In this document: positions 1 through 64,000 of the stretch, one piece after another
Position numbering within the stretch: the first letter of the stretch is position 1
How the letters are laid out: each line of letters opens with the position of its first letter
Assembly (NCBI GenBank): GCA_019637095.1
Contig: JAHBWG010000047.1
Coordinates: forward strand, 6,855 to 70,854
From: Sandaracinaceae bacterium
GTDB lineage: Bacteria > Myxococcota_A > Polyangia > Polyangiales > Sandaracinaceae
Length of the DNA: 64,000 nt
Direction: 5' to 3'
Program-made: the position numbers and the translations under genes
The notes under the pieces: generated by a model
The model's database searches: none
Told to the model about the DNA's origin: nothing
What the model saw: the letters and a program-made list of their open reading frames with translations, nothing else

Positions 1-1
1 G

Positions 2-883
2 CGCGCGTGGCGCGCGCTGCCGGTCGACCTGCGCGGGGAGCCGCGCTGGGCGATGATCGAGTGCCACTTCGACGCGCGCGCGCACTGCGATCTGGTCCTC
101 GAGGTCGAGCCCGCGCGGGACGGCGCGGGCAGCGTGCACGTCGAGCTCGACGCGTCCGAAGCCGGTTGGAGCGAGCGCATCGTGTTCACCGGGCTGGAGC
201 CGCGCCCTGGGCTCTCGCCCGCCCCGGGCTGGGAGGACCGGCTCCACGCAGCGCTCGCCGCGCGCGGGGGCTACGCCGCCGCCTCGCTCGCGCCCGTGCT
301 CGCGCGGCTCCCGCGCGAGGCGTGGGTCGCGCACGCGGCGTCGCTGCGGCCGCGCGGACGGGACGCGGTCCGGCTCGTCCTGTCGCTCGCGCCCGCGGAG
401 GTGGCGAGCGCCCTCGCGCGCCTCGGCTGGGGCGGGGATCCGCGCGCGCCGGGCGCGCTCGCGGCGGAGGTCGCGCGCGGGCTCGGTCGCACGCAGGTCC
501 ACGTCGACGTGGTCGGCGAGGCGCTCGGGCCGAGCGTCGGGATCGAGGTCTACTTCCCCGGGCGCCCCTCCGAAGACGCACGCTGGGCGCCGACGATGGC
601 GCGCTTGCGCGCGCTCGACGCGGCCAAGACGGAGGCGCTGGACGGATGGCCGGGCGCGCACCGCGGGTTCCTGCGCCACCTCGGCGTCAAGCTCGTTTGC
701 GACCTCGAGGGCGGGCTCGGGGCGAAGGCTTACCTGGTGTTCCGCGCGCGGAAGCCGGGGGCCATCATCGAGAGCCAGCGCTCGGGGTGGACGGCGCCGG
801 CGGCGTCGACATCCCCGAGCGCGCGGGCCCGCTCGTCGTGTGCCCCGCGCAGCTCCGCGAGCCGCGCGCGCGCGCAGGCGTGA
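2..883 (+). CDS. hypothetical protein, 5' end outside window
   Basis: Frame 2 is open from position 2 (RAWRALPVDLRGEPRWAMIECHFD...). The sequence is non-repetitive through ...GAKAYLVF (track ORF 53..883). The last ~50 codons overlap the convergent kinase gene and become low-complexity, so the 3' end is uncertain. No family recognised. Confidence 0.5.
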   Translation, partial: RAWRALPVDLRGEPRWAMIECHFDARAHCDLVLEVEPARDGAGSVHVELDASEAGWSERIVFTGLEPRPGLSPAPGWEDRLHAALAARGGYAAASLAPVLARLPREAWVAHAASLRPRGRDAVRLVLSLAPAEVASALARLGWGGDPRAPGALAAEVARGLGRTQVHVDVVGEALGPSVGIEVYFPGRPSEDARWAPTMARLRALDAAKTEALDGWPGAHRGFLRHLGVKLVCDLEGGLGAKAYLVFRARKPGAIIESQRSGWTAPAASTSPSARARSSCAPRSSASRARAQA

Positions 884-3800
884 AGGCCGAGCAGCCCGCC
901 CTCGGCGAACGCGTCGAGCGCGCGCTGTGTCTGCGCGAGCGCCTCCGCCTCGGCGCCGGTCGCTGCGGCGTGCCCGGCGAGCACGAGCGCGCCGATGCCT
1001 CGCGCGTCGGCGCGGGCGATGCGCGCGAGCGCGCGTCCGTCGTCGCGGGCGCGGCCGAGCCCCGCGCGATCACCGGCGTCCGCGCGCGCGAGGTCGACGC
1101 GCGCGCGGGTGGAGAGGGCGTCGATGCGCGCGACGTCGATGCGCAGGAGCTGCGAGCGCTGGAGCCCCGGCCACATGCGGTCGAGGTCCGCCGCGGCGGC
1201 GGCCGGCGCGCCGCCGTAGACGTGCGCCATCGCGAGCGCACGCCCGACGTAGAGGTCCTGGATCTCGAAGCGATCCGCCTGCCGGCCCCGCGCGGCCGTG
1301 CGCACGAGCTCGAGCGCCGCCTCGGGGCGGTCCGCCGCGAGCGCGGCGAGCGAAGAAGAGAACGCGAAGGTGAGCGTGCCGTACTGATCGGCGGCCTCCT
1401 GCGCCTCGCGCAGGTAGCGGTGGCTGCGCAGCGCGACCTCGTCGTAGCGGCCGAGCTCCTCGGCGGCGCGCAGCGCCCCCATCCGCCCGATGTTGCGCTC
1501 GAACCGGAGATCTGGCCGCCCGCGCAGGCGGCGCTGCCCGCGGGTGGACAGGCGGTGGCACGCCAAGAACTCGCCGCGCGCGAGGTGGAGCTGGCCTTCG
1601 AGGACGTCGACGACGCCGAGCAGCGCCGTGTCGCCGCTCGCCTCGCCGATCGCGACCGCCTCGGCGAGCAGCGCGCGGCCCCACGCGAGCAGCGGGCCGC
1701 CGAACGGTCCGAGCACGGTGCCGCCGACGATCGCGGCGAAGTGCGCGCGCTGCCGCCTGCCGCCGCGCCGGGCCGAGAGCGAGAGGCCGTGCACGGCGAG
1801 CTGCGCGCCTCGGAAGAACTCGGTCGCGATCAGCCCGCGGCTTCCGGCGAGGAGCAGCTCGAGCCCCTCGTCGTCGGCGTCGTCGTCGACCGCGCGCCGT
1901 CGGAGCCCGTCGCGCGCGAGATCCGACAGGGCGCGCGCGAGGCCGCCGATCGGGCCGCGCGGGAGGTCGATCCCCGCACGCGCGAGCAGCGCGTAGAGGT
2001 GCGTCCGGCCCTCCTCGAGGTGGCCGCTCGTCATGAAGAGCTCGAGCGCGCGTCGCCGGTCGGTGTCCGTCCCGCCGTCCTGCGCGAGCGCCTCGAAGAG
2101 CCGCGCGGCCTCCGCGGCGCGGCTCGCGGCCGCGAGCGCGTCGGCGCGCGCGCGCCGGAGCTCACGGCGCGTCGCGCGGGGCCAGCCGTCCCACGCGTCG
2201 GCGATCTCGAGGAGCTCTGCGGCCTGATCGTGCGCGCCCGCGCGGCTCGCGGTGCGGGCGGCCTCGACGGCGTGCTCGGCGGCGCGCTCGATCTCGCCGG
2301 CCTCGCGGTAGAGCGCGACGCGGGCGTGCGGGACGGCGTCGAGGGCGGTCGCCGTCGACAGCAGCGCCTGCGTCACACGTGCGCGCTCCGCGTCGGGGGT
2401 CGCGTCGCGCCACACGCGGCCGAGCAGATCGTGGCGGAGCTCGACCGGTTCGTCCGGGTGGAGGCGCGGCAGGGTCACGAAGCGCGCGCCCTCGAGGCGC
2501 CGCAGCGGCTCCTCGTCCTGGCCGCCGGCGATCGCCGCGACCACGCGCTGCGGCAGCGGACCGCGCGCGATCGCGAGGGCGGCGAAGGCGCGCGCGCACG
2601 CGGGCCCGAGCTCGTCGACGCGCCTGCGGAGCGCGGTGGTGAGGTCGAGGGCGTCGGCGTCGACAGCGTCGCCCGCCACCGACGCGAGCACGTAGAGCTG
2701 GCCCGGGTTGCCGGCGGCGGCGCGCGCGAGCGCCCGCGCGCGCGGCTCGCTCGCGCCATCGAGCCATCGTTGCGCGAGCGCCGCGCTCGCCTCGTCGCCG
2801 AGCGGCGAGAGCGCGAGCTCGACGTCGTGGCCGCGCATCCACGCCTGGGCGGCGCGGGCCTCGAGCTCGTCGACGAAGCCGCGCGCGCGCCGGGGCTCTC
2901 CGACGGCGCCCACGAACAGGACGGGGAGCGGCGGTGAGGCGCCGAACCACCCCATGAAGAGGCGCGCGCTGTCGCGGTCGCCCAGGTGCAGGTCGTCGGC
3001 CACGAGGACGAGGCGCCGCTGCCGCGCCACGGCGTCGAACAGCGCACGCAAGATCTCTTGCGGGCCACGATCGATCGGCGCGCCGGCCGGCGCGTGCGCG
3101 CGGAGCCGGCCCAGCGCCGGGAAGAGGGCCTCGCCGCCCGCGATGTCCGCGGGGACGACCCCGGCCGCGCTCGCCGGCTCGTCGCGCAGGGCGGCGACGA
3201 GGGCGTCCACCCAGCCGTCGATCACGTCGTGGGCGACCCGCTCGAGCGGGCGGCAGCGCGTCGTGAGGACGAGCGCTCCGTCGAGCTCGGCGCGCAGCTC
3301 CTCGGTGAAGCGCGAGAGGAGCGCCGACTTGCCCGAGCCCGAGCCGCCGCGCACCCAGACGCGCACCGGCGCGCCGGCGAGCCACCGATCCTTGGCCTCG
3401 CGCAGGCGCGCGAGCTCCGCGTCCCGGCCCACCACCGTGGGCGCCGGGAGCGGCGTCGGCCTCGGCGTGCGCCCGAGCGCGCGCGCGAGCGCCTCGCCGT
3501 GCGGGCGCGCGGTCGGCTCGGGCGCGAGCAGCGCGGCCGCGAGCGCCGCGAGATCGGCGTCGCGCGCGTCGACGGCGGGCGCCTCGAGCCCGCGGAGCTT
3601 CTTCACCACCGAGGTCGTCGTCGGCCCCTCGAAGGGTCGCCGCCCGGCGAGCGCCTCGTAGAGCATCATGCCGACGCAGTACCAGTCGGCGGCCTCCCCG
3701 GCGGCGTGGCCGAGCAGCCGCTCGGGCGCGGCGTACGCGGGGGTCATGCCGCCCTCCTCGCGCAGCGCGCCGTCGGACGGATCGAGCAGCCGGGCGAAGC

Positions 3801-4482
3801 CGAAGTCGAGGATCACCACGCGCCCCGAAGGCTCGACGAGGATGTTGTCGGGCTTGAGGTCGAGGTGCAGCACGCCGCGCGCGTGGAGCGCGCCGAGGCC
3901 GTCCGCGAGCGCGGCGAAGGCGGCGCGGATGGCGCTGGGGCGGTCGGCCGCGCGCGCGACGTGCTCGGTGAGCGGCACGCCGCGCACGCGCTCCATCGTG
4001 AAGAAGGAGACGTCCTCGTCGAGCACCAGCTCGTAGAGCGAGACGACGTTCGGGTGGGAGATCGCGGCGGCCGCGCGGAACTCGCGCTTGAGCGCTCGGA
4101 CCGCCTCCGCCCGCCCGAGCGAGAGCACCTTCAGCGCGAGCGCGCGGTCGCGCGCGAGGTCGTAGGCCTCGTAGACGGCGCCCATCGCGCCGACGCCGAG
4201 CACGCCGCGCACCTCGTAATCACCGAGGAGCGTGCCCGGCGCGATCGGCGCGGACGGGCCTTCGGGCCACGTCGCGGGCACGCGGGCGCGCGGCGGCGCG
4301 CGCTCGGGGAGGTCCACCACGCGCCGTTTGTACCAGCCTGGTGCGCGCTCTGCGCCCCCGAACGACCGGCGCGGCCGATCGCGGCGGTTGCGGCGCGCGG
4401 CCGGCGCTCGGCCGATGCTATGCTTCGGCAGGCTCGGTGGCGGCACCGCACGTACAACCTTCCGGCTCGGCAGCCTGGGCAC
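730..4482 (-). CDS. Ser/Thr protein kinase fused to P-loop (AAA_16/STAND-like) ATPase and TPR-like helical region
   Basis: Hanks kinase motifs are present: GVGAMGAVYEAYD, HLDLKPDNILV (non-RD variant), DFGFA, TPAYAAPE. A Walker A motif follows (VRGGSGSGKSALL), then a long helical C-terminal region. The ORF opens with GTG at 4482. An internal GTG at 4320 (VVDLPE) would remove the overlap with the divergent FHA gene, so the start is uncertain. Confidence 0.9.
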   Translation of the reverse strand: MPRLPSRKVVRAVPPPSLPKHSIGRAPAARRNRRDRPRRSFGGAERAPGWYKRRVVDLPERAPPRARVPATWPEGPSAPIAPGTLLGDYEVRGVLGVGAMGAVYEAYDLARDRALALKVLSLGRAEAVRALKREFRAAAAISHPNVVSLYELVLDEDVSFFTMERVRGVPLTEHVARAADRPSAIRAAFAALADGLGALHARGVLHLDLKPDNILVEPSGRVVILDFGFARLLDPSDGALREEGGMTPAYAAPERLLGHAAGEAADWYCVGMMLYEALAGRRPFEGPTTTSVVKKLRGLEAPAVDARDADLAALAAALLAPEPTARPHGEALARALGRTPRPTPLPAPTVVGRDAELARLREAKDRWLAGAPVRVWVRGGSGSGKSALLSRFTEELRAELDGALVLTTRCRPLERVAHDVIDGWVDALVAALRDEPASAAGVVPADIAGGEALFPALGRLRAHAPAGAPIDRGPQEILRALFDAVARQRRLVLVADDLHLGDRDSARLFMGWFGASPPLPVLFVGAVGEPRRARGFVDELEARAAQAWMRGHDVELALSPLGDEASAALAQRWLDGASEPRARALARAAAGNPGQLYVLASVAGDAVDADALDLTTALRRRVDELGPACARAFAALAIARGPLPQRVVAAIAGGQDEEPLRRLEGARFVTLPRLHPDEPVELRHDLLGRVWRDATPDAERARVTQALLSTATALDAVPHARVALYREAGEIERAAEHAVEAARTASRAGAHDQAAELLEIADAWDGWPRATRRELRRARADALAAASRAAEAARLFEALAQDGGTDTDRRRALELFMTSGHLEEGRTHLYALLARAGIDLPRGPIGGLARALSDLARDGLRRRAVDDDADDEGLELLLAGSRGLIATEFFRGAQLAVHGLSLSARRGGRRQRAHFAAIVGGTVLGPFGGPLLAWGRALLAEAVAIGEASGDTALLGVVDVLEGQLHLARGEFLACHRLSTRGQRRLRGRPDLRFERNIGRMGALRAAEELGRYDEVALRSHRYLREAQEAADQYGTLTFAFSSSLAALAADRPEAALELVRTAARGRQADRFEIQDLYVGRALAMAHVYGGAPAAAAADLDRMWPGLQRSQLLRIDVARIDALSTRARVDLARADAGDRAGLGRARDDGRALARIARADARGIGALVLAGHAAATGAEAEALAQTQRALDAFAEGGLLGLHACARARLAELRGAHDERARALGDVDAAGAVHPERWLSMMAPGFRARNTR

Positions 4483-5885
4483 GCGCGCAACTGACCCGCG
4501 GGACGTCGGGGGGACAGCTCTGGGAGATCACCGCCGACTATCCGGAGGCGCGGCTCTCGGTCGGGAGCGATCCGAGCGCGGGCTGGTGCGTCCAAGGGCA
4601 CGGCGTGGCGGCGCTGCACTGCGAGCTGTTCTGGGACGGGCAGGCGCTCTGGGTCGCCGACACCGCGGGCGTGGGCGGCGTGTTCCTCGACGGGATGCGC
4701 GTGACCGACTGGGTGCAGGTCCACGGGCCGGCGGAGCTCCGCTTCGGGCAGGCCGCGATGGACATCGAGACGAGCGTGCCGGCGGCGCAGCGGATGATGG
4801 CGAGCCCGAAGGGGGCCAAGCCCGTCACCGTGACGGACTTCGTGATGCCGGCGGACTCGGCGCGGCCGAGCTCGCCGCTCTTCGGCGGCGCGGCCGGCGA
4901 CCTCAACGTGCCCGACCTCGACTCGGAGCGGACGCGGATGGTCGTGCAGGCGCCGGACGACGCGCGCACGCAGCACCAGCTCGTCAGCCCTCCCTCCGAG
5001 CCCCCGGCCAACGCGCTGCGGCCGCGGCTCGGCGCCGCGGTCGGCGCGCCCGCGGCGTCCGCCGTCGCGAGCGAGGCGACGCGCATGGTCCCGATGCCGG
5101 CGCCGGCCGCCTCGCAGAGCCCACCGCGCATCGGGACGCCGATCGGCGCGCCCGCGCCGCCGCCGATGATCCCGCTCGCGGGCCTGCCCGCCGCTGTCGT
5201 CGCGCTGCCGCCGGCGGTGCCGCCGCGCGCGCTCTCTCCCGCGCCCGCGCCGCCGCCGGCGCTCGCGCCGCCCGAGCCGCTCGCGCCGCCGCCGCCCCTC
5301 GACGGATTCGCCGCGCCGCCGCCCCCCGTCGCCGCGCCCAAGCAGGGCGGGAGCGCGCTCGCGAAGGTCTGGGACAAGGTCAAGCCCGAGAAGCCGGCCA
5401 CCGACGGCAAGCAGGCGATGCCCACGCGCACGTGGATCCTGCTGGGGGTGACGGTGCTCGTCACGGTCGGGTGGCTGCTCTGGGACGACGCGCCCGTGGA
5501 GGTCGAGGCGCCGCCGGCCCCGGCGCCGGCCACCGCGTCCCCGCGGCCTGCGCAGCCCGTCGCCGAGCCGGTCGCCGCGCCCGTCGTCGCCCCCGCGCCG
5601 GGCAGCGAGCCGGGCGCTGAGGCGGGCGCGGGGGGCGGACCGCCGGAGGCCGCGCCCCCGCTCGACCCAAGCTCGCCGACCGTCCCGGGCTCCGACCCCG
5701 CGAGCGATGACCCCGCCGACGGTCCGACCCTGCAACGCCGCGCGGCCGACGCGTATGCGTCCGGCGACTACGCGACCTCGGCCGCGGCGTACCGGAGGCT
5801 CGCCGCGCGCCACCCCGACGATCCGTCGTACGGCGCGATGGTGCGGATCCTCGAGCGAAGGCTCGCCGAACAGAGGGAGCGCTGA
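4437..5885 (+). CDS. FHA-domain membrane protein with Pro/Ala-rich linker and TPR-like C-terminus
   Basis: FHA-like core: RLSVGSDPSAGWCVQGHGVAALHCELFWDGQALWVADTAGVGGVFLDGMRV. A long proline-rich region follows, then one TM helix (TWILLGVTVLVTVGWLLW) and a C-terminal AADAYASGDYATSAAAYRRLAARHPDDP segment. The start is ambiguous: ATG 4341 or GTG 4437. GC3 only becomes high from about 4490. Confidence 0.78.
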   Translation: MAAPHVQPSGSAAWARAQLTRGTSGGQLWEITADYPEARLSVGSDPSAGWCVQGHGVAALHCELFWDGQALWVADTAGVGGVFLDGMRVTDWVQVHGPAELRFGQAAMDIETSVPAAQRMMASPKGAKPVTVTDFVMPADSARPSSPLFGGAAGDLNVPDLDSERTRMVVQAPDDARTQHQLVSPPSEPPANALRPRLGAAVGAPAASAVASEATRMVPMPAPAASQSPPRIGTPIGAPAPPPMIPLAGLPAAVVALPPAVPPRALSPAPAPPPALAPPEPLAPPPPLDGFAAPPPPVAAPKQGGSALAKVWDKVKPEKPATDGKQAMPTRTWILLGVTVLVTVGWLLWDDAPVEVEAPPAPAPATASPRPAQPVAEPVAAPVVAPAPGSEPGAEAGAGGGPPEAAPPLDPSSPTVPGSDPASDDPADGPTLQRRAADAYASGDYATSAAAYRRLAARHPDDPSYGAMVRILERRLAEQRER

Positions 5886-5888
5886 GCG

Positions 5889-6605
5889 ATGAAGAGCTCG
5901 ATGAATGCAATGTTCGTTGCCCCCGTCGCGCTCGCCGCGCTCGCCGCGCTCGCGTCCTGCGAGGAGGCCGAGCCGCCGCCGCGCGTGCCGTACACGTTCA
6001 CCATCACCGCGACGAGCGATCGCCAGCCGCTCGCGAACGTCACCGTCGTCTACAACGACACCGTGCTCGGCGCGACGAACGCGGAGGGCTTGTACACGGC
6101 GAACCTCTTCGGCCCGGAGGGTCAGCCGGTCTCGTTCAGCGTCCGCTGCCCGGACGGCTACCGCAACGCGGAGGGCTCGCAGCTCGTGACGCTGCGGCGG
6201 GTGATGAGCCTCGACCGCCAGGTGCAGGCGCGCGGCGTCGAGCTCGGGTTCGAGTGCCCGCCCGAGTACCGCGACGCGGTGGTGATCGTGCGCGCGCACG
6301 ATCGTCCGGGCCTGCCCGTCTACGTCGACGGCGTGGAGGTGACGCGCACGGACGCGAGCGGTACCGCGCACGTCCACCGCCGGATGATGCCGCAGGCCCA
6401 GTTCCAGGTCCGCATCGCCACCGCGAGCAACCCCCGCCTGCGTCCGGTCGATCCGTCGCAGAGCTACACCGTCCCCGACCACGACGCCGTGTTCCTCTTC
6501 GACCGTCGCTTCGAGGAGGAGGCGCCGCCGCGCCGCCGCGTGGTGCGCCGCGCCGCCCCGCCTCCGCCGCGCCTCCCCGTCCGCATCGGCGGCCCGCCGC
6601 GCTGA
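5889..6605 (+). CDS. lipoprotein, function unknown
   Basis: Signal peptide plus lipobox (VALAALAALASC). Non-repetitive beta-rich sequence, starting 4 nt after the FHA gene stop. Basic Pro-rich tail. Confidence 0.75.
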   Translation: MKSSMNAMFVAPVALAALAALASCEEAEPPPRVPYTFTITATSDRQPLANVTVVYNDTVLGATNAEGLYTANLFGPEGQPVSFSVRCPDGYRNAEGSQLVTLRRVMSLDRQVQARGVELGFECPPEYRDAVVIVRAHDRPGLPVYVDGVEVTRTDASGTAHVHRRMMPQAQFQVRIATASNPRLRPVDPSQSYTVPDHDAVFLFDRRFEEEAPPRRRVVRRAAPPPPRLPVRIGGPPR

Positions 6606-6737
6606 CGCCGCGCGAAGTGGCGTGGGAGGGTCGGCGCCTCGGAGCGGCGGCGACCGCGACCCGCTTCGGCGCGTGCGATCGCCTGCGTCCATCGCGCGCA
6701 TCGAGCGTCCTTCGAACCACGGAAGCGAGGTGACGAC

Positions 6738-7424
6738 ATGGAGCTCGTGGTATCGACGACGGCGCGGCGGCTCGATCGCGCGGTGACGGCGGCGCGCATC
6801 CTCTCCTACTGGTTCGCCGATCTCGACGACCGCTCGGTGCTGGATCCGACGACCGAGCCGATGCGCACGTGCTACGCGCGCTGGTACGGCAAGAGCCCCG
6901 CGATCGACGAGGAGATCCGCGCGCGCTTCGAGGCCGATCTGGACGCGGTCGTGTCGTCCGATGTGGGCTGGCTCGCGGAGCTCGACGCGTGGGCGGAGGT
7001 GGAGCTGGGCCTGCTCGCGCTGGTGATCCTCCTCGATCAGCTCCCGCGGAACATGTATCGAGGGACCCCTCGGATGTACGCCTACGACGCGCTCGCCCTC
7101 GCCGCGACGAGCCACGCCATTCGCGCGTACGAGGACCTGGACATGCCGCTGGTCCGCCGGATGTTCCTCTACGTCCCGCTCATGCACGTCGAGGCGCTCG
7201 GCGTGCAGCGAGAGATGACGCGCCGCTTCGAACGCCTGCGGTCGCTGGCGACGACACGCGCTCCGTCGAGCGTGGGGTTCTTCGACCACGCCCTCCGATC
7301 CGCGCGGCGTCACGCGCAGGTGGTCGAGGCGTACGGGCGATTCCCGCACCGCAACCCGATCCTCGGTCGCGCCTCCACGCCGGAAGAGGAGGAGTACCTG
7401 CGAGGGCCCGACCCGGGCTTCTGA
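6738..7424 (+). CDS. DUF924 family protein
   Basis: Characteristic DUF924 features: ILSYWF, WYGKSP..IDEEIR.RF, LDQLPRNMYRGTPRMYAYD, and C-terminal GRFPHRNPILGRASTPEEEEYL. Confidence 0.85.
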   Translation: MELVVSTTARRLDRAVTAARILSYWFADLDDRSVLDPTTEPMRTCYARWYGKSPAIDEEIRARFEADLDAVVSSDVGWLAELDAWAEVELGLLALVILLDQLPRNMYRGTPRMYAYDALALAATSHAIRAYEDLDMPLVRRMFLYVPLMHVEALGVQREMTRRFERLRSLATTRAPSSVGFFDHALRSARRHAQVVEAYGRFPHRNPILGRASTPEEEEYLRGPDPGF

Positions 7425-7455
7425 CTCCGCGCGTCAGAGGCGCCGATCGAGCCCG

Positions 7456-8229
7456 TCAGTCCAGGAACGCCCAGCGGATGCGCAGGTTGCCGGCCCCCGA
7501 GGGCATCCCGACCATGTCCGTCTCGTCGCACGTCGTCTGCATCGCGGGCGAGTAGTACGAGAGGACCTCGAGCTTGACGTGGCGGCCGCTCGCGAGCGCG
7601 ATCACGTACACGTTGCCGGTCATCGCGACGCAGCCGCCGTAGCGCCAGAAGCTCGAGAGCGCGGTCTGCGGCGAGCCGATCCCCGCGCCGTCCGGCACGT
7701 ACTCGCAGGTCTCGGTGAAGTAGGCTTCCTCGCGATAGCTCAGGCCGTCCGGCACCGCGGCGAGCGTCTCGAACTCGGTGCTCGGCGCCGTCCGCGCCGC
7801 GGTCACGGTCGACGGACCGCCGACGCCACTGTTGAGCCGGATGACGAAGCGCCGGAACGCGATGTCCCACGCGGTCGACTCGAAGGCGGACTCGTCGTCG
7901 ATGTCGACCTTGATGAGCCCGGTGTCGTCGAAGCGCGCGTAGACGTACGCGGTCGTCGGGGTGACCCCGCCGCCCGTCGCGTCGATGTGGTGCACCCGCT
8001 CGCTCGCGCCGGTGCTCTCGTCCGTGATCGCGGCCGGGGACACGGTGTCGAAGAGCATGAGCTGCGAGATCGACTCGTCGATGCAGGGGACCTCGCGCGG
8101 CGCGCCGGCGTCGGTCCCCGCGTCCGTCCCGCCGCCCGCGTCGAGCGGCGAGCCGGCGTCCGTCCCGGGCGACGAGTCGCAGCCGGCGGCCAGAAGAACG
8201 CAAAGGACGGTGACGTGAGAGATCCGCAT
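7456..8229 (-). CDS. alternative model: separate HmuY-like lipoprotein (internal start of the ORF above)
   Basis: ATG at 8229 gives its own lipoprotein signal, MRISHVTVLCVLLAAGC. The body contains WDIAFRRFVIRLNSG, which resembles the WDlaF motif of the HmuY-like family (from memory, not searched). Confidence 0.45.
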   Translation of the reverse strand: MRISHVTVLCVLLAAGCDSSPGTDAGSPLDAGGGTDAGTDAGAPREVPCIDESISQLMLFDTVSPAAITDESTGASERVHHIDATGGGVTPTTAYVYARFDDTGLIKVDIDDESAFESTAWDIAFRRFVIRLNSGVGGPSTVTAARTAPSTEFETLAAVPDGLSYREEAYFTETCEYVPDGAGIGSPQTALSSFWRYGGCVAMTGNVYVIALASGRHVKLEVLSYYSPAMQTTCDETDMVGMPSGAGNLRIRWAFLD

Positions 8230-9741
8230 TCGAGCCTCGTGGGACGGAAGAGGAGGAGCCGGTCGGCGCCGACGGCCACAGACTAGGAGGCCCAGCGCGA
8301 TCGGCAAGAGCCACGACGTCGATCCGGCCGGCGCGGCGGCGGCGCGGCACCCGCCCGAGCTCGGCGGCGTGTCGCCGCCGTCGCCGACGCCTCCGTCGGC
8401 CTCCGCGCCCGCGTCGCTCGGCGGCGCGCCCGCGAGGGTCGCCCGGCACGCGTCGACCTCCTCGGGCGCGCCGAGGCACAGGCCCGGCGTCTTGCTCGAC
8501 CCCGAGGTCGCGGTGTTCGCCACGATCGCGAAGACGCGGTTGTCGCGCGGCACCGTCGTCAGCCGCAGCGGTCCCTCGCTCGCGCGGCCGCGCACCGCCG
8601 CGCGGACGCCCGAGGCGCCCTCGGCGGCGAGCGCGATCGAGAGCCCGTCGAGGTCGTCGCCGACGAGCTCGAGCACGACGTCGCCTCCGCCCGTGATGCC
8701 CGCCTGATAGAACCGCGCGGCCGCGGGGAAGACGCGCGCGCGATCCTCGAGCAGCGGCAAGAGCTCCATGCGCATCGTGACCGGCGGGTAGCTCCGGCCC
8801 TCGGCGTAGGCGACCGACGGGTCCGCGCGCGCGGCCGTGTAGAGGTTCCACACGACGTGCTCCGCGTAGGCCTCCGCGAAGCTCGAGCCGTGCTCGGCCG
8901 CGAGGATCGCGTCGAGCCGCTCGAGCCACGGCGTGGTCCCGACCGACGCGACGAGCGAGGTCACGACGTCGCGGTCGAAGCGCTCCTCGAGGAAGCGGAA
9001 GAAGAGCGCCGCGCCGTAGCTGTACGAGTCCACGGGGCCGGTCGGCTCCTGGCCGAGCGAGCGCTCGGGTCGCGTGAGGTAGCCGTCGAGGAAGCGCTCG
9101 AAGTCGTCGAGCGACGGGTCGAAGACCTCCGTCGCCCACACCGCGCTCGCCTCGGACAGGACGGGGCCGGAGCCGAACGCGACCCCCGCCTGCACCGCGT
9201 GGAAGAGCTCGTGGCTGCCGACGATCCGCCCGGCGATGCGCGCGGAGGGATACCCGCGGCCGGCGAAGTCGTTCTCCTGGATCATGTAGCCGTAGCAGCG
9301 CCCGCTCGCGTCGCAGCCCTCGCGGCGGAACGCGCCGTCCGCGCCGGTCGGGAAGTCGAGCAGGTACACGTCGAAGCGTCCGTCGCCGCCGTTCTCGGGC
9401 TCCGCCGCGTCGCTCGGCGGCGCCGGCAGGCCGAGCTCGTCGCGGTAGAAGGCGAGCGCCTCGTCGTAGAGCGCGCCGACCTCCTCGACGTGATCGGGGA
9501 CCCCGCTCTCGTCCGCGTCGGCGCCCGGGACGCGGTGCACGCCCTCGCGCGCGAAGTGGACGCGGATGAAGCCGGAGGGGGAGTCGTAGGTCTCGACCAC
9601 GTCCTCGGCCCCGAACCGCGGCGGCAGCTCGGTCGTGCCTGGCGTGTCGGGGCGCTGCGCGAGCTCGATCGAGGCCACGTCCGACGGCGCGCACCCCGCG
9701 GACGACACCGCGAGGACGGAGACGGTGAGCGCGAGCTTCAT
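7456..9741 (-). CDS. putative secreted zinc metalloprotease (HExxH) with MYXO-CTERM-like tail, read through in frame into an HmuY-like lipoprotein module
   Basis: ATG at 9741 gives a lipoprotein signal, MKLALTVSVLAVSSAGC. HELFH motif present (GSHELFHAVQ). The tail GGCRAAAAPAGSTSWLLPIALGLLVCGRRRR is the MYXO-CTERM pattern. There is no stop before the next ATG (8229), so the frame stays open to 7456. The track ORF 7456..10782 extends further upstream only because the frame lacks stops. Confidence 0.75.
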   Translation of the reverse strand: MKLALTVSVLAVSSAGCAPSDVASIELAQRPDTPGTTELPPRFGAEDVVETYDSPSGFIRVHFAREGVHRVPGADADESGVPDHVEEVGALYDEALAFYRDELGLPAPPSDAAEPENGGDGRFDVYLLDFPTGADGAFRREGCDASGRCYGYMIQENDFAGRGYPSARIAGRIVGSHELFHAVQAGVAFGSGPVLSEASAVWATEVFDPSLDDFERFLDGYLTRPERSLGQEPTGPVDSYSYGAALFFRFLEERFDRDVVTSLVASVGTTPWLERLDAILAAEHGSSFAEAYAEHVVWNLYTAARADPSVAYAEGRSYPPVTMRMELLPLLEDRARVFPAAARFYQAGITGGGDVVLELVGDDLDGLSIALAAEGASGVRAAVRGRASEGPLRLTTVPRDNRVFAIVANTATSGSSKTPGLCLGAPEEVDACRATLAGAPPSDAGAEADGGVGDGGDTPPSSGGCRAAAAPAGSTSWLLPIALGLLVCGRRRRPAPPLPSHEARMRISHVTVLCVLLAAGCDSSPGTDAGSPLDAGGGTDAGTDAGAPREVPCIDESISQLMLFDTVSPAAITDESTGASERVHHIDATGGGVTPTTAYVYARFDDTGLIKVDIDDESAFESTAWDIAFRRFVIRLNSGVGGPSTVTAARTAPSTEFETLAAVPDGLSYREEAYFTETCEYVPDGAGIGSPQTALSSFWRYGGCVAMTGNVYVIALASGRHVKLEVLSYYSPAMQTTCDETDMVGMPSGAGNLRIRWAFLD

Positions 9742-9757
9742 GGTGCTATCCTGCCGC

Positions 9758-11377
9758 ATGCGACCCCGAGGTGCAGCCGCACCGAGCCGCTCGAGCGCCG
9801 TTCGCTCCGAGCCGATCACGCAGCGCCACGTCCAGTCTACGTCCTCACGGCCGCGCCGCGCGACCCGGCTGCTCGTCCTCGCGAGCCTCACGGCGTTCGC
9901 CGTGCCCGCCGCCGCGCAGCTCCGCGGCGGGCTCGACGCGCCGCCGCCCGCCGCCGACCTCGACTGGATCCACGCGCGCGACACCGGCCTCGTCCGGGAC
10001 GGTCTCACGCAAGTCTGCTTGCCCTCGTCGAGGGGCGCGCAGTGCGCGTGGGTCGGCCGCGCCGCCATCGTCGAGCCGGCAGGCGCGCCGCGCTGGACGG
10101 GCGTCTCCGCGCGCCGGCTCTCGAGCCGGCCCGAGCTCTGGCGCGTCGAGGGCGGGCCCGGCGAGGACGGACGCGCGCTCGCGGCGCGCCTGCTCGCCGA
10201 GGGCGTCGCGCGGCGCGCGATGCCGGACCTCAGCCTCGCGCGCGCGCCGAGCGCGATCTCGGTGCCCCCCAACGATCCGCGGTACGGCGGCCAGTGGTAC
10301 CTCCAGACGATCGGCATCGAGGACGCGTGGGCCATCGAGACGGGCGATCCCGCGGTGTCCATCGTGATCGTCGACAACGGCTGCGAGATGACCCACCCCG
10401 ACCTCGCCGCCGCGTTCCTCGGCGGGCGGGACGTGCGCGACATGGACGACGATCCGTCGCCCGACGCGAGCGAGCCGGGGGCCGAGCACGGGACGGCGTG
10501 CGCGGGCATCGCCGCGGGCATCGGCGACAACGGCATCGGGATCGCGGGCGTGTGCCCCGAGTGCACGCTCCACTGCGTCCGCTTGCTCGGGCCGCGCGGG
10601 AGCCTGACGCCGCTGAGCGCCGACATCGCCGCGTTCGAGTACGCGCGCTCGGTCGGCGCGCGCGTCGTGTCGAACAGCTGGGGCTTCGTCGAGGCGATCA
10701 GCGCGCCGCCGATGCTCCGCTCCGTCGTCGAGGGGCTGTTCGACGACGGCGTCCTCGTCGTCTTCGCGGCGGGCAACGACAACCGCGAGCTCTACGACGA
10801 CGAGCTGACGGGGCTGCGCGGCGTGATCGCGGTCGGCGCGCTCAACCTCTTCGACGAGGTCGCGCCGTTCAGCAACTTCGGGCCGTCGCTCGACCTCACC
10901 GCGCCGACCGGTACGCTGAGCACCGACCTGACCGGGCCCGCGGGCGCGTCGCCCGACGACTACACGACGTCGTTCGGCGGCACCTCGTCGTCGTGCCCGG
11001 TGGTCGCGGGCGTCGCGGGGCTCCTGTTCAGCGCGGCGCCGAGCGCGACCGCGCGCGAGGTCCACGACGCGCTGATCGCGACCACGCGCCCCGCGCCCTT
11101 CGCGGAGCCGGACGCGCGCGGCCACGATCCCCTCCACGGCTACGGCATCGTGAGCCCGGCGGCCGCGCTGCGCGCGCTGACGGGGATGCCGGCGCCGTCC
11201 GACGCGGGCGTCCCCGCGAGCGACGCCGGCCCCACGGAGAGCCCGCCCCAGGGTTGCTCGTGTCGCGCCGCGCCCGCGGGTGCGGCGCCGGGGTGGCTCG
11301 CGCTCGCGCTCGGCGTGCTCCTCTCGTACGTCTCGCGACGCGTCAATCGTAGAAGCGGGCCTGGAAGAAGATCGTGA
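9758..11377 (+). CDS. S8 family (subtilisin-like) serine peptidase with MYXO-CTERM-like tail
   Basis: Catalytic triad contexts: IVIVDNGCEMTHPDL (Asp), EHGTACAGIAAG (His), GGTSSSCPVVAGVAGLL (Ser). N-terminal signal RRATRLLVLASLTAFAVPAAAQ. C-terminal PPQGCSCRAAPAGAAPGWLALALGVLLSYVSRR. ATG at 9758 is in frame with track ORF 9635..11377. Confidence 0.9.
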   Translation: MRPRGAAAPSRSSAVRSEPITQRHVQSTSSRPRRATRLLVLASLTAFAVPAAAQLRGGLDAPPPAADLDWIHARDTGLVRDGLTQVCLPSSRGAQCAWVGRAAIVEPAGAPRWTGVSARRLSSRPELWRVEGGPGEDGRALAARLLAEGVARRAMPDLSLARAPSAISVPPNDPRYGGQWYLQTIGIEDAWAIETGDPAVSIVIVDNGCEMTHPDLAAAFLGGRDVRDMDDDPSPDASEPGAEHGTACAGIAAGIGDNGIGIAGVCPECTLHCVRLLGPRGSLTPLSADIAAFEYARSVGARVVSNSWGFVEAISAPPMLRSVVEGLFDDGVLVVFAAGNDNRELYDDELTGLRGVIAVGALNLFDEVAPFSNFGPSLDLTAPTGTLSTDLTGPAGASPDDYTTSFGGTSSSCPVVAGVAGLLFSAAPSATAREVHDALIATTRPAPFAEPDARGHDPLHGYGIVSPAAALRALTGMPAPSDAGVPASDAGPTESPPQGCSCRAAPAGAAPGWLALALGVLLSYVSRRVNRRSGPGRRS

Positions 11378-12635
11378 GCGGCGAGCTGCCCCACTCGCTC
11401 GTGGGCACGCCGCTCGAAGGCGGCGTCCCCCACGGGACGAACACGTTGAGCAGGAGCGTCACGCTGTCCGACTGCGTCCAGGTCGCGTTCGCCGCGACCA
11501 TCCCCGAGCCGTCGACCGGGCTCTGCAGGTACGAGAGCGCGATCGCCAAGTCGTCTTCTACGTTGTAGCTCGCGGTCGCCGCGATCGCGTGGCGGCCGAA
11601 GGTCTGCGTGTCGCCGCGCGCGAAGCGGAGCTGGAAGGCCGGGTCGAAGAGGATGGAGGGGTCGTCGCCCACGTTCTCCACGCCGAACCCCGAGTAGTGG
11701 TACTCGGCGGCGATCCGCAGGCCGGTGCCGACGTCGATGACGTAGCTGCCCCCGATCACGCCCTTGGCCACGACGGCGCGCGTGCCGAAGAAGCCCCCGT
11801 CGATCCCGCGCCCGTCGGTCCCGAACATCGCGAGCTCCGCGTGCACGGCGGCGTCGCCGAGGTTCGCCGAGACGACCGCGCCCGCCATGTTGTCCTCGCC
11901 GCGCCGGCCGAGGAGCACCATCGCGTCGACGTCGCCGATGACCGCGCGCACGCGCCCGATCACCGCCCAGCTCGTCAGCTCGTCGTTCACCACGCCGCCG
12001 AAGGCCGCGATCACGCCCGCGCTGAGCTCGCTGATCTGCGGGATGCGCAGGTCGAGGTTCACCGCGTCGACGCCGCGGCGCCACTCGCGGTCGACCTCGG
12101 TGGGGGCGAAGGGCGCGAACACGTCGACCGCGCTGAAGAGCAGGCCGCGGCCGAGGCCGATGGCTTGGCGGCCGATCGTGAGCTGCATGAACTCGAAATT
12201 GAACGAGAGGTACGCGCGATCGAGCTCGTGCTGGTGGAGGTACGCGTTGCCGTCCTGGACCACCACCCAGTCGAGCGGCGTGAGGCGGAACGGCGCGGTG
12301 ACCGTCGGCGGGAGCAGGCCGGCGCCGATCCCGCTCCCCGAGGAGCTGCGCACGCGGTGCTCGTAGGCGACGGCGGCCGAGACGTGCTCGCCGAGGCTCG
12401 CCGCGAGCTCGAAGCGCAGCCGGAACAGGCCCGCGCCGCCCGGGCTCTCGGGGAAGAGCACGGGGTCGGTCTCGTAGGGGATCGCGAGCAGCAGGCTCCC
12501 GCGGAACGAAGAGCGGAGCTGGAGCGAGAAGTCACCCTCCTCGAACAGCGTGCGCGCGTGCGCCGGCGAGGCGCCGAGCGCGCCCAGCGTCAGCAGCGCG
12601 AGGAGCGAGGCGAGCGCGAGCGGCGAGGTGCGCAT
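11343..12635 (-). CDS. outer-membrane beta-barrel protein (porin-like), function unknown
   Basis: Signal peptide MRTSPLALASLLALLTLGALGASPAHA. Alternating amphipathic beta-strand pattern throughout. Aromatic C-terminus (...FFQARFYD). Last gene of the ABC/TetR operon. Confidence 0.7.
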   Translation of the reverse strand: MRTSPLALASLLALLTLGALGASPAHARTLFEEGDFSLQLRSSFRGSLLLAIPYETDPVLFPESPGGAGLFRLRFELAASLGEHVSAAVAYEHRVRSSSGSGIGAGLLPPTVTAPFRLTPLDWVVVQDGNAYLHQHELDRAYLSFNFEFMQLTIGRQAIGLGRGLLFSAVDVFAPFAPTEVDREWRRGVDAVNLDLRIPQISELSAGVIAAFGGVVNDELTSWAVIGRVRAVIGDVDAMVLLGRRGEDNMAGAVVSANLGDAAVHAELAMFGTDGRGIDGGFFGTRAVVAKGVIGGSYVIDVGTGLRIAAEYHYSGFGVENVGDDPSILFDPAFQLRFARGDTQTFGRHAIAATASYNVEDDLAIALSYLQSPVDGSGMVAANATWTQSDSVTLLLNVFVPWGTPPSSGVPTSEWGSSPLTIFFQARFYD

Positions 12636-12641
12636 GACGGC

Positions 12642-13337
12642 TCACTCCGTCTCTTCCTCGTCGTCGTCGTCCCCCTCGTCCTGGGGCGGACGGTGGACGA
12701 GGCCGTAGACGAGCACGTCGGCCATCGTGTCGGCGAACGCGTCGAGCGAGCGGCCGCCGCGCACGCGCTCGTCGAGCAAGAGGCCCAGGAGCCAGCGCAG
12801 CGAGAGCAGCACGTTGGCGCGCTCGCGCAGCGCGGCGGCGTCGTGCTCGCCCGGCGCCGCGTCGTCGATGAGCTTGGCGAGCCACTCCTCGCCGAGCTGC
12901 TGCCCGATGGCGAGCAGCGCCGGGTTCCACTCCTCGAGGGCGACCATCAGCTCGTTGTCGCCGCTGAGCAGCCGCGCGACGAGCGGCAAGTCGCGCGCGA
13001 TCGTGAGCAGCGCGCGCACGTAGAAGTGCAGCCGCTCCTCCTCGGGCAGCGTGCCCTCGAGCAGCGGCGCGAGCTTGGTGAACAGCACCTGCTTCTCGAG
13101 CGCGACCGCGTGCATGAGGAGGTCGGCCTTGTTCTCGAAGTGCAGGTAGACCGTGCCCTTGGCGACCTCGGCGCGCTGCGCGATCTCGTCGACGCTCGTC
13201 TTGCGGTAGCCCTGCGCGATGAAGAGCTCCGTCGCGGCCTTGAGGATGCGCGCGCGCTTGCGGTCCTTGCTCGTGACGTCGTCGCCGAGGAACTGCCGCT
13301 GGAGCGCGAGGAAGTGCTCCTTGGTCCACTTGGTCAT
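12642..13337 (-). CDS. TetR/AcrR family transcriptional regulator
   Basis: N-terminal HTH: RARILKAATELFIAQGYRKTSVDEIAQRAEVAKGTVYLHFENKADLL. Acidic C-terminal tail. Overlaps the upstream ABC ATPase gene stop by 4 nt. Confidence 0.9.
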   Translation of the reverse strand: MTKWTKEHFLALQRQFLGDDVTSKDRKRARILKAATELFIAQGYRKTSVDEIAQRAEVAKGTVYLHFENKADLLMHAVALEKQVLFTKLAPLLEGTLPEEERLHFYVRALLTIARDLPLVARLLSGDNELMVALEEWNPALLAIGQQLGEEWLAKLIDDAAPGEHDAAALRERANVLLSLRWLLGLLLDERVRGGRSLDAFADTMADVLVYGLVHRPPQDEGDDDDEEETE

Positions 13338-14047
13338 GCCGCGTCCCGCTCCTTCTCGACGTCGGAGCTCACCTTGCCGTCGACGAGCGTGACGACGCGC
13401 GTCGCGTGCGCGACGACGCGCGGGTCGTGGGTCGAGAACACGAACGTCACGTCGTGCTCGTCGTGCAGGCGCCGCATCAGCGCCATGAGCTGCTCGGCGC
13501 TCGCGCCGTCGAGGTTCGCCGTCGGCTCGTCGGCGAGCACGAGCTTGGGGCGCGCCGCGATCGCGCGCGCCACGGCGACGCGCTGCTGTTGCCCGCCGGA
13601 GAGCTCGTTCGGGCGCCGGTCGGCGAGCTCCGCGAGGCCGAGCTCGGCGAGCACCTCGAGCGCGCGCGAGCGGCGCGCGCTGGCTCCGAGGCCTTGGAGC
13701 TCGAGCACGAACTCCACGTTCTCGACCGCGGTGAGCACGGGCACGAGGTTGTACGCCTGGAACACGAAGCCGAGCTCGCGCAGGCGCAGCTCCGCGCGCG
13801 CGCTCTTCTTCATCGTCGAGAGGTCGCGGCCGAGCACGCGCACCACCCCGCCCGTGGGGCGATCGAGCGCGCCGACGAGGTTCAACAGGGTCGTCTTGCC
13901 GCTCCCGCTCGGCCCGACGAGCGCGAGGAAGTCGCCCTCGTGGATCTCGAGCGAGATGCCGCGCAGCGCCCGCACCTCGAGGCGGCCGGTGGTGAAGGTC
14001 TTGGTCGCGTCCTCGACGACGACCAGGGCGTCTCGCGCATCGTTCAT
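13334..14047 (-). CDS. ABC transporter ATP-binding protein (MacB/LolD-type)
   Basis: Walker A GPSGSGKTTLLN, signature LSGGQQQRVAVARA, Walker B LVLADEPT. The ATG at 14047 overlaps the permease stop (ATGA). Only the last 237 codons of track ORF 13334..15172 look real. Confidence 0.92.
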   Translation of the reverse strand: MNDARDALVVVEDATKTFTTGRLEVRALRGISLEIHEGDFLALVGPSGSGKTTLLNLVGALDRPTGGVVRVLGRDLSTMKKSARAELRLRELGFVFQAYNLVPVLTAVENVEFVLELQGLGASARRSRALEVLAELGLAELADRRPNELSGGQQQRVAVARAIAARPKLVLADEPTANLDGASAEQLMALMRRLHDEHDVTFVFSTHDPRVVAHATRVVTLVDGKVSSDVEKERDAA

Positions 14048-15291
14048 CGGTCGACTCGCAGGGCGTTGGCGGGGTCCGTCCGCGACGCGAACCACGCGGG
14101 GTAGAGGGAGGCCAGGATCGTCGCGGTGAGCGCGAGCGCGAAGGCGTGCGGCACGAGCCACGCGCCGAAGTCCGGGTGGAACACGGGGTCGAACAGGAGG
14201 CCGCCGAAGGAGTAGCCGGCCTCGCTCGAGTCCATCAGCGCGCCGAGGTTCACGCCATCGACGTTGAGCTTGCGGACGCTGGGCCCCGCCCACGCGAGCG
14301 CGCCGAGCGCCGAGGCGCCGCCGAGCACGAGCCCCTCGACCACCACGACCGCGACGAGCGCGCGCGCGCGCATTCCGAGCGCGGCGAGGACGGCGAACTC
14401 CTTGCGGCGCTCGAGCACGCCGGTGAGCTGCGCGCTCGCGACGCCGAGCAGCACGACGAACAGGATGATGCCGACCGCGAGGTCGAAGAACGCGCCGTCG
14501 CTCTCGAGGTTCATCCGCAGCTCCGGCGCGACCTCGAGCCAGGTCAACAGCTCGCTGCCCGCCGGGACGAGCGGCCCGAGCCGCGCCGCGAGCGCCTCGA
14601 GCGCGTAGACGTCCTCGGCCAGGATCGTGATCTCGCCCGCGCCCGGCCGGCCGCTGAGCGTCTCGACGTCGGCGAGCGCGACGTGCGCGATCATCGCGTC
14701 GATGTCCTCGCTCCCCGTCTCCGCGATGCCGACGACGGTGAGCAGCAGGTTGCTCATCTCGCCGGTCGCGTCGACCGCGGTCGCGACGAGCTCGTCGTCG
14801 AGCGCGGCGCCGAGGCGGCGCGCGAGGGTGCGGCCGAGCACGATCTCGCCGTGCTCGCCGGCGGCCAGGTAGCGGCCCTCCGAGAGCGCGCGGACGTGCC
14901 GCAAGGCGGCTTGCTCGGTTGTGGGGTCGACGCCCGTCAGCTCGACGTGCGCGCTGCGCGTCCCGAGCCCGAGCAGGCCCTCGACCCGCGCGCGCGGCGT
15001 CGCCACGGCGACGCCGTCGAGGGCGCGCGCGCGCGCGAGGGCGTCGCTCCAACCGTCGATGCGCAGCTCGACGTCGCGGCGCTCGTTCCAGCCGAGCGGC
15101 GCGATCCGCAGGTGGCCGACGCCGCCGGCCGCCGCCGCGTTGATGCTCATCGTCTCCTCGCCGCGCACCCACGAGAGCGCGATGAGCCCGATGCCCACGC
15201 CGAACGCGACGCCGGCGACGGACAGGATCGAGCGGCGCAGGTTGCGCCGCAGGCTCCGGAGCGCGTAGCGCATGGTGACGGTGCCGGTCAT
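14044..15291 (-). CDS. ABC transporter permease, FtsX/MacB-like
   Basis: Start MTGTVTMRYALRSLRRNLRRSILSVAGVAFGVGI is a typical FtsX-family N-terminus. A large periplasmic domain follows, then three C-terminal TM helices. ATGA overlap with the upstream permease stop at 15288-15291. Confidence 0.85.
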   Translation of the reverse strand: MTGTVTMRYALRSLRRNLRRSILSVAGVAFGVGIGLIALSWVRGEETMSINAAAAGGVGHLRIAPLGWNERRDVELRIDGWSDALARARALDGVAVATPRARVEGLLGLGTRSAHVELTGVDPTTEQAALRHVRALSEGRYLAAGEHGEIVLGRTLARRLGAALDDELVATAVDATGEMSNLLLTVVGIAETGSEDIDAMIAHVALADVETLSGRPGAGEITILAEDVYALEALAARLGPLVPAGSELLTWLEVAPELRMNLESDGAFFDLAVGIILFVVLLGVASAQLTGVLERRKEFAVLAALGMRARALVAVVVVEGLVLGGASALGALAWAGPSVRKLNVDGVNLGALMDSSEAGYSFGGLLFDPVFHPDFGAWLVPHAFALALTATILASLYPAWFASRTDPANALRVDR

Positions 15292-16526
15292 CCGCGCATC
15301 GCCTCCATCGGCTCGAGCCGCGCCGTGATCAGCGCCGGCCAGAGCGCCGCGACGACGGACACGACGCTCACGCCGACGAAGCCGGGCAGGACGTCGGCCG
15401 GGCGCAGGTACGGGTGGATCGTCGCGGCCCAGTTGAGCCCGTACATCGCGACGTCCATCGACTCCTCCTGGTTGCCCCACGTCGTCGGGTCGACGCCGAC
15501 CGCGCCCTGGTAGAGCACGAGCCCGGCGCCGAGCAGCGTCCCGAGCGCGACGCCGAAGAGGCCCAGGATCACCGCCTCCGCGAGCACGATGCGCACGAGG
15601 CGCCCCGGGCTCGTCCCGAGCGAGAGCAGCATCCCGAGCTCGCGCCGGCGCTCGAAGGTCGCCATCAGCATCGTGTTGGCGACGCCGGCCGCGGCCGCGA
15701 TGAACACGATCATCATCACGACGAGCCCGTAGACCCCGGCGATGTCGATGAACTGCGAGAGCTGCGGGGCGAGCTCGCGCCAGGTGAGGATCTCGAGCGC
15801 GTCGGCCCCCTCGACGCCGCGCAGCGCCGCGACGAGCGCGGGCGCCTCGTCGGGCGCGCCGGCGCCGCGCACGTTGATCTCGTGCGCCTGCCCCGGCATC
15901 ACGAACACGTCGCGCGCCGTCTCGAGGTGGACGATCACCCCCATGCGATTGACCAGATCGATCGGCGTCTGGAGCACGCCGCTCACGCGCACGAGGTCGT
16001 TGGCGAAGGAGCCGTCCGCGCCCTGGCCGAGCAGCGCGAGCTCGTCGCCGACGGAGAGCCCCGCCTCGCGCGCGAGCCGCGAGCCGACGAGCGCGCCGCG
16101 CGCGTCGGGGATCGCGCCCTCGGGCAGGCCGGCGAGCAGCCCGCCGGGGCCGCGCTCGGCGGCGATGTCGACGCCGACGACGACCACCGCGCGCCCGTCG
16201 ACCTCGCGCGCGGCGAGCGCGGGCGCGTAGATGCGCGCGTAGGCGCTCTCGACGTCGGGCAGCGCGCGGATGCGCGCGAGCGTCGCGTCCGCGTCCTCGA
16301 TCACGAGGTCGGGCCCGCGCTCTTCGCGCCAGTCCGGGTGGTGGAGCTGCGCGTGCCCCATCATCGGCCCGGTCATCGCCTCGAGGCTCGCCTCGACCCA
16401 GCCGTTCATGAGCCCGTCGATCGCGAGCACGGCCGTTTGCGCGATCGCGATCGCGACGAGCGCGAGCGCCGTGCGGCGGCCGTTGCGGCCGAGGTTGCGG
16501 AACGCGATGCGCAGGGTGGACGGCAT
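15288..16526 (-). CDS. ABC transporter permease, FtsX/MacB-like
   Basis: MPSTLRIAFRNLGRNGRRTALALVAIAIA N-terminus. Periplasmic domain and a C-terminal FtsX-type TM bundle. Confidence 0.85.
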   Translation of the reverse strand: MPSTLRIAFRNLGRNGRRTALALVAIAIAQTAVLAIDGLMNGWVEASLEAMTGPMMGHAQLHHPDWREERGPDLVIEDADATLARIRALPDVESAYARIYAPALAAREVDGRAVVVVGVDIAAERGPGGLLAGLPEGAIPDARGALVGSRLAREAGLSVGDELALLGQGADGSFANDLVRVSGVLQTPIDLVNRMGVIVHLETARDVFVMPGQAHEINVRGAGAPDEAPALVAALRGVEGADALEILTWRELAPQLSQFIDIAGVYGLVVMMIVFIAAAAGVANTMLMATFERRRELGMLLSLGTSPGRLVRIVLAEAVILGLFGVALGTLLGAGLVLYQGAVGVDPTTWGNQEESMDVAMYGLNWAATIHPYLRPADVLPGFVGVSVVSVVAALWPALITARLEPMEAMRG

Positions 16527-16533
16527 GGCGGCC

Positions 16534-17298
16534 TCAGCGCGGGCGCTCGAGCTCGGTGAGCGAGAACGTGCTCTCCGGCACGCTGGCGTCGAAGTCCATC
16601 TCGAGGTAGCGCATCTCGGTGCGGTGCCCCTCGCGGTCCTGCGGCTCGAGGACGAGGCGCGTCGGGATGCGCCGTCCGTCCATCACGCGCACGTCCTCGA
16701 AGCGCATCACGCGCGCGAGGCGCATCCGCCGGTCGAAGTAGCGCGCGCGCAGCGGCAGCGCCGCCGCGTCGTCGACGTCGTACTCGATGCGACGCCACAG
16801 CCCGACGACCCCTTCGTTCGCGTCGTAGCGGATCGTCCAGCCGCCGCCCTCGGCGCGCCCCACGACCTGTCCGGTGAAGTCCTCGCGGAAGGTGCTCGAC
16901 TGCGTGAGGTCGTCGTTCGTGAGATCGGTGCCCATCCAGCTCGAGAGCATCATCGAGGGGGGCACTCGGATCGTGCGCGAGATGCGCGGCAGGTAGTTCC
17001 ACAGGTTGCGATCGCGCCGCAGCGTCGCGGTGCCCTGATCGCGCGCGGGCGCCTCGACGACGATGAGCGCGCGATCCTCGCCGCGGCTCCACATGCGCAT
17101 CCGCATCGTGCGGGTGCCGCGCGGCGTGACGACGGTCAGCTCGATCCGCCCGACGCTCGCGCTCGAGCGGAAGAGGTCGTCGAGCGTGCGCGTCACGCGG
17201 TCGAGATCGGGCGGCGCTTGCGCCGAGCCCGTGGGCGCGAACGTGAGCAGCAACGCGACCGCCAACGCGGCCCCACCGGCGCGAATCGAGCGTTCCAT
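16534..17298 (-). CDS. outer-membrane lipoprotein-sorting (LolA-like) protein
   Basis: Signal peptide. Sequence is typical of the LolA_like/DUF4367-type family usually encoded with FtsX/ABC pairs (RIELTVVTPRGTRTMRMRMWSRGEDRALIVVEAP...DRNLWNYLP). First gene of the operon. Confidence 0.8.
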   Translation of the reverse strand: MERSIRAGGAALAVALLLTFAPTGSAQAPPDLDRVTRTLDDLFRSSASVGRIELTVVTPRGTRTMRMRMWSRGEDRALIVVEAPARDQGTATLRRDRNLWNYLPRISRTIRVPPSMMLSSWMGTDLTNDDLTQSSTFREDFTGQVVGRAEGGGWTIRYDANEGVVGLWRRIEYDVDDAAALPLRARYFDRRMRLARVMRFEDVRVMDGRRIPTRLVLEPQDREGHRTEMRYLEMDFDASVPESTFSLTELERPR

Positions 17299-17301
17299 GA
17301 T

Positions 17302-17338
17302 GACGAATGACTAGATGGGGCCAATCAGTCATTTCGTC
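17302..17338. promoter_or_regulatory. candidate operator: 11/12-bp inverted repeat in the divergent promoter region
   Basis: GACGAATGACT (17302-17312) and AGTCATTTCGTC (17327-17338) are reverse complements apart from one extra base. They are separated by 14 nt and lie just 5' of the LolA-like gene start codon (17298), in a relatively AT-rich stretch. A TetR gene sits in the same operon. Confidence 0.25.
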
Positions 17339-17402
17339 AACCCGTTTCGTCCGAGGGTCGGTTCGCTCGTCGCGCGCTCGCTCGGGGCGTAGGTCATCGA
17401 CG

Positions 17403-17750
17403 ATGCCTGCGGCCCGCGCGCTCTTCGCGGTCAAGCTCGTGCACACGCTCGTCTGGGCGGTGATGGCCGGCGCGATCCTCGCGCTCCCGCTCTGCGTGCT
17501 CTTCGAGGCCGACCGCGCGGCGCTCGCGATCATCCTGCTGATCGCGGCCGAGACGGCGGTCTTGCTCGTGAACGGGTGGCGCTGCCCGCTCACGCGCGTC
17601 GCCGAACGCTACACCGACGAGCGCGCGCCGAACTTCGACATCTTCCTCCCGCGCTGGCTCGCGGAGCACAACAAGGCGGTCTTCGGGTCGCTCTTCGTGC
17701 TCGGGCTCGGGCTCTACGCGCTGCGCGCCGCCGGGCTCCTCGCGCGCTGA
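17403..17750 (+). CDS. small integral membrane protein (DUF2784-like, tentative)
   Basis: ATG at 17403 is in frame with track ORF 17307..17750. Three to four TM helices and a W-x-CPLT motif (NGWRCPLTRVAE), as I recall for DUF2784. Confidence 0.65.
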   Translation: MPAARALFAVKLVHTLVWAVMAGAILALPLCVLFEADRAALAIILLIAAETAVLLVNGWRCPLTRVAERYTDERAPNFDIFLPRWLAEHNKAVFGSLFVLGLGLYALRAAGLLAR

Positions 17751-17759
17751 GCTGCGAGC

Positions 17760-19157
17760 TCACCCTCCCTGGCCTGCGAGCGCGGCGGTCCCGACGCCCG
17801 CGAAGGGGGCCGTCACCCGCACCGAGGCGGACCGCGCGCCCTCGACCGTTGGCGCGAACGCCACCGTGAAGGTGCACGAGCCCCCGCCCGAGATCGGGCC
17901 CGTGACGCAGGTGCCGCCGTCGAGGACGAAGTCGCCCGGGTTGGCGCCTTGGAGCGTGACCGTGAGCGGCTCGGGGGTCGGGGCGAGCCCGTAGTTACGG
18001 ACCGTGAAGACCTCGGGGGCGCTCATCGCGCCGATCGCGATCGTCCCGAAGTCGTGGGTGGAGGGAGAGATGACGGGGTGATCGTCGACGACCGCGCCGA
18101 GGCCGGTGAGCGTCGCGCTGGCTTCGTCGCCCGGATCGGCGGAGGCGACGAGCATCGCGAGCGCGTCGCCGATCGACGAGGGGGCGAACGAGACGTCGAG
18201 CTCGCAGCGCGCGGCGGGCGCGAGGGGCGCGCTGCACGTCGAGCGGACGATCTGGAAGTCGAGCGCGCGGGGTCCGTGGAGCGCGACGTCGGGCGCGCCG
18301 CTCGGCGCGTCTCCGCCGTTCTCGACGGTGAACGTCACGGGCGCGCTCGTCAAGCCGATGGAGGCAGCGCCGAAGTCCTGGAGCGTGGGCGTGAGCTCGA
18401 GGCGCGCCGGCGCGAGCCCGTGGCCGGTGAGCGTCGCGCGCGCCTCACCGAACCTCGCGGCGACGACGACGAGCGTCGCGGCCCGCTCGCCGCGCTCCGT
18501 CGGCGCGAAGCGCACCGAGACGGTGCAGCGCGCGTCCGGCTCGAGCGTCGCGCCCGCGCACGTCCCCGGGTCGAGCGTGAAGTCGCCGGCCGCGGCTCCC
18601 TCGAGCGACACGGAGATCGGGCCGAGGGAGCGATCGTCCGTGTGCGTGACGGTGAAGAGCACGGGCTCGCTCGCCGCGCCGACCAGCGCCTCGAAGTCGA
18701 CCGGCGTCGGTGAGACCAGGAGGTGCGGTCCGGACGTCCCCAAGCCTGCGAGCACGACCTCTCCGCCACCGCCGGGGGAAGCCTCGACGACGAGCGTGGC
18801 CATCGCGGACTGCGCCCCGACGGGGGTGAACACGACCGAGAGCTCGCAGCTCGCGCCCGGCGCGAGGCGGCCGGCGCACGTGGAGCGCGTCAGCTCGAAC
18901 GCCTCCGCGTGCGCACCCGCGAGCCGCCACGCGAGCTCGCCCGAGACGTCGTCGCCGTCGTTGGTCACCGTGAGCGTCGCGGCGGCGCTCCGCCGGCCCG
19001 GGGCGAGCTCGCCGAACTCGATCGAGCTCCGAGAGAGCGCGAGCGCGGCGCCCGCGGGCGCTCCGCCGTCCGAGGCTCCTGCGTCCGCGATCGGCTCGGG
19101 GCCAGGGCACCCGAGGAGGAGTGAGCCGAGGGCGCATACCCCCATCCATCTGCGCAT
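17760..19157 (-). CDS. choice-of-anchor-D-type repeat lipoprotein
   Basis: Lipobox LLLGC. Four ~100-aa repeats, each with a paired-Cys signature: STCAGRLAPGASCELSVVFTP, GTCAGATLEPDARCTVSVRFAP, STCSAPLAPAARCELDVSFAP, GTCVTGPISGGGSCTFTVAFAP. Confidence 0.8.
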   Translation of the reverse strand: MRRWMGVCALGSLLLGCPGPEPIADAGASDGGAPAGAALALSRSSIEFGELAPGRRSAAATLTVTNDGDDVSGELAWRLAGAHAEAFELTRSTCAGRLAPGASCELSVVFTPVGAQSAMATLVVEASPGGGGEVVLAGLGTSGPHLLVSPTPVDFEALVGAASEPVLFTVTHTDDRSLGPISVSLEGAAAGDFTLDPGTCAGATLEPDARCTVSVRFAPTERGERAATLVVVAARFGEARATLTGHGLAPARLELTPTLQDFGAASIGLTSAPVTFTVENGGDAPSGAPDVALHGPRALDFQIVRSTCSAPLAPAARCELDVSFAPSSIGDALAMLVASADPGDEASATLTGLGAVVDDHPVISPSTHDFGTIAIGAMSAPEVFTVRNYGLAPTPEPLTVTLQGANPGDFVLDGGTCVTGPISGGGSCTFTVAFAPTVEGARSASVRVTAPFAGVGTAALAGQGG

Positions 19158-19206
19158 GGCCGCTACGGTAGCAGCGGCGGCGTCAGGCGACGACCGGACG
19201 CCCGCT

Positions 19207-19824
19207 TCACGCCGCGTCGGGCGGCAGACCGACGGCGCCGAGCGCCGCGCCCGCGAGGATCGCGGGCAGCTGCGGGTCGTCGAGCCGCTCGGGCGCGTGC
19301 CGCACGATCGCGTTCATCGACGCGCGCAGCCCGTGGAAGACCGCGAGCGCGAGCAGCTCGGGGTCGCGCTCGCCGAGCACCTCCGGGAAGGCGCGCAGGT
19401 AGCTCGCGGCGAGCGCGACGCCCTGCGCGAGCCCGGCGCGCACCTCGTCGGTCTCCTCCATGAAGGAGAGGATCTCCACGACGCTCGCGTAGAGCGCGCG
19501 ATCTTCGCGGTAGATGCGCACGATCTCCTCGGCCGCGACGCGCAAGACCGACGCGGGCGAGCCGCCCGCCGAGCGCGACAAGACCGCTTGCATCATCGCG
19601 ATGTCCTGCTCGAGGCGGCGCTCGAAGAACGCGGCGATGAGCGCGCGCTTGTCCGGGAAGTACTGGTAGAGCGAGCCGACGCTGACCCCGGCGCGCTCGG
19701 CGACGCGCGTGGTCGTCGTCTTGTCGAAGCCTTCGCGCTCGAACACCTGCCCCGTCGCCTCGACGATCGCGTCCACGGTCGCGCGCGAGCGCGCCTGCCG
19801 TGGCCTCTTCTTGTCGCGCGCCAT
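19207..19824 (-). CDS. TetR/AcrR family transcriptional regulator
   Basis: ATG at 19824 (MARDKKRPRQ...). HTH: TVDAIVEATGQVFEREGFDKTTTTRVAERAGVSVGSLYQYFPDKRAL. Only the C-terminal 205 codons of track ORF 19207..20280 are plausible. Confidence 0.88.
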   Translation of the reverse strand: MARDKKRPRQARSRATVDAIVEATGQVFEREGFDKTTTTRVAERAGVSVGSLYQYFPDKRALIAAFFERRLEQDIAMMQAVLSRSAGGSPASVLRVAAEEIVRIYREDRALYASVVEILSFMEETDEVRAGLAQGVALAASYLRAFPEVLGERDPELLALAVFHGLRASMNAIVRHAPERLDDPQLPAILAGAALGAVGLPPDAA

Positions 19825-19963
19825 CGAGCGGAGCGTAGCGAAACGTGGAGAGATCCGGGCGCCGCCGCGTAAGCCGTCGCGATCATTGATGGAATGTGGC
19901 GCTGGAACACGAATTGGCCCGGGCGCCCTCGAGGCCAATCTTGGAGCGCGAGGAGGAGAAAGC

Positions 19964-20458
19964 ATGAGCCAGCCCATCACCGTCCGCGCCGCCCTCGCCG
20001 CGTTCCTCGCGCAGAACGGCTTCTCGACCGACGCGTACGACGCGCCCACCGTGGAGATCCCGTTCGGCCCCTTCACCGTGAAGCTGCCGAACAGCGACGG
20101 ACGCAAGCGCATCGTGCGCCTCCACGATCTGCACCACGTGACGACCGCGTACGGGACGGACCTCGCGGGTGAGGCGGAGATCGGCGCGTGGGAGCTGCGC
20201 GCCGGGTGCACGAACGTCGCGGGGTACGTGTACAACCTGATGGCGGTCGCGCTCGGCCTCTTCGTCGCGCCGCTCCGCACCTGGCGTGCCTTCCGCGCGG
20301 CGCGCGGCGCGACGACCCTCTACCGGCTCGGCGTCGACTACGACGCGCTGCTCGCGATGCCGGTCGCGACGCTGCGCGCGAAGATGGGCGTCCCGCCGGG
20401 CGGCGTCGCCAGCCAGGCGGCGCGCCTGCACGCCGCGGCGCCGCCGCGCGCCGCGTGA
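19964..20458 (+). CDS. Coq4-like HDxxH-motif protein (tentative)
   Basis: ATG at 19964 is preceded by AGGAGGAGAA. LHDLHHVTTAYGTDLAGEAE fits the Coq4-family HDxxH-x(10-13)-E metal-binding motif. Divergent from the TetR gene. Confidence 0.6.
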   Translation: MSQPITVRAALAAFLAQNGFSTDAYDAPTVEIPFGPFTVKLPNSDGRKRIVRLHDLHHVTTAYGTDLAGEAEIGAWELRAGCTNVAGYVYNLMAVALGLFVAPLRTWRAFRAARGATTLYRLGVDYDALLAMPVATLRAKMGVPPGGVASQAARLHAAAPPRAA

Positions 20459-20468
20459 CCGCGCGACC

Positions 20469-20837
20469 TCACGCGGGCTCGCCGCCGACGTCGATGCCGA
20501 GCGCCGCGAGCGCGTCGCGCACTTCGTCGAACGCGAGCGCGTAGGGGCCGAGGTCCGGGTCGTCCGCGGTGCCGGGGAGCTCGAGTCGCTCCGCCACCCA
20601 GAACGCCCAGTCGGCGGGCACGGGGCCGGCGGCGATCACCTCGGCGCGGCGCGCTTCGAGCGAGCGATCTCCGGCGTCGTGCGCGAGCAGGATGAGGTGC
20701 GTCTCGCCCGCGCCCATGCGCCAGCCGAGGTCGAACGGGTGCATGCCCGGGAAGGCGACCCACGGCAGGCGCACGCGCCCGTGGCGCCGGCGCTCGTCGA
20801 CCAGCGCGCGCTCGAGCGGTGCGGGCAGCTCGCTCAC
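20469..20837 (-). CDS. hypothetical protein
   Basis: Non-repetitive 122-aa ORF with balanced composition (MSELPAPLERALVDERRRHGRVRLPWVAFPGMHPFDLGWRMGAGETH...). No family recognised. Confidence 0.55.
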   Translation of the reverse strand: MSELPAPLERALVDERRRHGRVRLPWVAFPGMHPFDLGWRMGAGETHLILLAHDAGDRSLEARRAEVIAAGPVPADWAFWVAERLELPGTADDPDLGPYALAFDEVRDALAALGIDVGGEPA

Positions 20838-20935
20838 CGTGCGAGGTTACCCCCGAGCTCGCCGCCGCGGACACGCCCACGTCGACGCGAGCCCCACCGC
20901 GGGGCGGGCGCTGCGGAGCACCCTCGGCCAAGCTC

Positions 20936-21910
20936 TCAGCGGAACGCGCCCTGCGAGCCCGCGCTCGCGCCGATCGGGCGCAGCAGCTGGACGGCGGCCT
21001 TCGCTTGATCGAGCGACGGCGGCTCCGCGAACACGAGCTCGACGTGGCGTTCGCTCGCGACGAGCGTCGCCGGCGCGACCCGCGCGAGCTCGCGCTCGAG
21101 GCCCGGCGCGACCAGCCCGTCGGGGATCGGGCGCGCGGGCGCGCCCCCCTCGGCGACCGCGACCTCGACCTCCGGGGTGCCCGGGCGTGCGTCGACGCGC
21201 GCGAGGTAGATCGCCCCGTCCGCGCCGGGGCGGACGAGGAAGCGCACGTCGACCACGCCTTGGCGCACGCGCACGCGCGGCCCCTCGTCGCTCGCCGGCT
21301 CGTACGTCGCGTCGTCGAGGGTCGAGAGCCCGCGCAGGTGATCGGCTCCGTGGCGCGCGAGCGCCGCGACCAGCGCGACGACGGCGTCGAGGATCGCGAG
21401 CTCCGTCTCGGCGCCGTGCCACAGCGCCTCGACGCGCGCGCCGTCGCTGCGGATCGTGAGCGGGCGCCCGATCGCCTCGGCGAGCGCGCGCGCCTCGCGC
21501 GTGAACGCGGCGCGCGCGTCGCCGGCCCCGGTGCGGAGCGGGACGGGCATCCCGTCCTCGGGCGGCTCGCCGACCGTCCGCGGCTGCGCGACGAAGCGCG
21601 GCCCGACGCCGAGGACGAAGCGCGCCTCGGCGTAGGTGTACGCCTCCGCGTCGGGCGAGACCGGCACCTTCAGGCGCGCGAGCACGCTCGCGTCGTCGCG
21701 CTCGACGTGGAGCCGCAGCTCGCGCGGCTCGAGCGCGCGGCGCGTGCCCACCTCGAGCCGGCCGCCGAGGTGGGCCGCCGCTTCCGTCCAGCGCCGCTCC
21801 ATCGCGTCCTGGTAGGGGCTCGCGCGCCGCGCCGCGCCGAGCGCCGCCGCGCCGACCCCGCCGAGCAGCGTGGCGACCACCATCCCGATGACGATCCACT
21901 CGGGGCCCAT
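20936..21910 (-). CDS. membrane-anchored hypothetical protein
   Basis: ATG at 21910 (MGPEWIVIGMVVATLLGGVGAAALGAARR) gives an N-terminal TM anchor followed by a non-repetitive soluble domain. The upstream part of track ORF 20936..22795 is Arg-rich artefact. Confidence 0.6.
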   Translation of the reverse strand: MGPEWIVIGMVVATLLGGVGAAALGAARRASPYQDAMERRWTEAAAHLGGRLEVGTRRALEPRELRLHVERDDASVLARLKVPVSPDAEAYTYAEARFVLGVGPRFVAQPRTVGEPPEDGMPVPLRTGAGDARAAFTREARALAEAIGRPLTIRSDGARVEALWHGAETELAILDAVVALVAALARHGADHLRGLSTLDDATYEPASDEGPRVRVRQGVVDVRFLVRPGADGAIYLARVDARPGTPEVEVAVAEGGAPARPIPDGLVAPGLERELARVAPATLVASERHVELVFAEPPSLDQAKAAVQLLRPIGASAGSQGAFR

Positions 21911-21936
21911 GGCGAGCGTGTAGCACCGTTCGCGAG

Positions 21937-22716
21937 TCACCGCGCGGCGCACGCGGCGTCGGCGGGGACGAACGAGCGGCCATCGAGCTCGAGCACCGTC
22001 CTGCACACGCGAGCGCGCCGCCGCTCCTCCACCGTGCGGACGGTCAGGTGGTAGCTCGGGAGGGTGCCGCGACGAAGGACGAGCGTCCGCGTCGCTCGGA
22101 CCACCCCGTCGCGACGAGGCCCAGCCTCGGTGACCTCGCTCACCACGAGATCGAGGGCCGTGACGAGCGCGCCGTCGATCACGTGGGCGAGCACGAAGCG
22201 GCGGCGCACGTAGCGCGGATCGGCGCCGCCCCGCACGTCGACGTGCTCGACGCGCAAGAGGTCGTGTCCGAGGCCCGCGACCGTCTCCGCGCGCAAGACC
22301 CGCAGGCCGGGCACGTCGTCGAGCGTGCCGTTCCACGACCAGTCGTTGTCGAAGAGGAGCCTGCCGATGGAGGTCCACGACGTGCCGCGGCACGCGAGCA
22401 CCCACACGGCGCTGTGGCCGTCGTGCGCGCTCGAGCCGTCGCCGATCGCGTCGACGCCCAGGACGGCCTCGCGCGGTGCGACGCCATCGAGCTCGAGCTC
22501 GGTCACGCGCGGGGCCGTGGTGCCCCGAGGATCCTCGTCCGCAGGCGGCTCCACCGAGAAGCCCGCTCGCTCGGCCTCGGGCACGGCAGCCCAGAGCGGG
22601 GCGACGAGCGCGGGACCGCACGGGCTGCCCGGCGAAGGCGACGTCTGTGCGCTCACCGAGACCGCGGGGGCGACTACGACGACGAGCGCCACGATGCTCG
22701 ACGGAGTGATGCGCAT
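21937..22716 (-). CDS. secreted hypothetical protein
   Basis: MRITPSSIVALVVVVAPAVSVSAQ signal from the ATG at 22716. An alternative ATG lies at 22752. Non-repetitive body. Confidence 0.6.
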   Translation of the reverse strand: MRITPSSIVALVVVVAPAVSVSAQTSPSPGSPCGPALVAPLWAAVPEAERAGFSVEPPADEDPRGTTAPRVTELELDGVAPREAVLGVDAIGDGSSAHDGHSAVWVLACRGTSWTSIGRLLFDNDWSWNGTLDDVPGLRVLRAETVAGLGHDLLRVEHVDVRGGADPRYVRRRFVLAHVIDGALVTALDLVVSEVTEAGPRRDGVVRATRTLVLRRGTLPSYHLTVRTVEERRRARVCRTVLELDGRSFVPADAACAAR

Positions 22717-22917
22717 GACGCGGACGATGCGCGGCACCGCCGCGCGAGGCAACTCGCGCCGCCCCCAGGCATCGCTCGGCGAGCGGGGGCTTCACCTTTC
22801 CGACGGTCCCGACGGCGACGTTCGCGTCCCCGCTGAGGCGCGGTGCGCCGCTCCCGTTCGGATGGATGAATCCGAGGAGCGCTGACGGCAGCGATCGCTC
22901 ATGGTACCAGTACGCGT

Positions 22918-24939
22918 GTGGAGCTGTCCGAGACGGGTCGCCTCGATGCGCCGCTGACGCGCCTCGCGTCGCAGCTCACGAGTCCGGGCGCGCGGATCCT
23001 CGTCGTCGGCCCGACGGGCTCCGGCCGCACCACGCTGATGGCGCTCCTCGCCCGGGATCACGGGCTCGTCACCGTGGAGCCGCCGCCGCTGAGCGACGCG
23101 GATGCCCCGCTGCATGCCCTCGTCCAGCTCGCCCAACCTCTGGGCGCCGAGGCCCTCGCCGCGGCGCACGATGGCGCGCGCGACATCGCCGAGCGTGCCG
23201 CGCTCCTGGCGCGCATGCTCGTCGACTCGAAGAGAGCCGCGATTGCCATCCGGTTACCGGTGTCGTGGCGCTTCGCGAACGACGCGCAAGATCGCGATCC
23301 CGATCGTGCTCGGTGGGGCGATCGCGCGCGTGTGCTGCTCGAGTCGTTGTGTGCGAATCCGGCGCTCAAGATCGTGCTCTTCGCCGGGCTCCCCGACGAT
23401 CTGCCTGTATCGTTGACGTTCGCGAGCCCCATCGTCCTCGAGCGCATGCCGCTCCGCGAGGGCGCGTTCGACGATCTCTCTCCGTTCGGTCCGTACGAGC
23501 CCTTCGCGAAAGAGGTCGCAGCGCTGTGCGTCGATCACGGCGTCGCGCCGACCCCGATTCAGTTTCGCGTTGCGGTCGGACTGCGCGCGCTCGAGGCGTT
23601 TCGCGGTCGGGACGTGGAGCTCCTCGCCAAGGTCTCGAGCATCCAGGTCCTCGAGCAGCGGCTGGTCCGCGCGCTCACGAAGGACACCTCGGTGGCGGGT
23701 GCGGCGCTCCGGCTCGCGCTCGCTCGCCGGCCCATTCCTGCGGCCTGGCTGGAGGCGCTGACGCAGGTCCCGGACGCCCACGCACCCCTCCTCACGGAGT
23801 GCCTCGCGTACGGGGGCGCGAACGTGCGCATGCACGAACGCATCCGAGCGGCGGTCCTCTCGCTCTCTCGCGCGCCCTTCGGCCAGGCCATCGACGCAGA
23901 CCTCGAAGCCGCTCACTACGCCTACGCCAAGGAGCATCGCACGCTCGACGGAACGGCAGCGCTCGAACACTCGAACGCGCCGATCGACTGGATGGAGCGC
24001 GTCCACCATCTCGCGGGCTCCGGGGCCTGGGGGGCGAGCGAGTGGGGTACGCTCGTCCTCTCGTCGGCCGAACACTACTGGGCGCGCGGTCGCGCGCTGA
24101 GCCGCGCGCGCGACTACGCTGGCGCTGCCGCTGTGTATGCGCGGTGCCTCGACCACTTCGGTCCGAACGACCCGTACGCCCAGCACTACTATGGGTGGAA
24201 CCTCGATCGCGCCGGCGGTGACGCGGCCTCCGCGGAGAAGGCGCTGCGCGAGGCGCTCGCACTCGAGCCCGAACACCCATGGTGGAACGGTCGCCTCGTC
24301 ACCTTCCTGATCGACCACGCGCGCTACATCGCGGCTCGCCGCGAGTGGCGCGAGGCTCTCGATCGCCTCGATGCGGGCAGTGAGAGGATCGCGCGCAACG
24401 AGTACCTCGCGCACCACTTCCACCTGTGGGTCGTCCGCGCGTGGCTCGACGCCGCCGAGGTGGAGCTCGCGCGTGACGCGTTCGACGCGATCCCGGTGAC
24501 CGTGACCTCTCCGGCGTTGCGCGCGCTCGGAGAGCGGCTCCTCGACGCCGAGGAGGCGCGCACGCTCGGTGAGTCGGTCTACCCGGCCAGTGTGCCGAAG
24601 GACGAGCGATGGAAGCGACCCCGCCGCTTGCCGGAGGCGAGCCCGAACGGAGCGGCGCGGCGCGCGTGGTACCCGGGTCGCGTGATCGAGTCCAGCCACG
24701 ACGTCGTGATGATCGTCTTCGCCACGACGGGCGAGGAGCCGCGGCGCGTGAAGCTCAAGGAGCTGCCGAGCGCAGACTGGAAGCAAGCGGCGCGCTTTCC
24801 CCCCGCGGGTTTCTTCGAGCTCGGCAGCTACGAGGACGGGACGATCATCATCCTCCCGGTGGACGATCCCGCCCCCGACTGGGCGAGCCCGCTCGACGTG
24901 GAGCACGAGCTGCGGCACTTCCGGGGACGCGGCGACTGA
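22918..24939 (+). CDS. P-loop NTPase with TPR-like C-terminal half (STAND-like architecture)
   Basis: GTG start. Walker A ILVVGPTGSGRTTLMALL. TPR-like helices in the C-terminal half (ARDYAGAAAVYARCLDHFGPNDPYAQHYYGWNLDRAGGDAASAEKALREALALEPEHPWWN). Small C-terminal beta-rich domain. The stop overlaps the next gene's start (TGATG). Confidence 0.8.
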   Translation: MELSETGRLDAPLTRLASQLTSPGARILVVGPTGSGRTTLMALLARDHGLVTVEPPPLSDADAPLHALVQLAQPLGAEALAAAHDGARDIAERAALLARMLVDSKRAAIAIRLPVSWRFANDAQDRDPDRARWGDRARVLLESLCANPALKIVLFAGLPDDLPVSLTFASPIVLERMPLREGAFDDLSPFGPYEPFAKEVAALCVDHGVAPTPIQFRVAVGLRALEAFRGRDVELLAKVSSIQVLEQRLVRALTKDTSVAGAALRLALARRPIPAAWLEALTQVPDAHAPLLTECLAYGGANVRMHERIRAAVLSLSRAPFGQAIDADLEAAHYAYAKEHRTLDGTAALEHSNAPIDWMERVHHLAGSGAWGASEWGTLVLSSAEHYWARGRALSRARDYAGAAAVYARCLDHFGPNDPYAQHYYGWNLDRAGGDAASAEKALREALALEPEHPWWNGRLVTFLIDHARYIAARREWREALDRLDAGSERIARNEYLAHHFHLWVVRAWLDAAEVELARDAFDAIPVTVTSPALRALGERLLDAEEARTLGESVYPASVPKDERWKRPRRLPEASPNGAARRAWYPGRVIESSHDVVMIVFATTGEEPRRVKLKELPSADWKQAARFPPAGFFELGSYEDGTIIILPVDDPAPDWASPLDVEHELRHFRGRGD

Positions 24940-25418
24940 TGCCCCCGCTCCCGCTGGCTTCGTTGGGGAGGAACCTCCTCCCCGACCTGCTCTACGTCTT
25001 CGTCGCAGGACCAGGCACCGGCGAGGGGATCGCCGTCGCGCTGCCCGGCGCCGACTGGATCGTGGTCGACGGCTGCGAGGTCGGAGGCGCGAGCGTGACC
25101 GCGGCGATCCTCCGTGCGTACCTGCGATCCGGCGACGAGCAGCGCGCCTTCTTCCTCACGCACCCACACGACGACCACGTGGGCGGTGTTCCCGAGCTCC
25201 TCGAGCGCCATCGGCCCGACGCCGTCTGGCTCACGGCGAAAGCACCGCACGGGCCGCACTTGCTCGAGGTGTGCAGGGCGTGGCTGACGAAGCTCGAAGC
25301 CCGGCCGACGTCGGACGGGCTCCGCGCGCGAGGAGTGCACGGCGCGCTCAAGGCGATCCGGGCTGGGAAGCGAGCACCGGCCGAAGGATCTCGTGCGCCG
25401 TCGAGGGTGCGTCGATGA
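24939..25418 (+). CDS. MBL-fold metallo-hydrolase, N-terminal part (HxHxDH)
   Basis: ATG at 24939 overlaps the NTPase stop by 1 nt. FFLTHPHDDHVGGVPELL is the MBL HxHxDH motif. The last ~20 codons have poor GC3 and end in an ATGA overlap with the next ORF. See the frameshift finding. Confidence 0.7.
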   Translation: MPPLPLASLGRNLLPDLLYVFVAGPGTGEGIAVALPGADWIVVDGCEVGGASVTAAILRAYLRSGDEQRAFFLTHPHDDHVGGVPELLERHRPDAVWLTAKAPHGPHLLEVCRAWLTKLEARPTSDGLRARGVHGALKAIRAGKRAPAEGSRAPSRVRR

Positions 25419-26074
25419 CGTTTGGCGCGGTCGGTGTGACCGTCTGCGCTCCCGCGGTGATCCCGCACCTCGACGACGTCCTCTCGGAGCTGGAGGGCGG
25501 AACGCGCGCCCGCGCGAACCACTCGAGCATGGTCCTCGAGCTCTCGTACGGGGCGACCCGGATCGTGCTCGGCGGCGACTTGCCGCGGGTCGAGAGCGGC
25601 TCGGGGAAGGCCGTTCCCACCGGCTGGGGCCACGTCATGGAGTCGTACTCACGGCTCGCCGAGCATCAATTGCTGAAGATCGCGCATCACGGCTCGATCG
25701 CGGCCTGGCACGACGACCTGATGGCGCCGCCGCCTTCGGAGCGGGCCTGGGCGGTCACGCCGTTCGCCAGGAGCAGCCTTCCCCGCGCCGGCTCGCTCCC
25801 CGCTCTGCTGGCATGCGAGCAACCGCTCTACGTCTCGCACCCTCCTCCCTCGTGGCACGTCGTTCGTGGTCCGCGCGGAGCTCCCGTGAGCGCGAGCTCG
25901 ATCCACGATCGCCGTGACGTCGCACGGACAGGTGATCCCTTCGCCGACGCCGCGGAGGATATCCGCCCTCAGCCTCCGGTCGATCCGCTCCACCCGGTGT
26001 GGGCGTTCGCGTTCGACGATGCTGCCAAGCTTCGTGGGGCGTGGTACGGCGACACCGCGCTCACGGTCGTCTGA
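25415..26074 (+). CDS. MBL-fold (ComEC-type) hydrolase, C-terminal part
   Basis: NHSSMVLELSYGATRIVLGGDL and LLKIAHHGS match the distal motifs of ComEC-like MBL domains. The coding signal in this frame already starts upstream of the ATG, near 25350. Confidence 0.7.
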   Translation: MTFGAVGVTVCAPAVIPHLDDVLSELEGGTRARANHSSMVLELSYGATRIVLGGDLPRVESGSGKAVPTGWGHVMESYSRLAEHQLLKIAHHGSIAAWHDDLMAPPPSERAWAVTPFARSSLPRAGSLPALLACEQPLYVSHPPPSWHVVRGPRGAPVSASSIHDRRDVARTGDPFADAAEDIRPQPPVDPLHPVWAFAFDDAAKLRGAWYGDTALTVV

Positions 26075-26722
26075 TCAGAAGGCGCGGATGCCTTGCAGGT
26101 TGAAGTCGAGGATCACCTCGGCGAGGTGATCGAGGTCGAGCTCCTCGTCGGGCGTGCTGACGACGAGCGCGGCGAACTGCTTGACCGAGCCGAGGATCAG
26201 CCACGCCGTCAGGTCGGTGTCGATCGCGCGGATCAGCCCGATCCGCTGGCCGTTCGCGAGCGACTCGCTCAGCCAGCGGTGCAGGCGCCCGTAGAACGCG
26301 TCGAGCATCGCGTCGACCTCGCCGTCGAGCCCGATCGCTTCGCGCAGGATGAGCTTCGCGAGCGCGCGGTCCGAGCGGAAGACGGCGAACAGGCGGCGCA
26401 CGGTGGCGAGGAGCTGGTCGCGCACCGGCAGCGCGCCGGGCGTGAGATCGACGCCGCTGACGCTCTCGTCGAGGCGCGAGAGCACGTCCTCGAGCAGCTC
26501 GTGGAAGATCGCCGTCTTGGAGTCGAAGTAGAGGTAGAAGGTCCCGCGCGCGATCGAGGCCGCCTCGATGATGTCGGCGATGCGCGTCTGGTGGTAGCCG
26601 CGCTCGCTGAAGACGGCGAGCGCGACGTCGAGGATGTGCTGGCGGCGGCGCGCGCGCTTCTGCTTGGCGCGGACCGTCCGGCCGTCGGCGTCGTGGTCGG
26701 TGGCGTGCGCGTGCGGGCTCAT
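26075..26722 (-). CDS. TetR/AcrR family transcriptional regulator (last gene of lipid operon)
   Basis: ATG at 26722 (ATGA overlap with the PlsC stop). HTH: ILDVALAVFSERGYHQTRIADIIEAASIARGTFYLYFDSKTAIF. Confidence 0.88.
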   Translation of the reverse strand: MSPHAHATDHDADGRTVRAKQKRARRRQHILDVALAVFSERGYHQTRIADIIEAASIARGTFYLYFDSKTAIFHELLEDVLSRLDESVSGVDLTPGALPVRDQLLATVRRLFAVFRSDRALAKLILREAIGLDGEVDAMLDAFYGRLHRWLSESLANGQRIGLIRAIDTDLTAWLILGSVKQFAALVVSTPDEELDLDHLAEVILDFNLQGIRAF

Positions 26723-27645
26723 CGCTGCTCCTCCCTCGCCGCCCAGTAGGCGTCGACACGGCGCGCGACGGCGGCGCGTGCGCGCTCGGCGAGCGCGGGG
26801 ATCTCGTCGTCGGTGGCGCCCGCGGTCTCGATCGGCTCCTCGACCCACACGGTGAGCTCGTTGCCGGCGCGGATGATCGGGCTGCCCGGACGCATCAGGT
26901 CGAACGCGCCGGTCACCGCGACCGGCACGACCGGGACGCCGAGGTCGCGCGCGATGAAGAAGATACCGGTGCGGAAGGGCCGCACGCGGCCGGTCCGGGT
27001 GCGCGAGCCCTCGGGGAACGAGAGGATCGAGCGGCCCTCGGCGATCTCGCGGCCGATGCGCTCGGTGAGCTCGCTCGTCTGGCCGCGCTGGCCCTTCTTG
27101 ACCGGCACGGTGCCGCGCGCCTTCATGAACCAGCCGTAGAACGGGTAGCGGAAGTGGCTCTCGAGCTCGAGCCCCTGCTTGAAGTGCGGCGTGGCGTTGT
27201 AGCAGAGGACGTGGTCGAAGTGGTTGGTGTGGTTCTGCGCGAAGACGTACTGCCGCGCGGGATCGACCTTGGGGTGCACCTCCGCGCGCCAGCGCGAGCC
27301 AGTCAATGCGATTTGCACCTTGCAGTAGAGGCGGCCCGCCCAGTCGATCCTGTGCGAGGGGACGAGCTGGTAGACGACGGTGAGGCCGCCCAGCGCCGGG
27401 ATGAGCCAGCCCAGGCCGGCCGCCCACAGCGCGGCCGAGGTGACCTTGTCGAGCGCGCTCGCGGGCTCGAAGGAGCGCGCGGGGACGGGGGCCTCGTCTG
27501 CGTCGGTCGCGATCGCCTCGGGCGCGATCGCGTCGGGCGCGGCAGCGGCGCGGGGCGGTTCGGGCGCGACGGCCGGATCGGCCGCGGCGGGTGCGTCTGG
27601 CGCGCGGCGCGGCTCGGGCTCGTGCGCGAGGATCTCGGCTCTCAT
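26719..27645 (-). CDS. lysophospholipid / 1-acyl-sn-glycerol-3-phosphate acyltransferase (PlsC family)
   Basis: ATG at 27645. HX4D motif (NHTNHFD) and FPEGSRTRTG motif. N-terminal Ala/Pro-rich region plus a TM helix. Confidence 0.88.
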   Translation of the reverse strand: MRAEILAHEPEPRRAPDAPAAADPAVAPEPPRAAAAPDAIAPEAIATDADEAPVPARSFEPASALDKVTSAALWAAGLGWLIPALGGLTVVYQLVPSHRIDWAGRLYCKVQIALTGSRWRAEVHPKVDPARQYVFAQNHTNHFDHVLCYNATPHFKQGLELESHFRYPFYGWFMKARGTVPVKKGQRGQTSELTERIGREIAEGRSILSFPEGSRTRTGRVRPFRTGIFFIARDLGVPVVPVAVTGAFDLMRPGSPIIRAGNELTVWVEEPIETAGATDDEIPALAERARAAVARRVDAYWAAREEQR

Positions 27646-28550
27646 GCGACCACCTCCAGCGCGCCGGGGAGCACCTCGAGCCGCGTGAGCGCGAGCGCGA
27701 GCACCTCTCCGTCCACCATCACGTCCACCGGGCCGGTCAGGTCGAGCTCGACCGTGCGGGCGCGGGTCTCTTCCACCTTCGGGTGCTCGACGTGCTTGCC
27801 CGCGAAGATGCTCGGGAAGCTCCGCACGAACGGCAGGCGCGGCATCGCGCTGATGCGGATCACGTCGAGCGCGCCGTCCGTCGGGTCGGCGTGCGGCGCC
27901 ATCATCATCGTGCCGCCGGTGAAGCGGCTGTTCGAGAACGAGAGCAGCACGCAGGCGCGCGCGTCGGTCGCGCCGCCATCGACGCGGATGGGGAACGAGG
28001 GCTGCGCGAGGCGCGCCGCGGTGATGAACACCGAGACGACGTAGCCCGCCGCGCCGAGCCGCTTGAACCGCCGGTTCGTGAGCGCGCCGACGTCCGCGGA
28101 GAAGCCGAGGCTCAGGATGTTGATGTAGTGGATCGCGCCGCCCGCGTGCTCGGCGCGCACGACGTCGCACAGGTGCGTCTCGCCCGCGAGGATGGCGCGC
28201 AGCGCGGCGTCCGCGTCGGTGATCGCGAAGTCGCGCAGGAACGAGTTGCCCGTGCCGAGCGGGAGCATCGCGAGCGTCGGCGTCGGCGCGCCGGCGTCGC
28301 GCGGGAAGAGGCCGTTGACGATCTCGTAGCTCGTCCCGTCGCCGCCGACGGCGAGGAAGCGGCGGCGGCCCTGCGCGGCCTCCTGTCGCACGCGCTCGGT
28401 GCCCTCGCCGGCGCGCGTCGTGGTGAAGACGTCGATCGGCATGCCGCCGCCGGTCAAGCGCGCGAGCGCGCTCGCCGCGCGCTTGCCGCACCGGCCCCCG
28501 CCCGCGGCGGGGTTCACGACGGCGAGCCAGCGATCGGCGGCGTCCGTCAC
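27642..28550 (-). CDS. diacylglycerol-kinase-family lipid kinase (YegS/BmrU-like)
   Basis: GTG at 28550 (GTGA overlap with the ligase stop). FLAVGGDGTSYEIVNG and LPLGTGNSF motifs. Confidence 0.85.
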   Translation of the reverse strand: MTDAADRWLAVVNPAAGGGRCGKRAASALARLTGGGMPIDVFTTTRAGEGTERVRQEAAQGRRRFLAVGGDGTSYEIVNGLFPRDAGAPTPTLAMLPLGTGNSFLRDFAITDADAALRAILAGETHLCDVVRAEHAGGAIHYINILSLGFSADVGALTNRRFKRLGAAGYVVSVFITAARLAQPSFPIRVDGGATDARACVLLSFSNSRFTGGTMMMAPHADPTDGALDVIRISAMPRLPFVRSFPSIFAGKHVEHPKVEETRARTVELDLTGPVDVMVDGEVLALALTRLEVLPGALEVVA

Positions 28551-30250
28551 AGCGCCACCAGCTCCCGCTCGCCCGCGTCGCGCAGCGCCTCCGCGAGGGC
28601 GTCGCGCTTGATCTTCATCGACGCGGTGCGCGGGAACGACTCGCTCCAGAAGAGCACCGCGCCCACGCGCTTGTGATCGGGCAGGCGCCGGTTGTGCGCG
28701 CGCAGCTGCGCGAGCACCGCGTCGCGCGAAGGCCGCGCGCCGTTCTCGCGCTTGGGCCGCACGATCGCCACGAGCCGCTCGTGCGTCAGGCCGCGCGGCC
28801 ACAGGTAGCCGGACGCGAACACCACGAGCTCCTCGACGTCGAGCGCGTCGAACGCGCCCTCGACGTCCTCGGGGTAGACGTTCTTGCCGCCGGACGTGAC
28901 GATCATGTTCTTGCGGCGGCCGACGAGGTGCAGGTGGTGCGCCGCGTCGATCCAGCCGAGGTCGCCCGTGCGCAGCCAGCCGTCGGCGGTGATCGTCTCC
29001 TTCGTGAGCTCGGGCTCGTCGAGGTAGCCCTTCATCAGCGTGCGGCCGCGGATCCACACCTCGCCCACGCCGTCGGCGCCGGGCGCGTGGATCTTCACCT
29101 CGACGCCGTCGAGCGGGCGGCCGACCGAGTCGCCGCGGAACGGGCGCAGATCGTTCACCGTCGCGACGGTGCACGCCTCGGTGAGGCCGTAGCCGATCAC
29201 GACGGGCAGGCCCATCCGGTAGAAGAGCTCGGCGCGCGCGCGGTCGACGAACGCGCCGCCGCAGAAGAGCACCTCGAGCTCGCCGCCGAACGCCTCGTGG
29301 ATCGGCGCGAGCAGCGCGCGGCTCACCTCGGGGCGCGGCGCCGCCGCCGTGAGCAGCTCGTTGAGCCCGCCGAGCACGGAGAACATCCGGCGCGCCCAGC
29401 GCGGGCGCTCGGCCAGCGAGTCGCGGATCGCGGCCTCGAAGCCCTCGAGGATCAACGGGACGAGCGCCATGTGCGTGACGCCGTACGCCTGCATCGTCGG
29501 CTGCAACAGCTCGGGGCGCAGGGTGCGCTGGTGGATCACGCAGGCGCCCGCGCTGAACGGGCCGACGAAGCCGACCATGAAGTCGATCGCGTGGTTGGTG
29601 GGCAGGATCGAGAGCACGCGGTGTCCCGAGCGCATCGGGAAGCGCGCCATGAGGCCGCGGAGCTGCTCGAGGTAGGCGTCGTGCGTGAGCATGCAGCCCT
29701 TGGCGACGCCGCCGGTGCCCGAGGAGTAGACGATGGTCGCGACGTCCTCTCGCGCGCGCGGCTCGAGCGCGGGCGCCTCCGCGCCTTCGGGGGGTAGCGC
29801 GTCCCAGTCCTCTTCCACGTCGAAGACGAGCGGGACGCTCGGGCGCGCCTCGAGCCGCTCGAAGCGACGCAAGAGGCCTTGCTCGCTCACGAGCGCCTTG
29901 GGCTGCGCGTGCGCGAGCAGGCGCGCCTGCTCTTCGGCGCTCAGCTTGTAGTCGAGCGGCACGAGCACCGCGCCGCGCCGGAACGCCGCGGCGGCGACGG
30001 TGAGCCAGCGGCTCTGGTTGCCGAGCAGCATCGCGACGCGGTCGCCCGGCCCGACGCCGTGGTCGGCGAGCAAGCGCGCGACGCGCAGGACCTCGCGCCG
30101 CGCCTCGAGGTAGGTGAGCCGCCGCGTCTCCTTCTTGCGGTCCACCTCGATCAGCGCGGTCTCGGTCTTGAAGGTGAGGAGCGCGTCCTCGAGCAGCTCG
30201 CCGAGCGAGGCGTAGCGCGTGGGGTCGAGCATCTCGGCAGCGACGGTCAT
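28547..30250 (-). CDS. AMP-dependent acyl ligase (long-chain fatty acid-CoA/AMP ligase family)
   Basis: AMP-binding motif IVYSSGTGGVAKG. Also GYGLTE, RTGDLG and a C-terminal SMKIKR, typical of ANL adenylating enzymes. Confidence 0.9.
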   Translation of the reverse strand: MTVAAEMLDPTRYASLGELLEDALLTFKTETALIEVDRKKETRRLTYLEARREVLRVARLLADHGVGPGDRVAMLLGNQSRWLTVAAAAFRRGAVLVPLDYKLSAEEQARLLAHAQPKALVSEQGLLRRFERLEARPSVPLVFDVEEDWDALPPEGAEAPALEPRAREDVATIVYSSGTGGVAKGCMLTHDAYLEQLRGLMARFPMRSGHRVLSILPTNHAIDFMVGFVGPFSAGACVIHQRTLRPELLQPTMQAYGVTHMALVPLILEGFEAAIRDSLAERPRWARRMFSVLGGLNELLTAAAPRPEVSRALLAPIHEAFGGELEVLFCGGAFVDRARAELFYRMGLPVVIGYGLTEACTVATVNDLRPFRGDSVGRPLDGVEVKIHAPGADGVGEVWIRGRTLMKGYLDEPELTKETITADGWLRTGDLGWIDAAHHLHLVGRRKNMIVTSGGKNVYPEDVEGAFDALDVEELVVFASGYLWPRGLTHERLVAIVRPKRENGARPSRDAVLAQLRAHNRRLPDHKRVGAVLFWSESFPRTASMKIKRDALAEALRDAGERELVAL

Positions 30251-30273
30251 GGGCTCTCGTTCCTGGGCGCGCC

Positions 30274-30519
30274 TCAGAGGCGGCTCGCGACGACCTCGGC
30301 GAGCTCTGCGAACGTCCGCACGTCCTGGACCTCGTAGTCCGGGATCTCGACCTCGAACGTCTCCTCGAGCGCGGTCAGCAGGCTCAGCGCCTGCATCGAG
30401 TCGATCTCGAGCGCGTCGAAGAGATCGTCCTCGGGCGCGAGGGCCTCGCGCGCCTTGCCGAAGCGCTCGGCGGCGAGCGCGAGCAGGCGGTCGAGCACGG
30501 CGTCGGCGCGCGCGCTCAC
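30274..30519 (-). CDS. acyl carrier protein
   Basis: 81 codons from GTG 30519 (GTGA overlap with the crotonase stop). Phosphopantetheine-site context LFDALEIDSMQALSLLTALEE. Confidence 0.8.
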   Translation of the reverse strand: MSARADAVLDRLLALAAERFGKAREALAPEDDLFDALEIDSMQALSLLTALEETFEVEIPDYEVQDVRTFAELAEVVASRL

Positions 30520-31460
30520 GAGACCCCTCGCGGCGCGGGGCGCGCGTCCTTCGGCGGCAGGTACGGCATGGCGTCTTCGGCCTCCACGAACCGGGTCAGC
30601 GCCTCGACCACCGCGGGGCGGCCGAGCAGCTCCACGAAGCGATCCTTCTCCTCGCGCAGGCGCGCGCGCGGGATCGGCTTCGCGAACGCCTTGGCGACCG
30701 CGAGCGTGTGCGGGTCCAAGCGCGTGGTCTGCTCGGCGAGGCGGCGCGCCACGTCTGGGGCGCGGCCCTCGGCGACGAGCTGCGCGACGAGGCCGAGCTC
30801 GTGCGCGCGCTTCGCGCTCAGGCTCCGCCCGCTGAACAAGAGATCGCGCGCGACGGAGTTGCCGAGGTCGCGCTCGAGCCGCGGGATCCCGCCGAAGCCC
30901 GGGATGAGCCCGAGGCGCAGCTCGGGGAACGCGAAGCGCGCCGTCTTGTCGGCGACGATCACGTCGCACGCGAGCGCGAGCTCGAAGCCGCCGCCGAAGC
31001 AGACCCCGTGCACCGCCGCGATCGTCGGCACGGGCGCCGCGTCGATCGCGTCGAACGCCGCGTGGACCCGATCGAGGAACGCGCGCACGCCCCACGCCTT
31101 CGCGGCGCGGAGCGGGTGCGGGTCGCGCCGTCGCAGCGCGGCGCGCAGCGTCGAGGCGCCGGCGCGCGCGGCGGTGCGCGGGGTGTCGAAGAGCGCGCGC
31201 GCGTGCGCGCCGAGGGCCTCGGGCGCGCCGTCCACGCTCGTCAGCCCGGCGTGGAGCTCGCGCAGGTCCGCGCCCGCGGAGAAGCCGCCCGGCTTGGCGG
31301 ACGCGATGACCAACGCGCGCACGTCGGGGCGCGACAAGAGCGGCACCACGCCCTCGAGCGCGCACAGCATCGGCAGGCCGATCTCGTTGAGGCGGCCGCC
31401 GTCCAGGGTGACGGTCAGGATGCCGCCCTCGATCGCGTGGGTCAGGTGCATCGGTCGCAT
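30516..31460 (-). CDS. enoyl-CoA hydratase/isomerase (crotonase) family protein
   Basis: Crotonase fold signature VIASAKPGGFSAGADLRELH. Second oxyanion region AAVHGVCFGGGFELALACD. Confidence 0.88.
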   Translation of the reverse strand: MRPMHLTHAIEGGILTVTLDGGRLNEIGLPMLCALEGVVPLLSRPDVRALVIASAKPGGFSAGADLRELHAGLTSVDGAPEALGAHARALFDTPRTAARAGASTLRAALRRRDPHPLRAAKAWGVRAFLDRVHAAFDAIDAAPVPTIAAVHGVCFGGGFELALACDVIVADKTARFAFPELRLGLIPGFGGIPRLERDLGNSVARDLLFSGRSLSAKRAHELGLVAQLVAEGRAPDVARRLAEQTTRLDPHTLAVAKAFAKPIPRARLREEKDRFVELLGRPAVVEALTRFVEAEDAMPYLPPKDARPAPRGVS

Positions 31461-31464
31461 CGCG

Positions 31465-32949
31465 TCAGCGGTAGCTCGCGACGAGCGGCGCGGTCGTCGG
31501 GCCGAGCGGCGGCAGGTAGGCGAACGGATCGTCGGGGCGCGCGGGGAACGGGAAGTCCGGGTGGAACCCGCGCACGTGGCGCTCGAGGATCTGCCCCATC
31601 CTGCCCATGCGCTCGAGGTTCGAGACGACCGAGCGGCCGATCCCGTCCTTCACCGCGTCGGCCTCGTCCGTCGCGCGCAGCATCGCCTCGAGGAGGTGCT
31701 CGTCGAGGTGCTCGTCGTCGACCGTCAGCGCGAGCTCCGGCTGGCCGCGGTCGTCCATGAGGTTCTTGATGCGCTCGTCCATCGTCACGCCGACGGAGGG
31801 CACGAGCCCGGGCATCGAGCAGACGAGCGCGTGGTAGCGCGAGCTGACGACGAGCGCAGCGCGCCGCAGGAGCGCGACCATCTCGTACATCTCGACCTCG
31901 TCCGAGACGAAGCGCGGGAGGCCGCCGCCGAGCTCCTCGTCGAGGCGCTCGACCGCGCCGCGATCGAGCTGCTCCATCCCGACGAGGATCGGGAACCAGC
32001 CCGGCCGCGCGCGCAGGAAGTCCTTCAGCGCGCCGGCCATCGAGCGCAGGTACCGATCGAGCGCGCGGTCCACGTCCGGCCCGTGCTTGTGGAAGTAGAC
32101 GCTCTTGTAGTGCGCGTCGGCCCAGCCGCCGGTGACCGAATGGACGGCGGCCTTGAGCGGCTCGGGCTTCACCGGCCACCAGAACGGGTGGATCGGGCAG
32201 AACGCCACGATGGGCTGCGCGCCGTCCCAGCCCGCGCGCTCGAGCAGGCGCTCGGCGCGCTCGCGCGGCGCGGGCTCGAACGTCCACGCGGTGTCGGTGC
32301 CCGGCGCGGTCGGCACGCCGAGCCGATCGAGGATCGCGCGGCTCTCCTCGTTGCGCGCGATGACGAGCGCCTTGTCACAGTGCTTCTCGACGAGGCGGCG
32401 GAGCGACTCGTCCATCGAGCCCGCCTCGCCGCCGTACCCGACCGCGATCTTGTCCTCGGCGGCGGCGAGCCCGAGCGCGCCGACCATCATGGTCGAGAGC
32501 GCGTTGGCGAACTTGCTCTTGAACATCGATCCTTCGCACGCGATGACGCCGTGGTGCGTGCGGACCGTGTCGTAGAGGAACTTGTGGAAGATCTGCGGGA
32601 TGTGGAGCTGGCGCGCGGTGCGGAAGTAGCCGCGGGTGAGCGCCGGGTCGATCGTGCAGACGCTCAGCGCGAGGTGCTCGTCCCCGAAGACGTGGCGGAA
32701 CTGGCGGATCATCTCCTCGACGCGCACGTCCGCGCCGGTGTTGCGCGTGCCGACGTAGCCCGCGAGCAGGAGCTCGAGCGGCTGGCCGGGTCGCCACGGC
32801 GGCGCCGGATCGGTCTCGTGGCGCGTGCGCGCCGCCTCGATCAGCCCGCTCATCGAGAGCTGCACCATGCGGTCGGGGTCGACCGCGTCCTTGGCGAGGT
32901 CGAGCGCGCCCTTCGCGGCTCGCCCGATCAGACGCATCGTCAGGCTCAT
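31465..32949 (-). CDS. polysaccharide pyruvyl transferase family protein
   Basis: ATG at 32949 (ATGA overlap). GYVGTRNTGADVR near the N-terminus and the VVSSRYHALVCSMPGLVP motif, typical of PS_pyruv_trans proteins. Confidence 0.8.
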   Translation of the reverse strand: MSLTMRLIGRAAKGALDLAKDAVDPDRMVQLSMSGLIEAARTRHETDPAPPWRPGQPLELLLAGYVGTRNTGADVRVEEMIRQFRHVFGDEHLALSVCTIDPALTRGYFRTARQLHIPQIFHKFLYDTVRTHHGVIACEGSMFKSKFANALSTMMVGALGLAAAEDKIAVGYGGEAGSMDESLRRLVEKHCDKALVIARNEESRAILDRLGVPTAPGTDTAWTFEPAPRERAERLLERAGWDGAQPIVAFCPIHPFWWPVKPEPLKAAVHSVTGGWADAHYKSVYFHKHGPDVDRALDRYLRSMAGALKDFLRARPGWFPILVGMEQLDRGAVERLDEELGGGLPRFVSDEVEMYEMVALLRRAALVVSSRYHALVCSMPGLVPSVGVTMDERIKNLMDDRGQPELALTVDDEHLDEHLLEAMLRATDEADAVKDGIGRSVVSNLERMGRMGQILERHVRGFHPDFPFPARPDDPFAYLPPLGPTTAPLVASYR

Positions 32950-34103
32950 TCGGCGGCCCTCGGGGAGGTGGCGCGCGCGGCGGCCCGCGGCGCCGGCGTC
33001 GGCGTGTACGGGTACTCGAAGCGCGCGGACTTGGCCCAGCGGTAGAGCGCGAGGCCGTACTCGGTGAACGGCGTCGGCCCGCGGCCGAGCTCGGTCGTGA
33101 CGCGCGTGTTGTCGAACACCACGTCGTTCGAGAAGTAGGGCAAGAAGACCTTCATCAGCGAGGCGGCCAGCGAGACCATCCCGCGCGGCGCCCCGGCGAG
33201 CTGCCCCGAGAGCGCGAGGGCCGGCGAGTTGAGCCCTGGCACGAAGAACGGCGTGCGGATCCCCGCGGCCTGGAACACCTGCTCGTGCTCGCGCGCCGTC
33301 TTGCTGCCCTCGCCCGCGCTCAGGTGGTAGCAGTCCCAGCGCAGCGTCGGCTTGGTGAACAGCTCGGCGATCGCGGAGCCGACGAAGTCGGCGGGCACGA
33401 AGTCGAGGCGGGTGTCGGGGTGGATCGGCACCGCCGGCGCGTCGACCATCCACGTGTAGAAGCGGACCATGTCGAACTGCGTCGTCTCGGGCCGCCGGCT
33501 GTCGCCCATCACCGTCGGCGGCCGCAGGATCACGATCGGCAGGTCGCCGACGAGCTCGCGGATCATGTGCTCGGCGAACTTCTTGGTGCGCGCGTAGGGG
33601 TCGTAGTCCGACAGGTCCCAGTCGATCGACTCGGCCTCGGTGACCGTCTGGTGCTCGCGCGTGCCGCTGACCGCCGTCGTCGAGACGTAGCCGAAGCGGC
33701 GCAGGCCGCCGCGCGCCTCGGCGAGCTCGCGCACGAGCTTGATCACGGAGAGCGTGCCGCGCAGGTTCGCGTTGAAGCAGGCCTTGTCGCTCTTGCGGTT
33801 GAGGCTCGCCGCGACGTGCAGGACCGAGTCGCACTCGCGCGCGAGCTCGCCGCGCACGCGCTCCGAGAGGCCGAGCCCCGGCGCGCCGAGGTCGCCCTCG
33901 ACGAGCACGAGCTTGGGGAGCTCGGCGTAGAAGCGCTCCGCGTCCCAGTGGAGCTGCATCGCGCGCCAGAGCTTGTCGACGCCGCCGCGCTCGCCGCCGC
34001 GGCTCATCAGGTAGATCTTGTCGAACGCGCCGCGCTCGCAGAGATCGGCGACGACGTACGAGCCGAGGTAGCCGGTCCCGCCGGTGAGGAACGCCGCGCT
34101 CAC
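32946..34103 (-). CDS. NAD-dependent acyl/thioester reductase-like SDR (NAD_binding_4 type)
   Basis: GTG at 34103 (GTGA overlap). Rossmann FLTGGTGYLGSYV, catalytic YARTK, and VSTTAV as in thioester-reductase domains. Confidence 0.85.
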   Translation of the reverse strand: MSAAFLTGGTGYLGSYVVADLCERGAFDKIYLMSRGGERGGVDKLWRAMQLHWDAERFYAELPKLVLVEGDLGAPGLGLSERVRGELARECDSVLHVAASLNRKSDKACFNANLRGTLSVIKLVRELAEARGGLRRFGYVSTTAVSGTREHQTVTEAESIDWDLSDYDPYARTKKFAEHMIRELVGDLPIVILRPPTVMGDSRRPETTQFDMVRFYTWMVDAPAVPIHPDTRLDFVPADFVGSAIAELFTKPTLRWDCYHLSAGEGSKTAREHEQVFQAAGIRTPFFVPGLNSPALALSGQLAGAPRGMVSLAASLMKVFLPYFSNDVVFDNTRVTTELGRGPTPFTEYGLALYRWAKSARFEYPYTPTPAPRAAARATSPRAAE

Positions 34104-35761
34104 TCCGCGCCTCCGAGGTCCGAGGGCGCGTGCTCCGCGCTGCCATGCGCCGCCGCGCGCGGCAGGAGCGCCGCGGCCACGCTCGGCGGATCGCCGCCGA
34201 GATCGACCGGCTCGTCCTCGGGCGCGTCCTTGCCGCGCAGGAGCGGCAGGGACCACTTGTCGAGGCCGGGGATCTCCACGTCCATCCAGTACGTGCGCCA
34301 GCAGAGCGTCTCGAGGTCCCAGCCGAGCGCGGCGCGCTCGCTCGCGTCGAGCGCGGCGGTGCGGTCGCGGACGGCGCGCGTCGAGAAGCGGTAGTCGTGG
34401 TCGTGGATGAAGGGCTGGTAGCTCTTCCAGAGCGCCTCGATCGACTCGAGGAGCCGCGACGTCTTGTTGAGCTTCAGGCTCGTCTCCTGCGCGCGCGCGT
34501 GCCAGCGCTCGCGGTCGCGCGCCGGCACGCTCTCGGGCAGGTGCTTGTTGCCATCGAACCGGCGCAGCGTGTCGCGCAGCCAGCGCGTCGCCTTCGCCGC
34601 GGCGGGCAGGAGCACGCTCTGGTCCGCGCCCTGCTCGAGCGCGGTCGAGTCGAGGTGCGTGAGCAGCGCGCGCTCGAGCGCGTTGACCCCGCTCGGCGTG
34701 TAGCCGCGCCGGACCTTGAGCGCGGTCAGATCGAGCGCGCGATCGAAGGTGAAGCGGTTGTCGTCGCCCGAGGCGAGCTGCCAGATCGGCGCCGCGCGAT
34801 CCGCGAGCGCGTCGCCGACGGCCAGCGTCATCCCGCGCGCGACGGTGTCCACCGGCACGACGTCGAACGTGTTGTCCGCGCGCATCGGGACCTTCCACGC
34901 GTAGCCGCGGCACATCCAGACGATCGGGCCGCTCGTGTTGAGCCCCTCGTTCCAGCCGGGGAACGGGAAGCTGCGCGCGCACTCGACGATCGAGGGCCGG
35001 ATCAGCGTGAGGCGCACGTCCTCGCGCCGCGCGAGCGCGTGCTCGGCGAGGCCCTTGCTGAAGGTGTAGAGGTTCGGCCAGCCCAGCGCCTGCGCGCGCT
35101 TGGTGCCGAGCTCGACGCGCCCGCGCCGCGCCGCCGAGCGCTTGCCGCCGCCCTCGCGCTCGTCGATCGCCGCGCACGCGGAGCGCACGGCGAGCATCTC
35201 CGCGTCGACGTCGAAGCGCGTCCCGTTCGGCGAGACGCCCTCGGTGAGCGTCTCGGCGACCGCGCCGTCCGTCTCGCCCGCGACGAAGCAGGTGCTCACG
35301 TGGATCAGCCGCTTGTCGGGCGTGCGCGCCGCGACGTCGGCGGCGTGCAGCGCGCCGAGCACGTTCACGTCGAGCGCCTGGATCGGGTCGGGAGAGAAGT
35401 CCGTGATCCCGGCGCAGTGGACCACCGCGTCGATCTGCGGCGCGAGCTGCGCGAGCACGGCCGGCTCGACGCCGAAGAGCGGGTCGCGCGCGTCGCCCTC
35501 GAGCACCTCGATCTTGTCGCGCACGAGCTCGAGCAGGCGCGCGCCGTGGCGCTCGCGCAGGGGCCGCAGCGCCGGCGAGCGCTCGAAGATGGCGCGCACG
35601 CGCGCCGCCGCCGTCTCGCCGCGCCGCGGCCGCACGAGCAGCGTGATCTTGCCGACGTCGGGCACGCGCTCGAGCAGGAACGCGACCCAGACCTTGCCGA
35701 GGAACCCGGTGAAGCCGGTCACAAGCAGGTGCCGGCCTTCGTACGCTTCGCGGATCGTCAT
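34100..35761 (-). CDS. fatty acyl-CoA/ACP reductase (NAD_binding_4 plus C-terminal FAR-type domain)
   Basis: ATG at 35761 (ATGA overlap). LVTGFTGFLGKVW, HVSTCFVAG, YTFSK. Long C-terminal helical domain. Confidence 0.85.
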   Translation of the reverse strand: MTIREAYEGRHLLVTGFTGFLGKVWVAFLLERVPDVGKITLLVRPRRGETAAARVRAIFERSPALRPLRERHGARLLELVRDKIEVLEGDARDPLFGVEPAVLAQLAPQIDAVVHCAGITDFSPDPIQALDVNVLGALHAADVAARTPDKRLIHVSTCFVAGETDGAVAETLTEGVSPNGTRFDVDAEMLAVRSACAAIDEREGGGKRSAARRGRVELGTKRAQALGWPNLYTFSKGLAEHALARREDVRLTLIRPSIVECARSFPFPGWNEGLNTSGPIVWMCRGYAWKVPMRADNTFDVVPVDTVARGMTLAVGDALADRAAPIWQLASGDDNRFTFDRALDLTALKVRRGYTPSGVNALERALLTHLDSTALEQGADQSVLLPAAAKATRWLRDTLRRFDGNKHLPESVPARDRERWHARAQETSLKLNKTSRLLESIEALWKSYQPFIHDHDYRFSTRAVRDRTAALDASERAALGWDLETLCWRTYWMDVEIPGLDKWSLPLLRGKDAPEDEPVDLGGDPPSVAAALLPRAAAHGSAEHAPSDLGGAE

Positions 35762-36423
35762 CCCACCACCGGCCAGTCGAGCTCGCGCGCCATGCGCCGG
35801 AGCGCCGGCTCCGGCGTGACCGCGCAGGGCAGGGCCACCGCGCCCAGCAGCGGGGAGTCGCTCTGGTGCGAGCCGTAGGCGCACGCCGTGCGCAGCTCGA
35901 GGTCGTGCTCGCTCAGGCGCGCGGCGAGCACCGGGCCGCCGAGGCTAGGCCCGAGGACCGGCGCCCGGAGCTTGCCCGTCGCGCGGCCCGCCGCGTCGAG
36001 CTCCATGACGTTGGCGATCACCACGTCGATCCCGAGGTGCCGCGCCACGGGCCGCGCGATCACGTCGAGGTTGTCGGAGAGCAGGACCAGGCGGTGCCCG
36101 GCGGCGCGGCAGCGCTCCACGAGCTCGACGCCCACCTCCGAGAGCGCGCCCACGAGGTGCTCCTCGGCGTACAGCTCCCCGAGCACGAGGAGCCGGTCCT
36201 CGCTCATCCCCTCGAGCGCCGACCACGCGAGCTCGCCCGCGCGCGCGGCCGCGCCGCCCGCCGCGAGCGGACCCGCGAGCGCGAAGCTCGAGAGCCCCAG
36301 CAGCCGCGCGCGGACGCGCCGCGCGTTGAGCGCGAGCCACGCCGCCGCCGTGAGGGTGGGGCGGGGGCTCAGCGTGCCCTCGAGCCGGAAGAGCGCCGCG
36401 CGATGATCCGTCGTGTGATCCAA
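35758..36423 (-). CDS. HAD-IB-like protein with degenerate catalytic motif (first gene of lipid operon)
   Basis: HAD-IB layout (LVLLSDNLDVIARPVARHLGID..., AYGSHQSDSPLL). Motif I reads FRLEGTL instead of FDxDGTL, so the Asp nucleophile is absent. Confidence 0.78.
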   Translation of the reverse strand: MDHTTDHRAALFRLEGTLSPRPTLTAAAWLALNARRVRARLLGLSSFALAGPLAAGGAAARAGELAWSALEGMSEDRLLVLGELYAEEHLVGALSEVGVELVERCRAAGHRLVLLSDNLDVIARPVARHLGIDVVIANVMELDAAGRATGKLRAPVLGPSLGGPVLAARLSEHDLELRTACAYGSHQSDSPLLGAVALPCAVTPEPALRRMARELDWPVVG

Positions 36424-36461
36424 CGATCCTCCCCGGAAGTGCGCCGGGATAGCATCGTTAG

Positions 36462-36475
36462 ACTGACGTGTCAGT
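36462..36475. promoter_or_regulatory. 14-bp perfect palindrome upstream of the lipid operon (candidate TetR operator)
   Basis: ACTGACGTGTCAGT lies about 40 bp 5' of the HAD-like gene start codon (36423). It sits in the only AT-richer stretch of the 96-bp intergenic region (TTAGACTGACGTGTCAGTTCTTTTT). Confidence 0.3.
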
Positions 36476-36519
36476 TCTTTTTGGGCGTCCGTCCGGTCAC
36501 GAAAGCCGTGTTCCGCGGA

Positions 36520-37104
36520 TCAGCGCCGGATCACGACGCGGCCGCCTCGCGCGTCGCGCCGGTCGTCGCGGCGCGCGTCCCGCATGTCGCGGCGCATGTC
36601 CCGGCGATCCCGGCGGTCGTCGCGGCGCTCCTGCCGGATCTCGCGTCGGACCTCGCGGTGCTCGCGGCGCAGGTCGCGCCGGTCGACGACGCGGACCGGC
36701 GGCCCGGGCGCGACGGGGGCGACGTACGCGCGCGGGGCGCGGCGGCCGCGCGGGAACCGATCGATGACCACGGTCCGCCGATCCGGGCGGGCGTAGCCGC
36801 CGTCGTAGTAGACCCAGCGGCCGTTCTCCTGCACCCAGCGGGGCGCGACGACGACGTAGCCGGGCCGCTCCTCGATCCAGTAGCCCTCGACCCACGTCCA
36901 GCGGTTGCGGCGTCGATCCCAATCCCAGTAGCCGTCGACCCAGGTGTAGTTGGCCGCGGGCGGGGCCGGGCGCTGCACGACGACGCGCGGCCGCGGCGGC
37001 GCCGGGGCGGTCGGGGGGACGATGGTGACGGTGACCTGCGCGTCGGCTGCCGAAGGGAGCGCGAGCGCGACGAGCAGCGTCGCGGCGAGCAAGTGGGTTC
37101 GCAT
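36520..37104 (-). CDS. secreted YXWGXW/WxxGxW-repeat protein with Arg/Asp-rich tail
   Basis: ATG at 37104 gives the signal MRTHLLAATLLVALALPSAADAQ. Repeats: YTWVDGYWDWDRRRNRWTWVEGYWIEE...PRWVQENGRWVYYDGGY. C-terminal RRDLRREHREVRREIRQERRDDRRDRRDMRRDMRDARRDDRRD. Confidence 0.75.
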   Translation of the reverse strand: MRTHLLAATLLVALALPSAADAQVTVTIVPPTAPAPPRPRVVVQRPAPPAANYTWVDGYWDWDRRRNRWTWVEGYWIEERPGYVVVAPRWVQENGRWVYYDGGYARPDRRTVVIDRFPRGRRAPRAYVAPVAPGPPVRVVDRRDLRREHREVRREIRQERRDDRRDRRDMRRDMRDARRDDRRDARGGRVVIRR

Positions 37105-37419
37105 GATGGAAGCGTACCGCAATGCGCGTTCCGGTCGCGGCCCCTCGGCGCGACGCGGTTGGCACGGGGTGGGCGGGGGTGTGCCGCACACGTGCGCCGC
37201 GAACGCGGGTTCGCGGCGCCGTGACAGGTCGTCGCGCGCCGCGGCGGGCACGTCGCCTCGCAGCATCGCAACGAACGTTGTCGCCCGTCGCGTCCGCGGT
37301 CGCGGGCGCGAGAGAGGTCCGTCGTGGAGCGCGGCACGGGTGAGGGACGGGCGGCGGGGGCGATCGATTCACGGCCGGCGGGCTTCGAAAGCGCCGCGGG
37401 CTTGAGTAAGCTGCCTCGA

Positions 37420-38106
37420 ATGCGTTCCTCCGACCGCGCGCGCGCGATCGTGGCCGCGAGCGCGCTCGTGCTCGGCGGCTGCATGCTCGAGCGCTCCGGG
37501 CTCGGCGACGGGGACGCGGGCCGACTCGACGCGGGTGCCCGCGACGCCGGCACGGGCACGACGGACGCGGGCACGACGGACGCGGGCACGGCCGACGCGG
37601 GCACGGCCGACGCGGGCACGGCCGACGCGGGCACGGCCGACGCGGGCACGGCCGACGCGGGCACGGCCGACGCGGGCACGACGGACGCGGGCACGACGGA
37701 CGCGGGCACGACGGACGCGGGCACGGCCGACGCGGGCACGGCCGACGCAGGCACGGCCGACGCGGGCTTCGACGCGGGCTTCGACGCGGGCTTCGACGCG
37801 GGCTTCGACGCGGGCTTCGACGCGGGCTTCGACGCGGGCTTCGACGCGGGCCCCGACCTCCGCACCTGCACCGCGATCTATGGATCGCTCCGCGGCTACG
37901 CGCTCTGCGTCGAGACGCCGACCGATTGCCAGTTCTACTGGAACCCCACGGGCAGCCAGACGTGCAACACGGCTTGCGGGATGGATCAGTGCATCGGGAG
38001 CTACACGGGCAGCGCCTGCCCGAGCACGCCGCCGTCGCCGCCGCCGACGACCGGCTGCGCGACGGCGCGGAACAACCAGGTCTGCGTCTGCAGGCGCACG
38101 CCGTGA
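37420..38106 (+). CDS. lipoprotein with GT(T/A)DA and GFDA tandem-repeat linker and Cys-rich C-terminal domain
   Basis: ATG at 37420 gives MRSSDRARAIVAASALVLGGC (lipobox). 14 x GT[TA]DA then 7 x GFDA. The C-terminal ~80 aa carries 8 Cys. Confidence 0.8.
   Translation: MRSSDRARAIVAASALVLGGCMLERSGLGDGDAGRLDAGARDAGTGTTDAGTTDAGTADAGTADAGTADAGTADAGTADAGTADAGTTDAGTTDAGTTDAGTADAGTADAGTADAGFDAGFDAGFDAGFDAGFDAGFDAGFDAGPDLRTCTAIYGSLRGYALCVETPTDCQFYWNPTGSQTCNTACGMDQCIGSYTGSACPSTPPSPPPTTGCATARNNQVCVCRRTP
37555..37848 (+). repeat. two abutting near-perfect tandem arrays: 15-bp unit x14, then 12-bp unit x7
   Basis: GGCACG[ACG/GCC]GACGCG repeated 14 times (37555-37764, one GCA variant). GGCTTCGACGCG repeated 7 times (37765-37848). 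Both arrays are in frame inside the lipoprotein CDS. Confidence 0.95.
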
Positions 38107-38333
38107 GCGCCTCGCCCGTCGGCGGGGCCGGCTTGGTCGAGCGCCGCGTCCACGTCCCGGTCGGCGAGGTCGCGTGGGTGCGGTACGTGCTCGAGGCGCA
38201 CGACGGGCTCGCCTTCTTCTACTCGGCCGGCGGCGGCGAGCTCACGCTCGTCGCGCCGGAGGCGCGGGCCCGAGAGCTCGACGACCTGATCGACGACCTC
38301 GCCGCCGAGATCCCGCTCACGCGCGCGGATTGA
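38103..38333 (+). CDS. DUF4911-like small protein (tentative)
   Basis: GTG at 38103 overlaps the upstream stop (GTGA). GEVAWVRYVLEAHDGLAFFYSAGGGELTLVAPEARARELDDLIDDLAAEIPL resembles the DUF4911 pattern (i.fl+.ilEaydGla...), from memory. Confidence 0.5.
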   Translation: MSASPVGGAGLVERRVHVPVGEVAWVRYVLEAHDGLAFFYSAGGGELTLVAPEARARELDDLIDDLAAEIPLTRAD

Positions 38334-38396
38334 TCGACGGTCTCCGAGCTCACGAGGGCCTGACGTCGCGGCGACGTTCGCGTACGTTCGGCCGAG

Positions 38397-39041
38397 ATGT
38401 CGACCCTCGCGCGTGTCGAAGCGATCCTCATCGCCCTGTGCTCGTCCTGGGTCCTCGGGTGCGGCGGCGCCGCCGCGCCGTCCGTCGCGCCGAGCGCGGG
38501 CGGCGAAGAGAGCGCGAGCCGCCTCGGCGCGCTGTGCGCCCGGCTCGCGCTCCTCGAGGTCACGCGCTGCGAGGCGCGTCCTGGCGTCCACGCGCTCGCG
38601 AGCGGCGGTGAGGCGTGGGTGCTCGAGGTCGATGGGCTCGAGAACCTCGCGGACGAGGACGACGAGGAGGAGCCCGGGAGGGTCTCGTACGCCTACCTCG
38701 TCGTGGGTCCCCGCGCGGCCCCCGAGCTCCGTCCCTTCGCACGCGCCGGCTACGACGACCACGGCGGGCAAGAGTGGGGAGAGTTCCGGCTCGGCGCGGT
38801 GCGGGTCGAGGGCGACACGGTCACGATCGAGGTGACGTGGATGGACGCGGTGCCCGCCTGCCCCGGCTGCGAGCCGGGGGAGGACGGCTTCGGCGAGGTC
38901 TCGCGGACCGAGCACCCGGGTCGCGTGACGTGCGCGCCGCGCGCGCCCGCCGAGCCGGGCGCCGAGGAGGACGAGCCCGACGACGACCGGCCGCGCGACG
39001 AGGGCGCGTTGGTGTGCGCGGAGACGTCCAACGATCCGTGA
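38397..39041 (+). CDS. lipoprotein, function unknown
   Basis: Signal plus lipobox (ILIALCSSWVLGC). Non-repetitive body with several Cys. Acidic tail. Confidence 0.7.
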   Translation: MSTLARVEAILIALCSSWVLGCGGAAAPSVAPSAGGEESASRLGALCARLALLEVTRCEARPGVHALASGGEAWVLEVDGLENLADEDDEEEPGRVSYAYLVVGPRAAPELRPFARAGYDDHGGQEWGEFRLGAVRVEGDTVTIEVTWMDAVPACPGCEPGEDGFGEVSRTEHPGRVTCAPRAPAEPGAEEDEPDDDRPRDEGALVCAETSNDP

Positions 39042-39057
39042 GCGCTCCGCTCCGCCC

Positions 39058-41442
<2,385 letters not shown>

Positions 41443-41599
41443 GGCGCATCTCCTTCTCGTGCACGCACGAGTGAATCGCCACGATGCCTACGCTCTCGAG
41501 TGGAGGGAGGGAAGCGCCGTGGGGGACTGCCGAATTGGTAAATCCTCGTTCGGCCCCGTCAACCCACCTTGGCACGCGACGCGCTCGACGTGGGACGGC

Positions 41600-42643
41600 T
41601 CAGCGGTCGGAGCCGGCGAACTTCTGGGTCCAGTAGGGCTCGCCTCCGTCGGAGCGCGCGAGGCCGACGCCGAGGAAGTGGTAGCGCGGGCTCATGATGT
41701 TCTGGCAGTGCCCCACGCTCGACATCCACGCGGCGACGACCTCCTCGGCGGTCGGCTGCCCGCGCGCGATGTTCTCGCCGATGAAGGAGCCGCGGAAGCC
41801 CACCTCGCGCACGCGCTCGCCGGGCCCGCGGCCCTCCGGGTCGGTGTGATCGAAGAAGCCCTGCGTCGCCATGTTCGTGCTGTGGAGGCGCGCCGCGAGG
41901 CGCAGGATCGGCTCCATCGTCAGCGGCTCGGCGGGCTCGTAGCGCTCGGTGCCGCACGTCGCGCCCATCGCGCGCATGCGGTTGGTCTCCTCGAGGACGC
42001 CCCACTCGTCGGCGGTCAGCGAGGCGGGCCAGTCGTCGCGCGGGTCCGCGCAGCGGGCGGTGAAGCAGTCCGGGTCGTCGCAGTCGACGAGGCCGTCCTG
42101 GTCGTCGTCGATCCCGTCGTCGCACGAGGTCTCGAAGCCGCCGATGCTGAGCACGTAGTCGCCGACCGCGTCCACGTTCGCGCCCTCGATCACGAGCGTC
42201 ACCGTCTGGCACTCCGCGAGGTTCGCGATGATCTCCGAGTGCCGCACGCCGTCGTCGACGTCATCCGAGCACGCGAGCTCGCGGCCCGCGCAGCTGCCTT
42301 GCCGGAGCGACAGGACGGTGTCGAAGCCCGAGCCCTCCGTGGTGAACCGGAAGCGCCCTGTCCACGGCGCGGTCCAGCGGTACGCCGCGTCCTCGATCGT
42401 CACGCCGCCCCCGCGCGTGCAGCTCGTGTTGGTGTAGCGGTCGCGGTTGCCCACGGTGCTGCCGCGCACCTGGAGCGGGTAGGTGCCGCCGACGTCCGTC
42501 GCGCAGTCGACCGCGTCGCGCGCCGGGCAGTGCGTCGCCCGATCGATCATCGGCAGATCGGGGAACGGCAGATCCCGCTGCTCGCACCCGGCGAGCAACG
42601 ACAGCGAGGCGAGCAGCAAGCGGCGCACGGTGAGCAAGCCCAA
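41600..42643 (-). CDS. CAP/SCP (PR-1-like) domain lipoprotein
   Basis: Lipobox LSLLAGC. C-terminal CAP domain features: NRMRAMG...LHSTNMATQGFFDHTDP...GENIARG...VVAAWMSSVGHCQNIMSPRYHFLGVG. The N-terminal region is a Cys-rich module. Confidence 0.85.
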   Translation of the reverse strand: MGLLTVRRLLLASLSLLAGCEQRDLPFPDLPMIDRATHCPARDAVDCATDVGGTYPLQVRGSTVGNRDRYTNTSCTRGGGVTIEDAAYRWTAPWTGRFRFTTEGSGFDTVLSLRQGSCAGRELACSDDVDDGVRHSEIIANLAECQTVTLVIEGANVDAVGDYVLSIGGFETSCDDGIDDDQDGLVDCDDPDCFTARCADPRDDWPASLTADEWGVLEETNRMRAMGATCGTERYEPAEPLTMEPILRLAARLHSTNMATQGFFDHTDPEGRGPGERVREVGFRGSFIGENIARGQPTAEEVVAAWMSSVGHCQNIMSPRYHFLGVGLARSDGGEPYWTQKFAGSDR

Positions 42644-42783
42644 CCTTAGGCAGCGAGGGCGACCGAAGGCAAGGCGCGGCCGCCCCGCGCACGCAGGCCG
42701 CCTCCGAGTGGCCTACGGTATCCGTCGGGTCTATGGTTTGGCGAGGCTGGGCAAACGATGCGTGACCGCGTCGCGAGGCAACG

Positions 42784-44601
42784 ATGAGGCAACCTTTCTT
42801 GCTCACTCCCGCCGTCATCGGCGGCCTGCTGGTCTGCGGCTGTTCCCTGCTCCTGCGAGAGACGACCTTCCTCGACGGCGCCGACGCGGGGGCGATGGAC
42901 GCATCCGTTGATGCCGAGGTGGTCGAGGACGCTGCGGGATCCGGCGACGCGGACGTCCCCGACGGGGCAGCGCGGCTCGATGGGGGCGAGGGCCTCCACG
43001 CGCCCCTGGCCCGGTTTCCCTGGAACGGCTACGCGACCGGGAGCTTGGTCGCGCTCCGGCCGCGCCTCGTGTGGGATGCGGTCGCGGAGGCGGACCACTA
43101 CCAGGTCCAGATGGACGATTCCTGCGAAGTCCGCGAGTTCCGTGCATGTGGGTTCGAGACGCCGGAGATCGACGAGATGGTCACAGCGCCCTCGTTCACG
43201 CCGCGGGCGCCACTCACGGTGTCGGGGCTGCCGCCCGTCGGCCGTCGGTACACGTGGCGAGTCCGCGCCTGCCGCGCCGGAGGAGAGTGTTCCGACTGGA
43301 CCGAGCCACGCTACTTGCGCGTCGGCCAGAGCGATGACGACTTCGATGGGGATGGCCGCGGCGACGTCCTGATCGGCACCCGGCTGAGCCGTGTGTTCGC
43401 GTACCATGGGCCTCTGGAGTCGGAGCCAGCGCCCCAGACGACGCTGGCCTTCCCGGGCCCCGCGACGGGTCGTTCGGGGTACGCGAGCGTCGCCAAGGCT
43501 GGTGACGTCAACGGCGATGGCTACGCGGACGCCCTCATCGGCATTCCGGACACGAGCAACCCGGAGCTCCGAGAGGGGAACGCCTACCTCTACCTCGGGG
43601 GGCCGGACGGCCTCTCTGACACACCTTCGGTGACGTTCGATAACCCCTTGAACCGCGTGAACGGGTGGTTCGGGGGGACCGTGCGCGGTGTGGGCGACTT
43701 CGACGGCGACGGCTACGGGGACGTCGCGATCGCGGCCAGCGGGCAGGACGCGGTCTACGTCTACCTCGGAGGACCGGCCGGTCCCGCGGCGACGTCGAGC
43801 TTCACTCTCGCCGGTGCGGCCGCTTCCGGCTTCGGACAGACCCTCGGCGCGCCTGGCGATACCGACGGCGACGGATACGTCGATCTCCTGGTCACCGAGT
43901 TCGTCGACCTCGGGGGGGGCGGTACCGTCGACGATGTCGGTCGCGTCCACGTCTTTTCCGGCGGAACGAGCCCGAGCGAACTGGCGACTCGGGTACTGAC
44001 GAGTCCAGAGATGCCCCCAGCGCGTCTTGGCGGATCGCTCATGGTTCGCGCCGCGGACTTCGATCGTGACGGGTTTGCCGACGCGGTGGTGGGCACTTCG
44101 GTCGCGCCGGGTCCGAGTGGGAGCCACGAGGGGCGTGTGTTCGTGTTCCCGGGGAGCCGGTCGGGACTGGGCGATCGCGCCCCCATCGTCCTTCACAGCC
44201 CGATCTCACAGGCGTGGGGCTTCTTCTTCGTGACAGGCGTTGGAGACCTCGATGCCGATGGGCACTCGGATCTCGTGGTCGGCGCGCCGTTGCAGAATGG
44301 GGACGGTGGAACGACGCAGCGAGTCGGGAACGCCTTTCGCTATCTGGGGAGTCCAGCCGGGTTGAGTGCCGCGATGCGGGTCGTGCAGACACCCACGTCC
44401 GAGAACGGTTCGTTCGGCAGCGTAATCTCCGTCGTCGACATCGACGGTAGCGGCTCCGCCCACGCTCTCATCGCCGCGCCGGGAGTGGAGCGCGGTGGCG
44501 TCTACGGTTACCCCTCCGGAGATCCGACGTCACCGCCCCGCTTCGTCCTCACCAGCCCGATCGCGGACGACGCGGCGAGCTTCGGCACGTCCATGGAGTG
44601 A
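42784..44601 (+). CDS. FG-GAP/VCBS repeat (integrin-alpha-like) lipoprotein
   Basis: Lipobox LLVCGC. At least six Ca-binding-type repeats: DFDGDGRGDVLIG, GDVNGDGYADALIG, GDFDGDGYGDVAIA, GDTDGDGYVDLLV, ADFDRDGFADAVVG, GDLDADGHSDLVVG. Confidence 0.88.
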   Translation: MRQPFLLTPAVIGGLLVCGCSLLLRETTFLDGADAGAMDASVDAEVVEDAAGSGDADVPDGAARLDGGEGLHAPLARFPWNGYATGSLVALRPRLVWDAVAEADHYQVQMDDSCEVREFRACGFETPEIDEMVTAPSFTPRAPLTVSGLPPVGRRYTWRVRACRAGGECSDWTEPRYLRVGQSDDDFDGDGRGDVLIGTRLSRVFAYHGPLESEPAPQTTLAFPGPATGRSGYASVAKAGDVNGDGYADALIGIPDTSNPELREGNAYLYLGGPDGLSDTPSVTFDNPLNRVNGWFGGTVRGVGDFDGDGYGDVAIAASGQDAVYVYLGGPAGPAATSSFTLAGAAASGFGQTLGAPGDTDGDGYVDLLVTEFVDLGGGGTVDDVGRVHVFSGGTSPSELATRVLTSPEMPPARLGGSLMVRAADFDRDGFADAVVGTSVAPGPSGSHEGRVFVFPGSRSGLGDRAPIVLHSPISQAWGFFFVTGVGDLDADGHSDLVVGAPLQNGDGGTTQRVGNAFRYLGSPAGLSAAMRVVQTPTSENGSFGSVISVVDIDGSGSAHALIAAPGVERGGVYGYPSGDPTSPPRFVLTSPIADDAASFGTSME

Positions 44602-44889
44602 GCGCGCGGACGCGCGCGCGGCGACTCGCTTCAAAGTGCACCGCACCGCTGCGCCAGCGTGCTTGCGATGCGGTCGAAGGTGCCCTCCGTCGTTCGGCAT
44701 GGTCGGCGTGCGGGCTGGGCGACAACAGGCTTCGGTGCCGCACGAAGCCACGAACGTAGATGACGTCGGCGAGGGACTTGCGAAGGTGACGGGAGTGTAA
44801 ACCACGATCACCCCCCGAGCCAATGCGCTCTACCTCGATGTCGAAGGCCCATGTTCCTCCCGCGCCGCGGCGCGCAACCGCGGCGAGCG

Positions 44890-45732
44890 TCACTCGCGGG
44901 GAAGGACGCCGCTCGCCCGCAGGAAGCGCTCGATGCGGGGCCAGTAGTCGCTCTCGGGCGGGGGCAGGTCGTTGTGGCCGCAGTCGTAGAGGACGAGCTC
45001 CGCGCGCGGGTGCGAGGCGGCGAGGCGGCGGCCGTGCGCGGTCGGGATCACCTCGTCGCGCGTCCCGTGCATCACGAGCACCGGCCCGTCGTAGCGGCCG
45101 AGCCGCTCGAGCAGCGGGAACGGGTCCGCGATCACGAAGCCGGGGACGCCCATCCCGCGGGCGACGTCGGTGACGCTCGTGAAGGTGCTCTCGAGGATCA
45201 GCGCGCGCGGCGGGTGCGCGTCGAGCAGGGTGCCGACGGCGCCGCCGCCGAGGCTCCGGCCGTGGTAGACGAGCCGCGCCGCGTCGACCCGCGGGTCTCG
45301 GACGACGAGCGCGTGCGCCGCCGCGAGGTCCGCGGCGATGCGCGCCTCGCTCGGGTCGCCCGCGCTGCGCCCGTACCCGCGGTACTCGGGGAGCACCACG
45401 CTCAGCCCGAGCCGGCGGTAGGGCGCGAGCGCGGCGGGCCAGTGATCGATGAGCTCGCCGTTGCCGTGCGTGAACACGACGGCGGGGCCCGGCGCGTCGC
45501 GCGTGACGCCGTCGCCGGGGAGGAACCAGAGCTCGACGGGGCCCTGATCGCTCTCGATCCAGCGCACCTCGAGCCCAGGGGTCGCCCGCGCGCGCGGGTC
45601 CTCCATGGTGAAGCGGCGCGGGAAGAGCATCGAACGTTGGAGCCAGACGACGCCGAGCACGAGCGCCAAGATGCCCGCGAGCGCGACGAGCGTCGAGCGC
45701 AGCCGACGTGCGCCTCTCGCCTCCTCGCTCAC
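44890..45732 (-). CDS. alpha/beta hydrolase
   Basis: GTG at 45732 (GTGA overlap with the upstream gene stop). N-terminal TM anchor. Nucleophile elbow GRSLGG. C-terminal HGTRDEVIP and CGHND. Confidence 0.8.
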   Translation of the reverse strand: MSEEARGARRLRSTLVALAGILALVLGVVWLQRSMLFPRRFTMEDPRARATPGLEVRWIESDQGPVELWFLPGDGVTRDAPGPAVVFTHGNGELIDHWPAALAPYRRLGLSVVLPEYRGYGRSAGDPSEARIAADLAAAHALVVRDPRVDAARLVYHGRSLGGGAVGTLLDAHPPRALILESTFTSVTDVARGMGVPGFVIADPFPLLERLGRYDGPVLVMHGTRDEVIPTAHGRRLAASHPRAELVLYDCGHNDLPPPESDYWPRIERFLRASGVLPRE

Positions 45733-46604
45733 GCGCGCTCCGCGCGCGCGCGGATCCACGCGGCGGCGCGCTCCCACAGCCCGCGGCTGCGCGGATCGGT
45801 GACGAACCCCATGTGATCGGGCGCGCCTTCGCCGCGCAGGCGGACGTGCTCGACGCGGCTCGCGGTCATGTGCGCGGCGAAGCGCTCGACGGACGCGGGG
45901 TGCGCGAACAGGCGGTCGCCCTCGCTCGAGAAGGCGAGCACGTCGAGCCGCGCGCGGGCCATGGCGGCCTGGTAGTCGTCGCCTCCGCCTGCAAGCCGTC
46001 TTGCGTTCCACATGTCGCGGAACTGGCGGACGTAGGGCTCGGCCTCGGAGGCCGGGCCCATGCCGAGGGCGGGCGCGTCGAAGAAGCCGCGGGCGCGGCT
46101 GACCGCGTGCCAGCTCGCGAGGGTGAGCGCCTTGACGGCGCGGCGCGCGCGCGACGGCTCGAGCTCGGGGGCCCAGAGGTTGGGCGCGAACGCGACGATG
46201 GCGTCGGGCGCGCGGTCGGGGACGAGGCCGGCGGCGATCATGCTCGCGTGGCCGATCAGGCTGTGGCCGACGATCACGACGGGGCGGCCCGCGGCGATCG
46301 CGCGGCCGTGCGCGACGAGCGCGGGGACGTCGTAGCGGACGACGTCGTCGTAGCTCCAGCGCGCGCCCTCGTCGGCGCGCGGACCGCTCTCTCCGTGGCC
46401 GCGCGCGTCGAGCCAGCTCACGTCGATGCCGGCGCGGTGGAGCGTGCTCGCGAGCCCGGCGCCCGCGGGCCGATCGAGCGTGCGGCGATCCACCATCATG
46501 GCGTGGCCGAGCACCGCGACGACGGGAGCGCGCGCGTCTACGAGACGCTCGCCGCGGAGCGTCCAGCCGTCGTCGGTCCGGAGGGTGACGGGCTCCGTCT
46601 TCAC
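45729..46604 (-). CDS. alpha/beta hydrolase
   Basis: Only the last ~291 codons of track ORF 45729..47600 look real. VAVLGHAMM, nucleophile elbow GHSLIGH, C-terminal PDHMGF. The start (GTG 46604) is uncertain. Confidence 0.72.
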   Translation of the reverse strand: MKTEPVTLRTDDGWTLRGERLVDARAPVVAVLGHAMMVDRRTLDRPAGAGLASTLHRAGIDVSWLDARGHGESGPRADEGARWSYDDVVRYDVPALVAHGRAIAAGRPVVIVGHSLIGHASMIAAGLVPDRAPDAIVAFAPNLWAPELEPSRARRAVKALTLASWHAVSRARGFFDAPALGMGPASEAEPYVRQFRDMWNARRLAGGGDDYQAAMARARLDVLAFSSEGDRLFAHPASVERFAAHMTASRVEHVRLRGEGAPDHMGFVTDPRSRGLWERAAAWIRARAERA

Positions 46605-46691
46605 GCCCGCGAGGATGCGCGATCTCGCGCGCTCCGCTACTCGACGCCGACGGACTCGACGCGCGCGCCGTCCGACCCCATCGTCGCCGCC

Positions 46692-47471
46692 ATGCGCCGG
46701 CTGCCGCTGTTCGAGATCGAGGACCAACCGTGGTGCCCCGCGGCCGTCCGCGACGGGGCCACCGACTGGCTCGCGTTCCTCGGCAACGCGACCGAGGCGT
46801 TCGTGCCGGTCGTGCCCAAGATCACCGCCGCGATGGAGGCGGCGGGCACCCACGACGTGCTCGATCTCTGCTCCGGCGCGGGCGGGCCCTGGCTCTCGGT
46901 CGCGCCCGCCCTCGACGCGGCGCGCCCCGGCGTGCGCGTCGAGCTGAGCGACCGGTTCCCGAACCTGCCCGCGCTCGCGCACGTGCGGGACCGCTCGGGG
47001 GGCCGCGTGGGGTTCCGCGCCGAGCCGGTCGACGCGACCGACGTACCCGAGGCGCTCGGCGGCGTGCGCACGATGTTCAACTGCTTCCACCACTTCCCGC
47101 CCGAGGCCGCGCGCGCCGTGTTCGCGGACGCCGTCGCCAAGCGGCGCGCGATCGCGATCTTCGAGGGCTGCGACCATCGCGCGCTCGGCATCCTCGGCGT
47201 GGCGGCGCAGCTCCCGCTCATCCTGGCGCTGACGCCGCTCGTCAGGCCGATCGAGGTGTCGCGCCTCGTCCTGACCTACGCCCTGCCGCTGATCCCCGCG
47301 CTCGTGCTGTTCGACGGGACCGCCTCGATGCTCCGGCTGTACATGCAAGACGAGCTGCGGGCGATGATCGCGACGCTCGACGACCACGCCTCGTTCCGCT
47401 GGGACGTGGGCACGACGCGCATCCCGCGCGCGCCCGTCGCGATCACGCACCTGGTCGGGACGCCGCGCTGA
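46692..47471 (+). CDS. class I SAM-dependent methyltransferase-like protein with C-terminal TM segments
   Basis: ATG at 46692 is in frame with track ORF 45708..47471. Motif I-like HDVLDLCSGAGGPW. Hydrophobic helices near the C-terminus. Confidence 0.68.
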   Translation: MRRLPLFEIEDQPWCPAAVRDGATDWLAFLGNATEAFVPVVPKITAAMEAAGTHDVLDLCSGAGGPWLSVAPALDAARPGVRVELSDRFPNLPALAHVRDRSGGRVGFRAEPVDATDVPEALGGVRTMFNCFHHFPPEAARAVFADAVAKRRAIAIFEGCDHRALGILGVAAQLPLILALTPLVRPIEVSRLVLTYALPLIPALVLFDGTASMLRLYMQDELRAMIATLDDHASFRWDVGTTRIPRAPVAITHLVGTPR

Positions 47472-47630
47472 TCCGGCGCCCGGCGCGGAGCGGGAAGCGC
47501 GCCGTGAGCCGAGCGCGGTCGCGCGTCGTCTCCTCGACCTCACCGGTGCGCATGCGGGCTCGAGGATCCCGCGTGGGAGTCGCGTCGACGTGGGGCGCAC
47601 ACGATCGGAGGCCGAACGCCGAGGCGGGTC

Positions 47631-48053
47631 TCAGGCGAAGGGGTTCTGGATGCTCACGCCGTCGATCGTCGCGCCGGTGTTCAAGTCCTCGCTCAGGAGA
47701 ACGTCGCAGCCGGCCGAGACCGCCGCGCGCACGATCAGCGCGTCCCAGAAGGAGATCGAGCGACGCTGGACGTCCCCGATGGCCTCCAGCACCATCGGCA
47801 CGTCGATCTGCACGACCACGAAGGCGCTCGCATCACGCACGGCGCGCTCGGCGATGTCCGGAGTCGCGATCGGCGCCGCCCCACGGGTGAGGGCGACGTA
47901 GAGCTCTTGCATCACTTGGGTGCTCACCACGATCTGCGAACTGGCGAGCTGCTCGGTGAGGACGTGAGTTGCCAGCTTCTGCTTTTTCGGCTCGGCGTCG
48001 TCGAACACGTACACCAGCACGTTCGTGTCGACGAAGACTCGCTCACCGCTCAT
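47631..48053 (-). CDS. vapC: PIN-domain toxin (VapC family)
   Basis: ATG at 48053. VFVDTNVLVY N-terminal acidic motif and distal SFWDALI...LLSEDL, typical of PIN domains. Overlaps the antitoxin gene by 11 nt. Confidence 0.88.
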   Translation of the reverse strand: MSGERVFVDTNVLVYVFDDAEPKKQKLATHVLTEQLASSQIVVSTQVMQELYVALTRGAAPIATPDIAERAVRDASAFVVVQIDVPMVLEAIGDVQRRSISFWDALIVRAAVSAGCDVLLSEDLNTGATIDGVSIQNPFA

Positions 48054-48297
48054 GGAGGTCCTCGCGAGCCCAAGACCTGGGACCGCGTTTGCGGCCGCGG
48101 GCCCGCCCGCCCGCGCGCGTGTTCTCGTTCGCGAGCGCGAGTAGAGAGCGCACGGAGGTCTGTTGGACCGCGGGGACGCCCGCGTACCGTCGCAGGTGGT
48201 CGGCGACGATCGCGCTGACACTCGTCCCCTGCTCCAGCGCCCGGATCCGCGCCCGCTTGAGCACTTCGTCGTCGATGGTCACCGTCAGATTGGCCAC
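48043..48297 (-). CDS. vapB: antitoxin (VapB-type, ribbon-helix-helix-like)
   Basis: 84-aa ORF immediately upstream of, and overlapping, the PIN gene. MANLTVTIDDEVLKRARIRALEQGTSVSAIVADHLRRY is an RHH/CopG-like N-terminus. Confidence 0.75.
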   Translation of the reverse strand: MANLTVTIDDEVLKRARIRALEQGTSVSAIVADHLRRYAGVPAVQQTSVRSLLALANENTRAGGRARGRKRGPRSWAREDLHER

Positions 48298-48387
48298 GAG
48301 GATCGTGTAACACGGGTCCCGTGCGGCTGCACCGCCGCGACCGCGGGCTCGCGGCCCTTCTCGTATCGAACGGACCCGCGGTCGGGA

Positions 48388-48960
48388 TCACGCACCTCGT
48401 CGGGACGCCGCGCCGACCGGCTCGGCCTCCGGCAGGAGCAGGTCCTCGAGGAAGAACGCCGACAGCTCGGAGCGGCCCGAGAGGCCCGCCTTGCGGTAGA
48501 CCGAGCGCGCCTGATCGCGCGCCGTGCGCTCGCTGGTGCCGCGCACGTCGGCGACCTCCTTGAGGCTCAGGCCCTTGAGCAAGAGGAGCGCGACCTCGCG
48601 CTCGGCCGGGGTCAGCTCCCAGCGCGCGAACTGGCGGTCGATCGCCGCGCCGAGGCCCTGGAGCGCCTGCTGCGCCTCCTCCCGCCAGCGCGCGGCCTCC
48701 TCGCGCGAGCGGGTGAGGTCGCGCGACAGCGCGCCGATCCGCGCCTCGCGGCGGCGCATCATGGCGCCGATCACGGCGGCGAGGGTCAGGGCGGCGATCG
48801 CCTCGAGCCCGATGTGCTCGAGGGCGCGCGTGCCGACGCCCCAGTACGTCAGCGCGTTCACCGCCATGATCACGATGACCGCGATCAGCCCGGCGACCCA
48901 CCAGCGAGGAGGGCGCGGATCGAGCTCGTTGGGGTCGAGGGCCATCGAGAGCGGAGGCAT
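48388..48960 (-). CDS. LuxR/GerE-type HTH regulator with N-terminal TM segments
   Basis: ATG at 48960. Two hydrophobic helices. C-terminal LTPAEREVALLLLKGLSLKEVADVRGTSERTARDQARSVYRKAGL. Divergent from the efflux operon. Confidence 0.8.
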   Translation of the reverse strand: MPPLSMALDPNELDPRPPRWWVAGLIAVIVIMAVNALTYWGVGTRALEHIGLEAIAALTLAAVIGAMMRRREARIGALSRDLTRSREEAARWREEAQQALQGLGAAIDRQFARWELTPAEREVALLLLKGLSLKEVADVRGTSERTARDQARSVYRKAGLSGRSELSAFFLEDLLLPEAEPVGAASRRGA

Positions 48961-49084
48961 ATCAGGGATGTCGGGAAACCGACACCTCGCCACACGACCC
49001 TTCCACCAAGGCGAACCGCGCCCCGTCATCTGGCCGAGTGCCCCCCGTTTTCTTCGCGCGTTTCGGGCGTACGTCCGATGCGTG

Positions 49085-50350
49085 ATGGCCCTCGCCCTCT
49101 TGGTACGACAGGTCTCGCCGATGCCGCGCTCGCTCGCCCTGCTCCTCCTCGCGCCCTCGCTCGCGTCGGCGCAGCCGACGGTCACCTTCGAGCAGGCGCT
49201 CGCGCTCAGCGACGCGTCGCCGGCGGCCGAGGCGCCGCGGCGCGAGCTCGCGACCCGCGAGCCGCTCGACGACGGGATCGGGGGCACCGCGCAGGCGACG
49301 AACGTGACGCTCATGCCGGGGCTGGGCCTCGGGGCGGACCAGGCGGCGGGCCTCGACGCGCAGGCGGCGGTGACGCAGAGCTGGAACCTGGCCGACCTCG
49401 GCGGGGTGCGCCGCCGCGCCGCGCGCGAGGAGCGGCAGGCGCTCGGGGCTCGGGCGCGCGCCGACGCGCTGCGCGTCCGGCTCGAGGCGGCCCGGCGCTG
49501 GATCGACCTCGCGACGTTCCAGGAGGTCGCGGCGACGCTCGAGGCGCAGCGGGAGGTCCTCGCCGCGCGGCTCGAGCGGACCGAGCGGGCGCGCGCGGCC
49601 GGCGTGGCGAGCGCGCTCGACGTCGCGGCCGCGCGGGCGGCGCTCGCGGAGCTCGAGCAGCGGCGGCTCGACGTCGAGGGGGATCGGGTGGGCGCGGCCA
49701 ACCAGCTCGCCGTCGCGATGGGGCGCCCGCCGGAGCGAGGGCTGCGCGCCGAGGGCCCGTTGCCCTCGCCGGCGCTGCCACGGCGCGCCGCGATCGAGGC
49801 GCGGCTCGCCCGCTTCGAGGCGCTGCCCGAGGTCGTCGCGTCCCGCCTCGCGTCCCTCGCGGCGCGCGCCCGAGAGGCGGAGGCGAGCGCCGCGTACGCG
49901 CCGGTGCTCGCGGTCGGCGCGCAGCTCGAGCGCAGCGTCGCGGACACCTGGGTCGTGTACGGGATCGCGAGCCTCACCTTCAACGCGTTCGGCGAGGAGC
50001 GGCGCGCCGTCTCGCGCAGCGCGGCGGAGGCGGACCGCGCCGAGGTGGAGCTCGACGCGGCGCGCGTGCGTGCACGCGCGGAGGTCGAGGACGCGCTGCA
50101 CGATCTCGAGCACGGGTGGCGGCGGCTGCGCGGGCTCGAGGCCGAGCTGCTGCCCGCGCTCGATGCGCTCGTGGCCTCGAGCGAGCGCGCGCTCGCGGCG
50201 GGCGAGGAGACGGTGTTCGCGGTCCACGACGCGCGGCGACGGCAGCTCGACGTGCTCGAGGTCGCCGCGCGCGCGCGGGGCGCGCTCTCGTGGGCGCGCG
50301 TGCGGCTGTGGCTGATGCTGGCGGAGCTCGCGCGCGGGGCCGACGCGTGA
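49085..50350 (+). CDS. TolC/CzcC-family outer-membrane efflux protein
   Basis: Signal ...MPRSLALLLLAPSLASAQ (alternative ATG at 49121). Two-repeat coiled-coil OEP-like sequence. First gene of the three-gene RND operon. Only the last ~420 codons of track ORF 48524..50350 are used. Confidence 0.8.
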   Translation: MALALLVRQVSPMPRSLALLLLAPSLASAQPTVTFEQALALSDASPAAEAPRRELATREPLDDGIGGTAQATNVTLMPGLGLGADQAAGLDAQAAVTQSWNLADLGGVRRRAAREERQALGARARADALRVRLEAARRWIDLATFQEVAATLEAQREVLAARLERTERARAAGVASALDVAAARAALAELEQRRLDVEGDRVGAANQLAVAMGRPPERGLRAEGPLPSPALPRRAAIEARLARFEALPEVVASRLASLAARAREAEASAAYAPVLAVGAQLERSVADTWVVYGIASLTFNAFGEERRAVSRSAAEADRAEVELDAARVRARAEVEDALHDLEHGWRRLRGLEAELLPALDALVASSERALAAGEETVFAVHDARRRQLDVLEVAARARGALSWARVRLWLMLAELARGADA

Positions 50351-51411
50351 GCCGCCGCTCGACCGCGCGCCTCGCCCTCGCTGTCTCGTTGGCGCTCGCC
50401 GGCTGCACGCCGGGCGAGGCGCCCGAGGCCGCGGCCCCGTCCGGCCCGGCGAGCGCGCCGACGCGGTGGGTGGCGCCGCGCGCGCCCGCGGACGCGACGA
50501 TCCTCGAGGCGCCGGCCGTCGTGCGCGCGGTCGGCGCGACGGCGCAGGTCTCCGCGTCCGTACGTGTGCGCGTCGTGCGGCTGCACGTCGAGCCCGGGAG
50601 CCGCGTCGAGGCCGGCGATCCGATCGTCGACGTCGCCGCGCCGGAGCTCCTCGACGCCGCCGCGACGTACCTGGGCGCGGGCCGCGGCGCGAGGGCGCAG
50701 GGGGAGCGCGCGGACGAGCTCGACGCGCTCCGCGCCGAGGGGATCGTCAGCCGCGCGCAGGTCTTCGAGCGGCGCGCGAGCGCCTCGGAGCTCGGGACCG
50801 CGCGCGACCGCGCCGCGGCCACGCTGCGCGCCGCGGGCGTGGAGCCCTCGGCCGCGGCGGGCCTCGTGCGCCGCGGCCACCTCACGCTCGCGGCGCCCGT
50901 CGCGGGCGTGATCGCGGCGCTCGACGCGCGCGTGGGCGAGATCCGCGAGCCCGGCCCGCTCGCGCGCGTGGTCGGCGAGGCGGCGCCGCGCGTCGAGGTG
51001 CGGACGAGCGGCGCGTGGCCCGAGGCGGACGCGCTGCGCTTCGTCGCGAGCGACGGCCGGAGCGTCGCGCTCGCGCCCGCCGCGCTCGCGACGGTGGTGG
51101 ACCCCGCCGACGGAACGCTCGTGAGCTGGTACGCGCCGCTCGAGCCGTCGCCGCTGCCGGACGGGCTCGCGGGCACCGCGCGGCTCACCAGCGCGGCCGG
51201 CGTGCTCGAGGTCCCCGTGACGGCGGTCGCCGCGCGCACCGGGCGCAGCGAGGTGGTGCGGCGGCGCGACGGAGTGAGCGCGCGCGTGGCGGTCGAGGTG
51301 CTCGCGAGCTCGGGGGCGAGCGCGCTCGTGCGCGGAGAGCTCACCGAGGAGGATCGGGTGGCCGCCGACGTGCGCGCGCTCGACGACCGCGACGCTTCGG
51401 AGGCGCCATGA
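50347..51411 (+). CDS. efflux RND periplasmic adaptor (HlyD/CzcB-like) lipoprotein
   Basis: GTG at 50347 (GTGA overlap). Lipobox LALAGC. Lipoyl-like hairpin VRLHVEPGSRVEAGDPIVDV. The rest of track ORF 48163..51411 is artefact. Confidence 0.8.
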   Translation: MSRRSTARLALAVSLALAGCTPGEAPEAAAPSGPASAPTRWVAPRAPADATILEAPAVVRAVGATAQVSASVRVRVVRLHVEPGSRVEAGDPIVDVAAPELLDAAATYLGAGRGARAQGERADELDALRAEGIVSRAQVFERRASASELGTARDRAAATLRAAGVEPSAAAGLVRRGHLTLAAPVAGVIAALDARVGEIREPGPLARVVGEAAPRVEVRTSGAWPEADALRFVASDGRSVALAPAALATVVDPADGTLVSWYAPLEPSPLPDGLAGTARLTSAAGVLEVPVTAVAARTGRSEVVRRRDGVSARVAVEVLASSGASALVRGELTEEDRVAADVRALDDRDASEAP

Positions 51412-51442
51412 GCGAGGCGCCATGAGCGAGGCGCCATGATCG
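51401..51442 (+). repeat. 14-bp unit in three tandem copies across the adaptor-stop / pump-start junction
   Basis: AGGCGCCATGAGCG occurs at 51401-51414 and 51415-51428. AGGCGCCATGATCG occurs at 51429-51442. Each copy carries an ATG, and only the third opens the long RND ORF. Confidence 0.9.
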
Positions 51443-54400
51443 AAGCGATCGTCGCCTGGTCGGTCGAGCGGCCGCGGCTCGTGCCGGCGCTGGTGCTCCT
51501 CGCGGCGCTCGGCGGCGTCGCGGCGGGGGCGTGGCTGCGCTTCGACGCGCTACCCGACGTGACCGGCCGGCAGGTGCTCGTGCTGACGCGCGCGCCCGGC
51601 CTCACGCCGGAGGAGGTCGAGCGGCTCGTCACGCGGCCGGTCGAGCTCGCGCTCGGCGGCGTGCCCGGCCTGCGCAGCCAGAGGAGCGTCTCGCGCTACG
51701 GGATCTCGTCGGTCACCGCCCTGTTCGACGACGACGTCGACCTCGTGCGCGCGCGGCAGCTCGTGTTCGAGCGGCTCGCGAGCGTGGCGGACGCGATGCC
51801 CCCGGGGGTCGATCCTCCCGAGCTCGGGCCGCTCACCGGCGGCCTCGGCGAGATCTACCACTTCACGCTGAGCTCTCCCGAGCGCACGCCGGCCGAGCTC
51901 TCGGAGCTGGTGCAGCTGCGCGTCGCGCCGCTGTTGCGCGCGGTGCCGGGGGTCGTCGAGGTCAACACGTGGGGCGGCGCGCGCCGCACGATGGACGTGC
52001 TCGCCGATCCGGTGCGCATGGCGCGCCGCCGCGTGACGCTGAGTGAGCTGTCGAGCGCGACCGCGCGCGCGACGGGGCAGGCGCCCGGCGCGACGCTCGA
52101 GGCGGGGGAGGCGGGCGTGCTCCTGCGCGCGGTGGCGTGGCCCGCGCGCGCCGCCGAGCTCGCCGCGGCGGTGGTGCGCCTCGAGCCGGACGGCGCGGCG
52201 GTCCGGATCGGCGACGTCGCCGACGTGGTCGAGGGCGCGCGGCCGCGCCTGGGCGGCGCCACCGCCGACGGCCGCGGCGAGACCGTGTACGTGATGGCCC
52301 AGATGCTCGTCGACGCGAACGCGCTCGAGGTGGTCGGGCGCGTGCACGAGCAGATGACGACGGTGCGCGCCGCGCTCCCCGCCGACGTCGAGGTCGAGGT
52401 CGTGTACGACCGGCGCGAGCTCGTCGAGGCGACGCTGCGCACGGTCTTCACGAACCTCCTCGAGGGCGGCGTGCTCGTCGTGGTCGTGCTGTTCCTCTGG
52501 CTCGGGAGCTTCCGCGCGGGAGCGCTCGTGGCCTCGGTCATCCCGCTCTCGATGCTCGGCGCCGTCGCGGGGATGGTCGCCCTCGACATCCCCGGCAACC
52601 TGATGAGCCTGGGCGCGGTCGACTTCGGGCTGCTCGTCGACGGCGCGGTGGTGATGGTCGAGGCGGTGTTCCACGCGGTCCACGCGAACGGTGGGCCGAT
52701 CGGCGAACGCGTCCGCGGCGCGACGGTGAAGATGGCGCGGCCGGTGTTCTTCGGCCTGCTGATCATCCTGCTCGTCTACGTCCCGATCTTCGGGCTCACC
52801 GGCGTCGAGGGGCGGCTCTTCCGGCCGATGGCGATGACGGTCGCCCTCGCGCTCGCGACCGCGCTCGCGCTCTCGCTGGTGTTCGTCCCCGCGGGCGCGC
52901 GGCTGCTGCTGCGCGTCGCCGACGTCCCGGCGCGCGAGCCCTGGCTCGTGCGCCTCGCGGCGCGCGCCTACCGGCCGGTGCTCGACTTCGCGCTCGCGCA
53001 CCCGCTCGTGATCGCGATCGGCGCGCTGGGCCTGCTCGCGGCCGGCGGGGTGCTCTTCCATCGCGCGGGCAGCACCTTCGTGCCGCAGCTCGAGGAGGGC
53101 GATCTCGTGGTGCAGACGACGCGCGCGCCGGACCTCCGGATCGAGAGCGCGCTCGCCGCGGGCACGCGCATGGAGGCGGCGATCCTCGAGGTGCCCGAGG
53201 TGCTGCACGTCGCGACGCGCACCGGGAGCCCGGAGGTCGCGACCGATCTCATGGGCCTCGAGCAAGCGGACGTGTTCGTCGCGCTGCGGCCGCGCGCCGA
53301 GTGGCGCGCCGGGCTCACGCGCGCCGCGCTGATCGCGGCGATCGACGAGGCGATCGCGCGCGCGGCGCCCGCGGACGAGGTGGCGTTCACGCAGCCGATC
53401 CAGATGCGCTTCAACGAGCTGGTGGGCGGCAGCGTCACCGACGTCTCGCTGAGCCTCTACGGCGAGGACCTCGCGGCGATCACCGAGACCGCGCAGCGCG
53501 CCGCGGCGCTGCTCGAGCGCGTGCCGGGCGCGCTCGACGTGCGGGTGCTCGCGCCGCCGGACGTGCGCCTGCTCGAGGTGCGGCCGCGCGGCCTCGACGC
53601 GGCGCGCTACGGGCTGTCGAGCCGCGACGTCATGGACCACGTGCAGGCGCTGCGCGCGGGGCTCGAGGTGGGCACGACCTACGACGGCCCGATCCGCGTG
53701 CCCGTGCGGGTCCGGCTCGGCGCATCGGTCGAGGCGCTCACCCTGGAGCGCCTCCCGCTGCCGACGGGGCGCGGCGTGCTCGTCCCGCTCGAGCGCGTCG
53801 CCGACGTCAGGCGCGAGCTCGGGCCGTCGCTGGTGAACCGCGAGATGGCGCAGCGGCGCGCGGTCGTCGGGTTCAACGTGCGCGATCGCGACCTCGGCTC
53901 GGTGGTGGAGGAGGCGCAGGCGCGGCTCGCGCGCCTCGCGCTCCCCGACGGGGTCCGGCCGGTGTGGGGCGGGCAGTACGAGAGCTTCGAGAGCGCCCGC
54001 GCGCGGCTCGCGATCGTCATCCCGATCGCGCTCCTGACGATCGTCGCGCTCCTGATCGCGCTGTTTCGCCACTGGCGCCCGCCGCTGATCATCCTCCTGC
54101 ACGTCCCGTTCGGCGCGGTCGGCGGGATCACGGCGCTCTCGCTGCGCGGGCTCCCGCTCTCCGTGTCCGCGGCGGTGGGCTTCATCGCGCTCAGCGGCAT
54201 CGTGGTGATGAACGGGGTGGTGCTGCTCAGCGCGCTGCGCGAGGCGCTGCGCGCCGGCGCGTCGCGGCTCGAGGCGGCGCGCCGCGCGGCCACCACGCGC
54301 ATGCGCCCGGTCTTGATGACGTCGCTCGTCGCGGGGCTGGGCTTCTTGCCGATGACCCTCGCGACCGGCGTCGGCGCCGAGGTGCAGCGGCCGCTCGCCA

Positions 54401-54522
54401 CGGTGGTCGTCGGCGGGATCGTCACGAGCACGCTCCTCACGCTGGTGATCCTCCCCGCGCTGTTGCCGTGGCTCGCGGGGCGCGAGCCGGCCGCCGCGCC
54501 CGCCGACGGGCAGGCCGCGTGA
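51436..54522 (+). CDS. czcA: CusA/CzcA-family heavy-metal efflux RND transporter
   Basis: 1028 aa. HME-RND-type N-terminus: IVAWSVERPRLV...RFDALPDVTGRQVLVLTRAPGLTPEEVERLVTRPVE. 12-TM, two-loop architecture. Downstream of the OEP and adaptor genes. Confidence 0.95.
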   Translation: MIEAIVAWSVERPRLVPALVLLAALGGVAAGAWLRFDALPDVTGRQVLVLTRAPGLTPEEVERLVTRPVELALGGVPGLRSQRSVSRYGISSVTALFDDDVDLVRARQLVFERLASVADAMPPGVDPPELGPLTGGLGEIYHFTLSSPERTPAELSELVQLRVAPLLRAVPGVVEVNTWGGARRTMDVLADPVRMARRRVTLSELSSATARATGQAPGATLEAGEAGVLLRAVAWPARAAELAAAVVRLEPDGAAVRIGDVADVVEGARPRLGGATADGRGETVYVMAQMLVDANALEVVGRVHEQMTTVRAALPADVEVEVVYDRRELVEATLRTVFTNLLEGGVLVVVVLFLWLGSFRAGALVASVIPLSMLGAVAGMVALDIPGNLMSLGAVDFGLLVDGAVVMVEAVFHAVHANGGPIGERVRGATVKMARPVFFGLLIILLVYVPIFGLTGVEGRLFRPMAMTVALALATALALSLVFVPAGARLLLRVADVPAREPWLVRLAARAYRPVLDFALAHPLVIAIGALGLLAAGGVLFHRAGSTFVPQLEEGDLVVQTTRAPDLRIESALAAGTRMEAAILEVPEVLHVATRTGSPEVATDLMGLEQADVFVALRPRAEWRAGLTRAALIAAIDEAIARAAPADEVAFTQPIQMRFNELVGGSVTDVSLSLYGEDLAAITETAQRAAALLERVPGALDVRVLAPPDVRLLEVRPRGLDAARYGLSSRDVMDHVQALRAGLEVGTTYDGPIRVPVRVRLGASVEALTLERLPLPTGRGVLVPLERVADVRRELGPSLVNREMAQRRAVVGFNVRDRDLGSVVEEAQARLARLALPDGVRPVWGGQYESFESARARLAIVIPIALLTIVALLIALFRHWRPPLIILLHVPFGAVGGITALSLRGLPLSVSAAVGFIALSGIVVMNGVVLLSALREALRAGASRLEAARRAATTRMRPVLMTSLVAGLGFLPMTLATGVGAEVQRPLATVVVGGIVTSTLLTLVILPALLPWLAGREPAAAPADGQAA

Positions 54523-54672
54523 AGCGCGAGGCGTCGCCGCAGCGTACGCGCGAGCTCGAGCGGCGCGCGGCCTCGCGCGTGGCGGCGCGCCGATGAGGTG
54601 GAGGCTGACCTCGACCAGATCGCCGAGAGCGGGTCGCGAACGGCCAGACCGATGGGCCCCGATCGAGCGCGC

Positions 54673-56424
54673 TCACCTCCGCTGCGTGACCTCGCGGCCC
54701 TCGACCTTCAGCACGGGCGTGCGGCCGATCCACCACTCGAGGTGCGAGGCGGTGCCGCGCACTCGCAAGCGGCCGCCGTGCTCGCCTTCGAGGTGGCAGA
54801 ACTCGCACAGGGTGATCTGGTTCTCCTCCTCGTCGCCCCCGCCGTGCGCGCGGTAGCGCACGTGGTGGTTGGTGGCGTTGCGCGACTCGCACACCGGCGA
54901 CACGCACCGGTGCCGGTCGCGATCGTGGATGGCCTTCCAGCGGTTCCCCTCGAAGAACCGCTCGCCCCACGCGCTCCAGAAGGCCGCGACGAGGAACGTC
55001 GCGAACGAGCTCGGCGAGCCGGTCGCGCGGTGGACCGCTTCGAGGCGCCGGTAGTCGAGGATCACCTCGTCGCGCGCGCGCACCGCGATGAACCGGTTCC
55101 GAGGCTCCCGGAGACCTACGGACATCTGGACTGCGCCGGCGTCCTCGGCCGCACCTCCGGACATCTGGACCGCGTCATTGCGCACGTCCGAGTCCGCGCC
55201 CGCGTCGCGGGCCGCGCTCGCGAGCAGCTCGCCGCTCAGCACGGCGCGCTCGAAGGCGATGACTGCCTCGAGCTCGTCGTCGTCGGGCGGCGCGAGGTGC
55301 CGCGCGGGCGCCCCTTCGACCCGCGCGAGCAGTTCGACCGCGCGGACCTCCTCGGCGAGGTGCACGTAGGTCCGCGCCGTGGCGCGCGCGACCCACGCAT
55401 CGACGGTGTCGGGGCCAGCCACGCGCGCGATCAGCGACGCTTGCTCGTAGCCCACCTCGCCGTCGCGCACCGCGTCGCCGAGCCGCCCGAGATGCTCCAC
55501 GCGCCGCGCGAGCGTGATGCGCCCGCGAGCGGTCGAGCGCGCGAGCCCGAGCCGCTCGTCGAAGTACGACTGCTCGGACGCGTAGCCCAGCGCCACCCAC
55601 CCGCGCGCGAGCATGAACCGCGAGAGCAGCGCGCCGAGCCAGAGGTCACGGCTCGCGAGCCGCGCGCCCACGTCGCGCACGACCGCGTCGAGCGCCACCG
55701 GATCGTCGGCGTCGGCGGGCTCCTCGACGAACGCGTCGTCCGCGACCGCGCGCCGCGCCGGCACCGGCTCCTCGACGAGCGCGCGCTCCCGGCGCACCGG
55801 CGGCGCGAACCGCTCGTAGTGCGACGCGAGGTCCGGCCGCTTCGCGAAGAGCGTCGAGGCGCCCTCGAAGACCAGGCACTCCAGCCAGTGCCCCGGCTCG
55901 ACGAACCCGCCGTTCACGTGCTCAATGGCTGCCCGCGTCGCCTCCAGCGCGAGCAGCTCGGAGGCCGTCACCGGGAGATCGACGGTGCAGTACGCATCGC
56001 CGCCCTCGTCCTCGGCGACGACCTCGCCCCCGGTCGTGCGCAGCGCCTCGCGCACCTCACGCACCGTCGCGCCCTCGACGGCGGCGAGCAGCTCCGCCTC
56101 GTCGTCGGGGCCGGCGTGGCGCGCGAGCAGCTCGGCCATCGACCAGCCGATGTGCCCCGAGAGGAGCGCGGCTCGGAGCACCGGCCGCTCCTCGAGCCGC
56201 CGCGCGAGCGCGCGCGTGTCACCGCACCACCGCGCGCCCTGCGACACCCGCTCGCGAACGTACATGGCGAACGAGCGGAACCCGAGCTCCTGAAACCCCT
56301 TGCCGAGCCGATGGAGCGCCACCCCCAGCGCCAGCCGGTCACGTACGTTGCACCGCGCGAGGCGCGCGAGCTCTTCGTCGATCGCGCGTAGCTCGTCTTC
56401 GTCGAGAGTGAGCGGTTCGAGCAT
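54673..56424 (-). CDS. HNH endonuclease (DUF222-type N-terminal region)
   Basis: ATG at 56424 (MLEPLTLDEDELRAIDEELARL...). C-terminal HNH: HDRDRHRCVSPVCESRNATNHHVRYRAHGGGDEEENQITLCEFCH. Confidence 0.85.
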   Translation of the reverse strand: MLEPLTLDEDELRAIDEELARLARCNVRDRLALGVALHRLGKGFQELGFRSFAMYVRERVSQGARWCGDTRALARRLEERPVLRAALLSGHIGWSMAELLARHAGPDDEAELLAAVEGATVREVREALRTTGGEVVAEDEGGDAYCTVDLPVTASELLALEATRAAIEHVNGGFVEPGHWLECLVFEGASTLFAKRPDLASHYERFAPPVRRERALVEEPVPARRAVADDAFVEEPADADDPVALDAVVRDVGARLASRDLWLGALLSRFMLARGWVALGYASEQSYFDERLGLARSTARGRITLARRVEHLGRLGDAVRDGEVGYEQASLIARVAGPDTVDAWVARATARTYVHLAEEVRAVELLARVEGAPARHLAPPDDDELEAVIAFERAVLSGELLASAARDAGADSDVRNDAVQMSGGAAEDAGAVQMSVGLREPRNRFIAVRARDEVILDYRRLEAVHRATGSPSSFATFLVAAFWSAWGERFFEGNRWKAIHDRDRHRCVSPVCESRNATNHHVRYRAHGGGDEEENQITLCEFCHLEGEHGGRLRVRGTASHLEWWIGRTPVLKVEGREVTQRR

Positions 56425-56752
56425 CGAGCCCCCCAGGAAACAGGGGTGAAGGTGGCACGAGGCTGAACGGATGTCAAGGCAAGAAAGCGTGCGACGTCGC
56501 GCCGGAACTGGGCCAGTGTCCACACCGGAAGTTCAGCCTTCCCGAGGTGGGGGAGACCAGCGGTCGGCTCGTGACGATCGCAGCGTCGATCGTCCAGTCT
56601 TCGCCGCTTCCGCCGACGAGCCACGCGCCCACCTCGTCTCTCGGTCACGCGCTCTCGCGCAGCGCCGAGCGCGATCAGGTCCTCGGCGCGGTCACCCGCG
56701 CTGCCTCAGTTCGCCGCGCGGGGTGGACTACTTCTCGCGAGCAGACCCCGGG

Positions 56753-56890
56753 TCAGGTGTGGCGAGCGGCGGCGATCCGCGAGTAGCCCGCGCCCTCGGC
56801 GTACCTGGTGAAGATCCGATGGACGAGCCTCGCGTGCTCCTCGTCGATCAGGATGTCGTGGCTCGCGTCGTCGCTGTCGGGGTCCGCGCT
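56753..56890 (-). pseudogene. short remnant resembling the recombinase domain of a large serine recombinase
   Basis: ...HDILIDEEHARLVHRIFTRYAEGAGYSRIAAA then a stop. This resembles the v-deeeA-vVr-IF-ly-G-s---Ia segment of serine recombinases. No catalytic domain lies upstream. Confidence 0.3.
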
Positions 56891-57078
56891 CGCGCGCTCC
56901 CTATTTGCAGATCGGCGGCGATCGCCGCGCCAGTGGCGCCAGGTTCGCCGCTCGGCGCGCGCAAGTGCGCGAGATCGTTGGAGCGGGTCTCCGGCACGCG
57001 CCGTGATGAGGCACGTCGGCGTGACCGACTCGCGCCGCATCCCGATGCCTCGGACGAACTTTCGCGGTCTGCCGGCGC

Positions 57079-57939
57079 GTGCACGATCGGCGCTTCCTCT
57101 TGCGGCCGGACGACAAGCTCACCGTGCTCGTGACGTGGCTGCTCGCGACGCTCGCGCCGCTGTTCGACGTCGAGGTCCACGCGATGTCGGTGATGTCGAC
57201 GCACTACCACCTGGTCTGTTCGGTCGGCGACCAGCGCATCAGCGACTTCCTGCGCGACTTCAACGCGTCGCTCGCCAAGGCGGTGAACGTGTTGCGCGGG
57301 GCGCGTCGCGGGATCGTGTGGGAGCCGGGGACGCTGAGCATCGTCGAGCTCAAGACGGTGGACGCGATCATCACCTCGATCGCGTACGCGATCGTGAACC
57401 CCGTCGCGGCGGGCTTGGTCTGGCGTCCCGAGGATTGGCCGGGTCTGAACGTGCTTGCGCACGAGATCGGCCGGCGCGTGCGCGAGGTCGCGGCGCCGGA
57501 CTACTTCTTCCGCACGGGCTTCTGGGACCCGACCGCGGTGTTGGTGACGACGCTGCCCGCGCGCTTGCTCGAGGAGCTCGGCGAGGACGAGGCGCGTCGT
57601 CGGATCGAGGCCGAGGTCGAGCGGCAGCTCCGCGAGGCGCGCGCGCACGTCAAGAGCCAGGGCTGGCAGGTGCTCGGGCCCGTCGCGGCGCGGAACGTGT
57701 CGCCGTTCCGGCGCGCCAAGAGCTGGGAGGACTTCGGCGCGCTCTCGCCGACGTTCGCGGTCGGCGCGGGCAACCACGAGGAGCGCCGGGCGGCGATCGC
57801 CGAGCTGAAGGCGTTCCGCGCCGCGTACCGCGCGGCGTGGATCGGCTACCGCGCCGGCGAGCGCGACGCGGTCTGGCCGTACGGCACGTACCTGATGCGC
57901 GTGCGCCACCGGGTGGAGGTCGAGCCGGCGCCCTCGTAG
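57079..57939 (+). CDS. IS200/RAYT-like HUH Y1 transposase family protein, apparently N-terminally truncated
   Basis: HUH motif MSTHYHLV and Tyr motif IAYAIVNPVAAGLVWRPEDWP. The ORF starts with GTG. The frame is open a further 18 codons upstream (to 57025) with family-like sequence (TFAVCRR) but no start codon. Confidence 0.75.
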   Translation: MHDRRFLLRPDDKLTVLVTWLLATLAPLFDVEVHAMSVMSTHYHLVCSVGDQRISDFLRDFNASLAKAVNVLRGARRGIVWEPGTLSIVELKTVDAIITSIAYAIVNPVAAGLVWRPEDWPGLNVLAHEIGRRVREVAAPDYFFRTGFWDPTAVLVTTLPARLLEELGEDEARRRIEAEVERQLREARAHVKSQGWQVLGPVAARNVSPFRRAKSWEDFGALSPTFAVGAGNHEERRAAIAELKAFRAAYRAAWIGYRAGERDAVWPYGTYLMRVRHRVEVEPAPS

Positions 57940-58130
57940 CGCGGGGCTCGAGAGCGTGAACGAGGCCTGGGACCGCGAGGCTCCCGGGCCTCGGTGCGTC
58001 CGTCGGGCGGCAGCGGGTGCAATCGGACGGTGAGGGCGGCCGACGAGGGCGCGCGGAGCGCTCGGGAGCGCCCCGCGGAGGGCGCGGTGCCCCCAAGCCG
58101 GGCTGGCCGCCGATGCCGCCTGTAGTTTCC

Positions 58131-58279
58131 GCAAGCGAAGTTGTCCACAACCCTGGGTCGGATCGCTCGACCCTCACGACCCTGGGTCGGATCGCTGATC
58201 GCACTCTCCCCCGCGAGCCCATGGGAAAGGTCTACGCGCGCAAGCTAAGTTGTCCACGGCCCTGGGTCGGATCGCTCAC
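58131..58279 (+). repeat. two ~40-bp direct repeats plus a partial third copy
   Basis: GCAAGC[G/T]AAGTTGTCCAC[AA/GG]CCCTGGGTCGGATCGCTC occurs at 58131-58168 and 58240-58277. A partial copy ACCCTGGGTCGGATCGCTGA lies at 58179-58198. The region is non-coding, between the Y1 transposase-like gene and the excisionase-type gene. Confidence 0.85.
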
Positions 58280-58370
58280 ATCGGCGAGCGCGAGCCACGA
58301 GGGCGTCGAACGCATCGAGGTAGCGCGACGCGTGAAGCAGGCACGGGCGGCGCCCGCGCCGCGTGCGCCC

Positions 58371-58571
58371 TCAGCCGCGCGTCGCTCGTCGGATCTCCTC
58401 GCGCAGCTTGAGCACCGCCCGCCGGGTGTAGACCCGGTAGTTGTTGATCGGGTGCCGCCGAGCCTTGAACTTCCCGGAGGCGTCCCACCGGCGCAGCGTC
58501 ATCTCCGAGACCCCGAGCAGCTCGGCCGCGTCCTTGATCGTCACGAGGTCCTTCGCGCTGCTCGCCACCAT
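58371..58571 (-). CDS. excisionase/MerR-type helix-turn-helix DNA-binding protein
   Basis: ATG at 58571. LVTIKDAAELLGVSEMTLRRWDASGKFKARRHPINNYRVYTRRAVLKL is the excisionase-family HTH pattern. The upstream part of track ORF 58371..58736 is implausible. Confidence 0.7.
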   Translation of the reverse strand: MVASSAKDLVTIKDAAELLGVSEMTLRRWDASGKFKARRHPINNYRVYTRRAVLKLREEIRRATRG

Positions 58572-58626
58572 CAGCCTTCTACAACCTTGTACACCCCGCG
58601 CCAAGCGCATAGCCTCGACCCGACGC

Positions 58627-59721
58627 ATGACCGGCGAGGCCGAGTGGAAGACCCGCAAGAAGCGCATCGACCCGAAGCTCGATGGCGCCGGGTGGCCGCG
58701 ACCGCACGGGAAGAGCAGGCCCGCCTCGTTCCGCACCGAAGAAGAGGAGACCGACCACGGCCCCGCGCACTACGCCCTGTGGCTCGGCGAGGAGATGGCG
58801 GGCGTCGTCGAGGCGAAGAAGCTCACCGTAGGGCCGCAGAACGTCTTGACGCAGGCGCAGCGCTACTCGCGCGGCGCGCGGCGGACGAGCAAGACGTACC
58901 CCGACGGGTTCCGGGTGCCCTTCCTCTACTCGACCAACGGCGAGGTGTTCTGGTTCCACGACGTGCGCGACCCGATGAACCGCTCGCGTCGCGTCGCAGG
59001 CTTCCACACGCCCGCGGCGTTCGAGGAGATGCTCGGGCACGACTTCGACGGCGCCTGCGCACGGCTCCTCGCGCGGCCTCACGATCATCCGTGGCTCCGT
59101 CCGTACCAGGCAGCGGCCAACGCGGCGGTCGAGAAGGCGATCAGCGAGCGGAAGCGCAGCCTGCTCGTCGCGATGGCCACTGGTACCGGGAAGACCTTCA
59201 CGCTCGTGAACCAGGTCTACCGGCTCATGAAGGCCGGCGTCGTCCGGCGCGTGCTCTTCCTCGTGGACCGTCGGGCGCTCGCAGCGCAGGCAGTCCGCGC
59301 GTTCGCAGCGTTCGAGGCGGAGCCCGGGAAGAAGTTCGACCAGATTTACGGGCCGCCTCACGGAGGAGTGGCGAATCAGCCAGCGCTGAACGGAGCGAAG
59401 GTGCGCGCACTTCCGCTGCCTCTGCCGCCCGTCGAGGAGCAGGCCGCGATCGTCCAGCGCGTGCGCGGGCTCCTCAGCGTCATCGACGAGCTGGAAGCTC
59501 GTGTCGTGACGGCGACCAAGGTCACGGAGCGCCTCCCCCAGGCGATCCTAGCCAAGGCGTTCTCCGGCCAGCTCGTCCCCACCGAGGCCGAACTTGCCCG
59601 CGCGGAGGGCCGCGAGTTCGAGCCGGCGTCCGCGCTGCTAGCCCGGCTCACGCTCGATGAGGCGCCGGCACCTCGGCCGAGGCGCGGCCGAAGGAAGACG
59701 AAAGCGAAGGCGAGCACGTGA
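58627..59721 (+). pseudogene. in-frame fusion of a type I restriction HsdR N-terminal fragment to an HsdS C-terminal fragment
   Basis: The N-terminal ~240 aa carry the HsdR N-domain and helicase motif I (LRPYQ...LVAMATGTGKTFT...LFLVDRRAL), stopping at ...KFDQIYG. Next comes LPLPPVEEQAAIVQRVRGLLSVIDELE...LPQAILAKAFSGQLVPTE...FEPASALLARL, which is the conserved HsdS C-terminus. Helicase motifs II-VI are absent. Confidence 0.7.
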
Positions 59722-60090
59722 GCATGTCCTTCAAGGACCAGCACCTCGACCTGCAACATCTCGTGCGAGAGCTGCACGTCCTGCGCGGTCACAACGTCCG
59801 CTTCAAGGAAGGCGATCCCCAGGACGAGCTGCTCCTCCTCGCGGACGGCGCCGTCGTGCTCCTCACGAACGAGCGCTTCCGCCACCCCGTCGTCGGCACG
59901 GACGCGCGCGGTGCCGACACCCTCTTCAGCCTCCCCCAGAAGGCCGTCAGCAAGGGCTCCTCCAAGTGCAGTGGGACGACCAACAGGACGGCATCCGGCC
60001 CTCGAAGGACGTTGGTAGCACGATCCTCCGCCGCAACTTGGCGCAGGCCGCCAGCCTCCTCGCGGGCGAGACCAAGACCGTACGGCGCGG
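59718..60090 (+). pseudogene. frameshifted ORF of unknown function
   Basis: GTG at 59718 overlaps the previous stop. High GC3 in frame 0 up to about 59955 (MSFKDQHLDLQHLVRELHVLRGHNVRFKEGD...SLPQKAVSKG). High GC3 then continues in the frame of track ORF 59657..61462 (LLQVQWDDQQDGIRPSKDVGSTILRRNLAQAASLLAGE). No family recognised. Confidence 0.3.
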
Positions 60091-60142
60091 CCGACCCCCT
60101 CCTCTGGCAGACCGATCCTCTGACGGGGGGCCATCGCACGGC

Positions 60143-61462
60143 ATGCCGCAACCGCCATCCTCTCTGCAATTGGGAGGATCCTTGCTGACGAAAAGCCCCA
60201 AACAAGCCCGCGGAACGGCACAGCGGCCCGAGTGGTTCGGATACTACGCGGGTTACTCGACGTCGTTCGTCGACGAAGCACTTACGTACCTGAACCTCGA
60301 TCAGGATGCTCGTGTGCTCGACCCATGGAACGGCTCGGGGACGACCACGGACGTTGTCGAACGTCGAGGCTTTCATGGCGTTGGCTACGATCTGAATCCT
60401 GCCGTCGTGATCGTGGCGCGTGCTCGCTTACTCCGTAGTGACGTGCGGCCGAGTCACCGAAGTTTGGGTAAGGTCATCGTTCGCGACAGCGCCAGGCTCG
60501 CGGCGGCCGACTTCCTCGACGGGGAGCCTTTGAGCGCCTGGTTCTCGCCGAAGGCTGCCGCCGCTTTGCGGGGAATTGAACGCGCGATCCAACGCGACCT
60601 TATCTCGCCGACTGAGTACGTTCGCATCGCCGCGAAGGGTTCGCTTTCGGATATCTCACCACTCGCTGCCTACTACTATGTCGCGTTGTTTCGGACAGTG
60701 CGCAGGCTGCTCGCCGGGTTCAAGACGTCAAATCCAACCTGGACGCGGTTCCCTGAGTCGCCTCGCCACCGCTTACGACCATCGACTCAAGTCATCCACG
60801 CGGCTTTTGACGAGGAGGTCGAGCGAATGTTCATGGGCATAGAGGAGGCGCCTGCGGTGACTTCTTCCGCGCAGGTTGACCTCGGGGACTCGACGTCGAT
60901 CAAACTCGGACGCCATGAGGTGGATGCTGTCGTCTCATCACCTCCGTACTGCACTCGCATTGACTACGCGGTATCGATGCGCCCCGAACTCGCGGTCCTC
61001 GGCATGACCGCGCTCGAGTTCCGGGCGCTGCGGTTGTCGATGCTGGGATGCACAATTCTCGGGGCCGCGAGCACGTCCACGGCGGTTCCCGACGATTGGG
61101 GCGCCTCATGCGCTCAATTGCTTGACGGGATCCGGCGGCATCCTTCCCACGGCTCAGCGAGTTACTACTACCCGACACATGTGAACTACTTCGCTTCTTT
61201 GTTTGCGTCGTATGCGGAGATCGCGCGTGTCCTACGGCCTGGTGGTCGTGCCATCCTGGTTGTTCAGGACTCTTACTACAAGGAGCTTCATACGGACCTC
61301 CAGGCCGTTACGAGTCAGATGTGTCAGGGCTTGGGATTGACGCTGGAGTTGCGGCGAGACTACTCGTCGAGGAACACAAAGGCCGCCGTCAACACCCGAC
61401 GCCTGAAATACCGCAACACCGCGGACGCCACTGAGAGCGTCCTGGTTTTTTCTCGAAGCTGA
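60143..61462 (+). CDS. DNA methyltransferase (N6_N4_Mtase-like; motif I N-terminal, SPPY motif IV distal)
   Basis: VLDPWNGSGTT (AdoMet motif I) lies near the N-terminus. VVSSPPYCTRIDY (motif IV) lies ~230 aa later. RVLRPGGRAILVVQD follows. The start is uncertain (ATG 60143; the frame is open further upstream). Lower G+C than the core. Confidence 0.85.
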   Translation: MPQPPSSLQLGGSLLTKSPKQARGTAQRPEWFGYYAGYSTSFVDEALTYLNLDQDARVLDPWNGSGTTTDVVERRGFHGVGYDLNPAVVIVARARLLRSDVRPSHRSLGKVIVRDSARLAAADFLDGEPLSAWFSPKAAAALRGIERAIQRDLISPTEYVRIAAKGSLSDISPLAAYYYVALFRTVRRLLAGFKTSNPTWTRFPESPRHRLRPSTQVIHAAFDEEVERMFMGIEEAPAVTSSAQVDLGDSTSIKLGRHEVDAVVSSPPYCTRIDYAVSMRPELAVLGMTALEFRALRLSMLGCTILGAASTSTAVPDDWGASCAQLLDGIRRHPSHGSASYYYPTHVNYFASLFASYAEIARVLRPGGRAILVVQDSYYKELHTDLQAVTSQMCQGLGLTLELRRDYSSRNTKAAVNTRRLKYRNTADATESVLVFSRS

Positions 61463-61478
61463 CGAGAGGGGTCGCACC

Positions 61479-62648
61479 ATGCCTACGGATGATTCGGGTG
61501 AGGAGGAGCTGGAATCGGAGGGCCTCGACGTCGGCGATGAGCCCGAACCGTTCGCATCTGTCGAGGAGAAGTACCGCAAGCAGATGCGTCAGATTTTTCC
61601 TCAGAAGATCGAGCTTCCCATATCGACGATTTCAGACATGATCGCCCGGCAGATGAATCTTAGTCCCGACTTCCAACGTCGCGGGATCTGGACGAACGAA
61701 CGGCGCTCACGTTTCATCGAGTCTATCATCATGAACGTACCGATTCCGCCTGTCTTCCTCGGTGAGGATGACTACGGAAAGTACGTTGTGCTCGACGGTC
61801 GTCAGCGGCTCACAGCGATCAACGAATTCTTGGCAAACAACTACGCCCTCGAAAAACTAAGGGTGTGGTCAGAGTTCAATGGGAAACGATTCAACGACCT
61901 AAAAAGGGATGGTCTTGAGACGACGTTTACCAGGCGTTTCGTTCCAGCCGTGTTGATTCTCAAGGAGTCCTCTGTCGAGGTCAAGTATGACGTCTTTGAT
62001 CGGCTGAACACAGGTGGCGTAATCGCGACCGCAATGGAGATTCGCAACGCGGTTAGTCGAGGCGGATTCACCGACTTGCTGACACCTCTCTCAGAGAACC
62101 AGACGTTTCGACGTCTTTGGGATATCCCAGATGACAAACACCTTCGAGAAGAGAATAAGGTCTACAACCGAATGGAAGACAAGGAGCTTGTGCTTCGGTT
62201 CTTCGCCTTACAGCAGCCCCAGGCGTACCGGGACTTCTCGGGTACGTTCCGAGACTACCTGACCAAGGTTCTTGAGAGCAGGAACGCCGCCTATCGGGAC
62301 AAGGCTGCGGCCAGCGGTCTCGCCCAGAGAGATCAAGCCGTGTTCGAGCGTGCAGTGAATAACTCGTTCCGTGTCTTCGGTGCCGATGCGTTTCGTAAGC
62401 CTACTGTGGACGGCAGGAGGACGGTGAAGTCTGCGCCTCTGGCTGACGCCTTGATGCACGCGCTATCGGATGTCGATACCGCGAGGATCACCGACTCTGT
62501 GGCGGGCGAGATCCGCGATAAGATTCGTGACCTTTGCCTCAACGATAACGACTTCAAGTCGGCCATCGGTCGCGGGACAAATGGCCGGAGTGCGACTGAG
62601 TTGCGCCTCAAGCGTGCCGCGGACGCGGTGGGCGCGGCGCTGAAGTGA
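61479..62648 (+). CDS. DUF262 (ParB/Srx-like, GmrSD N-terminal type) domain protein without a DUF1524/HNH nuclease domain
   Basis: FQRRGIWTNERRSRFIESIIMNVPIPPVFL...YVVLDGRQRLTAINEFL is the DUF262 signature (DGQQR variant DGRQR). The helical C-terminal half has no His-Me finger motif. Starts 16 nt after the methyltransferase stop. Confidence 0.9.
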   Translation: MPTDDSGEEELESEGLDVGDEPEPFASVEEKYRKQMRQIFPQKIELPISTISDMIARQMNLSPDFQRRGIWTNERRSRFIESIIMNVPIPPVFLGEDDYGKYVVLDGRQRLTAINEFLANNYALEKLRVWSEFNGKRFNDLKRDGLETTFTRRFVPAVLILKESSVEVKYDVFDRLNTGGVIATAMEIRNAVSRGGFTDLLTPLSENQTFRRLWDIPDDKHLREENKVYNRMEDKELVLRFFALQQPQAYRDFSGTFRDYLTKVLESRNAAYRDKAAASGLAQRDQAVFERAVNNSFRVFGADAFRKPTVDGRRTVKSAPLADALMHALSDVDTARITDSVAGEIRDKIRDLCLNDNDFKSAIGRGTNGRSATELRLKRAADAVGAALK

Positions 62649-63635
62649 GTGGGGTCGCCGGGAATGCAGGTCGTACTCCAGGATTTCCGCGAGGCGCTAG
62701 GTCGCATCCGCGACGTTGCCGACAGCATATTGGCCGAAGCACCGCTCGCGCTCGGCGATCCGTCAGTGCTCCGCCGCCATGAGACTATCCAGTTTGCCTC
62801 CACGGTCATTCTCAGCGGGTACTTCGAGTCATTCCTGAGAGACCTTGCTCGCGCCTACATCCGCGACATCTGCGGGCTTGGTGTGCCGTTTGCTGGACTA
62901 CCCAAGGTGGTTCGCTACAGCCATTTCGAGCATGGCGGCAACGTACTCGCCCACGTCGCCAGGGCAGAGAAGAAGGGTGAACCCCCTCGGTTTCCCACTA
63001 GTGCTACCGATCTCGCAGCCCGCCTGCACTCGGTCGATCATAGCGTTCCCTACAGCCTTGTCTGGGAAGCATTTGCCGAGACGGGCGCGAACCCTGGACC
63101 ACAGGTCATAGCTGAGTACCTGCGTCGTATGGGTGTTGAGAAGGCATGGCCGACAGTAGGAGGCAAGACTGCTGCTATCGCGGCACATCAGACCGAGACT
63201 TGGCTGGTCGCGAACCTTCGTTCGTTTATCGGCGTCCGGAATGAGTGTGCACATGCGGGCGCGGCAAGTGTTCAGGTTCTGCCTTCTGATCTTAGGAACT
63301 ACTGTGATCTCTTTGAGGCGCTCGCCACGGCCATGGTCGGGGTGCTGGAAGACACGCGGCAGGCGATCATACCCGCCGGTGGGGGTTCCCTGCCTCCGTC
63401 GGCGGTTGGCCCCTCCGGGTCGCAGGTGGCGCCTCCGCCGACGAGTTCGCCAACAGCGGCGGACGCGCCAACGGCCGATACGGCGGGCCTACAAACGCCA
63501 CAGCAGGCCGCCCCAACAACCGCCGGTGCCCTTGCGTCGTCGGCGACTGGGACGCCATCAGCGACGGCACCGGCAGCCGCGCCTTCGCCCCCGCCGCCGG
63601 CAGACTCCACAGCAGGCGATGGCCAAGGTCCGTGA
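62649..63635 (+). CDS. HEPN-domain protein (MAE_28990/RiboL-PSP-like) with Pro/Ala/Thr-rich C-terminal tail
   Basis: Rx4H motif in FIGVRNECAHAG within an all-helical ~235-aa domain (SGYFESFLRDLARAYIRD...). GTG at 62649 abuts the DUF262 stop, with an alternative ATG at 62664. The last ~90 aa are low-complexity. Confidence 0.8.
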   Translation: MGSPGMQVVLQDFREALGRIRDVADSILAEAPLALGDPSVLRRHETIQFASTVILSGYFESFLRDLARAYIRDICGLGVPFAGLPKVVRYSHFEHGGNVLAHVARAEKKGEPPRFPTSATDLAARLHSVDHSVPYSLVWEAFAETGANPGPQVIAEYLRRMGVEKAWPTVGGKTAAIAAHQTETWLVANLRSFIGVRNECAHAGAASVQVLPSDLRNYCDLFEALATAMVGVLEDTRQAIIPAGGGSLPPSAVGPSGSQVAPPPTSSPTAADAPTADTAGLQTPQQAAPTTAGALASSATGTPSATAPAAAPSPPPPADSTAGDGQGP

Positions 63636-63896
63636 CCGCCTCCTTGGCGGCGCTCGCCTGCGGACGATCTGGACGCTCGAGGAGTCCTCGGCGCGCACGT
63701 GTCCCGGGGAGCCACGCCTCGCGTGTCATGCGGCGAGACGCCAGGATCGGGCGACGGCCGCCTCGTTACACAACCTTCGCAGCAGGCCCCCGCAATCCGA
63801 GGTCTAGAACGTCCGTCTCCGCTGGAGGCGGGCGTTGTCGCTCCGTCTGCCGCGGTTGGGCCTCGTAGACGGCGGCAAGCTCGGCCCGCGCAGGTC

Positions 63897-64000
63897 GTGG
63901 CGCACCCCGCGTACTCCGACACCTCGCAGCACTTCGTCGCGGAGCGCGTCGACTACGCCGCGGATCTCGACCATGAGCGCCGCACCGAGGCCGGGCTGCA
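63897..64000 (+). CDS. hypothetical protein, 3' end outside window
   Basis: From GTG 63897 the frame reads (M)AHPAYSDTSQHFVAERVDYAADLDHERRTEAGL. G/C is at the third position in about 32 of 34 codons. The overlapping minus-strand frame has clearly lower GC3. Confidence 0.4.
   Translation, partial: MAHPAYSDTSQHFVAERVDYAADLDHERRTEAGL

Follow-up and report, generated by a model that had tools for sequence, protein, structure and literature searches.

What does the ten-gene lipid operon in this 64-kb stretch of DNA from a Sandaracinaceae bacterium (the whole stretch is called the window below) make, and how is it related to the elb ether-lipid operon of Myxococcus? Our analysis places it in a widespread, uncharacterised family of elb-related lipid operons, which most likely makes a fatty-alcohol-derived (alkyl/ether-type) analogue of phosphatidic acid, a reading to which we give a probability of about one half. 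No published description of this operon family was found in the literature searched.

Organization of the operon

GC3 frame analysis together with Pfam identified ten consecutive genes on the minus strand at 26075-36423, and the gene set and domain names given in the earlier note were borne out. From the first gene to the last, with the candidate operator at the end, the features are:

35758-36423, minus strand: HAD-like protein (first gene), 221 aa, TTG start; PF12710, E 1e-20
34100-35761, minus strand: FAR-type fatty acyl reductase, 553 aa; NAD_binding_4, E 1e-49
32946-34103, minus strand: stand-alone thioester-reductase-type SDR (second reductase), 385 aa; NAD_binding_4, E 2e-38
31465-32949, minus strand: PS_pyruv_trans-like, pyruvyl-transferase-family GT-B enzyme (the transferase), 494 aa; PF04230, 30.3 bits
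30516-31460, minus strand: crotonase-fold enoyl-thioester hydratase (ECH), 314 aa; ECH_1, E 1e-35
30274-30519, minus strand: dedicated acyl carrier protein (ACP), 81 aa; PP-binding, E 1e-13
28547-30250, minus strand: acyl-AMP/acyl-CoA ligase, ElbD-A-like, 567 aa; AMP-binding, E 5e-67
27642-28550, minus strand: YegS/BmrU-family lipid kinase, 302 aa; DAGK_cat and YegS_C
26719-27645, minus strand: PlsC/AGPAT-type acyltransferase, 308 aa; PF01553, E 4e-22
26075-26722, minus strand: TetR-family regulator (last gene), 215 aa; TetR_N, E 1e-16
36464-36473, minus strand: candidate TetR operator TGACACGTCA (TGAC-N2-GTCA), predicted from the repeat

The junctions were also exactly as claimed before: seven of the nine are 4-nt overlaps (four ATGA, three GTGA) and the other two are gaps, of 4 nt between the PS_pyruv_trans-like and ECH genes and of 23 nt between the ACP and ligase genes. 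This count hinges on the choice of start codons; the transferase as publicly annotated starts 12 nt later and has 490 aa, and with that start one overlap would become a short gap.

Conservation and distribution of the operon family

More than 40 loci, belonging to Polyangia, Nannocystales, Bradymonadia, Terriglobia and Ca. Xenobia, share this gene order; it thus recurs in several phyla, and the arrangement lies far beyond chance. Around the operon loci no recurrently linked extra gene family was found, indicating that the unit is self-contained. Most relatives carry a second ligase, which has no ortholog in the source genome; therefore, a scheme with two dedicated ligases must borrow a housekeeping ligase there.

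The distribution was compared with that of ElbC. Among the 401 Myxococcota genomes sampled, the transferase was present in 49 and ElbC in 121, and both occurred together in two genomes only (G072 and G232), where independence would predict about 15; in related genomes, such a complementary pattern does not independently show that the functions are equivalent. At the family level, about 13 families have the transferase and about 19 have ElbC, with one family having both. Matches to the junction-spanning segment of ElbD were obtained in ElbC-positive genomes only. It was reported that the canonical elb cluster is not conserved in Polyangiia and is absent from Sandaracinus amylolyticus (PMC12224551). 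In Myxococcota, the elb operon with ElbC appears to be replaced by the transferase-centred module.

The HAD-like protein and the FAR-type reductase

The HAD-like protein turned out to be a homologue of ElbB (35% identity), a point absent from the earlier note. Its motif I reads FRLEGT where ElbB has FDVDGT; R13 and E15 do not vary among about 58 orthologs, and all orthologs carry F-R-x-E-G, so that the HAD-IB D-x-D nucleophile motif is absent and the Asp nucleophile is lost. In 21 loci of the acidobacterial type, the protein is fused in frame to the FAR-type reductase. Complex prediction for the two proteins gave an ipSAE of 0.72; among solved complexes, 58 of 80 reached this mark, among mismatched pairs 2 of 110, and the best of three controls gave 0.00. 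The runs shared at least 96% of contacts, the pLDDT of the partners was at least 84, and the predicted interface contains invariant residues on both sides. The HAD-like protein is thus predicted to be a partner subunit of the reductase.

The FAR-type reductase itself has a Gly-rich motif (GFTGFLG) and a YxxxK motif (YTFSK), and Y232 and K236 are invariant. For a C-terminal Sterile domain (FAR_C, PF03015), the match was weak, with an E value of 0.0017 and 18.9 bits, below the cut-off of 35.4; the Sandaracinus ortholog has a Sterile match on record. It is the sole copy in the source genome.

The transferase and the other enzymes

The transferase scored 30.3 bits against PF04230, above the cut-off of 25.3, and is the only member of this family in the source genome; its matches to the CsaB and WcaK equivalog models remained under their cut-offs. 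The AF2 model (pLDDT 91) has a two-domain GT-B fold, and on comparison with GT-B enzymes gave VIA Z of about 22 and an rmsd of 3.4-4 over about 330 aligned residues. In hhalign, E. coli WcaK was matched with a probability of 93%. R199, R371, H373 and R393 are invariant and aligned with R, R-L-H and K in WcaK. The PEP site of CsaB consists of R148, R306, H308 and K328 (PMC10435577), from which we infer that R199, R371-x-H373 and R393 are the equivalent residues, and the transferase is probably PEP-dependent.

Judged from conserved residues, the catalytic motifs are intact in every enzyme of the operon except the HAD-like protein; those of the ligase, too, do not vary among orthologs. The second reductase (TIGR01746, E 1e-32, below cut-off) has GGTGYLG, and none of 63 orthologs departs from its Y170 and K174; the two catalytic glutamates of the crotonase (E160 and E180) are likewise unchanged in 63 orthologs. 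The DSM serine of the ACP (S41) is invariant across orthologs. The lipid kinase exceeded the cut-off of TIGR00147 (136.1 against 118.65 bits) with an invariant GGDG. The PlsC acyltransferase has HTNHFD (HX4D) and PEGSRT (PEG) motifs, conserved in 38 orthologs, and also a Pro/Ala-rich N-terminal tail and one hydrophobic segment, near residue 73.

Probable regulation by TetR

The candidate operator is part of a repeat at 36462-36475, about 45 nt upstream of where the first gene starts. Two 6-bp arms flank a 2-bp spacer, and since these two central bases are not self-complementary, the 14 bp fall short of a perfect palindrome. TGAC-N2-GTCA occurs once in the window. In the 200 nt that precede the first gene, it was found in 16 of 19 related loci with TetR and in none of the 16 loci without it, at a background rate of 0.006 per 210 nt. 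Among NCBIfam models, the regulator best matched FadR, a fatty-acid regulator of the Bacillus type (E 2e-17, under the cut-off). TetR is predicted to autoregulate the operon at this upstream inverted repeat, and it may hold the operon repressed until a lipid ligand binds.

Proposed function and alternatives

As the earlier note said, the product is not deducible from sequence, and its inference that a fatty acid is activated, reduced and built into an unusual glycerolipid stays plausible. We infer a fatty-alcohol-derived, phosphatidic-acid-like lipid, probably of the ether type. The ligase would load the acid onto the dedicated ACP, and FAR, joined to a HAD-like subunit without catalytic activity, would make a fatty alcohol from an activated fatty acid by reduction. 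The transferase could then join a PEP-derived three-carbon unit to the hydroxyl of a lipid intermediate, with the crotonase and the thioester reductase acting on a carrier-bound intermediate, although the role of the crotonase is a guess. The resulting alcohol may be phosphorylated by the lipid kinase, as is done by mammalian alkylglycerol kinase, and acylated by PlsC, and the product would then enter ordinary phospholipid synthesis. However, several points stand against this reading, the lack of an ortholog of the second ligase among them. For the PF04230 family, the only lipid chemistry known is the formation of a ketal, on a 1,3-diol by DxpH (PMC12964715), and not of an ether. Furthermore, a PEP-based route would place the alkyl group at C2 of the three-carbon unit, unlike the known myxobacterial ether lipids, which are 1-O-alkyl (PMC9131029).

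An alternative is a pyruvyl-ketal lipid. In this case, the crotonase would give a 3-hydroxyacyl thioester, FAR would reduce it to a 1,3-alkanediol, and the transferase would close a pyruvate ketal (1,3-dioxane carboxylate), the carboxylate of which would be activated, reduced and phosphorylated. DxpH uses PEP to form this kind of ketal on a lipid 1,3-diol (PMC12964715), and the conserved hydratase glutamates and PEP-site residues would fit it. However, the ketal leaves no free hydroxyl for the conserved PlsC acyltransferase, the conserved pair of kinase and PlsC is better explained by a glycerol-like acceptor, an enoyl-forming dehydrogenase was not found in the operon, and the homology to ElbB and ElbD points toward ether-lipid chemistry; we regard the ketal as unlikely. 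Repressor control by TetR, suggesting conditional expression, would instead suit a low-abundance signalling or secondary-metabolite lipid, such as a fatty-alcohol phosphate or an acylated alkanediol, rather than a bulk membrane lipid. The elb products of M. xanthus include the developmental signal TG-1 (PMC9131029), and sets of ligase, ACP and reductase are typical of NRPS-like clusters. Such a role seems improbable, since exporter or tailoring genes are not recurrently linked and the terminal kinase and PlsC steps resemble an entry to phospholipid synthesis.

A more specific proposal, quite unlikely in our judgement, is that ElbC-lacking aerobes build the three-carbon backbone of ether lipids from phosphoenolpyruvate, via an enolpyruvyl ether to ether phosphatidic acid. 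The transferase would make an alkyl enolpyruvyl ether from the fatty alcohol, ligase and ACP would activate its carboxylate, the crotonase would hydrate the alkoxy-acrylyl thioester, the thioester reductase would yield an alkylglycerol, and kinase and PlsC would convert this to ether phosphatidic acid. If true, this would be an ether-lipid route without DHAP/AGPS and without PlsAR. Salvage or remodelling, in which ligase, ACP and PlsC would re-esterify exogenous (e.g., prey-derived) fatty acids, the kinase would recycle diacylglycerol or monoacylglycerol, and the reductases and transferase would form a side branch, draws on a weak match of PlsC to the Aas-type acyl-ACP:phospholipid acyltransferase model, on the similarity of TetR to the acyl-CoA-sensing FadR of Bacillus and on the many carriers that are predatory Myxococcota, but it is very unlikely, for it gives no role to the two best-conserved genes (the transferase, 50-85% identity, and FAR) or to the crotonase, the complete set stays together from Myxococcota to Terriglobia, and the distribution is complementary to elb.

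The operon also bears on the origin of the bacterial alkyl lipids found in soils and sludge. How the ether bond of alkyl lipids is formed in aerobic bacteria is unresolved even for the elb pathway (PMC9131029). The operon family retains the parts of ElbD and ElbB, has a PEP-transferase module in place of ElbC and occupies Myxococcota lineages lacking ElbC, and it therefore offers a second, genetically separable system for this question, which is directly testable since cultured carriers exist (Sandaracinus amylolyticus, Nannocystis exedens and Paraliomyxa miuraensis).

Comparison with known systems

The closest known system is elbA-E of Myxococcus xanthus (MIBiG BGC0000871; Lorenzen et al., 2014, reviewed in PMC9131029). 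The domain set given for ElbD in the earlier note (ligase, ACP, reductase and AGPAT) was confirmed: its architecture is FAR-ligase-ACP-AGPAT (PMC9131029), which was also seen in the Pfam strings of relatives of 1400-1600 aa and in the Anaeromyxobacter elb locus. By blastp against the locus of Anaeromyxobacter sp. Fw109-5 (L081), identities to the ElbD segments were 36% for FAR (ElbD residues 27-583), 33% for the ligase, 41% for the ACP and 27% for PlsC. The ligase shares 33-36% identity with ElbD A domains, nearer than the optional second ligase of the relatives, and the longer relatives of FAR are ElbD-like proteins only. The two systems thus share the four ElbD domains and ElbB (as homologues), another NAD-binding reductase (the second reductase matched ElbA/ElbE only weakly), tight operon coupling and occurrence in Myxococcota and Acidobacteriota. 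However, the four domains fused in ElbD are encoded here by four separate genes, the D-x-D nucleophile motif of ElbB is R-x-E in its homologue, and the LarA-like ElbC (Lar_N) is absent from the operon and was not found in the source genome (G000) with the ElbC query used. In this genome, which is 96% complete, neither a second FAR nor an ElbD was found, and there was no match spanning the ElbD junctions at E 1e-70. The kinase and the pyruvyl-transferase-like protein, rightly named before as additions to the ElbD set, have no elb counterpart, nor have the crotonase and TetR. The idea of an unfused elb operon therefore holds for the four ElbD domains, matched piece by piece, and fails for the missing ElbC, the ElbB-like protein without its catalytic Asp and the extra genes. 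As a canonical elb cluster, the operon was rejected because ElbC is missing, the domains are unfused and the ElbB-like motif is altered.

The transferase resembles the ketal-pyruvyl transferases of PF04230 (CsaB, Pvg1p, WcaK and DxpH) in its family HMM score above cut-off, its GT-B fold and the conserved PEP-binding Arg, Arg-x-His and Lys/Arg. DxpH, from the dioxanopeptin pathway, indicates that this family is able to act on lipid hydroxyls. The operon transferase differs from these enzymes by about 100 extra residues, by two helices at its N terminus and by its place in a lipid operon without sugar-handling genes, and no solved structure could be matched to it by sequence. Finally, the order of lipid kinase and then PlsC/AGPAT parallels mammalian alkylglycerol kinase (EC 2.7.1.93) and AGPAT, a likeness by reaction order only, the bacterial kinase being of the YegS/BmrU family. 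With an alcohol resembling alkylglycerol as substrate, a kinase and an AGPAT acting in this order would yield an alkyl-acyl analogue of phosphatidic acid.

Organization of the operon and its enzymes

At a G+C content of about 74%, plain ORF lists for the window were noisy, and genes were called by third-position G+C frame analysis. The analysis recovered a run of ten adjoining minus-strand genes spanning 26075-36423, as the earlier note had described. Pfam returned the domains named there in the same transcription order:

35758-36423 (-): gene 1, HAD-like protein (HAD)
34100-35761 (-): gene 2, fatty acyl reductase, FAR (NAD_binding_4 and a weak Sterile)
(-): gene 3, second reductase (NAD_binding_4)
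31465-32949 (-): gene 4, pyruvyl-transferase-family protein (PS_pyruv_trans)
(-): gene 5, crotonase (ECH)
(-): gene 6, acyl carrier protein, ACP (PP-binding)
(-): gene 7, ligase (AMP-binding)
(-): gene 8, lipid kinase (DAGK_cat and YegS_C)
26719-27645 (-): gene 9, PlsC (Acyltransferase)
(-): gene 10, TetR (TetR_N)

The overlap coupling held as well, with four ATGA overlaps, three GTGA overlaps and gaps of 4 and 23 nt at the junctions. Motifs were compared across 38-66 orthologs, depending on the protein, and all of the following were present and invariant: GFTGFLG, Y232 and K236 of FAR; GGTGYLG, Y170 and K174 of the second reductase, which is of the thioester-reductase type by NCBIfam; both catalytic glutamates (E160 and E180) of the crotonase; S41 of the ACP; TGD of the ligase; GGDG of the kinase, which also scored above the TIGR00147 cut-off; and HX4D and PEG of PlsC. 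Residues 1-60 of PlsC form a Pro/Ala/Glu-rich N-terminal tail followed by a single hydrophobic segment; the tail is not conserved in relatives, whose matches begin at residue 54-100.

Most relatives, including Sandaracinus amylolyticus with its 11-gene version of the operon (L085), carry a second AMP-binding ligase between the transferase and the crotonase:

L007:11737-13191: second ligase in a relative
L085:10551-12209: second ligase in S. amylolyticus
window 31461-31464: transferase-crotonase junction, a 4-nt gap alone

These second ligases are 46-60% identical among themselves, and a search of the window's whole genome found no ortholog (best match 28-30%). We infer that the second ligase has been lost in the window's lineage. 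The retained ligase, adjoining the ACP, scores higher against ElbD A domains than the second ligase does (median 241 bits vs about 150-165).

The HAD-like protein as a predicted partner of FAR

Motif I of the HAD-like protein reads F-R-x-E-G in all orthologs, and that of ElbB, the HAD-like protein of the myxobacterial ether-lipid (elb) operon, reads F-D-V-D-G-T. Judged by this motif, the HAD-like protein is not a canonical phosphatase. Its gene is fused in frame with FAR in 21 Terriglobia-type loci, a single ORF being seen at L035, L043, L045-L047, L055-L058, L063-L065, L068-L072 and L078; in Myxococcota the two are separate adjacent genes. Furthermore, complex prediction gave an ipSAE of 0.72 (three runs, 0.71-0.73; best control 0.00), with contacts agreeing at least 96% between runs and a partner pLDDT of at least 84. 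Of 80 solved complexes 58 reached this ipSAE mark, as did 2 of 110 mismatched pairs; these counts apply only roughly here because custom alignments were supplied for both proteins. Invariant residues lie in the predicted interface on both sides: D76, R77 and L81 in the HAD-like protein, L345 and R351 in FAR. The model supports binding of the HAD-like protein to FAR, and we read this protein as a subunit of the reductase that is non-catalytic or has been re-purposed. At L028:8328-11422, FAR is followed directly by the transferase and the second (thioester) reductase gene is missing.

The pyruvyl-transferase-family protein

The transferase matched PS_pyruv_trans above the gathering score, and its AF2 model (pLDDT 91, pTM 0.88) has a GT-B fold. 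Profile comparison with E. coli WcaK gave a probability of 93% over 316 columns, in which the invariant R199, R371-Y-H373 and R393 align with Arg, R-L-H and Lys of WcaK. The family profile had no match among PDB sequences at E up to 1, and Pvg1p (5ax7) was not among the best 50 structural matches of the model. In CsaB, the PEP-binding residues are R148, R306, H308 and K328 (equivalences from PMC10435577). By these equivalences R199, R371, H373 and R393 correspond to them, which makes it likely that the transferase uses PEP.

Regulation

A candidate operator lies ahead of the operon:

45 nt upstream of the first start codon: TGACACGTCA site, candidate TetR operator, inverted repeat ACTGAC-N2-GTCAGT

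There is a single copy of its core, TGAC-N2-GTCA, in the whole 64-kb window; the background frequency is 0.006 per 210 nt. Where the TetR gene is present, the core was found upstream of the first gene at 16 of 19 loci, and where it is absent, at 0 of 16; the Terriglobia-type fusion loci also lack both the gene and the repeat. This covariation is a strong footprint for putative autoregulation. TetR resembles the acyl-CoA-sensing FadR of Bacillus, with a score below the model's cut-off. Simple sigma-70 promoter and terminator scans yielded nothing useful. Another TetR-family gene, at 19207-19824 (-), belongs to a separate operon (LolA-like/FtsX/ABC according to the earlier note).

Conservation and surroundings

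The closest protein matches came from Sandaracinaceae MAGs; the window's own genome assembly (9.25 Mb, 197 contigs) has a completeness of 96%. Near-identical DNA was present in public sludge, wastewater and soil metagenome runs, and no RNA was listed among the runs carrying matching sequence. Relatives of the transferase-like protein number in the thousands, at 50-85% identity. Over 40 of the loci retrieved have the entire gene set in unchanged order; they represent Polyangiales, Nannocystales (Nannocystis exedens DSM 71 and Paraliomyxa miuraensis among them), Bradymonadia, Terriglobia and one Ca. Xenobia MAG. Clustering of all flanking ORFs at related loci revealed no recurring accessory gene; since no further gene family recurs beside it, the operon stands as a self-contained unit. 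Its neighbours in the window (Lon, a CAP-domain protein and others) are unrelated to it. The gene immediately upstream, at 36520-37122 (-), has no Pfam match and encodes the Trp-rich repeat and charged tail observed earlier. At four loci (L014, L021, L040 and L044) the transferase gene is separated from the rest of the operon, and its unrelated neighbours there (FG-GAP proteins, peptidase M49, phosphofructokinase) gave no functional hint.

Proposed function

The best explanation so far is a fatty-alcohol-derived (alkyl or ether-type) phosphatidic-acid analogue, and the most economical use of all operon parts is a four-step scheme. FAR with its HAD-like subunit would make a fatty alcohol, to which the transferase would add a PEP-derived C3 unit. 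The ligase/ACP pair, the crotonase and the thioester reductase would then work on a carrier-bound intermediate, after which the kinase would phosphorylate and PlsC acylate it to give the phosphatidic-acid analogue. The specific PEP-ether route is itself quite improbable and, to our knowledge, without precedent; if true, it predicts 2-O-alkyl lipids.

DxpH turns the 1,3-diol of dedioxanopeptin into a 1,3-dioxane ketal, and this diol is the only lipid acceptor shown for the pyruvyl-transferase family (PMC12964715). A pyruvyl-ketal lipid as the operon product, which would carry such a group, is unlikely. We are equally doubtful of a low-abundance signalling or secondary-metabolite lipid, and lipid salvage or remodelling is the least probable of these readings. 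Sphingolipid and wax-ester synthesis were considered and rejected, as serine palmitoyltransferase and WS/DGAT, respectively, are missing in and near the operon. The searchable literature held no published description of this gene combination or of an ether lipid with pyruvyl, and no ether-lipid data for Sandaracinus or Nannocystis.

Comparison with the elb system

In the elb operon, elbA and elbE belong to the NAD-dependent epimerase family, elbB is HAD-like, elbD is FAR-ACS-ACP-AGPAT and elbC is without assigned function (PMC9131029). Among relatives of the window's FAR, only 1400-1600-aa proteins with this ElbD domain string are longer. Against L081, the canonical elb locus in Anaeromyxobacter sp. 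Fw109-5, pairwise identities were 35% for the HAD-like protein with ElbB and, with segments of ElbD, 36% for FAR (27-583), 33% for the ligase (594-1144), 41% for the ACP (1171-1238) and 27% for PlsC (1301-1467). The second reductase matched ElbA/ElbE at 27-29% over partial length only. Thus the likening of the operon to an unfused ElbD stands at the domain level (27-41%), but the operon represents a distinct variant: the transferase, crotonase, kinase and TetR are without elb counterparts and ElbC, a Lar_N (LarA-like) protein at L081, has none in the operon.

Among 401 sampled Myxococcota genomes, the transferase was found in 49 and ElbC in 121; both occurred only in G072 and G232, two genomes of one genus in family f37, where independence would predict about 15. 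Family by family, the split was nearly clean (transferase vs ElbC: own family 2/2 vs 0/2; f2 0/29 vs 24/29; f13 4/4 vs 0/4; f20 0/34 vs 33/34). A 400-residue query spanning the ElbD junction matched solely ElbC-positive genomes (n = 36 at 1e-70, a threshold too strict for counting elb carriers). According to an independent published survey, Polyangiia do not conserve the canonical elb cluster, and S. amylolyticus lacks it (PMC12224551). As related genomes are non-independent samples, the pattern suggests rather than proves functional replacement; G072 and G232 would be natural test cases for redundancy of the two systems. Work on sponge symbionts described elb-like clusters in which ElbD is split and kinases lie nearby, but their gene set differs from that of the operon studied here. 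What the window's locus adds is the complementarity with ElbC, the covariation of operator and TetR, the predicted FAR/HAD-like complex and the loss of the second ligase.

Follow-up and report, generated by a model that had tools for sequence, protein, structure and literature searches.

A methyltransferase-linked DUF262-HEPN operon related to PD-T4-2 in a Sandaracinaceae bacterium

Here, a three-gene operon of defence type is identified in the window, the whole 64,000-nucleotide stretch of Sandaracinaceae DNA that was analysed. At a probability of about 0.9, it is one copy, intact and acquired by horizontal transfer, of a widespread operon that encodes an amino-methyltransferase, a nuclease-less DUF262 NTPase and a HEPN protein of the RiboL-PSP/MAE_28990 group (Table 1). 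The operon is an uncharacterised relative of the PD-T4-2 pair. PADLOC v2 models would not assemble the trio into any system and the family has, for that reason, probably been missed in defence-system censuses. If the methyltransferase is the self-marking arm, the operon would tie epigenetic self/non-self discrimination to an abortive response at the RNA level, and its DUF262 protein would be a sensor of reversed polarity that is blocked by modification.

Table 1. Features of the operon and its segment (positions in the window)
Feature	Coordinates	Strand	Basis
Low-G+C (0.59) segment with the trio	60100..63340	.	Composition profile, 200-bp scan, blastn
DNA amino-methyltransferase	60143..61462	+	Pfam N6_N4_Mtase, PADLOC MTase_II, conserved motifs
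Nuclease-less DUF262 (ParB-fold NTPase), NsnA-like, C-terminal helical domain	61479..62648	+	Pfam, PADLOC, AF2
HEPN RNase-type protein, RiboL-PSP/MAE_28990 group	62649..63635	+	Pfam, alignment, AF2, BFVD

The three intact ORFs are packed on one strand, as a first-pass annotation of this DNA had described: a 16-nt gap separates the methyltransferase TGA (61460-61462) from the DUF262 ATG (61479), and the DUF262 TGA (62646-62648) directly adjoins the GTG at 62649. They lie in a 3.2-kb segment of 59% G+C within a Sandaracinaceae (Myxococcota) contig of 74%, and both the composition profile and a 200-bp scan place the fall in G+C at ~60100 and its recovery at ~63300. Measured against 1-kb windows of the host (mean 0.743, sd 0.027), the trio at 0.588 has z = -5.7 and its lowest window z = -7.3, so that the earlier description of a compositionally foreign module holds; the hand counts behind it were exact (0.50 for 61561-61620, 0.45 for 62101-62160 and 0.75 for 30001-30060). 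The blastn match to the nearest relative, locus L001 (72% identity), is limited to 60198-63337 of the window, and the trio is therefore the unit common to both. The segment is horizontally acquired; around it, neither a tRNA gene nor any convincing pair of direct repeats was found, and hence no att sites were identified. Promoter and terminator scans gave little of note in this Myxococcota host.

Pfam supports the domain calls made for all three proteins above gathering scores. The methyltransferase matches N6_N4_Mtase at 2.4e-9 and PADLOC MTase_II at 1.4e-21, and probably starts at TTG 60182 (the NCBI model has 426 aa). Its motifs lie at aa 59 (motif I, LDPWNGSGTT), aa 196 (SNPTW) and aa 266 (motif IV, SPPYCTRIDY), and are kept in a full-length alignment of 13 sequences comprising the window's protein and 12 homologues from related loci. 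The order is alpha-like, motif I preceding SPPY as first annotated, although the spacing is 207 aa rather than the ~230 aa given then. Catalytic motifs I and IV of a type II restriction-modification (R-M) methyltransferase are thus present, and no cognate endonuclease gene was found beside it in the window's module, in agreement with the same annotation. The family is large (3247 matches at E<=1e-10). Weak matches to RNA-methyltransferase families were also obtained (UPF0020/Trm11-like, 0.0036), and some sources label homologues 'tRNA G10 N-methylase Trm11'.

The DUF262 protein matches Pfam GmrSD_N at 2.1e-25 (aa 56-191) and carries DGRQRLT at residue 106, while no DUF1524/GmrSD_C domain was detected by Pfam in it or in neighbouring genes, which bears out its earlier description as a DUF262 protein lacking the nuclease half. 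The motifs QRxxxW, DGxQR and FxxxN are invariant across 30 sequences. The best PADLOC match is to NsnA (8.8e-75), near full length over profile positions 41-379 of 385, and this scores much higher than PD-T4-2_A (PDLC04027, 1.7e-32); a profile of the protein also matches BrxU (7p9k) at 0.002. In the AF2 model the C-terminal half is confident and the N-terminal half poor (pLDDT 74), and a Foldseek search of the PDB with this model, poorly built at its N-terminus, returned nothing. The C-terminal helical domain appears to be of DNA-binding type, a role suggested by profiles and analogy. Of the trio's products, the DUF262 protein has diverged least (mean N-domain distance 0.28), and its search gave >2000 matches at E<=1e-10.

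The third protein matches HEPN_RiboL-PSP at 5.5e-9 and MAE_28990 at 0.025, and its relatives match both Pfam models, for example at 1.4e-32 and 1.5e-30; across the family, the HEPN profile retrieves 1123 representative clusters at E<=1e-3. The Rx4H motif noticed at first pass is RNECAH at residue 197 of the ORF, with R197, N198 and C200 invariant in the alignment and E199, A201 and H202 at least 90% conserved. Its AF2 model is all-alpha (pLDDT 93.8), with an MAE-28990-like HEPN phage protein as best BFVD match (prob 1.0, TM 0.55). Foldseek found no significant match in the PDB, the best meaningful one being HepT 6m6u (prob ~0.6, TM 0.47), and the predicted HEPN fold is assigned from sequence profiles and analogy. 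When the HEPN alignment was compared by hhalign with single phage and plasmid HEPN partners, the matches were weak or uninformative (E 0.044 and 3e-4). The true start is probably ATG 62664, from which homologues align and at which the NCBI model (323 aa) begins. The domain extends to ~63370; the last ~88 aa of the ORF (63372-63635) are low-complexity, rich in A/P/S/T/G and of host-like G+C (0.746), fall outside the segment common to L001 and are probably read-through.

Conservation of the trio as neighbours, proposed from the window at first pass, is borne out across genomes. Among 23 genome loci, DUF262 lies directly upstream of HEPN in every intact one, and in a pooled set of ~105 unique related loci, which represent six or more phyla, HEPN comes next after DUF262 in 72 of the 85 close-clade loci and 17 of the 20 distant ones. 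Most DUF262 loci without a following HEPN sit at contig ends. The two proteins co-evolve, their distances being correlated at r = 0.89. Where 1.5 kb or more of sequence was available on each side, an amino-methyltransferase is found within 1.5 kb at 38 of 39 loci of the window's clade, compared with 0 of 6 distant DUF262-HEPN loci. The single close-clade exception, L026, is a decayed locus with fragments of a beta-methyltransferase-like ORF ~2 kb off, and at L017 the methyltransferase gene persists next to a decayed pair; no intact close-clade pair was seen without a methyltransferase. Look-ups seeded with the methyltransferase (41-42% identity) found DUF262 adjoining in 3/3 and a Pfam-recognised HEPN after it in 2/3, the third (L119) having in that place a 218-aa gene with no Pfam or PADLOC match. 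Those seeded with DUF262 found both HEPN and methyltransferase in 3/3. At type A loci the methyltransferase ORF comes first and either overlaps the beginning of DUF262 or stops a few bases from it. No methyltransferase accompanies the related pairs of a Klebsiella plasmid or those of distant metagenome loci.

The linked enzymes fall into four or more methyltransferase or R-M configurations that are unrelated to one another. The window's alpha-like orphan family accounts for 26 loci, including the window, and comes with no endonuclease; type B loci (26-27) have a beta-class N6_N4 enzyme with an XhoI-family endonuclease (Pfam 1e-78); and in others a beta-class enzyme lies 3-8 bp from one of two further ~250-aa families. 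Partners have switched several times within the monophyletic DUF262 clade, with a nearest-neighbour concordance of 0.70 against 0.30 in shuffles. The linkage is to methylation and not to one protein family. An apparent methyltransferase fusion at L020 was rejected, the 1056-aa product being that of an over-long ORF in high-G+C DNA.

From the observed gene content, motifs, linkage, pair co-evolution and repeated exchange of methyltransferases, a mechanism of R-M-like logic with an RNA-level output can be proposed; it is conjectural in each functional step and stands at roughly even odds. The first-pass suggestion of a sensor, an RNase effector and a protective methylase is plausible and agrees with the comparative results. 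The methyltransferase would mark the host genome, and DUF262 would bind DNA and, by binding or hydrolysing NTP in the manner of SspE, BrxU and GmrSD, read the modification of its target. Unmethylated phage or plasmid DNA entering the cell would then lead DUF262 to activate HEPN, which would cleave RNA and cause growth arrest or aborted infection. That this amounts to a distinct class of R-M-like immunity, in which unmethylated DNA provokes RNA cleavage in place of a cut in DNA and a portable DUF262-HEPN pair uses unrelated methyltransferases (alpha-like orphan, XhoI-type or other type II R-M) for self-marking, is offered more tentatively, as somewhat short of an even bet. No experiment on the window's DUF262-HEPN family was found in the literature searched. 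Against the mechanism, a sensor that reads a sequence-specific mark would have had to adjust its specificity as methyltransferases were swapped, and yet the protein that varies least is DUF262; furthermore, known DUF262 sensors respond to modified DNA and PD-T4-2 functions without a methyltransferase.

The latter observations would fit a stand-alone module, PD-T4-2-like or type IV-like, in which DUF262 would trigger HEPN on sensing DNA that is modified or otherwise peculiar to phage; the methyltransferase would be no more than a co-transferred neighbour, either an orphan or a member of an independent R-M system. The methylase-free 1.8-kb PD-T4-2 clone that protects from T4 and the Klebsiella plasmid and distant metagenome pairs all favour such a module, as does the sensing of modified DNA by characterised DUF262 proteins. 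It is nevertheless considered unlikely, given a linkage that is clade-specific (38/39 against 0/6), the close or overlapping junctions of type A loci and the short gap in the window, a dedicated methyltransferase family that adjoins DUF262 in every look-up, and a unit common to L001 of exactly three genes. A guard arrangement as in PrrC/EcoprrI, where the methyltransferase or R-M proteins hold the pair latent until a phage anti-restriction factor inactivates them and so fires a second line of defence, is about equally improbable. Although this logic has been proposed for HEPN genes that lie inside R-M operons (Anantharaman et al. 2013) and many related loci have a complete type II R-M beside the pair, repeated swapping among unrelated partner configurations is hard to square with a specific protein-protein latch, and in the window, as at 25 further loci, there is no endonuclease that could be guarded.

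It is less probable still that DUF262 is itself a ParB-fold nuclease that cuts or nicks DNA, making up a type II-like R-M together with the methyltransferase as its restriction subunit and leaving HEPN as an accessory or back-up toxin. The PADLOC 'REase_II' model PDLC03418 (372 positions) does match the DUF262 domain at 9e-8, evidently because its training set includes a similar sequence, and ParB is treated as a DNase domain by Anantharaman et al. (2013). In GmrSD, BrxU and SspE, however, DUF1524 cuts and not DUF262, the conserved DUF262 motifs are the NTP-binding set, and HEPN is strictly retained and co-evolves with its partner. Finally, the Trm11-like matches and homologue names would suit a toxin-antidote pair acting on RNA, in which the methyltransferase modifies the HEPN target (a base in tRNA or rRNA, for instance) and thereby shields it, but this is very improbable: the best matches are to DNA methylase models (N6_N4_Mtase and, at 1e-21, PADLOC MTase_II) and in around half of related loci the linked enzyme is a genuine DNA methyltransferase from a type II R-M whose endonuclease is of the XhoI family.

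Among known systems, Menshen (NsnA-NsnB-NsnC; Millman 2022; Li et al. 2025) shares with the window its NsnA-type protein, with the same layout of DUF262 and a C-terminal helical (ParBDB-type) domain. The PADLOC check proposed at first pass thus yields a Menshen match for DUF262 (9e-75), but the other two components, NsnB (ABC ATPase/DUF3696, directly downstream in Menshen) and NsnC (effector of inactive PIN plus nuclease, the third gene), are absent from the window and are not among the conserved neighbours in the ~105 related loci. The window's effector is instead a HEPN protein, a word absent from the Menshen paper, and the low-G+C module ends with the HEPN domain (~63340), inside the HEPN ORF. 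That paper puts the share of Menshen loci adjoining R-M or methylase genes at ~28% and raises the possibility that ParB-DUF262, where a methylase alone lies close by, targets DNA that is unmodified.

GmrSD, BrxU and SspE, DUF262-DUF1524 enzymes that are of type IV or sense phosphorothioate, have the same N-terminal DUF262 NTPase domain with DGxQR, which serves as NTPase/sensor in SspE and GmrSD. These three, and probably Dazbog, respond to modified and not unmodified DNA. The window differs from them in having no DUF1524 His-Me nuclease, a separate effector of RNase type and a linked methyltransferase, which a modification-dependent enzyme does not need. PrrC is reportedly an ABC-type NTPase fused to HEPN and embedded in a type I R-M (PrrC-EcoprrI). 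There too an RNase-type HEPN gene is genetically tied to DNA modification or restriction genes, whereas the family described here has its NTPase as a distinct ParB-fold protein and takes type II-like or orphan methyltransferases as partners.

The architecture described at first pass stood, but the trio, not placed in a named system then, does lie close to known ones: DUF262 with HEPN is the validated architecture of PD-T4-2, and HEPN-ParB-DNA methylase operons of the RiboL-PSP-HEPN and MAE_28990 families were already listed by Anantharaman et al. (2013). The latter agree with the window in their HEPN families by Pfam, in the conserved Rx4-6H motif and in having ParB-fold and DNA methylase genes in one operon. 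Their entry is a comparative-genomics table with no name, experiment or methyltransferase type, in which methylase-linked and methylase-free clades are not told apart. PD-T4-2, 'DUF262, HEPN' from E. coli ECOR65 (Vassallo et al. 2022, Table S1), is a 1.8-kb clone of two ORFs and no methyltransferase that protects E. coli from T4 (Vassallo et al. 2022). It was compared (QOYX01000002, RCO39066.1) through the PADLOC PD-T4-2_A and PD-T4-2_B profiles; DARNA, considered as a follow-up study of it, was set aside as being PD-T7-3. The PD-T4-2 B protein is short (PADLOC model 168 positions) and its profile gave no PADLOC match to the window's HEPN at E<=1, while homologue L029 matches at 0.003 over the Rx4H region only and 1 of 40 distant family members at 0.0013. 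Both systems nevertheless have as their core a nuclease-less DUF262 gene followed by an adjacent, co-directional HEPN gene, and the window's DUF262 matches PD-T4-2_A. The DUF262-HEPN core therefore has the domain architecture of PD-T4-2, which functions without a methyltransferase, whereas the window's clade is near-invariably linked to one (38/39 loci), and the operon could help to reveal how PD-T4-2, validated but unexplained, works.

The methyltransferase, DUF262 and HEPN genes form one unit, as observed in several independent searches, and the window's trio belongs, as an intact copy, to a large family that crosses phylum boundaries. The architecture described in the first-pass annotation was borne out, as was the cross-genome neighbourhood of the three genes that it had predicted, the latter by genome and metagenome scans together with seeded look-ups. 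The nearest relative, a metagenome contig (L001), has all three genes in unchanged order, their products 63-84% identical to those of the window; at the nucleotide level the two resemble each other only over window positions 60198-63337, and its trio likewise lies below its flanks in G+C. Scanning species-representative genomes with the HEPN alignment yielded 23 loci, hosted by Myxococcota, Acidobacteriota, Alpha-, Beta- and Gammaproteobacteria, Verrucomicrobiota and Eremiobacterota-type MAGs, and in every intact locus the DUF262 gene is immediately upstream of the HEPN gene. A DUF262-alignment scan of metagenomes contributed 80 further loci. All three genes were found together in each of three look-ups seeded with DUF262; when the seeds were methyltransferases of the P1 family, at only 41-42% identity, an adjacent DUF262 gene was present in 3/3 and a Pfam-recognised HEPN followed it in two. 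Hosts in the seeded look-ups include Xanthomonas sacchari, Ralstonia edaphis, Cytophagales and Termitidicoccus. Pairwise distances of the DUF262 and HEPN proteins are correlated across 62 loci (r = 0.89), with the HEPN protein diverging fastest (mean distance 0.62), followed by the DUF262 C-domain (0.53) and N-domain (0.28). At another related locus (L119, 3273-6380), the P1-family methyltransferase and a 350-aa DUF262 gene are transcribed divergently, and the next gene after DUF262, of 218 aa, has no Pfam or PADLOC match and may encode a different or highly diverged effector in place of HEPN.

In the window, the three ORFs are co-directional and packed together as claimed, and both the 16-nt gap before the DUF262 gene and the abutment of the DUF262 TGA on the HEPN GTG at 62649 are present in the sequence. 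The gap contains a Shine-Dalgarno-like stretch, GAGAGGGG, ahead of the DUF262 ATG. Translation most likely starts at ATG 62664 rather than at that GTG for the HEPN protein, and most likely at TTG 60182 for the methyltransferase. The contig is a 71-kb part of a Sandaracinaceae (Myxococcota) metagenome-assembled genome, and the trio has a G+C of 0.588 against a mean of 0.743 (sd 0.027) for host 1-kb windows, its lowest window reaching z = -7.3; the low-G+C block extends from about 60100 to about 63300, and the values previously counted by hand proved exact on recomputation. At its end the HEPN ORF has a tail of ~88 codons, A/P/S/T/G-rich in translation and host-like in G+C (0.746), which lies outside the conserved segment common to L001 and is probably a read-through beyond the original end into flanking DNA after insertion. 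A terminator-like hairpin (GGACGC...GCGTCC, then TGGTTTTTTC) lies within the last methyltransferase codons, 28 nt ahead of the DUF262 start, and could uncouple methylase expression from the DUF262–HEPN pair.

Features of the trio and its upstream surroundings (window coordinates)
Feature	Position	Strand	Basis
616-aa protein with C-terminal HNH motif	54673-56523	-	Pfam HNH 1.9e-4
286-aa ORF with HYHLV motif	57079-57939	+	no Pfam match at E<=0.01
Three copies of 39-nt repeat	58130-58277		
Small MerR/HTH_17 excisionase-like protein	58371-58736	-	also PADLOC mad1 2.4e-14
Chimeric HsdR/HsdS ORF	58441-59721	+	Pfam/PADLOC matches
Methyltransferase ORF (P1)	60143-61462	+	ORF call
Terminator-like hairpin	61423-61451	+	
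DUF262 ORF (P2)	61479-62648	+	ORF call
HEPN ORF (P3)	62649-63635	+	ORF call
Tail of HEPN ORF	63372-63635	+	

Each protein was assigned by profile. P1 passes Pfam N6_N4_Mtase (2.4e-9) via the motif I region only and matches PADLOC MTase_II at 1.4e-21; twelve full-length homologues from related loci have YYAG[FY]S, LDPWNGSGTT, SNPTW, SPPYCTRIDY and VVQDSYYKE in common. Motif I precedes motif IV with ~200 aa between them, an alpha-like permutation, and the earlier remark that the order is reversed relative to the beta class is therefore correct; the spacing of "about 230 aa" is not, the distance from motif I to SPPY being 207 aa. SPPY is also present in the XhoI-type beta enzymes of related loci and does not tell m6A from m4C specificity in P1. 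P2 contains GmrSD_N (2.1e-25) and no other Pfam domain. The PADLOC NsnA model spans almost all of it (8.8e-75), PD-T4-2_A matches at 1.7e-32, and the three DUF262 motifs as defined in the Menshen paper (QRxxxW, DGxQR and FxxxN) are invariant across 30 DUF262 sequences; the DUF262 profile matches BrxU weakly (0.002). The 372-position PADLOC model PDLC03418 ('Type II restriction enzyme') also matches the DUF262 domain of P2 (9e-8); DUF262-like sequence is evidently part of the set underlying this model. P3 passes Pfam HEPN_RiboL-PSP (5.5e-9) and touches HEPN_MAE_28990 (0.025), both of which are strongly matched by its relatives, and its RNECAH motif is invariant or almost so in 18 homologues. 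Its predicted structure is confident and all-alpha (pLDDT 93.8); no significant neighbour was found in the PDB, and the best match in a viral structure library is a phage 'MAE-28990/MAE-18760-like HEPN' protein.

The trio occupies the margin of what was a mobile or defence region, now decayed. Just upstream, the chimeric ORF combines an N-terminal part of type I HsdR (residues ~68-301; ResIII 7e-18, PADLOC REase_I 2e-26) with a C-terminal part matching that of HsdS, the type I specificity subunit (residues ~309-423; 7.8e-23). It has the look of a type I restriction-modification remnant fused by deletion, and on the opposite strand the excisionase-like gene overlaps the start of the HsdR remnant. 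The HYHLV motif of the 286-aa ORF recalls IS200/REP-associated Y1 transposases, and ~200 bp downstream of this ORF are the copies of the 39-nt repeat CGCAAGCGAAGTTGTCCACAACCCTGGGTCGGATCGCTC, the second and third with 92% and 64% identity to the first. The HNH protein lies where G+C begins to drop, from about 0.75 to about 0.70. No tRNA genes or att-like repeats were found around the trio in the window.

Methyltransferase linkage is clade-specific and independent of the partner family. After removal of duplicates the set held 105 loci, divided into the window's clade (DUF262 at least 44% identical to that of the window) and distant pairs (32-40%), and loci flanked on each side by 1.5 kb or more were scored for an amino-methyltransferase within 1.5 kb. 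One was present in 38 of 39 scorable loci of the window's clade, the sole exception (L026) having fragmented DUF262 and HEPN genes, and in none of the six scorable distant pairs, which include a Klebsiella conjugative plasmid and metagenome contigs. Neighbour-joining placed the methylase-free pairs at the base of the tree and united the methylase-linked loci in a single monophyletic clade. The partner is of the alpha-like P1 family, with no endonuclease, at 26 loci including the window, usually directly upstream of DUF262 and overlapping its start or ending a few bases from it. At about 40 loci the partner is instead a beta-class N6_N4 enzyme, and 3-8 bp from its gene lies another of ~250 aa; the product of the latter is an XhoI-family endonuclease in 26-27 loci (Pfam 1e-78; PADLOC REase_II 1.6e-85), the remainder falling into two other families that have no Pfam match. 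Partner type tracks the DUF262 tree only partly (nearest-neighbour concordance 0.70 vs 0.30 in shuffles, maximum 0.55), hence methyltransferase partners have been exchanged several times. In one viral contig the pair is preceded by two methyltransferases, one alpha-like and one beta-class. Termitidicoccus mucosus (L117, 5001-10023; CP109796.1) has two DUF262–HEPN pairs in tandem behind a single P1-family methyltransferase, which appears to serve both. Next to these genes are one for an integrase-like protein, with a faint Phage_integrase match, and an HTH_17 gene.

No intact pair of the window's clade without a methyltransferase was found among the loci examined. Where decay has occurred, the methyltransferase gene survives beside the decayed pair at one related locus (L017), and at L026 only beta-methyltransferase-like ORF fragments remain, about 2 kb from the pair. 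Together with near-obligate linkage to a methyltransferase of any family, this is the pattern expected if methylation shields the host from the pair. DNA methylation by the methyltransferase would thus protect the host. The DUF262 protein would inspect DNA as an NTPase sensor, the role it has in SspE and GmrSD, would carry a C-terminal domain of the kind with which SspE binds DNA, and on unmethylated DNA would switch on the HEPN RNase. From sequence comparison, we put the probability of this reading at about one half. The Menshen authors raise targeting of unmodified DNA for neighbourhoods with a methylase only.

The main objections are that characterised DUF262 sensors answer to modified DNA, that PD-T4-2 does not need a methyltransferase, and that partner swaps should demand re-tuning of the sensor, yet DUF262 is conserved. 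In one rival explanation the module stands alone, PD-T4-2-like or type IV-like, and the methylase is a bystander; others make the pair a PrrC-like guard of the methylase or of a restriction-modification system, the DUF262 protein a DNA-cutting subunit, or the methyltransferase an RNA methylase acting as an antidote. Sensing of unmethylated DNA is favoured because the linkage pattern follows restriction-modification logic.

Among known systems, a GmrSD-type enzyme is ruled out by the missing DUF1524 domain. NsnA is the best PADLOC match of the window's DUF262 protein, but NsnB and NsnC were not seen in the window module or in related loci, and Menshen is rejected for their absence. PD-T4-2, described as 'DUF262, HEPN' (Vassallo et al. 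2022), protects E. coli against T4 in both native and cloned form, and PF18735 (RiboL-PSP HEPN) was listed under it in a 2023 review. The window's DUF262 protein matches the A model of PD-T4-2, whereas its HEPN protein has no match to the short B model, as is the case for 39 of 40 distant family members; the system is filed as one that would work like PD-T4-2, not as a member. A P2-like coliphage, Peduovirus P24B2 (L035, 140-3041; NC_049387.1), has at its right end a distant pair of DUF262 and MAE_28990-type HEPN genes. A DNA methyltransferase gene of the phage lies about 300 bp away on the other strand, and the HEPN of the pair does not match PD-T4-2_B either. The claim that the system could not be placed was overstated, since PD-T4-2-type pairs were already known and the gene association had been recorded by Anantharaman et al. 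and is not new. No paper naming, dissecting or testing the three-gene system was found in the searched literature, relative to which the split of methylase-linked from methylase-free clades and the interchangeability of methyltransferase partners are new. The description that fits the trio best is a variant of the PD-T4-2-type DUF262–HEPN defence pair that is coupled to a methyltransferase.
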